A stretch of DNA of 51,530 bases. Origin: a virus. Lineage: Duplodnaviria > Caudoviricetes. The position numbers were made by a program, and so were the translations under genes. The notes below the pieces were generated by a model, which had not been told where the DNA came from, made no database searches, and saw nothing but the letters and a program-made list of their open reading frames with translations. How positions within the stretch are numbered: position 1 is the stretch's first letter; every line of letters begins with the position of its first letter. The stretch spans positions 1 through 51,530 of the IMG/VR virus record IMGVR_UViG_3300015360_000058; one strand, 5' to 3'. Of the stretch, positions 1-51,530 are shown in pieces.

Positions 1-642
1 AAACGCTTTAAAGTCGGCGGCCTTGTCATGGTCGTTAAAGCTGATGGCGTGTCGCGTTCGTCGGACAACGTCGCGGGGTCTTCTCGTAGAATTACCGCGA
101 TCAGTGGCGACGTAATCACCGTCAACGGTGCGGTCCTAACCGACTCCGACGGTACAGGCGTAGGCGCCGAAGTCTACTTGTCCTACTACGAACCGGCGAC
201 GCGCTCGGCGATCAACAACCCCGTGACCGGCCTTGTTGGCTCCATGTCGTTTGCTGGTTTAACGGCTCAATGTTTCAGAAGCGCTACTATCGCGATCAAA
301 AACGATCACGAATTGGCTAACTACTGTTACGGCTCCGACGCTTTGGCGGCTCCCTTCTTTACTCCCGCAAACCGCGTGACGTGCGAAGTAACCGTCGAGA
401 TGAATATGAACCCGAAGATCCTTCAGTTCTTTAACGAAGTTCAAGAGTTCGACGCTAAGGATTTTACGGCTATACTCGGCAGCGCCTCGGGAAGGCACCT
501 TTCGGTAACTTGCCCTAACATTTTCTTTTCGGTTCCAACGGTTGCGACTCCCGACAGTGGCTCTATCCCTGTGAGCTTTTCGGGCAACGCCTACCAGACC
601 GATATCGACTTAGCCGACGAGGTCACGGTTTCATTCCTTTAA
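1..642 (+). CDS. Major tail (tube) protein, C-terminal part (5' truncated at window start)
   Basis: Frame is open from base 1 (KRFKVGGLVM...); beta-rich tail-tube-like C-terminus; lies directly upstream of chaperone and tape measure genes. Confidence 0.75.
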   Translation, partial: KRFKVGGLVMVVKADGVSRSSDNVAGSSRRITAISGDVITVNGAVLTDSDGTGVGAEVYLSYYEPATRSAINNPVTGLVGSMSFAGLTAQCFRSATIAIKNDHELANYCYGSDALAAPFFTPANRVTCEVTVEMNMNPKILQFFNEVQEFDAKDFTAILGSASGRHLSVTCPNIFFSVPTVATPDSGSIPVSFSGNAYQTDIDLADEVTVSFL

Positions 643-660
643 CTTTCGCTTTTTAGAAGT

Positions 661-703
661 TGAGCCTTACTCTATACTCTAGGGGTAAGGCTCATTTATT
701 TTT
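661..703 (+). terminator. Rho-independent terminator after major tail gene
   Basis: TGAGCCTTAC (661-670) pairs with GTAAGGCTCA (685-694), followed by TTTATTTTT. Confidence 0.7.
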
Positions 704-743
704 GTCGTATCGGTTAGGTAGACACTTTTCAGGGAGAAAAGCT

Positions 744-1181
744 ATGGCAGTTGATTTCGGTTCGGTAGGAGAGGAAACGGTCAAAGTTATTTTGTCTTGT
801 GACAAGGCGATAGGAGCCGACGGCGACTACGACGCCTATATCGGTTCCCTCGACGAGACGCTCCTTAAATTAGAAGGAGAGCCGACACGTTTTTTAATGA
901 AGAAAAGACTTAAATACAAAGTATCTGAAAAACTAAAAAAGCAGCAAATGGACTACTCCGACACGGGCGGAGCTAAGGTTAACGGCGCCTTCTATATGGA
1001 GGACGTGCGAATGCGTTGGTGCGGTATAGAAAACTCTACACAGGAGTTTAAAAAAGATGGCGACGGCGGCGCATCTTTCGAGATGATGGAGAAGCTCGAG
1101 GCCCTCGGCGGCGTCCTTGAACTTTACGCCGGCTGCATGGTTTCAATAAAATCAAGTCGAGACGACCTCAAAAAAAAATAA
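744..1181 (+). CDS. Tail assembly chaperone (gpG-like)
   Basis: AGGGAG RBS before ATG 744; position between tail tube and tape measure; ends in A9 slippery run before TAA. Confidence 0.8.
   Translation: MAVDFGSVGEETVKVILSCDKAIGADGDYDAYIGSLDETLLKLEGEPTRFLMKKRLKYKVSEKLKKQQMDYSDTGGAKVNGAFYMEDVRMRWCGIENSTQEFKKDGDGGASFEMMEKLEALGGVLELYAGCMVSIKSSRDDLKKK
1170..1178 (+). other. Programmed -1 ribosomal frameshift site (A9 run)
   Basis: CTC AAA AAA AAA TAA; the -1 frame is open from 1178 into ORF 1301..1624. Confidence 0.8.
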
Positions 1182-1624
1182 TAGCACTCACCGAAATTAG
1201 TTACGCAGACCACGCCGAGTTAAAAAAAACCGGGCGTGGTTTTAACTGTAACGAATGTCCGGTTAACGTCCAAAAACTGCGCCGTTGTCGAGAAAAACGC
1301 ATGGACTTCACCGAGGCCGACGGTTCCTTGTGGCCGATGTATGTCGAGAAGGGTGGCGAGCTTTATAATTTTTGTCCCGGCAAAGCTCAGTGGGACCACG
1401 AGGCCGTCGCCGTTCACCGGTTACTCATTATCGCTGCGGAAACTGGTACAATGTTAGAGGAGGGCGGCATTGCCGACCAGCCAGAGTGGTGGGTCGAGCT
1501 TCTATCTTTTTTCTTGGTGCGGTACGACCAGACGAAGTTTTACACCCGCGCCAATGCTATACTTGGGAATCAAAAAGTAGCGGGCGCAACGTCTAAAGGC
1601 CAAGGAGCAAAGCGTGGCAAGTAA
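1178..1624 (+). CDS. Tail assembly chaperone frameshift extension (gpT-like part of gpGT)
   Basis: -1 frame reads IIALTEISYADHAELKKTGRGFNCNECPVNVQKLRRCREKRMDFTE... without a stop and ends overlapping the tape measure start. Confidence 0.75.
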   Translation: MIALTEISYADHAELKKTGRGFNCNECPVNVQKLRRCREKRMDFTEADGSLWPMYVEKGGELYNFCPGKAQWDHEAVAVHRLLIIAAETGTMLEEGGIADQPEWWVELLSFFLVRYDQTKFYTRANAILGNQKVAGATSKGQGAKRGK

Positions 1625-4600
1625 CGTTGAAGACTTAATTATAAAAATACAGGCCGACACGACAAACACGTCGGCTTCTATGAAAGTCTTAGTTGACCAG
1701 CTGGCGGCACTGCGCGCTGGTATGGAAGGCGTTAAGACGTCGACCCAAGGTGTCGAAAGTAAACTAGGCGGCTTCGGCGCGGCGATGATCGTCATGCGTT
1801 CGACGATTGAGAACGCTAAGATGGCGTTTGACCTAATTAGCGCAGCTGCGGAAAAAACTGTCGGCGCTTTTCTTAAGTCTGAAGACGGTATCATCCGTCT
1901 ATCCAACACGATGAGGACACTCGGCGAGAAGGATATCAAGTCGGCGGTTGCTGGGTTTAAAGAGTTTGCCGCGCAGATGCAGGAGACGACCTCCGTCGAG
2001 GACGACCAAGTAATCTCGCTGCTTAACATTGCGAAGGCCGCCGGGGTTTCTAACGAACAGGCGAAGATTCTTATAAAAACTTCTGCCGACCTTGCGGCGA
2101 CGGGAAGAGGCGACTTGACGTCTGCCTTTAACGGTTTGTTAAAGTCCCTTAAGGGTTCAACCATGGGCCTTTCGGTTATGGTGCCCGAACTTGTCGACAT
2201 GAATAAAGAGGCGGCAAAGGCGGGCGACGCAATTAGGTACGTCCAGGCAACGCTTGGTGGACTGGCCGAAAATGAACTTAAGACAACCGCTGGTCAATTA
2301 GCGCAAGCGTCTAACCGATTTTCAGACCTACAAGAAGGCGTCGGAGAGGCCATCGCCGCGATGCTTGGCATGAAACCCGGCGTGAGCATTATTAATGAAC
2401 TTGTTAAAAACATGTCCATAATTTTTAACGAAAACAAAGAAACGATAATAAAGTACGGCAAGGAAGTTGTCGACGTGTTCAAGGGTCTTTACGCGGCGTT
2501 TTCTATACTGAAAGACAACCTTGTCGTCGTCGCTCAGGCGGCTGGACTTGCTGCGGCGGCGTTTGGTCTAGCCTTCCTAGCACTGAAAACTTCTGCCGTC
2601 GGCGCTGCGTCGACCAGTATTCTTACGATGGCTAGGGCATGGGGTGCCGCTCAAGTAGCGAGTCTAGGTTTCGCTATTCAAATGGGACTCGTGGCCTTGG
2701 GTATAGTTACGGTTATCGTTGCTATAGATTTATTAATTAAAAACTTAACTAACTTACCTAATTTATTTTCGTCGGTTATGAACACGATCATGACCGGTCT
2801 CGGCGTAGTGGCCGAGGCGATTGTTTCGTTTACGGGTAACGAGGAACTAAAGAAAAAAGTTGAAGAGTTTACCAACTTCTCGGCAGCGAAAGCGGTCGAA
2901 GCCGGTAAGGATATCAACACGGGGATCGGCGGAAGTATCGTCGAACAAATAGGGAAAATGAAAGGCGAGTGGTCGAAGGCTACGGCAGAGCTATCGACGA
3001 CAAAAATCGGGGTGGACGTTGACACCGGTGGAGGCCCTAAAAGCGCTAAGCCGACTATCGTTTCGCAAGCTACGATCACCGCACTTGAAGAGATCGACAA
3101 AAAAAACAAGGAACTCGGCTCTACAATAGCTCAAGCCGACATGCTGCAAATCGACAGGCTACAAGAAAAAAGCAGACTAGAACAAGAAGCCTTCGCTGCA
3201 AAATATAAGGCCCTCGGTATTACGCGCGAAAACAACGCGATGCTAGACGAAACCCTTAAGAAGATGCAGTCCATAACCGACGAGGAGTCGAAGAAGGCTC
3301 CTTCGCGCGAGTTTGAGACCGCACAAAAAGGCGGGACAGACATAGCGAAACAAATTAGCGGAGCGTTTGCGGGGGGTCTATCCGGTGTGGCCGGTGCCGT
3401 TACCGGCATGATGTCGGCGGCGGGAGCTGTGATGGAAGCCGTGAGTGGCGCTGTTGCTTTCGTCCAAAAACTTATCGACTTCATACCTGCGATTCTTAAC
3501 GCGGTGGCTAATATTTTCAACACACTAGCCGACTTACCTTTAAAAGTTTTAGAGGGAGTTAAAAACGTGTTCAAAGGACTCGGCAAGTTTATAACCGACT
3601 TCCTGCCGAACCTTATTACTTCTATCGTAGATGTGTTTTTTACAATTTTAAAAGGTCTTTTTATAGAATTGCCTAAAGCCTTCATGCAATTATTTAAGAC
3701 TCTTCCCGGACTTATCCTAGACGTTATTAAGGACATCCCGACGCTCGTAGCCGAAGTCGTCGAGGGGCTGATTAGCTTCATGCCTGAAATGGCTATTTCG
3801 TTTGTGAATTCAATCGTAGCGAACGCTCCTAAAATAATGTTTGCTATCGCTCGACTTTTTTACGTCGAGATTCCTAAGGCAATTATTCGCGGCGTTATTA
3901 ACGGGATCCAAAAAATAGCTTCAGCTTTCGGTAGTTTATTTAAGGGTGGCGCTAAGGTCGAGATCGACACGAAGCAAGCTACCGAGGCGATGAAGAAAGC
4001 CGCGAAAGCGCTAACCGGCGAGGCTGGCAAACTGTTTAAGGTTATGGACTTGACCGACGGACCAATCGGCGACAAGGCGAAGTCGTTACTTCAGGATGTC
4101 GAAGACGCCGGCGACAACGTAAAAAATTGGTTACTCGAAGCGTGGCAATATATTCTCGATCGGTTAAACGCCTTCGTGAGCGTCCTTAAAGATACTTGGG
4201 ATAATATTATTAACGCTCTTAAAGAAGTCTGGAACTTTGTTAAAGGGTTTTTAGAGGCTTTCGTTTCGGCGTTTAAAGGTATTACCGAAGCTTTAAAGCA
4301 AGTCGTCACGCAAATTACGGACGCAGGAAAACAAATCTGGGAAGGTTTTGTAAGTCTTGCCGGACAGGCTGGCCAGTTTTTTACTAACATGGGCGCAAAT
4401 ATTTGGGACGGTTTAAAATCTGGCCTCAGCAACCTCGGACCAATATTTGAGAACGCACTAAACGCTATAAATCCTAGTAACCTTTTGCAGAAGATGTTCG
4501 CCAACGTCGGCCAGGGAAAAGGCAGCGTCGAGGAAGCTCTTTCGAAACTTACGCGAAGTAATATCGACGTTCCTTTTGCTAACTTTGCGGCCGGTGGTCG

Positions 4601-5396
4601 CGTCCCTGGTACGGCAGTCGTTGGCGGCGACAGTATTATGAACGACCGCGTTCTCGCGTTGCTATCTCCCGGCGAGGCCGTGATACCTAGATCGCTGATG
4701 AAAAACAAGGCGATTCAAAGCATCGTCGACAACGTGCTAGAGGGCAACATCAAGCCGCAAGCTTTTAGGGCTGGCGGCTGGGTTGGACAGCAACAGGACA
4801 AAGCAGCCAGTGCCGACCCGACAACGGGCGGTGGTGGAATTGCCGGTAAGATTGTGCGTAACGCTGCCGGCGAAATAACGAGCGTCGCTCAGGACGCCTA
4901 TACTTCGGGACAAGAGGCCGCGAACCAAGCTGCACAGGCCGCGAACGACGCCGGAGGCTACGCATCAGAAAAGTACAAGGCCGCAGTCAAGTGGCTAGAA
5001 CAATTCGACCCGTCGAAGCTTTGGGATCAACTTAAAGAGAGAGGTTTTAATTCTTTAGGCGATATGTGGACCAACGCACCTCTATTCCATGAAGGCGGTG
5101 TTATCGGCGGGCAAGGAGACGTGCCCGTAATCGGCCAAGCCAATGAGTTTATTATCCGGCGTCCCGCTGTTAAAAGTCTCGGTCTTGGGAATCTTTCTGA
5201 GATGAACAGAACTGGTCGTTTGCCTGACAGCGGAGGGGTGGTAAGCAATTTTGACGTGACTATCAATATCACGGCTGGTGGGACACCCGACGAACGATTC
5301 ATCAGAAATACGATGGTTCCAATGATCAAGGAAGAATTGCGTAGAGCTTCCCTCGACGGTCAACGGGTGGTTTACAAAAGCGGGGTTAGGGGATGA
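1614..5396 (+). CDS. Tail tape measure protein
   Basis: 1260 aa, Ala/Gly-rich helical protein with hydrophobic segments, Trp/Phe-periodic repeats, and C-terminal FAAGG...LSPGEAVIP motif. Confidence 0.92.
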   Translation: MASNVEDLIIKIQADTTNTSASMKVLVDQLAALRAGMEGVKTSTQGVESKLGGFGAAMIVMRSTIENAKMAFDLISAAAEKTVGAFLKSEDGIIRLSNTMRTLGEKDIKSAVAGFKEFAAQMQETTSVEDDQVISLLNIAKAAGVSNEQAKILIKTSADLAATGRGDLTSAFNGLLKSLKGSTMGLSVMVPELVDMNKEAAKAGDAIRYVQATLGGLAENELKTTAGQLAQASNRFSDLQEGVGEAIAAMLGMKPGVSIINELVKNMSIIFNENKETIIKYGKEVVDVFKGLYAAFSILKDNLVVVAQAAGLAAAAFGLAFLALKTSAVGAASTSILTMARAWGAAQVASLGFAIQMGLVALGIVTVIVAIDLLIKNLTNLPNLFSSVMNTIMTGLGVVAEAIVSFTGNEELKKKVEEFTNFSAAKAVEAGKDINTGIGGSIVEQIGKMKGEWSKATAELSTTKIGVDVDTGGGPKSAKPTIVSQATITALEEIDKKNKELGSTIAQADMLQIDRLQEKSRLEQEAFAAKYKALGITRENNAMLDETLKKMQSITDEESKKAPSREFETAQKGGTDIAKQISGAFAGGLSGVAGAVTGMMSAAGAVMEAVSGAVAFVQKLIDFIPAILNAVANIFNTLADLPLKVLEGVKNVFKGLGKFITDFLPNLITSIVDVFFTILKGLFIELPKAFMQLFKTLPGLILDVIKDIPTLVAEVVEGLISFMPEMAISFVNSIVANAPKIMFAIARLFYVEIPKAIIRGVINGIQKIASAFGSLFKGGAKVEIDTKQATEAMKKAAKALTGEAGKLFKVMDLTDGPIGDKAKSLLQDVEDAGDNVKNWLLEAWQYILDRLNAFVSVLKDTWDNIINALKEVWNFVKGFLEAFVSAFKGITEALKQVVTQITDAGKQIWEGFVSLAGQAGQFFTNMGANIWDGLKSGLSNLGPIFENALNAINPSNLLQKMFANVGQGKGSVEEALSKLTRSNIDVPFANFAAGGRVPGTAVVGGDSIMNDRVLALLSPGEAVIPRSLMKNKAIQSIVDNVLEGNIKPQAFRAGGWVGQQQDKAASADPTTGGGGIAGKIVRNAAGEITSVAQDAYTSGQEAANQAAQAANDAGGYASEKYKAAVKWLEQFDPSKLWDQLKERGFNSLGDMWTNAPLFHEGGVIGGQGDVPVIGQANEFIIRRPAVKSLGLGNLSEMNRTGRLPDSGGVVSNFDVTINITAGGTPDERFIRNTMVPMIKEELRRASLDGQRVVYKSGVRG

Positions 5397-6976
5397 GTGC
5401 AAACGTAACGGAATTCGGCTACCTAGAAAGACCTTACTTAGTTGACGCTTACGCGGTTTCGACTGCGACATACGGCCACCCTTCACAGGTCCAGCTTGCA
5501 ATTGGTGCAAGTAAAAACGTTAGTGGCCAAGTCTCTTTCAGCATCTTAAATTTTCCTCGCGCTACTACGTCACAAGTAAGCCTTCAAACTTCTAACACTC
5601 GTGCGGTTAACGCGCAAGCCACGCTAGGTATATCTTCCGGTAAAAATTTAGGCTCGCAGGCTAACCTTCAGACCTCAGAAATAAAAATAGTTAACGATCA
5701 AGTTCAATTAAAAACATCTGGTGTTCAAGAAGTTAAAGGTCAAACTAATTTATCTATAGACAAGTCTAAGAATTTTAGTTCTCAGTTTGATAGAAGAAAC
5801 ACCGACAGTAGTAAAGTAGAAGCGCAGGCTTCCCTAAAAATAACCAACGCTTTAAATACAAAATACACCGAGTTTAGTATCGGCACGGTTGTCCAAGAAA
5901 TATGCGGCGAGGGCGGCTACCTAACCGGCCCGTACTTGGTTGACGCCTACTTAACGCGTCAAATTTGCACACAACTTTTTTCACAAGTAACCTTAATGAC
6001 GACGCACTCTCAGGACGTAGCGTCGCAGGTTTCACGTAGCTTAACCGATAAAGTAAGCTTCTTAAATTCGCAGACGTTGCGCGGCATCAATAAATCAAAC
6101 AGCTTCGGTTCGCAGTTTGACCGCGTGCAAACGAAGACCTTCGGTTCCCAGGTTTTAAAAGCTTTATACAACGCGACAAATATTCGCGTACTCTACAACT
6201 TCCCGAGTCGCGGAAGTGACGGCCTTAACTGGACGGCTAATAGTACGTTGGCCGGTGATTTTTCTGTCAACAACTTAAACACAGACATCGTCGAGCAACA
6301 GTGGCGCTCTGCGGCGGGAGTTAAAACGGGGATAACTCTTTCATGCGACACGGATATCTCGCAGGGTATTTTCATGGACACACTCGCCGTCTTAAATCAC
6401 AACCTCACGCGGTCGGCTACGGTTAGCCTTCAGGCGTCGAACGACGCGGGGTTTAGTACGATCGGTTTGACGGAAAACTTAACGGTGATCGACGACCCGA
6501 ATATCTACTATATCGCCCCTATACTGCCGACGTCGTCTTTTCGTTACTGGCGCTTTATTATTAACGACTCGACAAACACGGCAAGTAATATCCAAATTGG
6601 TACAATCATTTTTGGTTCCTCAGTTATCTTGCAGGGCGACAACATTACCGACGATGTTTCACGTGACACAGTCCACTTTTCCGACAAGGTTCAGACCGAA
6701 GGTTATACCAACGCGTCAAACGACCGAGCTATTAAATACTCGGTTGGGGTTGAGTTTAAATTTCTTGACTACGAAAAAGGGAATTACAAAAGCCTTGTTA
6801 AAGCATTTAAAACTATTAGAACTTCTTTAAAAGCCTTATGGATACCCGACCCAAAAAACCCGGAGCGTTTCGCCGTCTTCGGTAAGCTTGTAAAAATACC
6901 GACCGAACGCCACAAGGTCATAAGCGCATCGGCCGACTACGTCGCTTTTAACGTCGATATTGACGAGAGTCTATAA
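5393..6976 (+). CDS. Distal tail / baseplate protein with N-terminal repeats
   Basis: Directly after tape measure (ATGA overlap); SQV-type repeats; C-terminal jelly-roll-like region (FRYWRFII). Confidence 0.6.
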   Translation: MSANVTEFGYLERPYLVDAYAVSTATYGHPSQVQLAIGASKNVSGQVSFSILNFPRATTSQVSLQTSNTRAVNAQATLGISSGKNLGSQANLQTSEIKIVNDQVQLKTSGVQEVKGQTNLSIDKSKNFSSQFDRRNTDSSKVEAQASLKITNALNTKYTEFSIGTVVQEICGEGGYLTGPYLVDAYLTRQICTQLFSQVTLMTTHSQDVASQVSRSLTDKVSFLNSQTLRGINKSNSFGSQFDRVQTKTFGSQVLKALYNATNIRVLYNFPSRGSDGLNWTANSTLAGDFSVNNLNTDIVEQQWRSAAGVKTGITLSCDTDISQGIFMDTLAVLNHNLTRSATVSLQASNDAGFSTIGLTENLTVIDDPNIYYIAPILPTSSFRYWRFIINDSTNTASNIQIGTIIFGSSVILQGDNITDDVSRDTVHFSDKVQTEGYTNASNDRAIKYSVGVEFKFLDYEKGNYKSLVKAFKTIRTSLKALWIPDPKNPERFAVFGKLVKIPTERHKVISASADYVAFNVDIDESL

Positions 6977-8922
6977 TGAGCGGCACCGATAGAAGAAAAT
7001 ATCTTACCGCGACAACGCTCGATCAAGAGCTGCTCGATTGGAGTCACGACAACTTAGAGTGTCGCCTCGAGTTTGCCGCGCAAATAGAAACCCCGACAGG
7101 GACCATTTACGTGTCGGACCGCAACAAGTACGTAGGGAGTGATTTTTATGAAGCACTTGTGGTTTTCCCCGTCCTCAACCGTACAGTGGGCGATTGGCTC
7201 GCTCCTGAACTTTCTTTCTCAACGCTTACCCTCGAACTCTCAAATGCTGACGGGCGATTTAACAACATTCTCCCAGGAGGTGCCGACTACACCTCGTGGA
7301 TCGGTAAAGCCGTTACGGTCCAAATCGGACTCGCCGAAGTCGCCTCTACCTACAAAACTATCTACCAAGGGACGATCACGGAAGTCGGCGGGATAAGACG
7401 CGGCGTTAAGTCGATTACGATTATTTCGAGGGATCGATACGACCGCATGGCGACAACGATGCCGACGGAAACCATTAACCGTACCGAGTTCCCGAAGGTC
7501 GAAGACGACGTCTCGGGCGTTATAAAACCACTCATTTACGGCGACTACACGGCGGCGATAGAGCCGTCGCCGGCTATCGTACCGGCCTTCGTCGTTAACG
7601 GTCGCGACCCGTCGGTCGCCTACAAAGACGTCGACGTAGATATTACGATCTCGGGTTCCTTCTTTACAGCGCTTAACCACTCGCTCGACTCTGGCGATAA
7701 GGTTCAGTTTAAAACCGGAGGTTCCCTGCCGACAGGCCTTTCCGTGGCGACCGACTACTACGTAATCAACGCCGGCACCGACACGTTTCAGGTTTCGACA
7801 ACTCCGGGTGGATCCGCAGTAGGTCTATCGGGCGGGCAGTCTGGAAGTCACACGTTTCTGTCATTTGACGCGCGCGGTAACGTGAAGTGTCTGGTTTCGG
7901 TTAACGACCTAACATCCCTCGACACGGCGCAGGTTTGGATGCTGCGCTCGGAGGCCTACTACCGCGTAGACCCTGCCGACGTCGTATCGGTCGGCTCTGG
8001 AAACAAGACGTTCGAGGTGCGCCAGAATACGGCCAACCTTTGGGTTGAAGGCGTAGCGTTTTTGTACGTCCCGCAAGATAAGTTTTTCGTGCGGTGCAAG
8101 GGGAAAAGTCTTTCAGGTTACGACGACAACATTGTCGCGCAAGCAAAAGATATCCTAAAAACTTACGGCGGCCTTATCGACGCCGACTTTGACGCCAACT
8201 GGGCGACCTACATGGCGAAGACTTCCCCGCCGCAATCGGCCCTTGCTACGATAAAAAGCCGCGCGTGGGTCAACGAAGCAACGCCCGCTATTACCTACGT
8301 CTTGTCGATGTTTGAACAGGTACGCCTCGAGGCTTTTATTAGTAGAAACCAAAAACTAAAGATAAATAGTCTACACTTCGAGGACTTTGCACCGTCGCCG
8401 ACGTTTATTCTAAAAAACTGGGACGTGGTAAAAAACACGTTTACGCCGCAACTCGACGAGGTCAACAACTTTAACCGTGCCCAGGGGACGTTTGACTTCC
8501 ACCCGGACAGGAACGAGAACGCTCGTAACACGGCTATTTTTAAAAACACGGCCTCAGTAACCCAAGTAGGAAAACAGATATCGAAGAGGGTTGTTTTTCC
8601 AAACCTTTACGTCGAGGCCGAGGTGGTCCTTAACCTTAAAGAAATACTGAGACTAGCGTCGTCGATGTTTGAGTCAATAAATGTGACGACAACCTGGAGA
8701 TCTTTTTTGTTGGATGTTGGTGATTTTATCTTAATTGATGTTAAAATTGGCAGTGTAATTTTCAATGAAGTCCCGGCCATGGTGAGAATCATCGGAGCAG
8801 ACCCCGACGGGTTAAAGATTCCTATGAAGCTGTGGAGTTTCGCAATGGTTCCTTTTCCAGGATATGAACCTGGGTACAACGGGACGACCGGCGGCTATAA
8901 TGCCTCGGTGGTTCAAGAATAA
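6976..8922 (+). CDS. Tail hub / baseplate protein
   Basis: 648 aa in tail module; LSNADGRF and PLIYGD motifs; inserted small beta domain (HSLDSGDKVQF...DYYVINAGTDTFQVS). Confidence 0.65.
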   Translation: MSGTDRRKYLTATTLDQELLDWSHDNLECRLEFAAQIETPTGTIYVSDRNKYVGSDFYEALVVFPVLNRTVGDWLAPELSFSTLTLELSNADGRFNNILPGGADYTSWIGKAVTVQIGLAEVASTYKTIYQGTITEVGGIRRGVKSITIISRDRYDRMATTMPTETINRTEFPKVEDDVSGVIKPLIYGDYTAAIEPSPAIVPAFVVNGRDPSVAYKDVDVDITISGSFFTALNHSLDSGDKVQFKTGGSLPTGLSVATDYYVINAGTDTFQVSTTPGGSAVGLSGGQSGSHTFLSFDARGNVKCLVSVNDLTSLDTAQVWMLRSEAYYRVDPADVVSVGSGNKTFEVRQNTANLWVEGVAFLYVPQDKFFVRCKGKSLSGYDDNIVAQAKDILKTYGGLIDADFDANWATYMAKTSPPQSALATIKSRAWVNEATPAITYVLSMFEQVRLEAFISRNQKLKINSLHFEDFAPSPTFILKNWDVVKNTFTPQLDEVNNFNRAQGTFDFHPDRNENARNTAIFKNTASVTQVGKQISKRVVFPNLYVEAEVVLNLKEILRLASSMFESINVTTTWRSFLLDVGDFILIDVKIGSVIFNEVPAMVRIIGADPDGLKIPMKLWSFAMVPFPGYEPGYNGTTGGYNASVVQE

Positions 8923-8974
8923 AAACTGACCGGCAAGGATCGCTGGTCAACACACAACCAAGGAGGGTTTCCCG

Positions 8975-9646
8975 ATGGCAGTAGTTCTAACAGTTTCCGA
9001 GACCGTAACAGGATCCGACGCATCCGACGCACTTGCCGGCGGTAGCACTGGTGTTGATTTCGGCCAAGTTTCAAACGGACTCTTTACGCCGTTTACAAAC
9101 CAAGCGGCAAACACCGGACACCAAGATATCTACGTTCGTCACGACGCGACCGTAGATCCTATTACGTCCCTAAAGTTTTACACGGCTCAGTTCAGCGGCA
9201 CCTACGGCGGCGCGGTTTCTGCGGTGGCCGACATCGCGACGTTGCTCGCCCTCGGAGCGGCTAACAGTGGAGCGGATAAAAACAACGTCGACGGCCTTTC
9301 TCGCGGCCTACATATCGACATGGATTGGCAGGTTTCCACGACCAACCAATTCGACCCAACGCGCGAGGCGTCTGGTCAAAAGCGTATCGTCGGAAAAAGT
9401 TACTCGGGTTTAACCGGCGCATCTTTGGCCCTCGGGTTTCCTATGCACGTTGACGCGATGAGCTACTGGAACGGTTCCTCGGAAGTCGACGCTACGACGC
9501 CCGTCGCGGGGTCCGTCGGCAAATCTTCGGACACGGTCCTCGGGAACCGTGCACACTTCAGAGGCCGCATTTACTTACACACGGCGGCAGTAGACGGCGG
9601 TATTTTACAGTTTAACTCTGTGTTAGGATTTTCGTACACCGCCTAA
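8975..9646 (+). CDS. Putative virion structural protein
   Basis: Strong AAGGAGG RBS; Gly/Ser/Thr-rich; in tail module. Confidence 0.5.
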   Translation: MAVVLTVSETVTGSDASDALAGGSTGVDFGQVSNGLFTPFTNQAANTGHQDIYVRHDATVDPITSLKFYTAQFSGTYGGAVSAVADIATLLALGAANSGADKNNVDGLSRGLHIDMDWQVSTTNQFDPTREASGQKRIVGKSYSGLTGASLALGFPMHVDAMSYWNGSSEVDATTPVAGSVGKSSDTVLGNRAHFRGRIYLHTAAVDGGILQFNSVLGFSYTA

Positions 9647-9659
9647 TTAAGGATTACGC

Positions 9660-10064
9660 ATGTACCAGCCGCATGGTTCTTTGTATTTATTACGTTGGCG
9701 TTTCGACTTCGCAGGTAAACCGTGCCGCTACGGCATGTGGTCGCTTCCCGCGACTCGCGAACAGGACATGGCGAGCCGAGTCAATACCGAGAACCTTGTG
9801 GCTGCATCGATAGAGGGTAAAGACGTCCAGACGAGGGCGGTTAAAACTTTGGTCGAATGTGACGGGCATGATTTTGTGGTTTTCGAATGGAACGCGGCCT
9901 ACGTCGGCGGGATCAATCCCGCTAAGGGTGGACTACAAATGACCGTTGGCCTTAAACTAGTGACACGAGATCTAGAAATAAATGTTTACCCGTCGGGCGA
10001 CGTGCAGGTTGTGCGACGTTCAGATGATCACAAGAAAATTAATTTTGCCGCGTTCGGCAAGTAG
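9660..10064 (+). CDS. Hypothetical protein (tail module)
   Basis: ORF with AAGGA RBS, co-oriented with neighbours. Confidence 0.55.
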   Translation: MYQPHGSLYLLRWRFDFAGKPCRYGMWSLPATREQDMASRVNTENLVAASIEGKDVQTRAVKTLVECDGHDFVVFEWNAAYVGGINPAKGGLQMTVGLKLVTRDLEINVYPSGDVQVVRRSDDHKKINFAAFGK

Positions 10065-10075
10065 GAGTTTTAAAA

Positions 10076-12079
10076 ATGGGTACTATCGTCGGTCGCGAAC
10101 AACTAGACCATCCTACACTTGGATCGGCTGGGGGATCTGCTCTTTTAACTTCTATTGAAACGATATACACAAATATCGGCAACGACATGCCGGGTCGTTT
10201 CAGAACTTACGCGGCTATTGCCAACAGTACGGTGACGACCGTTACCCACAATTTCGGCGTACAGTTTGCAGACCTTAATGTTTACATCTACACGGGTGCG
10301 CATCCCACCTTGACGCGCGTCGCTAATCCGGCGGCCTCTGGCTGGACGATCATAGCTAACGTGACAAACCCTAGAACTCAAATCGACGTGACGGCGCCCG
10401 TTTCTGGCGGCCCGCATACGTTCGCAGTTTTTATCGTACACGGCTCTTTAAGCCTCGACGACCTGACCGATGTCGACCTTACGACCGCGCCGCAAGACGG
10501 CCAAGCACTTGTCTATAACAGCGCGGGGACGCAGTGGAAGCCGGGCGCTTCGGGCGACGCCTCGTTTAAAGTGCAGTCGGTAGCGACACCGAACGCGTCT
10601 ATTAAAGGCGGCTATCTTTTAATCGACGACGGAAGAGAACTCGGCACGTATGACGGAGCAGGTTCGGCGTCAACGGACTTCGGTACAGACCTAACCGTAT
10701 CGTTGACCACGATCCTCGGCGGCGCTCCTGCTAACGCTACGGCTTACTACCTTTACCTAGACCTTAACTCGCTCGGCGCAGCGACGACGCAGAGCGATAC
10801 TGGCCGCGCGGTTTACCCCGTGACAGTAGCTAACTTTGTACTGTCTACCGTGTCCCCAGAGTTTTCCGATATGAGTCGGTTTGTACCGCGCGCGGTGATT
10901 AAGTCGGCAACCTCAGGCACGGTCTGGAGCGGCGCAGGTGCGGGCTTTTCGACGCTGGCTTTTCTCGGCGGCCAAACCGTGGACGCTAAACTAAAATCTT
11001 CGATGACTCTTAACTACATCGACAACCCGACACCAGAGCGGTCTATCGGCCTAGCTATCACGTATGCAGACGCGGCGGCGGCAACACCAGTCGACGCAAC
11101 GGGCGGCACGGCTAACGTTACCTTTACGCGTAACACGACGACACCAATTCGCGGCACGGCAGATTATAAGTTTTCTAAAGACGCGGTAAACCGGCAAGGA
11201 CAAGGGGCATCAATTCCTTTCACTATTCCCGCTACGGATAAAAATGTTACTGCTAGGATAAAGTTTCGCTTTAACGCTTCGGCAGCTAACTACGCTTCAG
11301 GGGACTTGTCGGTATATATCTATGACGTGACAAACTCCGTTCTTATCTCACCAAGACAAATCGCGTTACCCCAAGCCACGATGAATTTTGAAACGTCTTT
11401 CGACCTAGCAAGCGGCACTAGTTACCGGTTAGCCCTGCACGTTGCTTCTGTTAGTGCTTTGGCTTACGACGTGTTTTTAGATGATTTTAGAGTCGACATG
11501 GAGCGCTTGCCTCAAGGTGCGGTTGTTACAGCGCCACAAGCGTACACACCTACTTTCACAGGCTTTGGGACGGTTACAAATATCGGAGTGAACTATGCTA
11601 GGAGCGGTTCAAGGCTTAAGATTTGGGGTGCTTTTAAAACGGGAACACCTACAGGTGTACTTGCAAAAATGTCTCTGCCGACAGGTTTGACAATTAATTC
11701 TGTCTTTCATACTACGTCTCAAAATACAGTCGGTATTTTAGTGGGAAATGGTCCAACAAGTGTGGTTGCCTACTCTCAGGCGCAGACAGTTCTTATGGCG
11801 CTGTTTGATGCAGCGGACAATACCGCCGTTTATTTCGCGAGTAATACCGACACCACAGCTAATGATAGGGTGGCTATTTCTCAGAACGGCGGCACTATAT
11901 TTAACGCAAATAGTCGGGTAGCAATTAAGGAAATCGAAGTAGAAATTGCTGAGTGGGCTGGTTCGGGGACTCTAAGCACAGGGCAAAATGATGTTGAGTA
12001 TGAAGCATCTACTACAGGCACTTGGGACGCCGCCGCTGCCGCAGCTAACTCTGTGTACGGACCAGCCGGAGAACCATAA
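10076..12079 (+). CDS. Tail fibre / receptor-binding protein, N-terminal part
   Basis: Thr/Ala/Gly-rich; LDDLTDVD...DGQALVYN...QWKPG fibre motif; ends at an apparent frameshift. Confidence 0.75.
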   Translation: MGTIVGREQLDHPTLGSAGGSALLTSIETIYTNIGNDMPGRFRTYAAIANSTVTTVTHNFGVQFADLNVYIYTGAHPTLTRVANPAASGWTIIANVTNPRTQIDVTAPVSGGPHTFAVFIVHGSLSLDDLTDVDLTTAPQDGQALVYNSAGTQWKPGASGDASFKVQSVATPNASIKGGYLLIDDGRELGTYDGAGSASTDFGTDLTVSLTTILGGAPANATAYYLYLDLNSLGAATTQSDTGRAVYPVTVANFVLSTVSPEFSDMSRFVPRAVIKSATSGTVWSGAGAGFSTLAFLGGQTVDAKLKSSMTLNYIDNPTPERSIGLAITYADAAAATPVDATGGTANVTFTRNTTTPIRGTADYKFSKDAVNRQGQGASIPFTIPATDKNVTARIKFRFNASAANYASGDLSVYIYDVTNSVLISPRQIALPQATMNFETSFDLASGTSYRLALHVASVSALAYDVFLDDFRVDMERLPQGAVVTAPQAYTPTFTGFGTVTNIGVNYARSGSRLKIWGAFKTGTPTGVLAKMSLPTGLTINSVFHTTSQNTVGILVGNGPTSVVAYSQAQTVLMALFDAADNTAVYFASNTDTTANDRVAISQNGGTIFNANSRVAIKEIEVEIAEWAGSGTLSTGQNDVEYEASTTGTWDAAAAAANSVYGPAGEP

Positions 12080-12888
12080 CAGGCTCACTAGGAGCAGCAA
12101 GAACTAAAGTAGTCAGGTTCCTTTCGCCGATTCAAGCCTCAGATCGAGTGTTCCTACAATTTTCAGAAGACCAAATTACTTGGCTCGCAGTTGGACAACA
12201 GTTTGGTGCTGAAGAATATGTGAATTTTGCAACCAATGATTCTGTAAATTACGGCGTCAAACTAGACCGTGGCTCTGTCAATACAACAGATGTAGATGTC
12301 ATATTTGCCGCATCTTGCAATCGGTTCACAGGTTCCGGCGGTGGTAATAGAAACTGGCAATCAGGAACATTTTGGAGACTCGTAAAAGAAAGAGCTGGAG
12401 TAGCGGTTGGGTTTGGCGCAGCAACGGCGACCGAATCAGGGCTTGTTAAAGGCGGAAAGGTTCCTGGTGACTCAACCGGAACGGCAATTGCTATCGGTAA
12501 CATCGGACATACTACCAACTACACTAGAACGACGGCGATAACCGTAGCTACTACAACGCCCACTGTAATCAAGTCCTTTACGGGAATTAAAAAAGGCACA
12601 TTCTTATTCTCCATGTCAGTCACAGGTTACTGTGCGGCCCCATATATAGCTGAATTTAGATTTAGAAAAGTCACTGGGGCTGTCTTAGTCAAGAACCAAG
12701 TGCAAGTTATCATAGCAAGCGGTGCAACATTTAACTGGGCATTCCCTTTCGTGTGTGAAGCGGACCAAGACTACGAAATCACTGTACACACTAGCGCAGG
12801 CAATTCGATTACTTTAGAAGGTGACGCTGTAAATTACAGCGGTGCGGCATACGCAGGACATTTTTACGACATTACAAGAATCGGCTAA
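12076..12888 (+). CDS. Tail fibre C-terminal part (-1 frame continuation of 10076..12079)
   Basis: Frame of ORF 12148..12888 is open back through 12076 (ITGSLGAARTKVVRFLSPIQASDRVFLQF); no clear RBS at GTG 12148. Confidence 0.65.
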   Translation: MTGSLGAARTKVVRFLSPIQASDRVFLQFSEDQITWLAVGQQFGAEEYVNFATNDSVNYGVKLDRGSVNTTDVDVIFAASCNRFTGSGGGNRNWQSGTFWRLVKERAGVAVGFGAATATESGLVKGGKVPGDSTGTAIAIGNIGHTTNYTRTTAITVATTTPTVIKSFTGIKKGTFLFSMSVTGYCAAPYIAEFRFRKVTGAVLVKNQVQVIIASGATFNWAFPFVCEADQDYEITVHTSAGNSITLEGDAVNYSGAAYAGHFYDITRIG

Positions 12889-12913
12889 CCTTCAAACCAA
12901 CGCGGGCGCACTA

Positions 12914-13780
12914 ATGAAATACCTACTCGCAATCATGCTTCTCGTTTCGTGTAAAAAACACGCGCAGGTTGATCCTCGTGAAAAGAACGAGACGATTGCG
13001 AGTAAAGCAGAACTTTATAAGTCGCTTCACAAAGGGTGGGCGCACGACAAGTGCGACTCCCTTGGTTTCACCGCACTTTGTAAACTGTCGGGCGGCTGCG
13101 CCGAGGCCAACGTATTCGACGCCGAGGGAGAACCTGGGCGTTGGTACAGGTCGCCAGAAAAAGACTGTTTAGACAAGGGGGAAAGCAGGTCGGACATTTC
13201 GAAGGATATGTTCGTCATGCTTTTTCCTTACCTTTGGAACGCACATGACAAAGACGCAATGGTTCGTATTCAAGCCTACGGCAGAGCCAACAACTGGATG
13301 ATGGGCCGACACGACGGATCTCTCGACGGCTTGTCGAGCGTGTTCATGGTGCCGGGTCTTTCTCTTTTCCTCGGCGAGATGATTAGCGGCGTAAGAACCG
13401 ACCAATCCGATATCCCGGTTAACAGCGGGTTTGCTGCGCATCTTGACGTGATTTTTTGGATTACTCAAGCCATGGTCAGAGGCGAAATAACGACCCTCAA
13501 CTACGAGCGCCTACGCGTCATGACGGAAAGACAACCGCGCAACGCGTTGTTTCAGGCGGCCTATCACCGATTTAAAGACGGCGACATGACCAAGGCTATC
13601 GCAATTCTATTAGACGAAGGTTTATTCCCCTCAGACCGCCTTCCGACGCAGTCCGACCGGTGCGAAGAGTATCTGTGGCAGCGTGACGACAAGCCAAAAG
13701 ACTGGGACCCTTGCCTCGGAGAAAAAGTACACGACGGCGTAGATTTTCTATTTGCTGCGCGGGTGGCAGGGCAACTTTAA
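12914..13780 (+). CDS. Putative lipoprotein of unknown function
   Basis: MKYLLAIMLLVSC lipobox-type signal peptide; helical body with several Cys. Confidence 0.6.
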   Translation: MKYLLAIMLLVSCKKHAQVDPREKNETIASKAELYKSLHKGWAHDKCDSLGFTALCKLSGGCAEANVFDAEGEPGRWYRSPEKDCLDKGESRSDISKDMFVMLFPYLWNAHDKDAMVRIQAYGRANNWMMGRHDGSLDGLSSVFMVPGLSLFLGEMISGVRTDQSDIPVNSGFAAHLDVIFWITQAMVRGEITTLNYERLRVMTERQPRNALFQAAYHRFKDGDMTKAIAILLDEGLFPSDRLPTQSDRCEEYLWQRDDKPKDWDPCLGEKVHDGVDFLFAARVAGQL

Positions 13781-13801
13781 AAGTTAAACGGAGGGTCTGA
13801 C

Positions 13802-14068
13802 ATGCAGGTTCGAGGACTCGACATCGACGACCTTTTTTTAATTTATTACTTTGGCAGCGGTATGTCGCTTATCCAATCGGCGCGAAAGCTCAACCTATCT
13901 TCGCCTGCCATTACGCACCGCTTTCATAAAATAGAAAACTGTCTTGGCGTTACGGTCGTCCTGCGAGCTGGTAAGCATAGGTCTTTAACGCCGGAAGGTG
14001 TTAAACTTTACCTAGCAATTACTCAGATTATAAAGATTCTAAACGAACTTGATTTAAGGATCACGTGA
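13802..14068 (+). CDS. LysR-type helix-turn-helix protein (DNA-binding domain only)
   Basis: SLIQSARKLNLSSPAITHRFHKIENCLGV...R...LTPEG matches LysR HTH_1 consensus; only 88 aa. Confidence 0.8.
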   Translation: MQVRGLDIDDLFLIYYFGSGMSLIQSARKLNLSSPAITHRFHKIENCLGVTVVLRAGKHRSLTPEGVKLYLAITQIIKILNELDLRIT

Positions 14069-14069
14069 G

Positions 14070-14309
14070 ATGACCTTTCAAGAACTTTTCCCTATCCTCT
14101 CAGATATCGCGATGCCGGCCCTTGTGGGAATCATCGGCCTCGGCGTATCATTTATCAGAGACATGGCAAAAAACGTTCAAACTATGACGGTCTCCGTCCA
14201 AGAGTTGAACTTAAAGATGGGCCGCGCCAACGAAACCCTCGGGGATCACGAAGCGCGCCTACGTGTCGTCGAGCGTATGAAGACTACATCCACCACGAAA
14301 AGGAAGTAA
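14070..14309 (+). CDS. Putative holin / small membrane protein with coiled coil
   Basis: One N-terminal TM segment, coiled coil ending DHEARLRVVE, basic tail; upstream of endolysin. Confidence 0.5.
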   Translation: MTFQELFPILSDIAMPALVGIIGLGVSFIRDMAKNVQTMTVSVQELNLKMGRANETLGDHEARLRVVERMKTTSTTKRK

Positions 14310-14314
14310 CACCC

Positions 14315-14629
14315 ATGACTGAGATCGTCCTACCCGTCGCTATCGTAACCGCCGAAGAGTCTGCCAACGTTGGAACTAAGGAAACTTTGGAGCTTATCAA
14401 GCTCCTTCAAGTTACTGCCGACGTCTACAAGGCGGCCAAAGCCGACGGAACTATCAACTACGCAGACCTCACGAAACTCGGCCCGATGATTGTCGCCCTA
14501 CGCGACGGCCTCGGCGGGGTTGCCGGCATCGCTGCAGAACTTAAAGACCTCGACGCTGCCGAGGCCTCGGAAGTTACGGAGAAACTAGTGGCAGCTTTAG
14601 TCGCTATGGTTGCCGCCGTCGTTTCGTAA
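14315..14629 (+). CDS. Hypothetical protein in lysis cassette
   Basis: Helical 104 aa ORF with RBS; ADGTINYADL motif. Confidence 0.5.
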   Translation: MTEIVLPVAIVTAEESANVGTKETLELIKLLQVTADVYKAAKADGTINYADLTKLGPMIVALRDGLGGVAGIAAELKDLDAAEASEVTEKLVAALVAMVAAVVS

Positions 14630-14660
14630 CGGTCCCTCCCTATTGGAAAGTTGTTATGCC

Positions 14661-15266
14661 ATGGCGAAACTCTATCCCAAAGTTGTGACGGTTTTTCGTC
14701 CGGCGATTTTATCGCGCGGCCCTTGGCCCTCCGGTAAGCCGGTCGGTGTAACGGTCCACCACTCAGCCGACCGCGACCTCGCGCAGGTTGAGGCTTACGG
14801 CGCAGCTGAAAAAATTGGCTACCACATTATTATCGACCGCGACGGGAGCGCTCACCAGACGGCTCACCTCGACGCGTGCGTTGCCCATGCTGGGAAAGCG
14901 TCATGGAACAAGGTGTCGCCTAACCGCGGTCACGTTGCCGTCTGCGTGCTGTCATGGGGTCGCGTTAAAAGAGAGGGCGACAAGTTCACGACGTGGACGA
15001 CCGAAGAGCTGCCGCACGACCAGATTGCTCACCGACAGGGCGGCTACTGGGACGAGGCGACGGAGATCCAAGAGTTGGCCCTTTGGGATTGCTTGGAGTG
15101 GCTCTGCCGCGAGTTCGGCATCTTACCTGATAACGTCTGTGGTCACGACGAATGCGCGCTCCCGAAGGGTCGCAAGGACGATCCGGGCGGGGTCCTGTCT
15201 TTGACGATGACCGAGGTGCGCGCGTATTTGACCAGAACAATTGACCCTCAACGTCAAAAAATATAA
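14661..15266 (+). CDS. Endolysin, N-acetylmuramoyl-L-alanine amidase (Amidase_2)
   Basis: VTVHHSA, GYHIIIDRDG, AHAG, GHDE...RKDDPG zinc amidase motifs. Confidence 0.88.
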   Translation: MAKLYPKVVTVFRPAILSRGPWPSGKPVGVTVHHSADRDLAQVEAYGAAEKIGYHIIIDRDGSAHQTAHLDACVAHAGKASWNKVSPNRGHVAVCVLSWGRVKREGDKFTTWTTEELPHDQIAHRQGGYWDEATEIQELALWDCLEWLCREFGILPDNVCGHDECALPKGRKDDPGGVLSLTMTEVRAYLTRTIDPQRQKI

Positions 15267-15292
15267 CATATTAATTATTGATTTTTTAAAAA

Positions 15293-15736
15293 ATGGTGAA
15301 ATTTATGATTACCTGTTCAAGGCGCATACAATTCTGCTCTGGTCATAGAGTTCTTAACCATGAATCAAAGTGTGCAAATCCTCATGGTCATAACTACGTT
15401 ATGTGGATTCACGCTAGAGCACCCTCATTAGACGGTATAGGAAGAGTTATCGACTTCTCGGTTCTTAAAGCAACCGTTGGAGAATGGGTTATTGATAACT
15501 GGGATCATACGTTTATCGCTAACGATCAAGATATAGATCTGATCAATGCAATTAAACCGTTCCATAAGAATAAAAAAATATGGGAAGCGCCATTTAACCC
15601 AACCGCTGAAAATATGGCTGAATATATTCTAAAAACTGTTTGTCCAATTGTTTTAAAAAACTCTGGAGTAGAAGTTTTTCACATCGAACTCTTTGAAACG
15701 GAGAACTGCAAAGCAGATGCAATATTACATCAATGA
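15293..15736 (+). CDS. queD: 6-carboxy-5,6,7,8-tetrahydropterin synthase
   Basis: F.SGHR, KCANPHGHNY, IDFS, WDH, PTAENMA, ETENC motifs. Confidence 0.93.
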   Translation: MVKFMITCSRRIQFCSGHRVLNHESKCANPHGHNYVMWIHARAPSLDGIGRVIDFSVLKATVGEWVIDNWDHTFIANDQDIDLINAIKPFHKNKKIWEAPFNPTAENMAEYILKTVCPIVLKNSGVEVFHIELFETENCKADAILHQ

Positions 15737-16304
15737 TTTATTCTGGACGGTTCAAGGAGAGGGCTTTCACGCTGGCCGACGTGCATTATTTGTTAGAATG
15801 CCTTACTGCAATCTCGCTTGTTCGTGGTGTGATACTTCGTTTAACTCATATCAAAAAATTGAAGTTGATGAATTTCAAAAAATAGCAACCAGCGAAAGCG
15901 CAAAGTTTGCAGTCATCACGGGCGGTGAACCTATGATGAACAGGCACACTCCTATCATTGTTGCTCATCTTAAGAATCTAGGCTTTGAAATAGCTTGCGA
16001 GACAAATGGAACCTTTCCAATCGTTCCAGGAATTGATTACCCTACGTGCTCACCGAAGAGGGATGCAGACTACTTTATCCATCCAGACGCCTTGCCGGTG
16101 GTAAAAGAATTTAAATACGTTGTAGACGAAGGGTTTGATTTCTCGATCCTTGAAAAACACGCTGTTGATGACGGCCGAAGATATAGCCTGTCTCCTGAGT
16201 TTGGCAATATGCAAGCCTCTGTAGAGAAGATTATTGAATATATTAAAGGCAATCCACAGTGGCGGCTGAACTTGCAGACTCATAAATGGATCGGGGCAAA
16301 ATAA
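15717..16304 (+). CDS. queE: 7-carboxy-7-deazaguanine synthase (radical SAM)
   Basis: F.TVQGEG..AG, CNLACSWCDT (CxxxCxxC), TGGEP, ETNGT, SPK, QTHK. Confidence 0.94.
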   Translation: MQYYINDLFWTVQGEGFHAGRRALFVRMPYCNLACSWCDTSFNSYQKIEVDEFQKIATSESAKFAVITGGEPMMNRHTPIIVAHLKNLGFEIACETNGTFPIVPGIDYPTCSPKRDADYFIHPDALPVVKEFKYVVDEGFDFSILEKHAVDDGRRYSLSPEFGNMQASVEKIIEYIKGNPQWRLNLQTHKWIGAK

Positions 16305-16849
16305 TGTCAGAAGAATTAATAGCTCAAATTATAAATCTTGTTGGTGATGATAGTAGTAGAGAAGGTGTTCTTGACACTCCGAAGAGGGTGATAAAATCTT
16401 GGAAAGAGTTATATTCAGGATATAAACAAGACCCTAATATCATTCTTGAAAGAGTTTTTACAGACGAGTCCTACGATCAAATGATCGTGTTAAAAGATAT
16501 CGACTTCTACTCAACATGTGAACACCATATGCAACCCTTTTTTGGCAAGGTACATATTGCCTACATCCCGAATAATAATAAGGTTGTGGGTCTATCTAAG
16601 CTCGCGCGGTTAGTGGAATGCTTTAGTCGCCGCCTTCAAATACAGGAAAGAATGACGCAGCAAATAGCGCAAACTTTTTTTGATATTGTTAAACCAAAAG
16701 GCGTTGGCGTTGTTGTTGAAGGAAAGCATTTTTGTATGGTTGCAAGAGGCGTCCAAAAACAAAATGGCGTAATGAAGACTAGCGCGTTAAAAGGGTTGTT
16801 TAAAGAGGACCCCGATTGTAGGAATGAATTTTTAAAGGCAATCAGTTAA
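16304..16849 (+). CDS. folE: GTP cyclohydrolase I
   Basis: TPKRV, CEHH, GLSKLAR, QIQERMT, HFCMVARG motifs. Confidence 0.96.
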   Translation: MSEELIAQIINLVGDDSSREGVLDTPKRVIKSWKELYSGYKQDPNIILERVFTDESYDQMIVLKDIDFYSTCEHHMQPFFGKVHIAYIPNNNKVVGLSKLARLVECFSRRLQIQERMTQQIAQTFFDIVKPKGVGVVVEGKHFCMVARGVQKQNGVMKTSALKGLFKEDPDCRNEFLKAIS

Positions 16850-17190
16850 TGAATAAAAAATTCATAGTAGTTCGATGGCAGTTTGCAGGATTTCATGCTT
16901 ATGAAAATGCTCCTGAGCAGGTAAGTTTTCTTAAGACAACGCACAGGCATTTGTTTAAATGCTCTGCCAAGATTGAAGTTAAACACGATAACCGTGAGCT
17001 TGAATTTTTTATGGTTCAAACAGATTTAACCAACGTGTTTAAAGCCGGCAATCACGATAACAAATCATGCGAAATGATAGCTGAAAACATACTGTCGTAT
17101 ATTGAAAATCGGTACGGGTATGATCGTAAAATAGAAATAGAAGTATCGGAAGATGGCGAAAATTCTGCCGTCGTTGAAAATGCATTATGA
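16849..17190 (+). CDS. dpdL: T-fold QueD paralog, DpdL-like 7-carboxy-7-deazaguanine decarboxylase
   Basis: GFH, LKTTHRHLF (LxxxHRHxF), ELEF, SCEMIA, VSEDGEN; embedded in the deazaguanine operon. Confidence 0.7.
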   Translation: MNKKFIVVRWQFAGFHAYENAPEQVSFLKTTHRHLFKCSAKIEVKHDNRELEFFMVQTDLTNVFKAGNHDNKSCEMIAENILSYIENRYGYDRKIEIEVSEDGENSAVVENAL

Positions 17191-18068
17191 AGATTTTTTT
17201 GGCTGGATGCGAAGTGTTACATCAATTTGATGCGTGTACTAGTGTTAATATAAAAAATGTACTTATTTCTTATTACCATGTAAAAAAAACAGAAGACTTT
17301 TCTAAAAAAATCATTAATAGGCTAGAACAAATAGACAATCTTATTTGTGACTCTGGCTTGTTTACATTAATGTTTGGCGCTGGCAAGGGTGCAACACACA
17401 CACTATCAAGCATGAAAAAATATACTGTCGACTATATAAAGTATGCGAAAACAATTGATCATAAAAAAGTTACATTTGTTGAATCAGATGTTCATAAATT
17501 ACTCGGTATGGGCGCGGTGTTTGAACTGAGAAAAATGTTTGAAGATTCAGGCCTTAAAGTAATTTATACTTGGCATATTGAAGAAGGAATCGAAGGCCTT
17601 TACCGTCTGGCAGAAAAATATGAATATATAGCTATCTCGGTTCCTGAACTAAGAGTCTTGTTTACAGGCAAGAAAATGAGATATCAGGACGGCGTGAAAG
17701 ACCTTTTAAAGAAAATAAGAACCAACGTAAAAAGCTACCCAAAGATTCACTTGCTCGGCAATACCATCCAAGAAACAATGGAAACAAACTTAGCCTATTC
17801 TTGTGACTCAACCTCTTATCTCTCAGGAGTCAAATACGGAAATTGCGTTGTTTATAAAGACGGCAAACTTTCTCAAGCGCACATTCGTTCAACTGAAATA
17901 ACTGAGCGAATTTTAAAACTTGAAAACATGCTGCCCGGTATAAGTAAGATTATACAGGATCATTCCATGAAAAATAAAATGTGGTTTAAACAAGTCGCTA
18001 TCTCTGCACATGCTTATTCTCAATACCAAAACTATCTCGATAGAAATTATAAATTTATAGGCGGTTGA
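17187..18068 (+). CDS. dpdA: DpdA-like (TGT-fold) 7-deazaguanine DNA-modification enzyme
   Basis: DSGLFT, IHLLG and SCDSTSY motifs of TGT/DpdA barrels; operonic with folE/queD/queE. Confidence 0.75.
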   Translation: MKIFLAGCEVLHQFDACTSVNIKNVLISYYHVKKTEDFSKKIINRLEQIDNLICDSGLFTLMFGAGKGATHTLSSMKKYTVDYIKYAKTIDHKKVTFVESDVHKLLGMGAVFELRKMFEDSGLKVIYTWHIEEGIEGLYRLAEKYEYIAISVPELRVLFTGKKMRYQDGVKDLLKKIRTNVKSYPKIHLLGNTIQETMETNLAYSCDSTSYLSGVKYGNCVVYKDGKLSQAHIRSTEITERILKLENMLPGISKIIQDHSMKNKMWFKQVAISAHAYSQYQNYLDRNYKFIGG

Positions 18069-18069
18069 T

Positions 18070-18753
18070 ATGGATATTAGAATTAATTATGAAATAGTTT
18101 CTATAGATCGTGTAAAGCCAAACGCTTGGAATCCAAATATACAAACCGATTTCATATTCGAACATGAAATAAAGTCTATTAAAAAACACGGATTCATTGC
18201 GCCCATTATCGTTAGGGAGTTAGACAACGGCACGCTTGAAATTGTTGACGGAGAGCATCGTTACAAGGCGGCACTTAAATTAGGCTCTGACAAAATAGCG
18301 GTTAATAATTTAGGCAAGATTGATATTAAAGACTCAAAAGCGCTAACCGTTATTATGAACGAAGTTAGAGGCAAGGCAGATACTTTTAAAATGGGCGAGT
18401 TGATTAAAGACCTAAACAATTCTTTTGGCATGGACTTTATTTTAGATTCGATGCCAATGACTGAGATAGAAATAAACAACATGTTGGGCAATGCCTCAAT
18501 CGACTGGGACGCGGTTACACCTGATTCAACTAATTCAAGTGATTCAACTAACAACCCAGCACCACCAAAAGACGCTGAACATTCAACATTGTCTTTTCAC
18601 GTGCCAGCGTATATTGCCGAACAATTTAACGAGCAGCTGCAAAGGTTTAAAACGCTTCTGTTTCCTGATGACATCAACGTGCAGGACACAATGCCATTGC
18701 AAGCAATGATTGAAATATTACGCATAACGCCAGACGAGGATATAATTGATTAA
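18070..18753 (+). CDS. ParB/Srx-like N-terminal domain protein
   Basis: PNAWNPN, SIKKHGF..PIIVR, IVDGEHRYKA motifs. Confidence 0.85.
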   Translation: MDIRINYEIVSIDRVKPNAWNPNIQTDFIFEHEIKSIKKHGFIAPIIVRELDNGTLEIVDGEHRYKAALKLGSDKIAVNNLGKIDIKDSKALTVIMNEVRGKADTFKMGELIKDLNNSFGMDFILDSMPMTEIEINNMLGNASIDWDAVTPDSTNSSDSTNNPAPPKDAEHSTLSFHVPAYIAEQFNEQLQRFKTLLFPDDINVQDTMPLQAMIEILRITPDEDIID

Positions 18754-19279
18754 GAGTTATATTTTAATCGCCTTATATCTTGCAGCAATTGTTGCTGCGA
18801 ATAATATTGTTACTTATATGGGTCCGTCTGGACTTTTTATAACAGCAACATTTCTAATACCATTTGATTTAATCGCACGAGATCAACTGCAAGAAAATTG
18901 GCGCGGCAGTTACATGCTTCCTAAGATGGCGGCAGTAATATGTTTAGGCTCAATACTGGCCTATTTGTTTAATAGCGATACCAAACTAGTGTCTGCAGCG
19001 AGTGCAGTTAGTTTTTTAATTGCTGGTTCGATAGACTGTTTTTTGTATACGATACTTGACGGCAAGAAAAAATTCATAAAAATGAACTTGTCTAACCTTG
19101 GCGCGTCCATAGCCGACAGTTTTATTTTTCAATGGATAGCTTTCGGCGCAGTCTCTTACACGATTGCATGGCAACAAATAACTCTTAAGTTACTTGGTGG
19201 CCTTTTTTGGTCGGTAATTTTTGTTAAGGTTTACAACCGCGCACTAGCATCACGCGATACTTTACGCCATCGCAAGTAA
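18746..19279 (+). CDS. yhhQ: Queuosine-precursor transporter (YhhQ/VUT family)
   Basis: Multi-TM protein; AANN, DLIARD, ASAVSF, SN...S.ADS.IF..IAFG motifs. Confidence 0.8.
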   Translation: MIKSYILIALYLAAIVAANNIVTYMGPSGLFITATFLIPFDLIARDQLQENWRGSYMLPKMAAVICLGSILAYLFNSDTKLVSAASAVSFLIAGSIDCFLYTILDGKKKFIKMNLSNLGASIADSFIFQWIAFGAVSYTIAWQQITLKLLGGLFWSVIFVKVYNRALASRDTLRHRK

Positions 19280-19412
19280 GGGTCGCTTTAACGCGGTCTC
19301 CGTTAGCTTTTAAGAGCTTGCGGATCTCTTCTACGTCCTCTTTGCAGCCAGCGTAGACAATCGCGTTATCGCCGTTTTTGCCCTGTTTTAACCAGTCATG
19401 TATGAGCTGCAT
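19224..19412 (-). CDS. Small hypothetical protein
   Basis: AAGGAGG RBS just upstream of ATG on the minus strand; faces the divergent promoter region. Confidence 0.6.
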   Translation of the reverse strand: MQLIHDWLKQGKNGDNAIVYAGCKEDVEEIRKLLKANGDRVKATLTCDGVKYRVMLVRGCKP

Positions 19413-19420
19413 AGGCCCTC

Positions 19421-19600
19421 CTTATATACTTATCTGCTTTTTTGGCCTATTTATTTAACAATTTTTTATTCGCCTGTAATTACCAGTAGTTACATGTGAT
19501 TTTATTTTGCTTGTAATAGAACCATATAACTCTATAGAATCATTAGAATAATACGATTTATTAATAAAAAGTGTTAAAAAAGCCGATAAGGGTATATAGG
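19421..19600. promoter_or_regulatory. Divergent promoter pair with sigma28 (FliA)-like -10 boxes
   Basis: Plus strand AAAAAAGCCGATAAG (GCCGATAA 19582-19589); minus strand AAAAAAGCAGATAAG (19430-19437); TAAA elements upstream of both. Confidence 0.5.
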
Positions 19601-19631
19601 GCAAGCAAGAACTACTTAAGGGGATGAGCAA

Positions 19632-19976
19632 ATGAAAAATGAAAAGATAAGTGTTTCAGATAAAGATTCTCTATTTACGATTGTTAATGCACAGCTAGAT
19701 AAGCTGGGAATGCCTGCTCAGTTTAGACTCGACAATGATACGAACGGCATTTCAAAAGTTCTGGGCAATGTTATTATTGATCCCTCTGAGTTAGGTCTTT
19801 TGGCTCCAGGTATTAATAAGATGAATTTGGAAATAAAAGCTGGATCTGAAGGGAGAAACAAAGTTGGTTACGGAAGTATTAGTCTCTACTATACCTACCA
19901 ATCCCCATCTCGCACTAGTAGTAATAGTATTAGCGTTCACTACAACTATGAGAAGGGTAAATGGCAAGTTAGTTAA
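19632..19976 (+). CDS. Hypothetical early protein
   Basis: ORF with AAGGGG RBS after AT-rich intergenic region. Confidence 0.6.
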   Translation: MKNEKISVSDKDSLFTIVNAQLDKLGMPAQFRLDNDTNGISKVLGNVIIDPSELGLLAPGINKMNLEIKAGSEGRNKVGYGSISLYYTYQSPSRTSSNSISVHYNYEKGKWQVS

Positions 19977-20037
19977 TAACTCTGCTTCTAATAAGTCAAT
20001 CACGCAAGATTCTAAACACTAACTAAGGAGCTCACTC

Positions 20038-20256
20038 ATGAAAAGCAAAATTGGAATTGACGAGATGCTATCAAAATTTGACGAATACGCTCGCGAGAGA
20101 ATTAAAGAAGACGCTGAAAACTTAGTCGGCAATTTGACTAGTAAACAGAACGCTCAATACCTTTCTGCGTGTCTTGAAATGTTTTTAGACGAATTAGATT
20201 TAGAATTTTTAGGAGCGGCTTATTTGGAGTCTAGCGGGCGATGCAAAGGAGAATAG
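20038..20256 (+). CDS. Hypothetical protein
   Basis: TAAGGAG RBS. Confidence 0.6.
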   Translation: MKSKIGIDEMLSKFDEYARERIKEDAENLVGNLTSKQNAQYLSACLEMFLDELDLEFLGAAYLESSGRCKGE

Positions 20257-20306
20257 ATACATTTTCATTTTGCGGGATTGTGGTTCGCATATTTTAGTTT
20301 TAGGCG

Positions 20307-20519
20307 GTGATAGTTGATTCGCTTACAGAAGAAGATATTGTGCGATTTAGATATCTAAAAAGCGAATTTGATCCGGTTGTCTCAGCTGCCCAAAAAAGTG
20401 AGTTTCACTCAGTAATCAAAATCACTACTTTTGACGGTGCCAGTACTAAGCATTTGAATATCACAGCTGAAATGATTATCGAGATATACAAAATTCTAGC
20501 GAAAGAGGTGAACGAATGA
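20307..20519 (+). CDS. Hypothetical protein
   Basis: ATGA overlap with next gene; start uncertain. Confidence 0.45.
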   Translation: MIVDSLTEEDIVRFRYLKSEFDPVVSAAQKSEFHSVIKITTFDGASTKHLNITAEMIIEIYKILAKEVNE

Positions 20520-20854
20520 ATATACCTACAATCATCCAGGCCCTTATTCTCAAAGCAAACCGCCACCTAGCTCAAACCGTTACTTGCCGCGAAAAGCTAA
20601 TAAAGCAAGATAACAAGATTCAAAGCTTGAACGCTAAAATAGCAGTTCTTGAAGAATCTCGCCTAACTGCGCAATGGGAAAAATCAAAGCTTGAAAGCCA
20701 AGCCTACGCCAGCGAAACAATTTATGAAAGAAGCTTGGATGCCGCCCGCATCGAGTACACCAAGGGGATGGAAGGCGATACGGCTTCAAAAGCTTGCGCT
20801 TGGCATACCTTCTTGGCTAGTCAGAAATTTGATTCTAAAGAGGTGACAAAATGA
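20516..20854 (+). CDS. Hypothetical coiled-coil protein
   Basis: GAGGTG RBS; heptad pattern. Confidence 0.55.
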   Translation: MNIPTIIQALILKANRHLAQTVTCREKLIKQDNKIQSLNAKIAVLEESRLTAQWEKSKLESQAYASETIYERSLDAARIEYTKGMEGDTASKACAWHTFLASQKFDSKEVTK

Positions 20855-20866
20855 AATATAACCCAA

Positions 20867-21730
20867 CTAAGCCTTCTTAATTGTAAACGTTAAGGACGAC
20901 GTTACCTCTTTCCTATACTTCTCTAAGTCTACTCCTGCCAGCTCGTCTACTTTCTCGTAGTCAATCCCGCCTTTTCTAACCGTCCTATTAATATTTAACC
21001 GGCCAATTGAACATCTAGGATGAGATGTTACTGCGCTATGAATTGATATCAGTTCTTTAATGTTCTTCATTTTTGCGGTTAATTCTTTACACAACTCGTC
21101 TGATTCTATGTATTGATTCGCGAGATCGCTTAATACTATTTCATCTTTAATAACCATTATGTCGCGACTGCTAAGTTCTGGCGGCGTCTTACTTGTGACT
21201 AAGGTCCAGAACTTTTCTTCGGCAGCAAATAATTCATTCATGTAGGCAACGTCAGGAACGCACTCGACTATAGCGAGCGAGTCTTCGCCGTCGTAGCTCA
21301 CGTAGTGAAGCATCTGCGCGCCCGTGACCATGAGTTGATGTTGCACTTGAGGCCAATACTTTTTTGGAATCTCCCCAGCGACGGCCGTAGAATGGTCATC
21401 GGCTCCTGGACACTTAATTTCAAGCACGATTTTATTAACATCGTCAAAGCCGTCGAGGGATGCACGCAGCCAAGTATACGTCGCGTGCTGCGCTAATTTA
21501 GGCGGCGACTCTACGCCTTTCTGAAATTCATATCTTGCGCGCGCGACTGGCTCTAGCCGGTTGCCTCTTTCTGTTGCAAAGTTACCGGAAGATTCTTTTT
21601 GAATTGCTAGTCCGGTTTTCGTCTCCCATAATTGGTAAGGAGTCGACCAAGGGGATACTCCCATAATCACAGGAGCGTCGCTCGCCCCAAGGCCTTGCCG
21701 TCTCCACTCGTGCCATTCTTCAATATTCAT
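20867..21730 (-). CDS. YqaJ-like (lambda exonuclease family) recombination exonuclease
   Basis: W...RR.GLGASD, G..LEP, ASLDG, LEIKCP, Y..QVQHQL motifs. Confidence 0.92.
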   Translation of the reverse strand: MNIEEWHEWRRQGLGASDAPVIMGVSPWSTPYQLWETKTGLAIQKESSGNFATERGNRLEPVARARYEFQKGVESPPKLAQHATYTWLRASLDGFDDVNKIVLEIKCPGADDHSTAVAGEIPKKYWPQVQHQLMVTGAQMLHYVSYDGEDSLAIVECVPDVAYMNELFAAEEKFWTLVTSKTPPELSSRDIMVIKDEIVLSDLANQYIESDELCKELTAKMKNIKELISIHSAVTSHPRCSIGRLNINRTVRKGGIDYEKVDELAGVDLEKYRKEVTSSLTFTIKKA

Positions 21731-21745
21731 ATTGACCTCCCAATG

Positions 21746-21774
21746 ATTTTGTTATTACCTATTGATAACAAAAT
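21746..21774. promoter_or_regulatory. Palindromic operator-like site between divergent genes
   Basis: ATTTTGTTAT-N9-ATAACAAAAT perfect 10-bp inverted repeat. Confidence 0.55.
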
Positions 21775-21796
21775 AACGAAAGGAGGTAAATGGAAT

Positions 21797-21988
21797 ATGG
21801 CTAGAAAATTAAAAAACACGAAAGAAGAATGTGACGCAATCAAAAAATGGTTAAAAAAAGACAGCAACAGTCAAGTGACTCTTGCGGCGGCTCTCGGACT
21901 AAGGTCGTCAACAGCAATCGCGCAATGGCTTTCGAGAGGGCGTGTAAGTAAGTGGCATATTGAACAAGTAAAGGAGATCTGTGTATGA
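21797..21988 (+). CDS. Cro-like helix-turn-helix regulator
   Basis: SQVTLAAALGLRSSTAIAQWLSRGRV HTH; AGGAGG RBS. Confidence 0.75.
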   Translation: MARKLKNTKEECDAIKKWLKKDSNSQVTLAAALGLRSSTAIAQWLSRGRVSKWHIEQVKEICV

Positions 21989-22884
21989 CAAGTTTATTAA
22001 AGCAAGTAATTAAGGGAAAAATTGACTCACCTTTTCTCGTGCTAGTGTTCGGTCCTCACGGAATTGGAAAATCGACATTCGGAGCCTCTGCACCGGATCC
22101 TATTTTTATAGGTCCAGAACAAGGCACCAATAATCTCGATGTCGCTAGGTTTCCTACGCCTAAGAATTACCTAGAAATAACGCAAGCATTAGGAGAGCTG
22201 GCGACCGAGGAACATTCGTACAAAACCGTTGTGATCGATAGCCTTGACTGGGTTGAGGTTCTCGTCCATCAAAAGATTGTGGCCGACTATAAGGTGAAGT
22301 CTATCGAGTTGGCAGCGGGCGGTTACGGCAAAGGTTATCTTGAGGCTAAGAACATTTTTAACGCTTTAATCGAGCAACTAAACGTTCTTAGAAACAAGAA
22401 AAAGATGAACGTCATATTGATCGCTCACTCACAAATAACCAAGTTCGAAGACCCGCAAAGTCAAACCTCTTACGACCGGTTTAGTATCAAGCTTCACAAG
22501 GCATCGGCCGCTCTTTTCCAAGAGTATGTTGACGCGATTCTTTTCTGCACGCATAAGAAGTACACTTCAAAAGATGGCGATAACGTGCGAACATTTTCAG
22601 ACGGTACAAGGATCATGCTAACCAGTTGGGCGGCAGGTCATGACGCAAAAAATAGGTACGGTTTACCTGAAGAGATCCCGATGTCGTGGAAAGACTTCAC
22701 GGCGTTGACTAAAGCAGAGGACGCCTCTGACATCAAAAAAAGACTAGAGGGCATGGTGTCTCAAGTCCCTGAAGGGATGACGACGGTTGTTAACGAGACG
22801 TTAAAAAAAGCGGGCGACGATATCCTTCAACTTAAAGCTATCGAGAACAGACTTAATATTTTAATAAATGGAGCAAAAAAATGA
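21985..22884 (+). CDS. Sak4-like AAA ATPase (single-strand annealing protein)
   Basis: Walker A GPHGIGKST, TVVIDSLDW, GYGKGY, LIAH, AKNRYGLP. Confidence 0.88.
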   Translation: MTSLLKQVIKGKIDSPFLVLVFGPHGIGKSTFGASAPDPIFIGPEQGTNNLDVARFPTPKNYLEITQALGELATEEHSYKTVVIDSLDWVEVLVHQKIVADYKVKSIELAAGGYGKGYLEAKNIFNALIEQLNVLRNKKKMNVILIAHSQITKFEDPQSQTSYDRFSIKLHKASAALFQEYVDAILFCTHKKYTSKDGDNVRTFSDGTRIMLTSWAAGHDAKNRYGLPEEIPMSWKDFTALTKAEDASDIKKRLEGMVSQVPEGMTTVVNETLKKAGDDILQLKAIENRLNILINGAKK

Positions 22885-23429
22885 ACGAATTACAAGCCGG
22901 TAAGTACAAGGCCAAAGTTACGAACTACGGTTTTAAGAAAACGCACGCCGGAGAACCGGCCGTCGTCTTAGAGTTTAATTTTTCGGACAGTAACGCCGTT
23001 AGCCAAACGATGAGTTACCAAGGTTCATTGCGCGCCGAAGGTCGCGAGGGAACAAAGAAGTCACCGCTGGACATGACGCTAGAGGTTCTCGAAATATGTG
23101 GGTTCGACTTCAAGTCGCCATCTGTGAAAGCTAATTGGCTGGCTATCGCGCACGGCAACCATGCCGGAGTTCTTAACGCAGACAACGAGGTTCAAGTAAC
23201 CGTCGAGTATGAGATTTCTAACGACGGACGATCGTATCCTAGAATCAAGTGGGTTAACCGTATCGGCGGAGGTCTCTTTACTAATATGATGTCTCCTGAG
23301 GAATCGGTTCAAGTGTTTAACTCGACCCAAATCTTTGGCAACATTATCGCCTTCGCCTCGAAGTCTAAAGGTACTACGCCCTCAAAGGCGGCAGCATCCA
23401 GCATCCCAATGGATGAGATTCCATTTTAA
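22881..23429 (+). CDS. Single-stranded DNA-binding protein (DUF669-like)
   Basis: AGKYKAKV start, acidic DEIPF C-terminus, follows Sak4-like gene. Confidence 0.7.
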   Translation: MNELQAGKYKAKVTNYGFKKTHAGEPAVVLEFNFSDSNAVSQTMSYQGSLRAEGREGTKKSPLDMTLEVLEICGFDFKSPSVKANWLAIAHGNHAGVLNADNEVQVTVEYEISNDGRSYPRIKWVNRIGGGLFTNMMSPEESVQVFNSTQIFGNIIAFASKSKGTTPSKAAASSIPMDEIPF

Positions 23430-24856
23430 TGACCACCCTTAGAGACTACCAACAAAAAGCTCTCGACGAGATACGCTCTCACTATGCGAAAGGTGAGAAG
23501 CGTGTCTTGCTTCATCTCGCTACTGGCGGAGGAAAGACAATCGTCTTCTCTGAAGTTCTTAAAGGAGTTATCTCTAAAGGTAAAAAAGCAATCATGGTTG
23601 TTCGTGGTAAAGACCTTATTGAACAAACGTCGCAGAGGCTTATGCGGGAAGGCGTGCCGCATGGTTGTCTTCAAGCAAACCATTGGAATTATAACCCGAC
23701 CGCGCCGATTCAAATATGTAGCGTAGACACACTCTTTCGCCGCAAATTAAAACCAGAAGCCAACCTTGTAGTTATTGACGAATGTCACCTATCTCGAAGT
23801 CCTTCTTTCGAATGGGTTATCTCACAGTATCCTGATGCGTTCTTTCTTCCGGTATCGGCTACTCCTCATCATAAAAAAGGTCTGCGCCATATTGCCGATA
23901 TCGTCGTTTATCCGATAACAATAAAAGACCTAATCGAGCAGCGATATCTTTCGAGACCACGTTATTTTATGCCGACTAAAATCGACTTGTCATCTGTCTC
24001 TATCGACCGCACAACCTCCGATTACAACATAGAAGAAACGGCGGCAGCACTTGTGGGCTCGACAGTCTACGGGGATATCATTAGTCAGTACAAAAAACTG
24101 TGTCACGGAAAGTCAGCCGTCGCCTTTGCTGTTAATATCGAGCACTCAAAGATAATCGTAGAGATGTTTCTCGCAGAGGGAATATCTGCCGAACACGTTG
24201 AAGCGAATACTCCTGCCGAGCATCGAGCTTCGGTTATCTCTCGTCTTAAAAGCGGCGAGACTAAGGTTGTCTCTAACGTAGGAATTTTAACTACCGGCGT
24301 TGACCTTCCGTTTCTTGAGGTTGTTATCCTTGCGCGTCCTACGAAGTCCTATAATTTATATATTCAAGCGTGCGGTCGCGGCACCCGTGTCACCGATACA
24401 AAGTCAGAATTTTTAATATTAGATCATACAAACAATATTTCTGAACACGGTTTTATTGAAGACGAAAAACTATGCTCACTTGATCCTATTGGTAAAAAAG
24501 TAAAGAAGCATCTCGGCCCTATTATTGTCACGTGTATGAATTGTTATGGAACATTCGAATACGAAAAAGAGATGAAAAATGATTGCCCTCTTTGCGGTCA
24601 TTCTATGAAGGCTGAACACTCTAAGGCAAAAAAGATCTTAGCAGAAAGAGTCGAGGCCGAACTTATCGAGGTAAGCGCTAGGGCGATAGATCTCAAGTGG
24701 ACAAAAATACTAAGAAAAATTGACTCCGTAATTTCACATGGCTACAAAAAGGGTTCCGTGTACTATTGGTGCAAAGATAACTTTGGACAAGAGTACGCAA
24801 ATGAAATTTCGAAGCGCGTCGAAAAAGAATTTAAATCTCGCAACTATAATCCATAA
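23429..24856 (+). CDS. Superfamily 2 DEAD/DEAH-box helicase
   Basis: LRDYQ, ATGGGKT, DECH, SATP, TGVD, QACGRGTR; C-terminal CxxC...CxxC. Confidence 0.93.
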   Translation: MTTLRDYQQKALDEIRSHYAKGEKRVLLHLATGGGKTIVFSEVLKGVISKGKKAIMVVRGKDLIEQTSQRLMREGVPHGCLQANHWNYNPTAPIQICSVDTLFRRKLKPEANLVVIDECHLSRSPSFEWVISQYPDAFFLPVSATPHHKKGLRHIADIVVYPITIKDLIEQRYLSRPRYFMPTKIDLSSVSIDRTTSDYNIEETAAALVGSTVYGDIISQYKKLCHGKSAVAFAVNIEHSKIIVEMFLAEGISAEHVEANTPAEHRASVISRLKSGETKVVSNVGILTTGVDLPFLEVVILARPTKSYNLYIQACGRGTRVTDTKSEFLILDHTNNISEHGFIEDEKLCSLDPIGKKVKKHLGPIIVTCMNCYGTFEYEKEMKNDCPLCGHSMKAEHSKAKKILAERVEAELIEVSARAIDLKWTKILRKIDSVISHGYKKGSVYYWCKDNFGQEYANEISKRVEKEFKSRNYNP

Positions 24857-25178
24857 CAATCTTCAGAATCAAATTCTAGTAGAACTAAGCAAGCTAAGCT
24901 TGGGTCTTTTTTGGGCCAACGCTACGGGGGCGGGGACAAGCCCTAGCGGACAATGGGTGCGTTACGGTCTCGTGGGATCTTCTGACATATTAGGTGTCGT
25001 CCGCGGAGGCTTGTTTATCGCTCTTGAAGTAAAAACGGGCAGTGGTGTGCAAAGCCCTCAACAGCTTAAATTTGAATCCGCAGTAAAGGCCTGGGGAGGT
25101 CGTTATTTTGTAGTCAGGTCTGTTGACCATGCTTTAGAGTTTGTTAAACGAATGGCAGCGTTGGCCGACGTGAAGTGA
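24801..25178 (+). CDS. VRR-NUC domain nuclease
   Basis: GSSDILG, ALEVKT, QS..Q..F, VVRS motifs; start uncertain. Confidence 0.85.
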   Translation: MKFRSASKKNLNLATIIHNNLQNQILVELSKLSLGLFWANATGAGTSPSGQWVRYGLVGSSDILGVVRGGLFIALEVKTGSGVQSPQQLKFESAVKAWGGRYFVVRSVDHALEFVKRMAALADVK

Positions 25179-25259
25179 ATTTTCCAGCTTCCGCCATTCG
25201 TCTTTATTTATGGAAAAACACCGCGACTACTTCAATAGTCACAAGGAAAAAGGTGAATC

Positions 25260-27725
25260 ATGGAAGAGCTTCTTGCGTATTTATCAAGTGTTAATTTCTC
25301 TATCTCACCTATAACTTTAGACGGAAAAATCCATCGCGTCTCTCGCGATGGCAAAGAAAATGCTTGGTATATAGGCTGGCAAAATCATTATATAGGCGGC
25401 GACGGCACTTATATCGTTGCTCAGTGTGGGGATTGGAAAACTAACGAATCTTACACATATAAACCGACTAAGAAACTGTCTAAAGAAGACAGCGCAGTTA
25501 TAAAGCATCAACTAGAGAGCGCTCGTAAAATCTCAGGAGAAGCCAAGTCGGTAAAACAGTCTGAGTCGGCAGCTTACTCCCTCCGCGTATGGGACGCTCT
25601 CACTACAACTCAGACGACTACTGATTATATTTCGCGTAAAAAAATAGCAACTTCCTTTGGAGTAAAGATTGACGAACGAAACGCTATTCACATCCCTATG
25701 AAAGACATCGACGGCAAGTTTTGGGGTATGCAGCGAATTTTTCATGACGGCGCTAAGCGGTTTATTACAGGGCAGCGAGTGCAAGGTTGTTTCTTCGTCT
25801 TCGGTGAGCTTGTAGAAGACCTTCAAGAGGTCTACGTTTGTGAGGGTTGGGCTACCGGTTCAACGATTCACGAGCTTGTTAAAAAGACTGTCATCGTTGC
25901 CTTTAACGCCGGGAACCTAAAGAACGTTTGCCGAGATATTCACCTAGCCTACCCGATGACGAAAATAATTATATGCGCCGACAACGACCGCTTTGGGGCA
26001 AATGGAAAAAATGTCGGAATTGAATCTGCGACTGAAGCGGCTTCGTCATGTAGCGGGGTTATAAAGGTACCCATCTTTAAAAGCGACGAAGCGAAGGGAA
26101 CTGATTTTAACGACCTATACCTAGAAGAAGGAACTGACTCGGTTAAGAATCAACTCATCGAGGTAGAGGAAGCTAAGTCTGGTTTTGTTCCGCTAGGGTA
26201 TGTTGGCCACGATTACTATTTTTATAGCATGAGTAATAAAGATGTTGTGTGCGTTAGTAGTTTTTCGACTACGCAGCTATTTGCGCTCGCCCCGTCTGGC
26301 TACTGGAGCGGGTCCTTCCCTTCTAAGACTGGCATAAAGTGGGACGAGGCGAAAGACCATTTGGTTCAAACTTCCCGCGCGTGCGGTATCTTTGACAGGA
26401 GTCGTCAACGCGGGACTGGGGTTTGGGAAGATCGCGGAAGGATCGTTGTAAATACGGGAAACGTCTTGATGGTAAATGGAAAAGTTACCCCGATGACTTC
26501 GATTAAATCTCGGTATGTTTACATTAAGACCCTTCATAATATTCCATCGGTTCACGCAAACCCATTAACTGTTGAAGAGAGTCAAAAGTTAATCGACGTA
26601 TGTGCTATGTTTAATTGGGAAAAAATTCGTTCAGGTGCCTTCTTAGCTGGATGGATTGCGGTTGCTAGGATCGCTGGAGCTCTACCGGTTCGGCCTCACG
26701 TTTGGGTGTCAGGAGAGGCTGGATCCGGCAAGTCGACTATCCTTGAGGCACTAGTTAAAAGAGGTTTAGGGGATAACTCCGCAAAGCTCTACGGCGCGGG
26801 TGGGACTACCGAGGCAGGCATTCGTCAAACTATGCAGGGAACTTCTATCCCTATGATCTTCGATGAGTTCGAGACGACCGACGCTAAGGAAACTAACGCC
26901 CGCGTTGATTCGATCCTAGAAATGCTTCGCCAGTCTTGGAAGAAGAATGATTCGAAAGTCTATAAAGGCTCGGCCGACGGTACGGCTCAATCCTATACGA
27001 TTCAGTTTGCGGCGCTTGTCGCGTCGATCCAGGTTAATTTAAAGAATCAAGCAGACCGCACAAGGTTTTGTGTACTAGAGCTTGACGCCCACAACCAACG
27101 GCCAGACCAGTGGGAACTTATCTCTAAAGCGATCACCGATATTACTGAAGACTACGGGGAGAGATTGTTTTCTAGGATGGTTCATATGGCTCCTACGATC
27201 CTAAAAAGCCATGAGATTATTAGGGACTCCGTCCCTGCCGGGATGACTCGTCGGTTCGGGGAGCAGGTCGGTATGTTACTCGCCGGCTACTGGGCCCTTT
27301 ACTCCGATAGTGTCGTAACCACCGAAGAGGCTCTAGGAATGATTAGCGATCTTGATCTAGGCGAGGAAAAATCTCGACAGCTTTCCGACCAAAATGAATG
27401 TGCCAACTTTTTAATCACCTCAACCTTAGACGTTCAAGCCGAAGACGGCACTAGGGTTCGAATGAGCCTAGAAGAAATTCTTAGACTTAATAATTCTAAT
27501 CACAAAGAGCTTCTACGATCTTCAGGTATACTCGATTGCAAAAAAGGTTTAATCTTTGTACGATCAACACATGCAGGTGTTGCTAGTATTTTTAGAAATA
27601 CGCGCTGGGCCACCAGCTATAGTACTGTTTTAACTCGTCTAAAGCACAACGAGAAGAGGCATTACTGGGATCCTGAGACAAAGAAAACGCTCTACGGAGT
27701 CTTTGTCGACCTGAACAAAATGTAG
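25260..27725 (+). CDS. Primase-helicase (TOPRIM plus P-loop NTPase)
   Basis: CEGWATG, AFNAGNL, ADND, GTDFNDL (TOPRIM); GEAGSGKST, FDEFE (helicase). Confidence 0.9.
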   Translation: MEELLAYLSSVNFSISPITLDGKIHRVSRDGKENAWYIGWQNHYIGGDGTYIVAQCGDWKTNESYTYKPTKKLSKEDSAVIKHQLESARKISGEAKSVKQSESAAYSLRVWDALTTTQTTTDYISRKKIATSFGVKIDERNAIHIPMKDIDGKFWGMQRIFHDGAKRFITGQRVQGCFFVFGELVEDLQEVYVCEGWATGSTIHELVKKTVIVAFNAGNLKNVCRDIHLAYPMTKIIICADNDRFGANGKNVGIESATEAASSCSGVIKVPIFKSDEAKGTDFNDLYLEEGTDSVKNQLIEVEEAKSGFVPLGYVGHDYYFYSMSNKDVVCVSSFSTTQLFALAPSGYWSGSFPSKTGIKWDEAKDHLVQTSRACGIFDRSRQRGTGVWEDRGRIVVNTGNVLMVNGKVTPMTSIKSRYVYIKTLHNIPSVHANPLTVEESQKLIDVCAMFNWEKIRSGAFLAGWIAVARIAGALPVRPHVWVSGEAGSGKSTILEALVKRGLGDNSAKLYGAGGTTEAGIRQTMQGTSIPMIFDEFETTDAKETNARVDSILEMLRQSWKKNDSKVYKGSADGTAQSYTIQFAALVASIQVNLKNQADRTRFCVLELDAHNQRPDQWELISKAITDITEDYGERLFSRMVHMAPTILKSHEIIRDSVPAGMTRRFGEQVGMLLAGYWALYSDSVVTTEEALGMISDLDLGEEKSRQLSDQNECANFLITSTLDVQAEDGTRVRMSLEEILRLNNSNHKELLRSSGILDCKKGLIFVRSTHAGVASIFRNTRWATSYSTVLTRLKHNEKRHYWDPETKKTLYGVFVDLNKM

Positions 27726-27738
27726 TCACTAACACAAA

Positions 27739-28077
27739 TCCTTACATCCTTACATCCGCCTTACATCATTCTTACATTGTAAGTGGTGGTAATCATTGCG
27801 CCTTACGTACCTTACGTGTTTTTCGGTGGAGAGACCTACGGGAAGAGAGAAATAGACGTGTCTAAATATAAATATATATGTATATATATATATATATAGA
27901 TATAGAGATAAATATAAGTATATCCCTCTCTCTCTCTCTCTATATATATATATTTCTCTATAAGTAAGTAAGTAAGTAAGACACCATGAGGCTCTAGGGG
28001 TTGCAGCCTTACATGGTGTTATAACAACACGTAAGGAATATGTAAGGTCTATAGAAATAGGTGTTTTTGATGTAAGG
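27739..28077. repeat. Putative replication origin: CTTAC iterons around an AT-rich core
   Basis: Several (C)CTTAC(A/G)T copies, then (TA)n and (CT)n tracts, (TAAG)5, and inverted GTAAGG copies; directly after primase-helicase. Confidence 0.7.
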
Positions 28078-28374
28078 ATTTGTGCTTATTTTTTATACAG
28101 AACGTCAAAGCTTTGGTATGAAAGGGTTCTATTTGTTATAACAATATTTGAATGCAGGCAAACCCTTGCAGCTCAAGCAATTCAGGAGGTTTTATGGGTA
28201 TTACTTAGGCTCAAAGTTTTCAGCTGATCGAACAGTCTCGCTATCTGGAAGCGTATTATGTCGATTAGAATCGCAAATCTCGACTCTAAGGCGTTTGAAA
28301 TGCTGATCCCTCTGCATGGACAGCAATATTGGCTACGGCTCTTAGAATCGATTTAAACCACTTTTGGAGGTGTC

Positions 28375-28755
28375 ATGAATTTAAAGACGACTGTGCTAGA
28401 TGGCGAGATATGGGAATTGGTTAAGCAAGAAGCCGAAAAAAACCAAATTAATCATACGGCTATGGTTAGAAGAATCCTTTATCAGTACTTTGGCAAGGAA
28501 TCTCCAGCTCTAAAAATAGGCAGACCAGTATCGCCAGCCTTGATTAAATTTAAGGCTAAAGAGAAAGAATTAAAAGACAACATTAGATCTGAGGCGAAAG
28601 AGTTAAAGGCTAATATTAAAAAGATAAGAATTAAAGCTATGACTGAAGAGAAAGAATTAAAAGCTAAGGCTGCAAAAAAAATACGCTACCACGCGATCTC
28701 TGATCCTCTCCCGCCCGAGCTGTGGGTAGACGAAGATGGAATTCTTCACGCCTAA
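28375..28755 (+). CDS. Basic protein, possible ribbon-helix-helix DNA-binding protein
   Basis: GGAGGT RBS; N-terminal strand-helix-helix pattern; Lys-rich repeats. Confidence 0.45.
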   Translation: MNLKTTVLDGEIWELVKQEAEKNQINHTAMVRRILYQYFGKESPALKIGRPVSPALIKFKAKEKELKDNIRSEAKELKANIKKIRIKAMTEEKELKAKAAKKIRYHAISDPLPPELWVDEDGILHA

Positions 28756-28853
28756 TCACCTTGCTTCGAAGGCACTCGAATTTAACATTGACTACCTCGT
28801 CAGAGATTTATAAGGTTTACAACTTCCAAAAAATTGAAGGCAGGAGCACCAAA

Positions 28854-29111
28854 ATGATTCTCAGTTACATAGCGATAGCTTTAGGCATTGGCGTATTTCA
28901 AATCGGTTGGCTTTGGCTCCGGCGGAGATCCTTTCCAACCCTACCTCAGGCAAAGCATTATGCCGCTGTGTCTCTTTTTTCGGCAGCTTGGCCGCTAGAG
29001 ATCCTAGTCGTTGCCTCGGCCTTTATCTTTGCTCGTTTTTTCATCACCACCCATGGCGGCGATATCAATAACCAAGATTTGATTTCAGCCATTAGACGAG
29101 GCGGCAATTGA
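28854..29111 (+). CDS. Small membrane protein
   Basis: AGGAG RBS; two hydrophobic segments. Confidence 0.5.
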   Translation: MILSYIAIALGIGVFQIGWLWLRRRSFPTLPQAKHYAAVSLFSAAWPLEILVVASAFIFARFFITTHGGDINNQDLISAIRRGGN

Positions 29112-29233
29112 ACTGGCTCGGCGTGCCGTTTTGGATATCCGGCTCGATAGCCTTCACGTTGGCCGGCACCGTCGCGGTGCTTAGTATTTTAGTCGCTATA
29201 TTTTTACTTTTATTTTTTTGGGATGAAACTTAA
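29108..29233 (+). CDS. Small single-TM protein (41 aa, below ORF-track cut-off)
   Basis: TTG start overlapping previous stop; hydrophobic; TAATG junction with next gene. Confidence 0.4.
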   Translation: MNWLGVPFWISGSIAFTLAGTVAVLSILVAIFLLLFFWDET

Positions 29234-29454
29234 TGGAAACCGACATTACAAAGCTCTCGATCATCGACGGCCAGCCGCCCGCGCCCGGTCTCTATATTCA
29301 GCGAGCGACACAGCGCTACGAGTTGTGGGCTGAAAACGCTGGCGGGCAACTTTTCGTCCACGGTTGGGTCAACTGCAACGAGCCGCAAAATCCGCAAGAG
29401 TTCGTTGACCGGTGGATCGGTCGCGTCAACGTACTGGATGAGGCGGTTAAATGA
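29233..29454 (+). CDS. Hypothetical protein
   Basis: Ends in the shared EAVK* linker. Confidence 0.55.
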   Translation: METDITKLSIIDGQPPAPGLYIQRATQRYELWAENAGGQLFVHGWVNCNEPQNPQEFVDRWIGRVNVLDEAVK

Positions 29455-29496
29455 TTGAAGAAGAAACGTGGACAAACTTAAAAGATAGGGGTTTTT

Positions 29497-29718
29497 ATGA
29501 ATCAAGTTCCAAGCATCGGCAGGGTTGTGCATTATCAGCGTTACGGTAGTCCAGGCGGAGAACATAAGGCAGAGCCTTCTCCGGCGATTATTACGCAAGT
29601 GTTTAGTGACGGTGACTGTCAGCTATTCGTTATGAATCCGAACGGTATTTACTTTAATAAGACGCCGTACTCAGAAGAGCCTAAGCCTGGATGTTGGTCT
29701 TGGCCGCCGAGAGTTTAG
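29497..29718 (+). CDS. Conserved phage hypothetical protein
   Basis: PSIGRVVHY...PAIITQV...WSWP pattern typical of a small phage family. Confidence 0.65.
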   Translation: MNQVPSIGRVVHYQRYGSPGGEHKAEPSPAIITQVFSDGDCQLFVMNPNGIYFNKTPYSEEPKPGCWSWPPRV

Positions 29719-29765
29719 TTTTCACTAGTGGCTCAAATTTTACATAGCGTGGGAGCGGGGATGAA

Positions 29766-29999
29766 ATGAAAGTTGACTTAGAAAAATTAGAGGCTGCGGT
29801 TAGTTTATCTCGAACTGGCCTTTGGGGCGAAATAGTGGAACGAGAGTTTCTTATGCGCCAATCCTGGCCCGACACTCTTACAGAACTCCGAGCATCTAGG
29901 GAACTTGTAGCCGCAGTAAAAGACCGTGAAGCGGCAGGATATGAGATTGGTGTTGTTGTGACTGCTGCATTAAATAAATACGATGAGGCGGTGAAATGA
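29766..29999 (+). CDS. Hypothetical protein, MKVD paralog 1
   Basis: Paralogous to 30526 and 30720 (ELRASRE...EAVK). Confidence 0.6.
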   Translation: MKVDLEKLEAAVSLSRTGLWGEIVEREFLMRQSWPDTLTELRASRELVAAVKDREAAGYEIGVVVTAALNKYDEAVK

Positions 30000-30493
30000 A
30001 GTTTGAAATTGATATGGGCGAGCTTTTTTTAGAAGAGGGCAGTTCCTCTTCAACGGTTAACGAGGCTATAAAAGATGCGGTAGTGGACAGAATTATTACA
30101 AAGAGCCTCGGCAAAATCGAAGACGGGATACTTGAAAAAGTAGAATTAGCTTTTAGTGATCTAATAAGGAGCAGAGTAGAAGAAATTTTAAAGCCGATTG
30201 GCGATAGTTTCTTGGACCACGAATATAAAGAAAAAAGTGCTTGGGGTAAGGATCTCTCAACTTGGACATTGCGAGGAAAGATTAGCGACGAGATTGCTAA
30301 GACGTGCGAGTTCAAAAAACAAAGCGATTACTGCCCTAGTTCGCAAAATAATTTGTTTACGAAAAAGATACTTGAGTGTGTAGACGCTAAATTGTCTGGG
30401 TTCAAACAAGAGTTTGCTGCTCAAGTTGACAAAGAGCTAACAGTCAAAGCTATGCAGTTCGCACTAGAGCACATGAAAAGTAAACTCAAATGA
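29996..30493 (+). CDS. Hypothetical protein
   Basis: ATGA-coupled helical ORF. Confidence 0.6.
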   Translation: MKFEIDMGELFLEEGSSSSTVNEAIKDAVVDRIITKSLGKIEDGILEKVELAFSDLIRSRVEEILKPIGDSFLDHEYKEKSAWGKDLSTWTLRGKISDEIAKTCEFKKQSDYCPSSQNNLFTKKILECVDAKLSGFKQEFAAQVDKELTVKAMQFALEHMKSKLK

Positions 30494-30525
30494 CCCTCCA
30501 AGCGTCACGTTGTGAGGAGGCGGGG

Positions 30526-30723
30526 ATGAAAGTTGACCTTGATGAAATGTAAGAATGGTACGTAGGAGAAAATTCAAACCATACCAACGTAGCTTTGATG
30601 ATTGCAGAACTAAGGGCCTCTAGGGAAGTTGTAGACGCAGTCATAGCGCGCGAACATGCAGGATATGAGATTGGTGTTGTTGTGACTGCTGCATTAAATA
30701 AATACGAGGAGGCGGTGAAATGA
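30526..30723 (+). pseudogene. MKVD paralog 2 with in-frame TAA
   Basis: MKVDLDEM*EWY...IAELRASREVV...GYEIGVVVTAALNKYEEAVK; GAGGAGG RBS; stop at 30550-30552. Confidence 0.7.
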
Positions 30724-30998
30724 AAGTTGATATTGAATTGTTAGAAAGATTGGCGAGTGAAAGAACTAAAGGCGTTTGGGCGATAGGGGATCTTTATGAA
30801 GAAAGAATTAATAAGTTTTCAAGGAGTGACGAGGATTTTTTCATTGCCGTCGAAAAAAACATTGACGCGATGATTGCAGAACTCCAAGCCTCTAGGGAAG
30901 TTGTTGCAGCGGCAGAGCAATTAGAAGAATTTTTTAGTGACGAGGATAGAGACATGATTGAAAAGGTTCTTGAAAAATATAAGGAGGCGGTGAAATGA
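30720..30998 (+). CDS. Hypothetical protein, MKVD paralog 3
   Basis: MKVDIE...MIAELQASREVV...EAVK. Confidence 0.6.
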   Translation: MKVDIELLERLASERTKGVWAIGDLYEERINKFSRSDEDFFIAVEKNIDAMIAELQASREVVAAAEQLEEFFSDEDRDMIEKVLEKYKEAVK

Positions 30999-31231
30999 AA
31001 AAATACCTAATCACGTTTATAAAAAACTATGAGGGAGATTTTCCCACTGACATATGGTGTAACGACATTACTGACCTAGAGCCAGACGCTTGGTTACTCT
31101 GGGCCATGGAAAACTTTTGGCCCGAACCAAATACAAAGCCTCCCATGATGCGAGCGAAGATTGTTTTAGTTTCGGCGATTGAAATAACTTCGGGCGACGC
31201 GGCTGATAAACTAGCGGAAATGTTTATATGA
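30995..31231 (+). CDS. Hypothetical protein
   Basis: ATGA-coupled. Confidence 0.55.
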   Translation: MKKYLITFIKNYEGDFPTDIWCNDITDLEPDAWLLWAMENFWPEPNTKPPMMRAKIVLVSAIEITSGDAADKLAEMFI

Positions 31232-31770
31232 CTTTAAAAGAACTTATGGGCATTGCAGTTAACGGAGACGGCAGGAAATTTGCTAACCTCTTTTTTGTCG
31301 ACTGTTGGTTTGAGCCAATACTTTTGGCGCAAGGAATTTGGTTTGGCAGATGTCAGGACGGCAGTGAAGGCAGTCGGCACCAAGACTCGATAGGTTGGTA
31401 TGGATGCATTAGGCCTAAAGAAATTGAAAGGAAATCTGAAATGACTTTAAAGGAATTGATGGGCGATTTAGATAGAGGCGATGGGAGAAGGTTTGCTAAC
31501 GAATCTTTTGCGTTTTGGTTTGAGCCAATATTTTGGGCGAATGGTATTTGGTGCGGGAAAGACCAAGACGGCAATGCGACAAGCTGGCATGACGAAACAC
31601 CCGGCTGGAAAGAATACGCAGAGCCTAAGAAAAAAATAGAGCTTTGGAAGTGGGCGTATAAGGGGATTGATGATAAATGGGCTGAAACAAATGGGTATCA
31701 CGCCAAACAACCAGCCGGAAATACCGGATGGATCCGAATCGAAGGCAGCCGAATAGAGGTTGAAGAGTAA
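31228..31770 (+). CDS. Hypothetical protein with internal tandem duplication
   Basis: MTLKELMG...DGR.FAN...WFEPI...GIW.G..QDG occurs twice (31228, 31441). Confidence 0.6.
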   Translation: MTLKELMGIAVNGDGRKFANLFFVDCWFEPILLAQGIWFGRCQDGSEGSRHQDSIGWYGCIRPKEIERKSEMTLKELMGDLDRGDGRRFANESFAFWFEPIFWANGIWCGKDQDGNATSWHDETPGWKEYAEPKKKIELWKWAYKGIDDKWAETNGYHAKQPAGNTGWIRIEGSRIEVEE

Positions 31771-31986
31771 CTCGACACGCCCAGACTTGCGCGGCGATAA
31801 ATAATGATGCTATCCTCGTTAAAACAATTAACGCGTCGGGTGCGTCGGATGTGGATAGACTTACTGTGAAGTTACCTATTGCGTCATGGAGTACCGAGCC
31901 GGGAAAAGTTTTTTCGAGATATTTAGAATCGTCATATTCGTGAACTCTACTTGGCCCGGGTGTCTTTACAAGGTTTTTAAAGAGCT

Positions 31987-32256
31987 ATGAACTTGTATGC
32001 GGCCTTTTGCGGAGAGCACGGTTTGGCCTTACACTTCACCGTCGCCGAGAAATCCTTTTGCAGGATGTGCAACTATGAAGTCGGTTTCGGACGTGATAAA
32101 AGAAAAAATAAAGTCCCACAAACAAACGTGTCCGGCCAAGAACAATTGGTACATCATGGGACACCGAGTCAACGGCCTCCTGGCGGAAGTCTGCACGGCG
32201 TGCAGGAAAGTTCTTCACGTACATCACCTCGAGAAAAAACCAAGGAGGACCGATGA
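31987..32256 (+). CDS. Hypothetical Cys/His-containing protein
   Basis: ATGA-coupled to 32253; an overlapping alternative frame exists. Confidence 0.35.
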   Translation: MNLYAAFCGEHGLALHFTVAEKSFCRMCNYEVGFGRDKRKNKVPQTNVSGQEQLVHHGTPSQRPPGGSLHGVQESSSRTSPREKTKEDR

Positions 32257-32564
32257 ACCTGCGCCGTATCGGGAGTCTTCACGTATCGAGCGAAGCAACG
32301 ACTTTGGAGATTGCACGGTTGACGATCTCTGCAAACCCCGGCATTAGACTGCTCACCTACCAAGACTACGGCCGTATTAAGGCCTCAGGCATGTCGAGCG
32401 ACCTCTTCGGCTTCTCGGGTCCGGTCTGGCTTGACACGAAGATTGGTTGCGGCATCTACGCCGTCATGATCCTATCTCCTAACGGACAAATTTTTGATGG
32501 ACGCTACAACGTAGGATGGGACGCCTACACCGTCGCCGTTGATAAAGGAGTAACCACCTTATGA
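32253..32564 (+). CDS. Hypothetical protein
   Basis: AAGGAGG RBS. Confidence 0.6.
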   Translation: MNLRRIGSLHVSSEATTLEIARLTISANPGIRLLTYQDYGRIKASGMSSDLFGFSGPVWLDTKIGCGIYAVMILSPNGQIFDGRYNVGWDAYTVAVDKGVTTL

Positions 32565-32746
32565 CGCTACGCCTCGTCAAGGATGACGCACGCGCAGAAG
32601 CTTTACTGATACGCCTAATGGAGGTCGTTACGGCGGCTCGGAAAATGATAAAAGATATCGACGGCTACGCGATGGGTTACGTAGCCATCAACGACCTGAT
32701 CGGCTCTGAAGATAACCTTAGGGCTGCGCTAGACCAGCTCCCATAA
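32561..32746 (+). CDS. Hypothetical protein
   Basis: AAGGAG RBS, ATGA overlap. Confidence 0.55.
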   Translation: MTLRLVKDDARAEALLIRLMEVVTAARKMIKDIDGYAMGYVAINDLIGSEDNLRAALDQLP

Positions 32747-32764
32747 TTAAGAAAGAAAAGAACG

Positions 32765-32977
32765 ATGGCGATGATGAAAAACATGAAGATAGACGAAACG
32801 ATAACCTTCATCAGCGACCGAGGCGAGAGGATCGTTGTTACTATTGTCGACGCGAGACCAGGAACTGCACGCTTGTCTATCGACGCACCGAGGTGTTTTT
32901 ATATAGATTATCAATCAAAAAATTCATCATCGTATAGAAAAGTTGATGATATTGTATCAACCAACATACAACGATAA
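32765..32977 (+). CDS. CsrA/RsmA-like RNA-binding protein (divergent)
   Basis: KIDETITF...IVVTIVDARPGTARLSIDAPR follows the CsrA beta-strand pattern (GE.I....I.V.V......VR.GI.AP). Confidence 0.55.
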   Translation: MAMMKNMKIDETITFISDRGERIVVTIVDARPGTARLSIDAPRCFYIDYQSKNSSSYRKVDDIVSTNIQR

Positions 32978-32987
32978 GCGGTTAATA

Positions 32988-33410
32988 ATGGCTAAGGGTA
33001 AAAAGACAGGCGGTAAAAACTTTATCAAGGGTCAGTCTGGCAACCCTAACGGTAGGCCGAAAGTACCTGAAGACCTTAAGACGATTCAATCTCTTTCGCC
33101 CTCTTTGATGAGTAAGCTAATTAATAAATATATGGCGATGAATCGCGAGCAAATCATAGTTAAAGTCAAAGACCCTAGAACTCCTATGATCGAAACAACT
33201 ATCGCCTCAATCCTCGTGAAAGCTACTCAGAGCGGCGACTATACACGCCTTAACTTTCTTCTCGACCGGAGTATCGGAAAGGTTAAAGACGAGATCGACG
33301 TGCGGTCGAGTCATACTATTTATACGACATCTTTCCGCCCAGACGGTTCTTTGGTTCAAGACATTATGAACGCAGAACTAGGAGAAGAGTCAGATGCTGA
33401 AGAAGTTTGA
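32988..33410 (+). CDS. Putative terminase small subunit (DUF5681-like)
   Basis: FIKGQSGNPNGRPK and LLDRSIGK motifs. Confidence 0.7.
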   Translation: MAKGKKTGGKNFIKGQSGNPNGRPKVPEDLKTIQSLSPSLMSKLINKYMAMNREQIIVKVKDPRTPMIETTIASILVKATQSGDYTRLNFLLDRSIGKVKDEIDVRSSHTIYTTSFRPDGSLVQDIMNAELGEESDAEEV

Positions 33411-33627
33411 CGACCTCTATAAAAAACACCCCGCCTTGTTTGAAAAGGCTATCGATAGTCTTGGCGTCGCCGCGAGGCTCTCCGAGATAGAGTGGTCGGA
33501 CAACCCCAACTACGACGAATATTACTCAATCATGGAGACGGTTATCGAAAGAGCCGCCTCGTATAAGATCGCAGAAGACGGAATGGAATCGTGGTGGTTG
33601 TCGATGCCGACGAAAGTTAAAAAGTGA
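33394..33627 (+). CDS. Hypothetical protein
   Basis: AGGAG RBS; overlaps neighbours. Confidence 0.55.
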   Translation: MLKKFDDLYKKHPALFEKAIDSLGVAARLSEIEWSDNPNYDEYYSIMETVIERAASYKIAEDGMESWWLSMPTKVKK

Positions 33628-33989
33628 AAAAAGACCTTAACTATCTGCATTGGTTAAAAAGTAAACCCTGTTTAATTACCGGGTCGACGACCGACGTCGT
33701 AGCGCATCACGTGCGCTGCTACCCTGGCTGGGTTAATGTTAGCGACTACCGCACCGTGCCTCTCACCACCATGGAACACGCGATGCTGCGCTTCGTAGGA
33801 GAGACCTCCTACTGGACGTCGGCTAGTATCAACGTGCGCTACGCCGTTATTGCTAACCTACTTCAGTACCTAAAGGACGTCTGCCACATGACGGACCTTT
33901 CCACGGTTCGGCATACGACCGACCTCGCAGGGGATAAAAGCCTTGCCGCCTTTGAAGACGAAATAGTTCGCCGAACTATTATAATGTAG
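33624..33989 (+). CDS. DUF968-like / degenerate HNH-type protein
   Basis: YLHWLKSKPCLITG...AHHVR...D..TVPL...EH. Confidence 0.55.
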   Translation: MKKDLNYLHWLKSKPCLITGSTTDVVAHHVRCYPGWVNVSDYRTVPLTTMEHAMLRFVGETSYWTSASINVRYAVIANLLQYLKDVCHMTDLSTVRHTTDLAGDKSLAAFEDEIVRRTIIM

Positions 33990-34047
33990 TCAATCAAACC
34001 TGCGACAAAAAAAGTGAAATAAAGACAACCCATTTAGTTGGTAAGAT

Positions 34048-34821
34048 TTGTGTAAGCAAACACAAAAAATTACAACGGGGGGTTTATTTCTGAAAACCTA
34101 TTTAATAATTTCAGATTTACACGTTCCATATGAATGTAAAGAATATTCAAAGCTAATTATTAAAATCTTAAAGTTATATAAGCTTCAAGGCATCGTCCAA
34201 CTCGGCGACGCTCTCGACTTCTGGCAGCTGTCGACCTACGACAAGGATCCCGCTAGGAAAAATACCATCAAAGACGACATCGACGAGTGGAACCATACCC
34301 TTAGTCAGTGGGCTGGACTGCTCCCGCGCGGCGCCGTGGTCCACCTGCTCGAGGGCAATCACGAGTACCGTCTGTCGCGTTACATCTCGCGGCACGCCCG
34401 AGACCTTCACGGTATCGTTCCAGAAATGCCGCAACTCCTACACCTCAAGGAACGTAACGCTTGCGCCGGCGTTACCTTTAAGTGGCACAAGTATACGAAA
34501 TGGAACTCGTGTCAGCTCGGCGACTGTACCTTGTTACACGGTTTCTACTTTAATCAGCACGTCGCAGCTACGAACCTAGCCAAGTACCGCACGAACGTTA
34601 TCTGCGGCCACACGCACCGCCTACAACACGTAAGCGACGGCGTCCACTACTCGGTTACCCTCGGCCACGGCTCCAACGAGCAACTGACCGCCCACCAGCC
34701 GACCCCTACCGGTTGGACCCAGGCCCTTGCTATACTCACAGTTAAAGACGACGGAACTACAACAGTTGAAATAATACCTGTGAAAAACGGGAAGGCGGTC
34801 ATCCGTGGTAAATCCTTTTGA
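34048..34821 (+). CDS. Calcineurin-like metallophosphoesterase
   Basis: SDLH, GDALD, GNHE, HG, GHTH motifs; start uncertain. Confidence 0.9.
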   Translation: MCKQTQKITTGGLFLKTYLIISDLHVPYECKEYSKLIIKILKLYKLQGIVQLGDALDFWQLSTYDKDPARKNTIKDDIDEWNHTLSQWAGLLPRGAVVHLLEGNHEYRLSRYISRHARDLHGIVPEMPQLLHLKERNACAGVTFKWHKYTKWNSCQLGDCTLLHGFYFNQHVAATNLAKYRTNVICGHTHRLQHVSDGVHYSVTLGHGSNEQLTAHQPTPTGWTQALAILTVKDDGTTTVEIIPVKNGKAVIRGKSF

Positions 34822-35110
34822 TCAGTCGCGAAAACATCCGCCCCGTGTCGTCTACGTGCTCGGCAAAAAGATTCGGGTACGGGTTGTCAAGTGTCTCGAA
34901 GCCGACGACATCGACCTACTCGGCGCCTTTAACTCCGACACCATGACGATCTTCCTACTGAAGCGGTCTAATTGGCGTACGGTTCTTTTGCATGAAATCT
35001 GCCATGCCGGCTTGTATATATCAGGCGCGTCGGAAGGGTTAACCGTTTATAAAGAAGAGTCGATAGTCCTCGCCCTTGAACACGCGTTGTTTCCTTTTAT
35101 CGAAAGTTAA
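34805..35110 (+). CDS. Small HExxH zinc-metallopeptidase-like protein
   Basis: LLHEICHA plus downstream EE. Confidence 0.6.
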   Translation: MVNPFDQSRKHPPRVVYVLGKKIRVRVVKCLEADDIDLLGAFNSDTMTIFLLKRSNWRTVLLHEICHAGLYISGASEGLTVYKEESIVLALEHALFPFIES

Positions 35111-35157
35111 CTTATTATCGTGACACCAAACTATAAAATATACCCAGGGGTCACGCG

Positions 35158-36225
35158 ATGAGCGAATCTTTCTACGATTTAGGCATTAGGTCTATCTACC
35201 GGTCTGACCTTACTCCGATTAATCTTAAAGATTTTTACGTTGTGACGTGCATCAGTAACTCGCAACGTTACCGGTCGAGGAACAACCTCTACCGTAAGTT
35301 TGCTAAGCACATGCAGGAGTCGGGCGTTAATCTTTTCACGGTCGAACTAGCCTACGGCGACAGGCCCTTCGAGATTACCGAGGATACCCACAGAACGGAG
35401 ATCCGCCTTCGTACTCGGCAAGAACTCTGGCACAAAGAAAATCTTCTTAACATCGCCATGCAGCAACTCCCGAAAGACTGGAAGTACGTCGCTTGGATCG
35501 ACAGCGATATTACGTTTATGCGGCCCGACTGGGCGCACGAAACTGTGCAACAACTTCAACACTACGACTTCGTGCAGATGTTCAGCGACGCCCTCGACAT
35601 GGGCCCGCATCCGTCGTACCAAGTCGTCAACCATAATCTTGGTTTTATGTACTGCTACCACAACCAACTAACTAAAAAAGATATCCCGCCGCTGATGATC
35701 GACGGAGGCCTTAATAAGAAACGCATGTCGCCTTTGGTTAAAAAACCTTACTCCGTCTTAAACGGAAAGGTTTACTATCACAGCGGGTTTGCTTGGGCCG
35801 CAAGGCGTTCAGCGCTTATCAAGTGTGGCGGCTTACTCGAAACAGGAATCCTCGGAGCGAGCGACCACCATATGGCCCTCGCTATGATCGGCGTAGCTAA
35901 GGACAGTTTGCCGTCCGGTATTACGCAAGGATATAGCGACTCGATTCTACGGTGGCAAGCTCGCGTCCTTAACGGCTCACGTAAGAACGTCGGCTACGTT
36001 CCGGGGACGATCCACCACGCGTGGCACGGCAGTAAGGTTAACCGTAAGTATCACGACCGATGGCGTATCCTCATCGACAACGGTTTCGATCCGTACGTCG
36101 ACATTATGAAAGACCCGCAAGGCGTCTACGAACTTGTCGACCACGGCGACGATCGAAGCATCTTACTGCGCGATCAACTTCGAGCTTACTTCGCGCAAAG
36201 GGATGAAGATTCCACCGCGATCTAG
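35158..36225 (+). CDS. Glycosyltransferase-like protein (GT-A fold)
   Basis: KENLLN, AWIDSDI (DxD), GFAWA, GGL, G.SD, HAWHG motifs. Confidence 0.6.
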   Translation: MSESFYDLGIRSIYRSDLTPINLKDFYVVTCISNSQRYRSRNNLYRKFAKHMQESGVNLFTVELAYGDRPFEITEDTHRTEIRLRTRQELWHKENLLNIAMQQLPKDWKYVAWIDSDITFMRPDWAHETVQQLQHYDFVQMFSDALDMGPHPSYQVVNHNLGFMYCYHNQLTKKDIPPLMIDGGLNKKRMSPLVKKPYSVLNGKVYYHSGFAWAARRSALIKCGGLLETGILGASDHHMALAMIGVAKDSLPSGITQGYSDSILRWQARVLNGSRKNVGYVPGTIHHAWHGSKVNRKYHDRWRILIDNGFDPYVDIMKDPQGVYELVDHGDDRSILLRDQLRAYFAQRDEDSTAI

Positions 36226-36295
36226 GTTTCAAAAACGTGACTCACGGTTGGCACCAACTGTATCCTATAATGTAGGCACACTACAGGAGGTGCCC

Positions 36296-36502
36296 ATGCC
36301 TATTTGGATTACGCTGCTACCGTCACTCGTAAACGCTATTATTCAGGTGATTAAGTTCGTGATAGAACTCAACAAGACTAACCCTAGGGCCGCCGCCGAG
36401 TGTTCGACTGCTCTACGTATCGCTAGAAAAACCGGAGACACGAAGGCTATACAAAACCTCGTCTCTCAACTTGGAAAGGACGCAACATGCAACAAAAAAT
36501 AA
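36296..36502 (+). CDS. Small membrane-associated protein
   Basis: AGGAGGT RBS; amphipathic N-terminus. Confidence 0.55.
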   Translation: MPIWITLLPSLVNAIIQVIKFVIELNKTNPRAAAECSTALRIARKTGDTKAIQNLVSQLGKDATCNKK

Positions 36503-37302
36503 AGCTATTCATGTCAATTTTTTGCCTTACCGTCGCCGCCGAAACCGCGCACTGCCAAGACAACGTCGACCGCGCCGACGACGCCCCTATCGAGGCCGAC
36601 TATCGGACAGCGGCACACTACCGATTTTCTCGTGTCGACGTGTGGTTTGAAAACAGAAGGCGAGCTGGAACGGTCGACGTCGAAGCTATACAAAAGGCCG
36701 TGGTCCGAGACCTCGGCGAGCCGACAAAGTTGCCGTCAGCCAAACGCCTTGACGCTGTCGTTGAAAGCACGATTCACCGAGGCGCTGCCGCCCTTAGAGA
36801 GATGGGAGAAGGCACAGAGGCCGACCGTATCGAAGCCGAGTACGCCGTGGCTTATACCGGTTACTTTGTTAGACAGTATGAGAATGGCGGTATACCGGTC
36901 GAGATCGGCGACCACGCGCCGCTTAACCTTTGGTTGGAGTTGGTCCACGCCGCCTTGCACATTAAACTTGGCGACGACCTTTGTCGGTATCTCCACGTCC
37001 ACGATCTGTTCATTGTGAACTTCGCCGTGCCGGTAGTGTTTAACCCAAAGCGTTACGACCTCTTAGACTACAAAGACCACTTTGCAGGTCATCCGCTTTC
37101 CGCTTGGAAATGGGAACACCATGGTCTTGCTGGCGTCGTCACGTTTTGGGCCGTAAATATTACGTGCGGTGCAGCAACTTTCGGCATGGGACTCGTGACG
37201 TTTGCTTGCTCACCGATAGCTGGGCTTGCCGAATCCGTGATGGACAGGCGCATTGCGCCGCCCGTCGCCGAAAGGGTTTGGAAGCGCTCGAACGCGAGGT
37301 AA
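36487..37302 (+). CDS. Putative exported protein
   Basis: N-terminal signal peptide; His-rich core; C-terminal Cys-flanked hydrophobic hairpin. Confidence 0.55.
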   Translation: MQQKIKLFMSIFCLTVAAETAHCQDNVDRADDAPIEADYRTAAHYRFSRVDVWFENRRRAGTVDVEAIQKAVVRDLGEPTKLPSAKRLDAVVESTIHRGAAALREMGEGTEADRIEAEYAVAYTGYFVRQYENGGIPVEIGDHAPLNLWLELVHAALHIKLGDDLCRYLHVHDLFIVNFAVPVVFNPKRYDLLDYKDHFAGHPLSAWKWEHHGLAGVVTFWAVNITCGAATFGMGLVTFACSPIAGLAESVMDRRIAPPVAERVWKRSNAR

Positions 37303-37332
37303 AAAAATAGGCACCAATTAAATTGATGCCTA
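37301..37332 (-). terminator. Terminator of the antisense protease operon
   Basis: Minus strand TAGGCATCAAT-TTA-ATTGGTGCCTA followed by T7. Confidence 0.65.
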
Positions 37333-37368
37333 CCCAGGGAAGTGAAAAATGAAATTCATACCCCTATT

Positions 37369-38280
37369 TTATTTCATGCCTAAGTGTTCTTGCAAGTCTT
37401 CTATACCGTCGACCACGGCGTAGGCGGCGTAGTTACCTATCCCGTTACACTTAGAGCCGTCGCGTGCCTTGTAGGCTATCCTCATATAGCCTTTTTCTCC
37501 CCAACCCTTACCCCAACTGTTACGCATAAGCCAGTAACCGCCGCCGCCGTACTTCGCGTCGTCGACCCAGCCGTCTAGGACTGTCATGTGGTTAGTAGAC
37601 GACGATCCGCAGGCTGTAAAAACTCCGCTCTTGTAGCTTTGAAAAGCTCCGCTACCGTCCACATCCACGGCGACGGGACCGTGCTTTAATATAGCCGCCT
37701 TGATTTGGTCGGTCGACGCACCGTGTTTATCGCCGACGTAGGCCCACCGCGTAACGGTCGCGACGGCTTTACCGCCCGCCTTACACGCCGAGTTGCGCGC
37801 GAGGTAGGGGTCAAAAGACTCGTCTGGGACGCCAACTTTTATGCAGTTAAACGCGGTAAAAAAACCACCGGAACACGTGCCCTCGTTACAGCAACTTGAC
37901 ACGAGGTGTTGCTCTGAAAAGTCGACCCGATCTTGAATAGGCTTAGTGATGCGGGTAAGACTTTCCACGACAGCGACCGTCGCGAAACTCCAACAGCTAC
38001 CGCAGCCGCCTTGATTTCGTATCGGCTGTAGGCGAGCCTCGTCGTTCCAGTCGTAAGAATTAGGTAATGTTTCCATCGTCGCTACGACGTCGAACTCGGC
38101 GGTTTCCTGCCACCCCTCGGCCGGATGCGACAGGCCGGTCGCGTAGGTCGTTTCGTTGTCGCTTTCGGGAGGATTTTTAGGAGCTACTGGAAGATTGTAA
38201 GGATGCATTTCGTTATTAATAACAACGTAACCGCACGCCGAAACCACAATGCTTAAAACTAAATAATATAAGTATTTCAT
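37369..38280 (-). CDS. Papain-family (C1A) cysteine protease with lipoprotein signal
   Basis: QGGCGSCWSF, SEQHLV, NHM, RNSWG..WGE.GY; VVSAC lipobox. Confidence 0.93.
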   Translation of the reverse strand: MKYLYYLVLSIVVSACGYVVINNEMHPYNLPVAPKNPPESDNETTYATGLSHPAEGWQETAEFDVVATMETLPNSYDWNDEARLQPIRNQGGCGSCWSFATVAVVESLTRITKPIQDRVDFSEQHLVSSCCNEGTCSGGFFTAFNCIKVGVPDESFDPYLARNSACKAGGKAVATVTRWAYVGDKHGASTDQIKAAILKHGPVAVDVDGSGAFQSYKSGVFTACGSSSTNHMTVLDGWVDDAKYGGGGYWLMRNSWGKGWGEKGYMRIAYKARDGSKCNGIGNYAAYAVVDGIEDLQEHLGMK

Positions 38281-38286
38281 AACCGA

Positions 38287-39144
38287 TTACTCCTGAAGTT
38301 CCGACGCGACTTGACAGGAAAAAAGTTCGCTGTATTTCTTACGGCAACCTTCCGGGTCTGTCAAAGAAAGGCGCGGGTTTCCATAGACACACTGGTTTAC
38401 GTTTACCAAGGTTTGAGCGCACCAAGGCGGCACGGGCGAGGGGTCTGGTTGCGCAGCTCCGCGACAATTTTCTGCGTCGACAGCAACGCCGCAAATTTTA
38501 ACGTTGTTTTCAACCGACCACGAAACGTAAAAATCACGCGCCGTCTTCGTGTAAACTGCCGGCAGGTAGGACGTCTCCCTGATGTCGCCTCGACTGTTGA
38601 TGCCTGCGATTTTATAGACTCCGTCGGCTCCTTTAAAAAACGCAGACCCGCCGGAGTCGCCAAAGCACAACGCCGCGTTTCCTTTCGTCACGATATCGTT
38701 GTCGCCGCTAGGAAGTTTAACGACAGGAGCTTCGCCGATACGAAACACGTCGTCGCTACCGCCGCCGCCGCCAGATTGTACGCAACCCATACCGGCTAGA
38801 AGGAGCTTAGTTCCGACCTTAATTTCGTCGCCGTTAGTCATAACGCTTTCGTAGAAGGCTACTTTAACGTCGTCCGAAAAAACGCACAGAGCGTAGTCTG
38901 AAGTAGCGTCGGTTTTATAGTTTTTGTGGTGAGTGCAGGTAGCTATTTTTTTAACGCCTTCGACCGTAATACTTGCGGTTCGACCGTTGCCGACGCAGTG
39001 GGCGGCCAGTTGGAGCACCCGACTGCCGAGTAGTGTACCAGTACATCGACTGTTGCCTTGGCTTGTTGTAAAGCTAGCAGGCCAATCTTTACGGTCTGCG
39101 GGCGCCCCACCTATAAGTGTAGGGTAGATTGGCGCTTCTAACAT
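38287..39144 (-). CDS. Trypsin-family (S1) serine protease, catalytic part
   Basis: LIGG mature start, CTGTL, AAHC, DYAL, CFGDSGG. Confidence 0.92.
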   Translation of the reverse strand: MLEAPIYPTLIGGAPADRKDWPASFTTSQGNSRCTGTLLGSRVLQLAAHCVGNGRTASITVEGVKKIATCTHHKNYKTDATSDYALCVFSDDVKVAFYESVMTNGDEIKVGTKLLLAGMGCVQSGGGGGSDDVFRIGEAPVVKLPSGDNDIVTKGNAALCFGDSGGSAFFKGADGVYKIAGINSRGDIRETSYLPAVYTKTARDFYVSWSVENNVKICGVAVDAENCRGAAQPDPSPVPPWCAQTLVNVNQCVYGNPRLSLTDPEGCRKKYSELFSCQVASELQE

Positions 39145-39304
39145 TAAATAAATTCAGGCCGCCTTCGTTGACAATTAATCCAGATTCGGTCATGCGCCAT
39201 TTTTCTATCTTACTAAAGTCTTCGTCTTGGGTTTGATGTTTTTGAACAACCCCGCAAGCGACGACTACTGCGGGCACGGCAAATAGAACGCGGTAAAATT
39301 TCAT
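39089..39304 (-). CDS. Lipoprotein signal / pro-region of the S1 protease, out of frame
   Basis: GGGAG RBS, MKFYRVLFAVPAVVVAC lipobox; overlaps protease start in an adjacent frame. Confidence 0.6.
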   Translation of the reverse strand: MKFYRVLFAVPAVVVACGVVQKHQTQDEDFSKIEKWRMTESGLIVNEGGLNLFNVRSANLPYTYRWGARRP

Positions 39305-39371
39305 TGGATAGATCTCCCAGTGTGTTTGGTGATAAGATTGTCTTTCACGGACAATGCTACCATGTGAGTCT

Positions 39372-40760
39372 ATGGATACCAAAAAAATCATAGAAATAAA
39401 CCCGCCGGTTCCTCATTCAATTAAGCAACAGTTAATTATGGGCGGGTTTCTTATACCAGGCTTGACAGAAATCGTTGTTTGTTGCGGTACAAAATTCGGA
39501 AAAACGCTGGGAGCTACGTCCGGCCTTGTTAACGCGGCAATTAGTCGACCGCAAACTAGGTGGCGGTGGGTCGCCCCTATTTACGAGCAGTCTAAGATTG
39601 GTTTCAATTACGTTCAAAAAATGATGCCACCCGAACCGCACGCAATATGCCGTCGAGGAAACCTAGAGGTCGAGTTACCTAGTACCGACACCATGATAAA
39701 ATTCCACCACGCCGGCGACCCTGTCTCCTTAGAAGGTGCGGCCATTCACGGTTACGTTTTCGACGAGGCCGCAAAGATGCACGAAGATATCTACGCTTCG
39801 GCTAAGACGACGCGAACTGTTACCCGTGGTCCTATGATGTTTATCTCGACCCCTTACGGCAAGAACTGGTTCTACCGCCTAGCTATGTCGGCGAAACAAG
39901 AAATGATCAGGGCGCGTCAAGAGAAGAGACTACCGACAAAGCTATTTATTAGAGCGACGACTGCAGACAACCCGAACGTCCCGCGCGAGTCTATCGAAGA
40001 GGCTCAGCGAGAACTCCCGGCGCGGTTGTTTCGCCAATACTACCTCGCCGAGTTTGTCGACGACGGCTCCGTGTTTACGGGTTACAACCAGTGTATCGAC
40101 GGGCCGCATATAGATCTCTTCGGCGAGCAGCAACATTGGTTTCACTCCGAGGCTAGAGAATCTAACGTCGTAATAGGCGTCGACTGGGCGAAGATGAAAG
40201 ACTGGACAGTCTTTTTTGCTATCTCTATCGAGAACGGAAAGAGGCGGATCGTCGGCTTTGAGCGCTTTCACTTAAAGTCATACACGGAGGCTATACGGCA
40301 GCTCGTGCGGTTTTCTTCGAAGTTTAAAAGTATTGAAATGATCTATCACGACAAGACAGGGGTCGGCATGGCGATCGACGATCAGCTAGCCTATACGGGC
40401 CTACCCTATATAGGGATCACGTTTACGAATGCTACGAAAAGCGAAATGGTCAACAAACTTATGACGGCCTTCGAGCAACAGGCTATCATTATCCCTAGAT
40501 GGAACGTCTTACTTTCAGAAATCGAAACCTTCGAGGTTACGGTTAGCGCGATGGGAACCATGCGCTACGAGGCCTCAAAAGGTGGGCACGACGACACCGT
40601 GTGTGCTTTGATGTTAGCAAACGAAGCGGCAGCGCAGTACGGAGAGCGGGATATGAACGTTAAATTTCTTGAGGACTTACCGTTCCTTAGAAAAGATAAC
40701 ATCCTAACGTCTACTATTGAGGCATACTATCAGGATATTATAGAAGACGACGAAGATTAA
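39372..40760 (+). CDS. terL: Terminase large subunit
   Basis: Walker A GTKFGKT, Walker B VFDEAA, ISTP.G.NWF, IGVDWA, HDDTVCA. Confidence 0.93.
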   Translation: MDTKKIIEINPPVPHSIKQQLIMGGFLIPGLTEIVVCCGTKFGKTLGATSGLVNAAISRPQTRWRWVAPIYEQSKIGFNYVQKMMPPEPHAICRRGNLEVELPSTDTMIKFHHAGDPVSLEGAAIHGYVFDEAAKMHEDIYASAKTTRTVTRGPMMFISTPYGKNWFYRLAMSAKQEMIRARQEKRLPTKLFIRATTADNPNVPRESIEEAQRELPARLFRQYYLAEFVDDGSVFTGYNQCIDGPHIDLFGEQQHWFHSEARESNVVIGVDWAKMKDWTVFFAISIENGKRRIVGFERFHLKSYTEAIRQLVRFSSKFKSIEMIYHDKTGVGMAIDDQLAYTGLPYIGITFTNATKSEMVNKLMTAFEQQAIIIPRWNVLLSEIETFEVTVSAMGTMRYEASKGGHDDTVCALMLANEAAAQYGERDMNVKFLEDLPFLRKDNILTSTIEAYYQDIIEDDED

Positions 40761-40781
40761 AAAAGTAGGAGACACACGCGA

Positions 40782-43061
40782 ATGTCAAGGAAGACAACGA
40801 GTGGCGCTAAGAGAACTATCAACCCCAAAGAGGTTGATAATCTTTATCGGCAAGTTTTAGACGCCAGCGAACAAAAAGAATATAACCTCGCCGAAAAGTA
40901 CGGCAACGAAGACGCGTCCGGCGTCTGGTCGCCCGAGCCTAAGGTCGTCCTAGAGACGCAGACCCTTAAGAGCCTCGTGACGAACGAGGACTGGGTCTAT
41001 ATTTGCTGCGACAAAATAGCGTCACGCATCGCCGCGCAGCCACTAATGGTTATGCGTAAGGTCGTCAAGAACGGTAAGAAAACTACTGAAAACGTGGATA
41101 ATCCCGTCGTTCAAGCTATGCTCGAAAACCCTAACGACTACCAGACCTACTATCAGTGGATGTATTCGACTATCATGGACCTCGTAGCTATCGGTAACTC
41201 GGTTACGTGGATCGCCTTCGTGTCGAAACAGTTAGTTCACATCCCTATTGAAACAATTTTTATCGACGTCGACGCCACGAAAAACGGTATCCGGTCTTAT
41301 AAAGTTACAGCCGGATCTCAGCAAGATTACCCCAACCTTAAGTCGGCGATCAGTATACCGCCGCAACAAATCTGTCACGCTCGTCGACCTAATCCGTCGT
41401 CGATGATTTGGGGTTTATCGCCTTTTATTCCAGGAAAAAAGTCGGTTCTATTTAACCGCTATACGTCCGAATACCTTAACAGTTACTACCTGAAGGGTGC
41501 GCAGCCGGGTCTCGCCCTTGAGATGTCGAACGACGCGAACGAGAAGATGGCGCTCCGCCTCCTGCGCTCTTTTGAGATGGCGCACACGGGCCGTAAAAAC
41601 CAGCGCCGTAACCTCATCCTACCCAAGGGCGTAACGGTCAAGGACGTTAGCCACAAGCTTGCCGACCAGCAATTAAAAGACTACTGGCTACTTAACCGCG
41701 AGACGATCATCAACCTTCTCGGTATCCCTAAGCACGAGTTCTCTATCCAGGAGGCGGGAAGCCTCGGGAGTGAAGAATATAAAACAGCTCTTAAAAACTT
41801 TTGGTCTGGGACACTTCGCAGCACGATGAACCTCGTCTCGCAGTCGTTGACTAAGACGATGAAACCTCTGCTCAAAGAAGACGAATTTTTGGAGTTTGAC
41901 CTAACCGACGTCGACGTGCTGCAAGAAGATAAGATGACTAAAGCTATGTTAGCGCAGTCGATGCTCGCGACGCACACGGTAGACGAAATACGTGCCGAGC
42001 TTTACGAGTTAGGACCACGGCCAGTGTCGGCTTATCAACCTCCTACGTTCGGCGGGCAACAAACACTTGCCGCAGAGCCGCCAATCGACGAAAACAAAGC
42101 TATCGACACGGCTGAAACCAAGGACGCGCGCACGACCAACATCGAACGCCTCGACACTATCCTAAAGTCTAACGGCGATTGGTGGTCGCAGCGAGAAGAG
42201 ATGGTCCAGCGCGCCGTCGACAAGACGTCTGAAAAGCTCGCCGTCGTGGTTAAAGGTATTTTCTCAGACGTGGCCGCCGACCTCGTCAATGTTATTAAAA
42301 GCCAGGCCAAGAAAAAAGATACAGACCCGAAGTACGGCATCCCGTCGAAGACTGAACTTCGTCGTCGGTTAAAAAATTCTTCCCTTAAATTTGAGGAACA
42401 GTATATCGACGAGGTCACTAAGGCCCTCATTGCGCAAGTTGAGCTTGGCTACGACGCGGCCCTCGTGCTACCGTTTAATCTTCCCAACCCTGCCGAGCTA
42501 GAAGCCATCCGTGTGCGTAACGCAGACGGTCGCCGCGAAAGCCTACGTGCGCGCGGGCTGGACACGTTCTCAAACATGTCGAAAACCACGACCGAGCGCG
42601 TCATGCAAGCGGTTGAAGACGGCATTGCCAACGGTTTAACACTAGACGAAGTCGTTAAAAACGTAACCGATTCACTAGCAGGAGAAGCCTCGGCGAGTCG
42701 CATCGAGACTATCGTACGCACGGAAACCCTTACAGCAACTTCGTTAGGACAAGCCGCCGCCATGGACGACGCAGCGAAACTAATACCTAACCTTAAAAAA
42801 GCTTGGGTCAACGCCGGCGACGACCGCGTTCGTGGTCTTGGATCAAAAGACCAGGCCGACCATTGGTCGATGCAGGGTCAAATGGTAGACTACGACAAAC
42901 CGTTCGTCGACCCGCGAAGCAACGCAAAAATGATGTTTCCTCGCGATCCGCAAGGCGGACCTGGTGACGTCATAAATTGTAGGTGTACGTTTATTATGAT
43001 CCCTGGCGACGAGGCAGACCGTGCCGGGTTGTCAGATTTACAAAGCGAAGTAACCGTATAA
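40782..43061 (+). CDS. HK97-type portal protein fused to MuF (SPP1 gp7-like) domain
   Basis: Portal motifs (VY.C...IA..IA, L.NPN..Q, GLSP) then RIETIVRTE, KAW...GD.RVR..H, INCRC. Confidence 0.88.
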   Translation: MSRKTTSGAKRTINPKEVDNLYRQVLDASEQKEYNLAEKYGNEDASGVWSPEPKVVLETQTLKSLVTNEDWVYICCDKIASRIAAQPLMVMRKVVKNGKKTTENVDNPVVQAMLENPNDYQTYYQWMYSTIMDLVAIGNSVTWIAFVSKQLVHIPIETIFIDVDATKNGIRSYKVTAGSQQDYPNLKSAISIPPQQICHARRPNPSSMIWGLSPFIPGKKSVLFNRYTSEYLNSYYLKGAQPGLALEMSNDANEKMALRLLRSFEMAHTGRKNQRRNLILPKGVTVKDVSHKLADQQLKDYWLLNRETIINLLGIPKHEFSIQEAGSLGSEEYKTALKNFWSGTLRSTMNLVSQSLTKTMKPLLKEDEFLEFDLTDVDVLQEDKMTKAMLAQSMLATHTVDEIRAELYELGPRPVSAYQPPTFGGQQTLAAEPPIDENKAIDTAETKDARTTNIERLDTILKSNGDWWSQREEMVQRAVDKTSEKLAVVVKGIFSDVAADLVNVIKSQAKKKDTDPKYGIPSKTELRRRLKNSSLKFEEQYIDEVTKALIAQVELGYDAALVLPFNLPNPAELEAIRVRNADGRRESLRARGLDTFSNMSKTTTERVMQAVEDGIANGLTLDEVVKNVTDSLAGEASASRIETIVRTETLTATSLGQAAAMDDAAKLIPNLKKAWVNAGDDRVRGLGSKDQADHWSMQGQMVDYDKPFVDPRSNAKMMFPRDPQGGPGDVINCRCTFIMIPGDEADRAGLSDLQSEVTV

Positions 43062-43075
43062 AGGAGGTTTAAAGG

Positions 43076-44236
43076 ATGAGTTCTAAGTTAAACGACAAGG
43101 GCGCGATGAAGACCCTACCCATAACTTTTAAGATTAAAGACGTCGCCGAAGACGGCGGCGATACCGTCATCGAAGGATGGGCCAACAAGGCTATCGTCGA
43201 CCGAGGTAACGACCTGTTAAAAAAGTCTTCGTGGGACCTTAAGAACTTTAACAAAAACCCGATCATTCTTTTCAACCACGACAAGGATAAGCCGATCGGT
43301 CGCGCGCTAGGGATCGAGGCCACCGACGAGGGCCTTTACATCAAGGCGCGTATCAGCAAGTCGAAAGACCCGATGGTCTCCTACGTTAGGGATATGATTA
43401 AAGAAGGCATCCTTAACGCCTTCTCAGTCGGCTTCGACGCGAGCGAAGAGGTTAAAGACGAAAGCGGGGTAAACAACATCACGCGTGCTGAACTCTACGA
43501 AGTGTCGGTCGTTACGATGCCGATGAACCAAGATTCACTTTTCAGCCTAACGTCGAAAGACCTTAAGGTTGGTTCTTACAAGGAAGCGAGGTCGATCGTG
43601 CTGAAAGCTATGGGCGCCGACTGTGCGGCGGAAGTTCACAAGGGACTAGAGGACAAGGGTATCGACAAGCAAGGTGCCATGGAGATGGTGGCCGAGGCGT
43701 GCGCTTGCGACGTCGCGGAAGTTGCAAAGGCGATGGCAGGCGAAGTCAAGCCGATGCCTGAAAACATGGTCAAAGAGTTTGAAAAGATTTTAGGTATGGA
43801 GCCTGGAAGTCTCGGCGGAAACGCTTTAGACCCTGCCAACGAAAACCCACCTGAAGACGGCGAAATGCAGCAACAAGAGTCAGAAGTCGAAACGAAACCT
43901 TCAGAAGAAATGATTGCACCAGATGAAAAGTCTTTAGAATTCAAATCCCCGGTTGATCAAATTGGTGGCGACGACAATCCGTACCTACACCAAGCGAAAC
44001 AAACGAATCTTCTTTTGAGTACGCTTGTAATGGAAATTCAAAAACTACTCGCCGCCCTACAAGGCGCGATGGTCAAGCCTTCCGAGGCTGCGCAGATGTC
44101 GCGCGACATGCAAGAAACGCCTCCGCCGCCTGTCGCTCCAATAGAGGGAGAGCCAGAACCCGGTATGAAAAGAATTGACATTGTTTCGGAAAGATTAAAG
44201 ACTTTAGAACATAAGTTAAAAAGTTTGGGTGTATAA
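43076..44236 (+). CDS. HK97 prohead protease with long acidic C-terminal extension
   Basis: IEGWA, LFNHD...PIG, FSVGF, LYEVSVV..PMN. Confidence 0.9.
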   Translation: MSSKLNDKGAMKTLPITFKIKDVAEDGGDTVIEGWANKAIVDRGNDLLKKSSWDLKNFNKNPIILFNHDKDKPIGRALGIEATDEGLYIKARISKSKDPMVSYVRDMIKEGILNAFSVGFDASEEVKDESGVNNITRAELYEVSVVTMPMNQDSLFSLTSKDLKVGSYKEARSIVLKAMGADCAAEVHKGLEDKGIDKQGAMEMVAEACACDVAEVAKAMAGEVKPMPENMVKEFEKILGMEPGSLGGNALDPANENPPEDGEMQQQESEVETKPSEEMIAPDEKSLEFKSPVDQIGGDDNPYLHQAKQTNLLLSTLVMEIQKLLAALQGAMVKPSEAAQMSRDMQETPPPPVAPIEGEPEPGMKRIDIVSERLKTLEHKLKSLGV

Positions 44237-44300
44237 TAAACCAAAGAATCACAGTTTATCACGGATGATAAAACTATAAGTCCAAGGAGGACATAGAATT

Positions 44301-45698
44301 ATGAGTATTGAAAATGCGGCAAAAGACCTAGAAACTAAGGCCACCGAACTCGAGGCCCGTCTTGCTCAAGTCGAACAACGCGAGAAAGACCTCGCTGCTC
44401 AAATCGCTACCGGCGCGGCGTCACACGCTATCGTAGGCGAGCGTTCGAACAGCGACGAGCAAAGAGCACTTCGCGCGTTCGGCTGCAGTCACGTCAAGCA
44501 ATTGATGGACGTTAACGTTGGCGCTGAAAAATTCGCACGCGTGCCTGGCGAGTTAAAAGGCCTCGTCTTGAACCTTAAGCAAACTGTTGACGTTGCCCGC
44601 ATGACGGCTCAAATTTTCCACGGTGGAGAAAAAGACGTTGTCGGTACTAACGAATATATGGACCGCGTCGGCAAAGTGAAGTCGATCCTTTCGACTCGCT
44701 ACGGCAAAGACGAATTGGCTGCACGCCTTAAAGCGTTCGGTTCTACCGTTTCCGGCGCCGGCGACGAGTGGGTACCTACTCTAGTCTCTAGTCAGTACAT
44801 TCCTGAGTTTGAACTCGACTTTTTGCTTGAAGGCAAACTGAAACAAGTTGCTTTACCATCTGCTCCTTACGACATGCCTATTCAATCTGGCGTGACTATG
44901 GCTCGCAAGATCGCTGAAAACACAGCGGCAACTAGCGCAAATTTCGGCACAAGCAAGCTCACATTCAGCCCTATCAAGTCGGTTGAATACTACGTGATGC
45001 CTGAAGAACTAAGCGAAGACTCTGCTCCCGACATTCTTGCCGCTGCACGCGACGAAGTTGTTAAGGCTCAGATCCGCGCTTGGGAAAACGCAATCATCAA
45101 CGGCGACAACGACGGCACGCACATCGACTCCGATACCCAAGCTCTTGCAGCCGACGTGTCTGGCAAGTTTGTTAAAGGCCTTCGTCATCAAGCTCTTGCC
45201 AACAGCGCCAACGGTTCGACTATCAACTTTGCGGGCGGCGTAACTGTCGGCGCACTTCGTCAGCTTCGCGCTGCCATGAAGAAGTTCGGCGTTAGCCCGC
45301 TTGAGCTTATGTTTGTGTGCGGTCCCGCTGTCCACTCACAGTTGAGTACTCTCGACCAAGTGTCGACTTTCGAAAAATACGGCCCGATGGCTACTGTGCT
45401 TAAAGGCGCGTTGGCGGCCTACCAAGGTATCCCGATCTACGTCGCTGAGTTTGCAAGAGAAGACCTAAACGCGACTGGCGTTTACGACGGCGTGACAACC
45501 TCTAAAGGTGGTATAATTCTCATCAACAAAAGTCGTTGGTACGTCGGAACACGTCGCCCGATTAAAGTTAAGATTGAAGCCGACCAACCCGGCCAAGATC
45601 GCATGTTAATGGCGTCGTACCAACGCAAAGACTTCCAAGGAATGCCGCAGTCGGCTTCTGAAGTCTCGGTTGCCTACGGTTACAACATCTCTCTTTAA
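44301..45698 (+). CDS. Major capsid protein (HK97 fold)
   Basis: N-terminal coiled-coil delta domain, G.EWVP, AIINGD, GIPIYV; AAGGAGG RBS; follows protease. Confidence 0.9.
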   Translation: MSIENAAKDLETKATELEARLAQVEQREKDLAAQIATGAASHAIVGERSNSDEQRALRAFGCSHVKQLMDVNVGAEKFARVPGELKGLVLNLKQTVDVARMTAQIFHGGEKDVVGTNEYMDRVGKVKSILSTRYGKDELAARLKAFGSTVSGAGDEWVPTLVSSQYIPEFELDFLLEGKLKQVALPSAPYDMPIQSGVTMARKIAENTAATSANFGTSKLTFSPIKSVEYYVMPEELSEDSAPDILAAARDEVVKAQIRAWENAIINGDNDGTHIDSDTQALAADVSGKFVKGLRHQALANSANGSTINFAGGVTVGALRQLRAAMKKFGVSPLELMFVCGPAVHSQLSTLDQVSTFEKYGPMATVLKGALAAYQGIPIYVAEFAREDLNATGVYDGVTTSKGGIILINKSRWYVGTRRPIKVKIEADQPGQDRMLMASYQRKDFQGMPQSASEVSVAYGYNISL

Positions 45699-45721
45699 CG
45701 TTTTTATAGAATAGTCACCGG

Positions 45722-45755
45722 AGGCGGGGTAAGATTAAAAATCTCCCCGCCTTTT
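45722..45755 (+). terminator. Terminator after capsid gene
   Basis: AGGCGGGG...CCCCGCCT stem followed by TTT. Confidence 0.7.
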
Positions 45756-45782
45756 GTGTCGATTATCGGAGGCCGCGCGTCC

Positions 45783-46451
45783 ATGGTTCAACCATTGATA
45801 AGAGCCGAACTTTACGAAGCCATGACCGTCATGCCGTTGGCGATCCGTGGCCCTGGTACGTATAACCACAAGATGCAGATCGAGGGTGGAGGCCTACTTT
45901 CGACACTCTTCGTTAGGTCTTTCGACGTCGGCGCAACGGTTACAGTTAATTGGTACGAGTCGACGACCGGCGAAGACCAAGGCGAAGCGACGTTAATTAC
46001 TTCGCACACGATGCCGCCGGCAATGGCGGCTAATAAAATAACGTTGTCGAGTATTCATAACAAGCCTTACGCGGTTGTCACTATCGCCGGAGGGACTGTC
46101 GACTTCGGCCTTTACGCGACGGTTTACCCGGCCAGCGGAAGCTCTGTAATCACGGGCGACGTAAGTATCTTGGGTCTAAAAAACGGTGGGCGAGTGACCG
46201 AGGTCACGTTGAACTCCGTTACGTGGACCGCGCTTCCGGCTGCCGCGCTGACTGACCGAAATGCTATAGCAGTTCAAAACATGTCGGCTACTGAGGTCAA
46301 AGTAAACTACGACTCTACAACGGTTGGCTACGTCGGAATGGCGATCCTCGCAAGCGGCGGCGAGCGCCAGTATGATATTCAAGATGACATAATTCTTTAC
46401 GGCAAAAGCGCAGCTGGTAGCGTGAGCGTCAACGTAGAGGAAATAGCATGA
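45783..46451 (+). CDS. Putative virion structural protein
   Basis: GGAGG RBS; beta-rich two-domain ORF after capsid gene. Confidence 0.5.
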   Translation: MVQPLIRAELYEAMTVMPLAIRGPGTYNHKMQIEGGGLLSTLFVRSFDVGATVTVNWYESTTGEDQGEATLITSHTMPPAMAANKITLSSIHNKPYAVVTIAGGTVDFGLYATVYPASGSSVITGDVSILGLKNGGRVTEVTLNSVTWTALPAAALTDRNAIAVQNMSATEVKVNYDSTTVGYVGMAILASGGERQYDIQDDIILYGKSAAGSVSVNVEEIA

Positions 46452-48700
46452 CAGTTATTACCTCAACAATCCCCTCAAGCTCGGCGGGATCGCCGGGGGT
46501 TGGCGTTCCTGCGGGCGGCGACACCGATCAAATCCTATCTAAAATAGACGCTACCAATTACAACACGCAGTGGGTTGATCCCTTAGTGATCGACGGCGGC
46601 GAGGCTTACTATTTCACCAACACCGCTTCTGACTTGGGCGGCGGTAGGCTCGTAATGCTCAAGGGGATACCTGGAGGCGGCGGGTTTGGAATTGATAACC
46701 TTGCTGTAACGAACGGCGCTTTGCTTGCAGAGTTTGCAACCGTGGCTGATTACCCTAGCGCAACTTACATACCTTCCGGCCCTATGGGCTTAACTGTCGT
46801 GGTAAGAAAACCAGCGGGTACAAAAGTAGCCAGGATCTATGCGGAGTTTTATTCGCGCTCAATCCTCGGTGTCAGTACGCTGATTGCAACATCAAATTAT
46901 TCTAGCGTTCTGACAGCAAGCAATCAGACTTTGACGGTAATAGCCAAAACCGAAGTGGTAAGAAATCTTTTAGTTACAGACCGGCTAGATATAATAATCA
47001 GAGCCAACGTGACAGGCGCGGGTACAGATCCTGACATCACGATTGATATCCAAGGGCTGACTAATAGTGAATGCAAGTTTCCCTATGAATCACCAAGACT
47101 ACTGGCCGGAGCTGGCGTGACGATAACTCCGGGTGCAGACTCGCTGACCATAGAATCCGCCCCACCTACGGGATCAAACAATAGTGTCGCTGGTTACAAT
47201 GGTAGCGGAAATTTGTACTCTATCCCGGGCTGGGCTGTAAATGCAGTGGGAGGTCTGTCTGTCGACCGAACCGGTCTCCCTTCTACGACGAATGTCTATG
47301 ACAATCTTCTGAATACGAACCTAAGCCTGGAGCCTACGGAAGCCGCGCCAAACGCAAACTGGTCGGCGCACAATATCTCCCTAAGTTTAAGCAACGCACT
47401 TTTTACTATGGGAACAAGCGGCGAGGCGGCGAAGGCTTTAAACCTTTATGCGGTTAATGAAGGCGTCTCAGATTCTGGAAGCATCACGGCAATCTCTGCT
47501 TATATCGGCTTAGGAAATGGCGTTGATGCAATTGATGTAAAAGGGCTTACCTTTGCTAACAGCTTCAGCAACATTGCCGATAACGTAACCGTAAGCGGAC
47601 CAATTCAAGGTTACGGCTTTCAAGTTACCGTCGATTCCGCAGCTGTACTTACCACCAACTCTTACGTGCAAGCTTTCTACGATAACGCCAACATTCAGAC
47701 CGCACTACTTGCCTCCTATACCTCGTTTAATGCCAACCCTCAGATTGCAGAAGTAGGGAACAATGCAAATTACTCGAGCCTCAATGTCAACCCAACTATT
47801 CCTATTTTTTCAGGCAATGCTGGCTTTACTGGAATAGGAATTTACGGGACTCTCGGTACTTTCGGCACAGGTGGCTATACGGGCATAAACATAAACCCGA
47901 CAATTACCTCAGTGGTAAATGCTCAGGGTCTTAGAATAAATATGTCTAACGTATCGGCATCCGGTTCTAAGAGAGCAATCGATGCAACTGGCGACGTTAA
48001 TGTCATTGGGCGCTTTGATCTAACTGGAAACTCTCAGTTCAACGGATCTGTGGACGCTTTCTTCTCCGAGCCTCTTACGAACGGCGGAGGCAACCCAGAC
48101 TCCGGGCATACTCTAATAACGCAGCCAACAGTAGCAGCTAACGTAACACTGGCTAACGCGGATTACATCGGCGTCAATACCGCAATGCTTTTGAACATCG
48201 GCGCTAACGCGACGGTAACCACGGCCTTTCTAGGCGTAGCGGCGGCGGCCATACCGGCAGTCGTAGAAGTTAATAGCGGGGCCACGGTGGACCATGTGGC
48301 GGGTGGCGCGTTTGCACTGGCTCTCAGTTCAACGGCAAGTGCTGGCGGAATAATAGACCAAGTGATGCTTTGTCAAGGGGTAGCAATCCCTAACGGCCTA
48401 ACTACGGTCAATAATTTATACGGCTACTATATGGACCTGCCATTTGGCAACGTAGGAACGACGCAGTGGGGAGTCTATATTAAGACTTCTACTGAAAACT
48501 ATATGGCAGGATCTCTAAAAATTGGCGGCGCGGATACGGTAACGAATTCCTCGATCGGCTTAGAGATGGACAGCAAAGCAATCAGGCTCGCGACCATGGA
48601 CACGACAGCAAGGAATGCTTTAACAGCGGTGGCTGGCATGATGATTTTCAATACCACTACGGCGACAATGCAATACTACGACGGATCAAGTTGGGTTTAA
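46448..48700 (+). CDS. Putative head fibre / adhesin
   Basis: GVPAGG..DQIL.K fibre start; Asn/Gly/Thr-rich beta repeats; C-terminal TTARNAL...GMMIFNTT...YYDGSSW. Confidence 0.55.
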   Translation: MTVITSTIPSSSAGSPGVGVPAGGDTDQILSKIDATNYNTQWVDPLVIDGGEAYYFTNTASDLGGGRLVMLKGIPGGGGFGIDNLAVTNGALLAEFATVADYPSATYIPSGPMGLTVVVRKPAGTKVARIYAEFYSRSILGVSTLIATSNYSSVLTASNQTLTVIAKTEVVRNLLVTDRLDIIIRANVTGAGTDPDITIDIQGLTNSECKFPYESPRLLAGAGVTITPGADSLTIESAPPTGSNNSVAGYNGSGNLYSIPGWAVNAVGGLSVDRTGLPSTTNVYDNLLNTNLSLEPTEAAPNANWSAHNISLSLSNALFTMGTSGEAAKALNLYAVNEGVSDSGSITAISAYIGLGNGVDAIDVKGLTFANSFSNIADNVTVSGPIQGYGFQVTVDSAAVLTTNSYVQAFYDNANIQTALLASYTSFNANPQIAEVGNNANYSSLNVNPTIPIFSGNAGFTGIGIYGTLGTFGTGGYTGININPTITSVVNAQGLRINMSNVSASGSKRAIDATGDVNVIGRFDLTGNSQFNGSVDAFFSEPLTNGGGNPDSGHTLITQPTVAANVTLANADYIGVNTAMLLNIGANATVTTAFLGVAAAAIPAVVEVNSGATVDHVAGGAFALALSSTASAGGIIDQVMLCQGVAIPNGLTTVNNLYGYYMDLPFGNVGTTQWGVYIKTSTENYMAGSLKIGGADTVTNSSIGLEMDSKAIRLATMDTTARNALTAVAGMMIFNTTTATMQYYDGSSWV

Positions 48701-48711
48701 GCGGAGGACAT

Positions 48712-49035
48712 ATGGGACTAGCGATCGATATTGAATTTAAAAAAACCGGTATTGTCATGGGCTATTGGCGGATCAATATGGTGTCCGTAGATATCCTTTT
48801 AGACCAAACAATTCTAAGGATAGACGGCTATATCTCGAAGGCGGAAGCACTACTTGCGAACTCGCCGCTTGAAGGCATCCAAAGGACTTACGTAGGATCT
48901 CAAAATCCTATTGGACTAATGACAGATCCGAGGGAGTATCAAAACATTCTATATTCAAAATTGATCGAAGCACCAGCAATGTTTATGCACAGAAATATTT
49001 TCGAAGGTGCAACTATCGTAAGTGACTTGCCCTAG
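48712..49035 (+). CDS. Hypothetical protein (possible fibre chaperone)
   Basis: GGAGG RBS; follows fibre gene. Confidence 0.5.
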   Translation: MGLAIDIEFKKTGIVMGYWRINMVSVDILLDQTILRIDGYISKAEALLANSPLEGIQRTYVGSQNPIGLMTDPREYQNILYSKLIEAPAMFMHRNIFEGATIVSDLP

Positions 49036-49133
49036 TGGACATCTTCCGAAGATATCTTTTAATTCGAGCTAGTCATGGAAAGACCTTCGAGTTAATATTT
49101 TAGAAACAACCTAAACTTTTAAGAGGTCTACCT

Positions 49134-49421
49134 ATGAAACTTAAGATTAAACAACACGTTACAAGTTCCCAGGAAAAAATTATTTTGATGTGTTCTTACA
49201 AAGACGAGTCCGGCGTTGCGAAAAAATACATCGAAGCCGTCGTCCCAGGGTCGACTATCGAAGTGTCGACTAAAATTGGTATGGCACTACTCGGCACGGA
49301 AACCCTAGAGGGCGTGCTAGAATTAGACGACTCAGCTCCCGCGCAAAAGAATATCGACCATTCTCCTCAAAACAGAATGATGGAAACCAGCAAAGATAAG
49401 AAGTCGATGCCGAGCCTGTGA
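49134..49421 (+). CDS. Hypothetical protein
   Basis: GAGGT RBS. Confidence 0.55.
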   Translation: MKLKIKQHVTSSQEKIILMCSYKDESGVAKKYIEAVVPGSTIEVSTKIGMALLGTETLEGVLELDDSAPAQKNIDHSPQNRMMETSKDKKSMPSL

Positions 49422-49448
49422 AAATTTTCGCTTTAAGGGAGGCCACGG

Positions 49449-50063
49449 ATGGCGATTAATCCGAACGCACTCACCACGCTGGTGAACGCCAAAAGTCACC
49501 TGTCGATTAAGCCGGACGACAACACTATGAACACTCGCGTGGAGTTATTTATTAACGCCGCCTCGCAGCGAATAGAGACGTACACCGCACGAAAGCTCGT
49601 CGACCAAGGCACGATCACGGAACTGCAACATGGACGTAGCACGAACCTGATCCTTTTAAAAGAGTTCCCAGTCATAGCGATAACGGAGCTACGTATCGAC
49701 GACGGTACGCACCTCTTTACGGCAGCCGAAACGCTAGTTGCGGCGACGCAGTATTCGGTCGGCGACGATAGAAATTGTTTAATAGCTAATACCGGCATTT
49801 TTCCTAACGGTTATAATAACGTCCGTGTTCAGTATAGGGCCGGTTACGTGACCGTGCCTGCCGACCTGGAGTTGGCTTGCCTATGGTTTGTCGAATGGTT
49901 TTATAGGCATCGTGACCGAGCCGACATGGGCCGCACGACGTCGTCGAAAGGTGACGAGTCGGTCGGAATTTTAGACGCAGCACCGCGCATGATCATGGAG
50001 ATTCTCGGCGACTACAAACGCACCGAGATGGCGTTCACGAGTGCGCCGACGAGGAACTATTAG
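49449..50063 (+). CDS. Head-tail adaptor (gp6/gp15-like)
   Basis: LTTL..AK.HL, INAAS..IE.YT.R, V.Y.AGY..VPADL..AC. Confidence 0.85.
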   Translation: MAINPNALTTLVNAKSHLSIKPDDNTMNTRVELFINAASQRIETYTARKLVDQGTITELQHGRSTNLILLKEFPVIAITELRIDDGTHLFTAAETLVAATQYSVGDDRNCLIANTGIFPNGYNNVRVQYRAGYVTVPADLELACLWFVEWFYRHRDRADMGRTTSSKGDESVGILDAAPRMIMEILGDYKRTEMAFTSAPTRNY

Positions 50064-50066
50064 GCT

Positions 50067-50534
50067 ATGGCGAACAGTTCCGTCGACTCGATCATTGCCA
50101 AAATATCTAAGAAGATATCTGCCCTCGCGCCCGGTTCCGAAAACATCCGCCGCGCCTTGACACTGATAGGTATTAGGGTTCAGGCCGACACGGCGCTTAA
50201 CATCCGTCGCCGAGGGTTGATCGATAAAGGTCGCCTTATCAACTCGATCCGCTACGAACTCTATAACCAAGGCGGCAAGGCGGGCGTTAAAGTCGGGTCG
50301 TTCGGCGTACCGTATGCCGCCGTTCACGAGTTTGGTTTTAGTGGTAGCGTTAATATTCGCTCATACCAACGCACGATGACGACGGTTTTCGGGCGTCTCG
50401 TCGACCCGAGGAAAGTAACCATCGGAGCGCACAGTCGTAAAATGCGTATACCAGCGCGGCCCTACCTTCGCCCGGCGGTTAGGGCGAACACGAACTATAT
50501 TATCGACCAGATGAGAAGGGCCTTACAAACATGA
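50067..50534 (+). CDS. Neck / tail completion (virion morphogenesis) protein
   Basis: GRL.NSI, VGS..V.YAAVHEFG, IPARPYLRPA. Confidence 0.8.
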   Translation: MANSSVDSIIAKISKKISALAPGSENIRRALTLIGIRVQADTALNIRRRGLIDKGRLINSIRYELYNQGGKAGVKVGSFGVPYAAVHEFGFSGSVNIRSYQRTMTTVFGRLVDPRKVTIGAHSRKMRIPARPYLRPAVRANTNYIIDQMRRALQT

Positions 50535-51004
50535 CTAACCCGACGCAGACGCAGTTTGTAATCAAGTGCATGAAGACCATTATCAGCGAAGCTCTGGTGT
50601 CTAAGCTAGAGCTCGTGCGGTCTCTTAACTACATATCATTTGACAAGATTAAGTTACTGCAAAGCGATTTTCACGAGCACGAACTCCCGGCCTGTCAAAT
50701 TATTGACGTCGCTGAGACGGTTAACCACGAGCAGTCTAGGACTAAAAACACGTGGCAGCTGTCTATCGAGATCGTCGATAAAACGACGGAATCTAGGTCG
50801 GTAGGCCAAACCGACATGTGGAACCTTGAGTATGAGATTAAAAGAAAGCTATGGGCCGACCCGACGCTAGGCATACAGGGCAAGGGGTTCCAGCATATAC
50901 GCATGCTCGGCAGCGCTACGGACCTTCATATTTTGGAACCATTTTATTTTGCAAGATTAGACTTCGAGGCCTTATACTATGAGCACATAGTAAGAGACTG
51001 TTAA
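50531..51004 (+). CDS. Tail terminator protein
   Basis: Position before tail tube gene; size; LPAC motif. Confidence 0.6.
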   Translation: MTNPTQTQFVIKCMKTIISEALVSKLELVRSLNYISFDKIKLLQSDFHEHELPACQIIDVAETVNHEQSRTKNTWQLSIEIVDKTTESRSVGQTDMWNLEYEIKRKLWADPTLGIQGKGFQHIRMLGSATDLHILEPFYFARLDFEALYYEHIVRDC

Positions 51005-51037
51005 AACCAAAACTTTTTCCAAGGAAGGAAAATAGAA

Positions 51038-51530
51038 ATGGCTAAGAATTATAAAGCTATTTATACGTCGACGAGTGACTCGAACGCATTAGAGCAGGGT
51101 TTTTACCTTAAAAAGGAAACCACTAAAGGCACCCTAATCGCCCCCCAACCTACCGACTTTCTTTTTACTTTACCGGGCGGCTCGATCGCGTTTAACCAGC
51201 CTTTCGAATCCAGTCCTCAGCGGTCTGGACGTCACCACACGAATATTATTAAGAAGAAAAAAGAATGCGGATGGAGCTTCTCTACCTACTTCAACATCAA
51301 CGAAGCTCTCGGCGCGGCATCTTCCGCCGAGATCGACGCCCCTGTACGTCAACTCTTTAAGTCCCTACTCGGCAAAGAAGACGCTACGGCGGGCGCGGTA
51401 TACGACTCATCGATAGCGCCGGACGACACGTTTACCCTGTTTGAAGTTGGCGACTTGTGGTGTCGACAAACTCGTGGCGCGTTTGTCATGGACGGAACGA
51501 TCAACCTTCCCGGCGACGGCGAAGCCATGG
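51038..51530 (+). CDS. Major tail (tube) protein, N-terminal part (3' truncated at window end)
   Basis: AAGGAAGGA RBS; open frame MAKNYKAIY...FYLKKETTKG...LPGDGEAM to the end of the window. Confidence 0.75.
   Translation, partial: MAKNYKAIYTSTSDSNALEQGFYLKKETTKGTLIAPQPTDFLFTLPGGSIAFNQPFESSPQRSGRHHTNIIKKKKECGWSFSTYFNINEALGAASSAEIDAPVRQLFKSLLGKEDATAGAVYDSSIAPDDTFTLFEVGDLWCRQTRGAFVMDGTINLPGDGEAM

What the first reader, a model, noticed from the sequence alone, without database searches (positions are those of the whole stretch)
15293..19279. QueC-less 7-deazaguanine DNA-modification cassette with a DpdL-like decarboxylase
Seen: a tightly coupled operon queD-queE-folE-[second T-fold protein with LKTTHRHLF]-[TGT-fold protein]-ParB-like-yhhQ. 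No queC, queF or archaeosine synthase was recognised anywhere in this nearly complete genome. Established: FolE, QueD and QueE make 7-carboxy-7-deazaguanine (CDG), QueC is needed for preQ0, and phage DpdL (T-fold, LxxxHRHxF) is proposed to decarboxylate CDG. Inference: this phage puts the rare unsubstituted 7-deazaguanine (or CDG) into its DNA as an anti-restriction measure.
Basis: partly seen in the sequence, partly recalled or inferred. Interest (0 to 1): 0.85.

Follow-up and report, generated by a model that had tools for sequence, protein, structure and literature searches.

The report
QueC-less 7-deazaguanine DNA-modification operon in phage
A phage from a microbial-mat metagenome carries a seven-gene operon that most likely replaces guanine in its own DNA with plain 7-deazaguanine; it is a new variant of a system first described in 2023.

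Summary
Window 15293-19279 is a translationally coupled operon: queD-queE-folE-dpdL-dpdA-parB-yhhQ. The virus record is about 99% complete, and no QueC, separate QueF or ArcS-type gene was found in it.

The 113-aa ORF is a real DpdL:
- It matches both published DpdLs (phiST CGPG_00067 and ACP17 gp125).
- It keeps the LxxxHRHxF motif.
- It folds as a QueD-like T-fold.
- It falls on the DpdL side of a 100/100 branch that separates DpdL from QueD.

The transglycosylase is not phiST's DpdA3. It belongs to a large unannotated clade (890 homologs) distantly related to phage 9g DpdA1. In related IMG/VR loci this clade has DpdL upstream (23 of 25) and a ParB-like gene downstream (24 of 25). That ParB-like protein is homologous to gp1 of the dPreQ0 phage Rosebush.

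The best reading is CDG to 7-deazaguanine to dDG in the DNA. DpdL's chemistry has never been demonstrated, and host QueC could divert CDG to preQ0.

I rate it a new variant of a known kind, of moderate interest. DpdL itself is common in metagenomes (3,236 cluster representatives).

The parts
15293..15736 (+). QueD (6-carboxytetrahydropterin synthase), with the CANPHGH motif
   Evidence: PF01242 E 6.4e-28. TIGR03367 scores 77.8 bits, below the equivalog cut-off of 89.25. phrog_2389 4.2e-37. CxxxHGH is present, and the ORF lies in the QueD clade.
15693..16304 (+). QueE (radical-SAM 7-carboxy-7-deazaguanine synthase). The likelier start is the in-frame ATG at 15717.
   Evidence: Radical_SAM 7e-10. 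TIGR04508 6.9e-32, at 111 bits, below the cut-off of 240. phrog_2076 1.7e-30. CNLACSWC is visible in the translation. Junction read.
16286..16849 (+). FolE (GTP cyclohydrolase I). An alternative ATG at 16304 overlaps the QueE stop as TAATG.
   Evidence: PF01227 9e-73. TIGR00063 scores 245 bits against a cut-off of 181.6. Junction read.
16849..17190 (+). DpdL (QueD-paralogous T-fold protein, proposed CDG decarboxylase), with the LKTTHRHLF motif
   Evidence: tblastn hits phiST CGPG_00067 (29% identity, 3e-7) and ACP17 gp125 (41%, 2e-16). Invariant residues are H16, L28, H32, R33, H34, F36, R49, E52, S73, E75, V99, E101 and D102. AF2 pLDDT is 94, and Foldseek top hits are QueD/PTPS at TM 0.68-0.76. 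The tree places it in the DpdL clade at 100/100.
17187..18068 (+). DpdA-type DNA-guanine transglycosylase, in a divergent DpdA1-like clade (alignment A2)
   Evidence: phrog_887 8.8e-25; phrog_887 also holds phage 9g DpdA at 2.5e-100. hhalign of A2 against 9g DpdA gives probability 97.9%, E 4.4e-13. AF2 pLDDT is 94. Foldseek finds TGT/ArcTGT at E 4e-7. VIA-align gives Z 18.0, rmsd 3.7 A, over 259 residues against T. maritima TGT.
18070..18753 (+). ParB-like protein (ParB/Noc-type N-terminal NTPase-fold domain, DGEHR motif), a conserved neighbour of this DpdA clade
   Evidence: PF02195 5.6e-11 and phrog_723 1.1e-29. The family profile hits Noc 7nfu at 2.1e-14 and Spo0J 6sdk at 5.6e-10. A ParB-like gene is downstream of DpdA in 24 of 25 related loci. 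It is homologous to Rosebush gp1: hhalign 95.3%, E 2.1e-8.
18746..19279 (+). YhhQ/Vut_1-like membrane protein (putative 7-deazapurine precursor transporter)
   Evidence: PF02592 1.1e-6, at 29.6 bits against a cut-off of 27.2. TIGR00697 scores only 15.8 bits against a cut-off of 50.95. phrog_4899 4.7e-28. It is not a conserved part of the module: present in 2 of 25 related loci.

Best explanation
This is a phage-encoded, QueC-less 7-deazaguanine DNA-modification operon.

Proposed pathway:
1. FolE, QueD and QueE convert GTP to 7-carboxy-7-deazaguanine (CDG). This is established pathway knowledge.
2. The QueD paralog DpdL removes the carboxyl group to give 7-deazaguanine (DG). This is inferred, following the proposal of Cui et al. 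2023.
3. A DpdA1-like TGT-fold transglycosylase exchanges guanine in double-stranded phage DNA for DG after replication, giving dDG. This is inferred from homology to phage 9g DpdA.
4. The ParB-like protein that always accompanies this DpdA clade probably acts as a DNA-binding or NTP-dependent accessory. This is inferred, by analogy with bacterial DpdB and from homology to Rosebush gp1.
5. The YhhQ-like protein may import 7-deazapurine precursors. This is a weak inference.

The modified DNA would resist host restriction enzymes.
For: - Gene identities and translational coupling are established.
- DpdL membership is established. It is homologous to both founding DpdLs. LxxxHRHxF is invariant in 24 of 24 aligned relatives and present in 30 of 31 DpdL-like rows. 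It has a T-fold model. The DpdL/QueD split has 100/100 support.
- QueC is absent from the 99%-complete genome. It is also absent from 28 of 28 related or reference records: 25 IMG/VR records (5 of them at least 90% complete) plus Roos, phiST and ACP17. None of 80 further DpdL loci has it within about 6 kb.
- DpdL lies upstream of this DpdA clade in 23 of 25 loci; the other 2 are cut at the contig edge. It abuts DpdA in 18 of those 23. So DpdL and DpdA are selected together.
- The DpdA has a full TGT fold and is homologous to 9g DpdA.
- phiST-type phages with FolE/QueD/QueE/DpdL and no QueC contain dDG in place of dG by LC-MS/MS (PMC10516641, section 15, read in full).
- Rosebush carries a homologous ParB-like gp1 next to its DpdA. 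Its DNA has dPreQ0 at about 28% of G (PMC6884629 passages).
Against: - DpdL's decarboxylase activity has never been shown. Cui et al. co-expressed phiST or ACP17 dpdL with the cognate dpdA in E. coli and detected no dDG (PMC10516641, section 16).
- Every phage with measured dDG uses DpdA3, which is unrelated in sequence to this DpdA (hhalign probability 0.2%).
- The DpdA1 members tested so far insert preQ0 (PMC10516641 introduction passages). The host is unknown and may supply QueC.
- Faecalibacterium phage Roos keeps ParB-DpdL-DpdA-Vut_1 but has no FolE, QueD, QueE or QueC. DpdL's substrate there cannot be phage-made CDG.
- Many other DpdL lineages sit next to glycosyltransferase-like, PRTase-like or kinase-like genes. 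DpdL chemistry may therefore be broader than assumed.
- No chemical or read-level data exist for this phage. The public runs that hold it are stored as contigs only.
Confidence: 0.6

Rival explanations
1. The product is dPreQ0 (or a derivative) made with host QueC. The phage boosts CDG supply with FolE/QueD/QueE, host QueC converts CDG to preQ0, and the DpdA1-like enzyme inserts preQ0 as 9g, CAjan and Rosebush DpdAs do. DpdL would then have another, accessory role.
For: The DpdA is related to 9g DpdA1, and the ParB-like partner to Rosebush gp1; both of those phages work through preQ0 (PMC6884629 passages). A YhhQ-like preQ0-transporter homolog is present. DpdL activity is unproven.
Against: QueC is missing from all 26 records of this DpdA clade: the window, the 25 IMG/VR records and Roos. 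DpdL is present in every one that has upstream sequence. That pattern reads as QueC being replaced by DpdL, not as reliance on the host. DpdL-linked DpdAs differ from QueC-linked or singleton relatives at a conserved motif, HLLG against HG(F/M)x: 9 of 9 against 0 of 3.
Confidence: 0.15
2. The product is dCDG. The DpdA inserts CDG itself into DNA. DpdL either acts afterwards on DNA or is not a decarboxylase.
For: CDG is the last product the encoded canonical enzymes can make. Vibrio phage VH7D DpdA2 inserts CDG at low efficiency, and dCDG occurs in STSV-2 (PMC10516641 passages).
Against: phiST, which has the same FolE/QueD/QueE/DpdL set, showed no dCDG and full dDG. The invariant metal-site-like residues of DpdL argue for an active enzyme on a small T-fold ligand.
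Confidence: 0.1
3. The product is a different, still unknown 7-deazaguanine derivative. DpdL would catalyse some reaction other than simple decarboxylation, or act on an imported substrate.
For: Roos has the ParB-DpdL-DpdA-Vut_1 core without any CDG pathway. DpdL is fused to P-loop kinase-like domains in 9 of 38 long homologs. It neighbours GT-like genes in 42 of 80 and PRTase-like genes in 20 of 80 other loci.
Against: The only chemical datum for a DpdL phage is dDG. No extra tailoring enzyme is seen in this operon.
Confidence: 0.1
4. The cassette serves tRNA queuosine or folate metabolism, or the ParB-like protein serves partition, and DNA is not modified.
For: FolE, QueD, QueE and YhhQ are also tRNA-queuosine pathway genes. 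ParB_N domains occur in partition proteins.
Against: The genome has no tRNA genes and no QueC or QueF, and QueA/QueG were not seen among the operon genes. The TGT-fold protein belongs with phage DNA transglycosylases rather than Pfam TGT: no PF01702 hit, but a phrog_887 hit. The ParB gene tracks DpdA, not a ParA.
Confidence: 0.03

Closest known systems
Cellulophaga phage phiST dDG system (FolE, QueD, QueE, DpdL, DpdA3; Cui et al. 2023, PMC10516641)
   Same: Both have a QueC-less FolE/QueD/QueE set plus a homologous DpdL with the LxxxHRHxF motif. The gene order QueD-QueE-FolE upstream of DpdL is similar.
   Different: The transglycosylase is unrelated in sequence to DpdA3 (BLASTP not significant; hhalign probability 0.2%). 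phiST has MazG and two extra ORFs, and no ParB-like or YhhQ-like gene in the region shown. DpdL identity is only 29%.
Mycobacterium phage Rosebush dPreQ0 cassette (ParB-like gp1, DpdA gp2, QueC, QueD, QueE, FolE)
   Same: A ParB-like gene is adjacent to DpdA alongside the CDG pathway. The ParB-like proteins are homologous over about 168 columns (hhalign 95.3%).
   Different: Rosebush has QueC and no DpdL, and makes dPreQ0. Its DpdA is only marginally similar to this clade (hhalign probability 20.9%, E 0.0011 over 50 columns).
Enterobacteria phage 9g DpdA (DpdA1)
   Same: Both have a TGT-fold DNA transglycosylase in the same PHROG (phrog_887). hhalign gives 97.9%, with shared DSG, H..EE, HxxG and SCDS(S/T)SW motifs.
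   Different: Identity is only about 21-25%. 9g has Gat-QueC and makes dG+, with no DpdL and no ParB neighbour. The motif HGFG in 9g is HLLG here.
Faecalibacterium phage Roos (orf76-79)
   Same: This is the only cultured phage found with this DpdA clade. It has ParB-like, DpdL-like, DpdA-like and Vut_1 genes side by side.
   Different: Roos lacks FolE, QueD, QueE and QueC. Its ParB lies upstream, not downstream. Its description paper does not mention the module: 0 hits for five terms.
Bacterial Dpd system DpdA/DpdB (PMC10164549)
   Same: A TGT-fold transglycosylase is paired with a ParB-fold protein. DpdB is a ParB-superfamily ATPase stimulated by DpdA-DNA (passages).
   Different: No PADLOC Dpd model matches either window protein at E <= 1. 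The window's ParB-like protein is 227 aa and most resembles Noc/Spo0J N-domains and the ParB N-domains fused to methyltransferases. No DpdC-K genes are present.

Membership tests
DpdL (proposed CDG decarboxylase, Cui et al. 2023) | Sequence homology to the founding members phiST CGPG_00067 and ACP17 DpdL | tested here: met
   tblastn gives 29% identity and E 3e-7 to phiST at the CGPG_00067 locus, and 41% and 2e-16 to ACP17 gp125. All lie in one clade with 100/100 support against QueD.
DpdL (proposed CDG decarboxylase, Cui et al. 2023) | Signature LxxxHRHxF in place of QueD's CxxxHGH (motif as given in PMC10516641, section 16) | tested here: met
   LKTTHRHLF aligns with phiST LSLNHRHLF and ACP17 LGSPHRHLF. 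L28, H32, R33, H34 and F36 are invariant in 24 of 24 sequences. The co-resident QueD keeps CANPHGH.
DpdL (proposed CDG decarboxylase, Cui et al. 2023) | QueD-like T-fold | tested here: met
   The AF2 model has pLDDT 94. Foldseek finds SCO6650, E. coli QueD 4ntk and P. horikoshii PTPS 2dj6 at TM 0.68-0.76 with probability 1.00. hhalign of the DpdL profile against the QueD profile gives 94.8%.
DpdL (proposed CDG decarboxylase, Cui et al. 2023) | Genomic context: with DpdA, FolE, QueD and QueE, and without QueC | tested here: met
DpdL (proposed CDG decarboxylase, Cui et al. 2023) | Catalyses CDG to 7-deazaguanine | not testable with these tools
   This has not been demonstrated for any member. 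Heterologous tests in the source paper were negative.
DpdA (DNA-guanine transglycosylase), DpdA1-like | TGT (TIM-barrel) fold over the whole protein | tested here: met
   pLDDT 94. Foldseek finds ArcTGT and TGT at E 4e-7 to 1e-5. VIA-align gives Z 18.0, rmsd 3.7 A, with 259 of 293 residues aligned.
DpdA (DNA-guanine transglycosylase), DpdA1-like | Detectable sequence homology to an experimentally validated phage DpdA (9g) | tested here: met
   phrog_887 matches at 8.8e-25, and the same family matches 9g DpdA at 2.5e-100. hhalign gives 97.9%, E 4.4e-13, with 25% identity over 182 columns.
DpdA (DNA-guanine transglycosylase), DpdA1-like | Conserved catalytic aspartates (the DSG and CDS motifs). 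Their mapping to TGT Asp102/Asp280 is recalled, not taken from a call. | tested here: inconclusive
   D55-S56-G57 and S208 are invariant, and D207 nearly so, across the clade and 9g/BCD7. No residue-level superposition on TGT was obtained.
DpdA3 (phiST / Campylobacter phage type) | Sequence similarity to phiST CGPG_00065 | tested here: not met
   BLASTP best E is 0.91. hhalign probability is 0.2%. The A2 HMM finds nothing in phiST. phiST DpdA3 falls in phrog_20335, not phrog_887.
DpdA2 (Vibrio phage nt-1 type) | Sequence similarity to nt-1 DpdA2 | tested here: inconclusive
   nt-1 is not among the 11 phage records hit by tblastn at E <= 1e-3. phrog_887 has no match in nt-1. I made no direct profile comparison with the nt-1 protein.
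DpdB (ParB-fold ATPase partner of bacterial DpdA) | ParB/Srx-type N-terminal NTP-binding domain with a DGxxR-type motif | tested here: met
   PF02195 5.6e-11. The profile hits Noc and Spo0J CTPase domains, with vdGehR aligned to Noc iaGERR. G61 is invariant, and H63 and R64 are at least 90% conserved.
DpdB (ParB-fold ATPase partner of bacterial DpdA) | Sequence membership in the DpdB family | tested here: not met
   No PADLOC Dpd model matches at E <= 1; the best hits are the N-domains of MTase_II models. I infer that PADLOC holds a DpdB model only from the presence of its DpdA model.
DpdB (ParB-fold ATPase partner of bacterial DpdA) | Required with DpdA for transglycosylation; ATPase stimulated by DpdA-DNA | not testable with these tools
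   Only conserved adjacency is shown: 24 of 25 loci.
YhhQ / COG1738 (Vut_1) preQ0 transporter | Match to the family model above its curated cut-off | tested here: inconclusive
   Pfam PF02592 scores 29.6 bits against a cut-off of 27.2, so it is met. The NCBIfam equivalog TIGR00697 scores 15.8 bits against a cut-off of 50.95, so it is not met.

The most novel reading that the evidence does not exclude
The DpdA clade found here would be a previously unnamed DpdA subfamily specialised for unsubstituted 7-deazaguanine. Its marks are the DSGLFT(L/M)MFGAG and HLLG motifs, in contrast with HG(F/M)x in relatives that have QueC or no linked pathway gene. It would work only together with its ParB-like NTPase-fold partner. 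ParB-DpdL-DpdA(-YhhQ) would then be a portable four-gene core, as in phage Roos, that can convert host-made or imported CDG into dDG without any phage CDG pathway.
Probability: 0.3. Interest if true: 0.6.

Novelty: new variant of a known kind. Interest (0 to 1): 0.45.

Why it matters
- DpdL is the only unvalidated step in the pathway to dDG, and published reconstitution attempts failed.
- This compact seven-gene operon pairs DpdL with a DpdA1-like enzyme from the subfamily that has worked in E. coli, plus a conserved ParB-like partner. It is a fresh and probably more tractable system for testing DpdL chemistry and for asking whether some phage DpdAs need a ParB-fold helper, as bacterial DpdA needs DpdB.
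- The survey also suggests that DpdL-type, QueC-less systems are common in environmental phages and occur in at least four gene contexts. Plain 7-deazaguanine DNA may therefore be widespread, not rare.

Tried and rejected
**Complex prediction.** Complex prediction on DpdA (A2) plus ParB-like (A5) returned no verdict: score 0.29 against a mark of 0.32, and the controls were not run. It counts neither for nor against binding.

**Fusion (Rosetta-stone) searches.**
- The long DpdA1-like proteins of BCD7 (757 aa) and BRock (500 aa) have no ParB-like part by Pfam or BLASTP.
- A search for longer homologs of the window's DpdA (514-2000 aa) found none at E <= 1e-5. The tool itself rates this as weak evidence.

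**Sequence searches that found nothing useful.**
- blastn of the cassette against 50,697 phage records gave no match.
- The first related-loci run, with the single DpdA protein, found no relative. The alignment-based run succeeded.
- Profile searches of the DpdA family against PDB sequences gave nothing for A2 at E <= 1 and only chance hits (G-alpha, RanBP10, a Fab) for A6. I therefore could not map active-site residues onto TGT by sequence. Solved bacterial DpdA structures did not appear among the rows shown, which is no evidence about relatedness.

**Signals at chance level.** Promoter scans were at chance (15 found against 14.4 expected). Terminator-like sites were only 6 against 3.3. No operon boundary is claimed from them.

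**Sequencing runs.** Only two microbial-mat metagenome runs hold the stretch. They are kept as contigs, and one may be the source. Contigs cannot show base modification, so I did not use read laying.

**Sampling bias.** The DpdL-based locus sample came from a peptide pattern that excludes window-like DpdL C-termini. The context frequencies are therefore not population estimates. In particular, they do not show that the window's arrangement is rare.

**Literature searches.**
- 'DpdL' with '7-deazaguanine' returned 2 records, which are two versions of one paper.
- 'CDG decarboxylase', '7-carboxy-7-deazaguanine decarboxylase', 'deoxy-7-deazaguanine' or 'DpdA3' from 2023 onward returned 5 papers. 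None characterises DpdL further, judged from titles and abstract starts.
- 'DpdA' with 'ParB', 'phage' and '7-deazaguanine' returned 6 papers. One, PMC6392294, already suggests a ParB-like dpdB homolog next to a mycobacteriophage DpdA. Another, PMC12783734, notes ParBc-domain proteins as frequent neighbours of phage DNA-modifying enzymes.

Full report
**1. The observation.**
Family searches identify them as follows:
- QueD: PF01242, 6.4e-28.
- QueE: Radical_SAM 7e-10; TIGR04508 6.9e-32; phrog_2076 1.7e-30.
- FolE: PF01227 9e-73; TIGR00063 above its cut-off.
- A 113-aa ORF with no Pfam or NCBIfam hit; phrog_17812, 'unknown function', 1.1e-21.
- A 293-aa ORF whose only real hit is phrog_887, 'queuine tRNA-ribosyltransferase', 8.8e-25.
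- A ParB_N protein: PF02195 5.6e-11.
- A weak Vut_1/YhhQ-family membrane protein: PF02592 1.1e-6.

The genes are translationally coupled: TAATG at FolE/DpdL, ATGA at DpdL/DpdA, a 1-nt gap at DpdA/ParB, and an 8-nt overlap at ParB/YhhQ.

The window is an entire IMG/VR virus record that CheckV rates 99% complete. It encodes a tape-measure protein, RecE-like exonuclease, Sak4-like annealing protein, helicase, primase, large terminase, portal, protease and major head protein. Its two ends fall in tail and head-tail genes, so a modification gene is unlikely to be hidden in the missing about 1%.

The missing pathway genes were checked directly:
- QueC (PF06508): no match, while the control matched in 14 of 14 reference genomes.
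- QueF: the only match lies inside FolE, a T-fold cross-hit.
- ArcS core DUF5591: no match.

**2. The 113-aa ORF is a DpdL.**
tblastn against 50,697 phage records found 29 records. Among them:
- Cellulophaga phage phiST at the locus annotated CGPG_00067.
- Acidovorax phage ACP17 at gp125.

These are the two proteins that Cui et al. 2023 named DpdL and tested (PMC10516641; section 16 read in full).

The motif that paper gives, LxxxHRHxF replacing QueD's CxxxHGH, is present (LKTTHRHLF) and aligns with the founders. In an alignment of the window protein with 23 IMG/VR relatives, these residues are invariant: H16, L28, H32, R33, H34, F36, R49, E52, S73, E75, V99, E101 and D102. The co-resident QueDs keep C-x3-HGH.

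Structural and profile evidence agrees:
- The AlphaFold model (pLDDT 94) is a T-fold.
- Its best Foldseek matches are PTPS/QueD structures: SCO6650, E. coli QueD 4ntk and P. horikoshii 2dj6, at TM 0.68-0.76.
- The DpdL profile matches the QueD profile at 94.8%.

A maximum-likelihood tree of 51 rows splits 31 DpdL-like proteins from 20 QueDs on one branch with 100/100 support. The DpdL side holds the window ORF, phiST DpdL, ACP17 DpdL and Roos orf77.

**3. The transglycosylase is not the phiST type.**
The 293-aa protein has 890 homologs at E <= 0.001 in the large protein collection. None carries a precomputed Pfam domain among the 120 listed.

Its fold is clear:
- The AlphaFold model has pLDDT 94.
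- Foldseek finds ArcTGT and TGT at E about 4e-7.
- VIA-align gives Z 18.0, rmsd 3.7 A, with 259 of 293 residues aligned to T. maritima TGT.

Its subfamily placement:
- It is unrelated in sequence to phiST DpdA3 (BLASTP not significant; hhalign 0.2%).
- phrog_887 contains phage 9g DpdA, the DpdA1 founder (2.5e-100).
- The family profile matches 9g DpdA at 97.9%, E 4.4e-13, 25% identity.
- An HMM of the clade finds nothing in phiST, ACP17, BUCT-ZZ01, BCSR5, RHph_I1_18 or PA5oct. It finds only Faecalibacterium phage Roos, 1 of 7 records.

I therefore call it a divergent DpdA1-like clade.

In a 12-sequence alignment, the DpdL-linked proteins (8 clade members and Roos) share DSGLFT(L/M)MFGAG and IHLLG(N/C)T. 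9g and BCD7, which have QueC-type genes, and BRock, which has no pathway gene in the region shown, have HG(F/M)x at the latter site. Whether this lines the pocket for the 7-substituent is an inference from recalled TGT structural biology. I could not obtain a residue-level mapping.

**4. Conserved neighbourhood.**
Twenty-five IMG/VR loci were retrieved with the DpdA alignment and probed by tblastn with the window's seven proteins.
- DpdL lies upstream of DpdA in 23 of 25. The other two, L019 and L020, start less than 200 nt before DpdA. DpdL abuts or overlaps DpdA in 18 of the 23 and lies 0.3-1.1 kb away in 5 (L009, L010, L012, L028, L029).
- A ParB-like gene lies downstream in 24 of 25. L009 ends just after DpdA. 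The ParB gene is duplicated in tandem in 5 loci.
- FolE appears in 20, QueE in 17, QueD in 14, and YhhQ in only 2 of 25.
- QueC is absent from all 25 underlying records, 5 of which are at least 90% complete, and from Roos, phiST and ACP17 (0 of 28).

Roos encodes ParB-like, DpdL-like, DpdA-like and a strong Vut_1 protein (2.4e-42) in a row. It has no FolE above cut-off, no QueD and no QueE.

**5. The ParB-like protein.**
Its family profile matches the N-terminal CTPase domains of Noc (7nfu, 2.1e-14) and Spo0J (6sdk, 5.6e-10), with its DG(E/N)HR motif on the GERR box. It matches no PADLOC Dpd model. It does match the ParB-type N-domains of type II methyltransferase models.

It is homologous over about 168 columns to gp1 of Mycobacterium phage Rosebush (hhalign 95.3%). 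In Rosebush, gp1 sits beside DpdA-QueC-QueD-QueE-FolE, and the DNA carries dPreQ0 at about 28% of G (PMC6884629 passages).

What the literature I read says:
- A ParB-like 'dpdB homolog' next to a mycobacteriophage DpdA was suggested in PMC6392294 (passage).
- ParBc proteins are noted as common neighbours of phage DNA-modifying enzymes in PMC12783734 (passages).
- Bacterial DpdB is a ParB-fold ATPase stimulated by DpdA-DNA (PMC10164549 passages).

So the pairing itself is not new. Its strict linkage to a DpdL-type clade is. The role I give it, as a DNA-loading or NTP-dependent helper, is inference only.

**6. Mechanism and rivals.**
Established steps: FolE, QueD and QueE make CDG, and QueC is needed for preQ0 (pathway as summarised in PMC10516641). 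Inferred steps: DpdL converts CDG to 7-deazaguanine, and the DpdA1-like enzyme, helped by the ParB-like protein, exchanges it for G in DNA.

Support comes from three things:
- The co-inheritance of DpdL with this DpdA.
- The consistent lack of QueC.
- The LC-MS/MS finding of complete dG-to-dDG replacement in phiST-type phages (section 15).

Against it:
- DpdL chemistry is unproven and reconstitution failed.
- Measured dDG phages all use DpdA3.
- The host is unknown and may supply QueC.
- Roos lacks a CDG pathway.

I put the dDG reading at 0.6, dPreQ0 through host QueC at 0.15, dCDG at 0.1, another derivative at 0.1, and no DNA modification at 0.03.

**7. How common, how new.**
A DpdL profile search of 1.84 billion cluster representatives gave 3,236 hits at E <= 0.001, of which 2,881 are at <= 1e-10. 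An IMG/VR scan gave at least 566 DpdL-encoding stretches.

In the 80 loci kept, the contexts were:
- ACP17 gp124-like glycosyltransferase-like gene: 42.
- PRTase-like gene: 20.
- DpdA3: 14.
- phrog_10773-type protein: 4.
- DpdA1-like: 2 (L066, L099).
- ParB: 1 (L066).
- QueC: 0.

The scan pattern excluded window-like DpdL C-termini, so these are not frequencies.

In the searchable literature, DpdL is discussed only in Cui et al. 2023. The main text of that paper does not mention ParB or YhhQ. Its supplements could not be read.

My conclusion: this is a correct call of a known kind of system, the DpdL-type QueC-less 7-deazaguanine DNA modification. It appears here in a variant not described in the texts I could read: a DpdA1-like clade plus a ParB-like partner, in effect a Rosebush-like cassette with QueC replaced by DpdL.

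**8. Other points.**
The cassette and the small ORFs after it are 34-43% GC. The amidase gene just upstream is 58% and the structural genes are 49-52%, which suggests lateral acquisition. The stretch occurs in contigs of two microbial-mat metagenome runs from two studies, one possibly the source.

Noticed in passing
window 15293-20519: The cassette and the following small ORFs form an AT-rich island. Per-gene GC is 0.345-0.425 and GC3 is 0.31-0.41. This contrasts with 0.583 for the amidase gene ending at 15266 and 0.49-0.52 for the structural genes. The switch is abrupt, in the 26-nt spacer 15267-15292. It suggests recent lateral acquisition of the module.
   Followed up: partly
window 37369-38280 (-) and 38287-39144 (-): Two adjacent minus-strand genes encode a papain-family cysteine protease (PF00112, 9e-50) and a trypsin-like serine protease (PF00089, 2.9e-17). 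They lie just upstream of the terminase gene, which is unusual cargo for a siphovirus-like phage.
   Followed up: no
L003 (Faecalibacterium phage Roos, PP479939.1 51706-54302): Roos carries ParB-like, DpdL-like, DpdA-like and Vut_1 genes in a row, but no FolE, QueD, QueE or QueC anywhere in its 54-kb record. DpdL's substrate there must come from the host or from import. The module is not mentioned in the phage's description paper.
   Followed up: partly
P0128 and other long DpdL homologs (alignment A7); L031 7363-8286: 38 of the best 150 DpdL-family representatives are at least 188 aa long. Nine of the 38 fuse DpdL to a P-loop nucleotide-kinase-like domain (AAA_18/33/17). In Burkholderia phage BCSR5 a thymidylate-kinase-like gene follows DpdL. 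This hints at a nucleotide-level route in other lineages.
   Followed up: partly
L042-L121 (80 DpdL loci): Other DpdL contexts differ from the window's. A glycosyltransferase-like gene (ACP17 gp124 type) occurs in 42 of 80, a xanthine-guanine-PRTase-like gene in 20 of 80, and DpdA3 in 14 of 80. GT-like neighbours raise the possibility of further hypermodification in those phages.
   Followed up: no
L066 3701-8397: This locus has the same gene set as the window in a different order (ParB, DpdA-like, DpdA-like, DpdL, YhhQ-like, QueD, QueE, FolE). It carries two tandem DpdA1-like paralogs of 289 and 294 aa.
   Followed up: no
L011, L023, L026, L027, L029: The ParB-like gene next to DpdA is duplicated in tandem in 5 of the 25 related loci.
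   Followed up: no
window 30001-32000 and 28551-28672: GC skew is strongly positive (0.257) in the 30-32 kb block of small ORFs. An imperfect 27-bp tandem repeat (4.3 copies, 65% matches) lies at 28551-28672. Either may relate to a replication origin.
   Followed up: no
L033 6992-7369 (Pseudomonas phage PA5oct gp166): This is the only one of 31 DpdL-like rows without a recognisable LxxxHRHxF motif, although it sits inside the DpdL clade.
   Followed up: no
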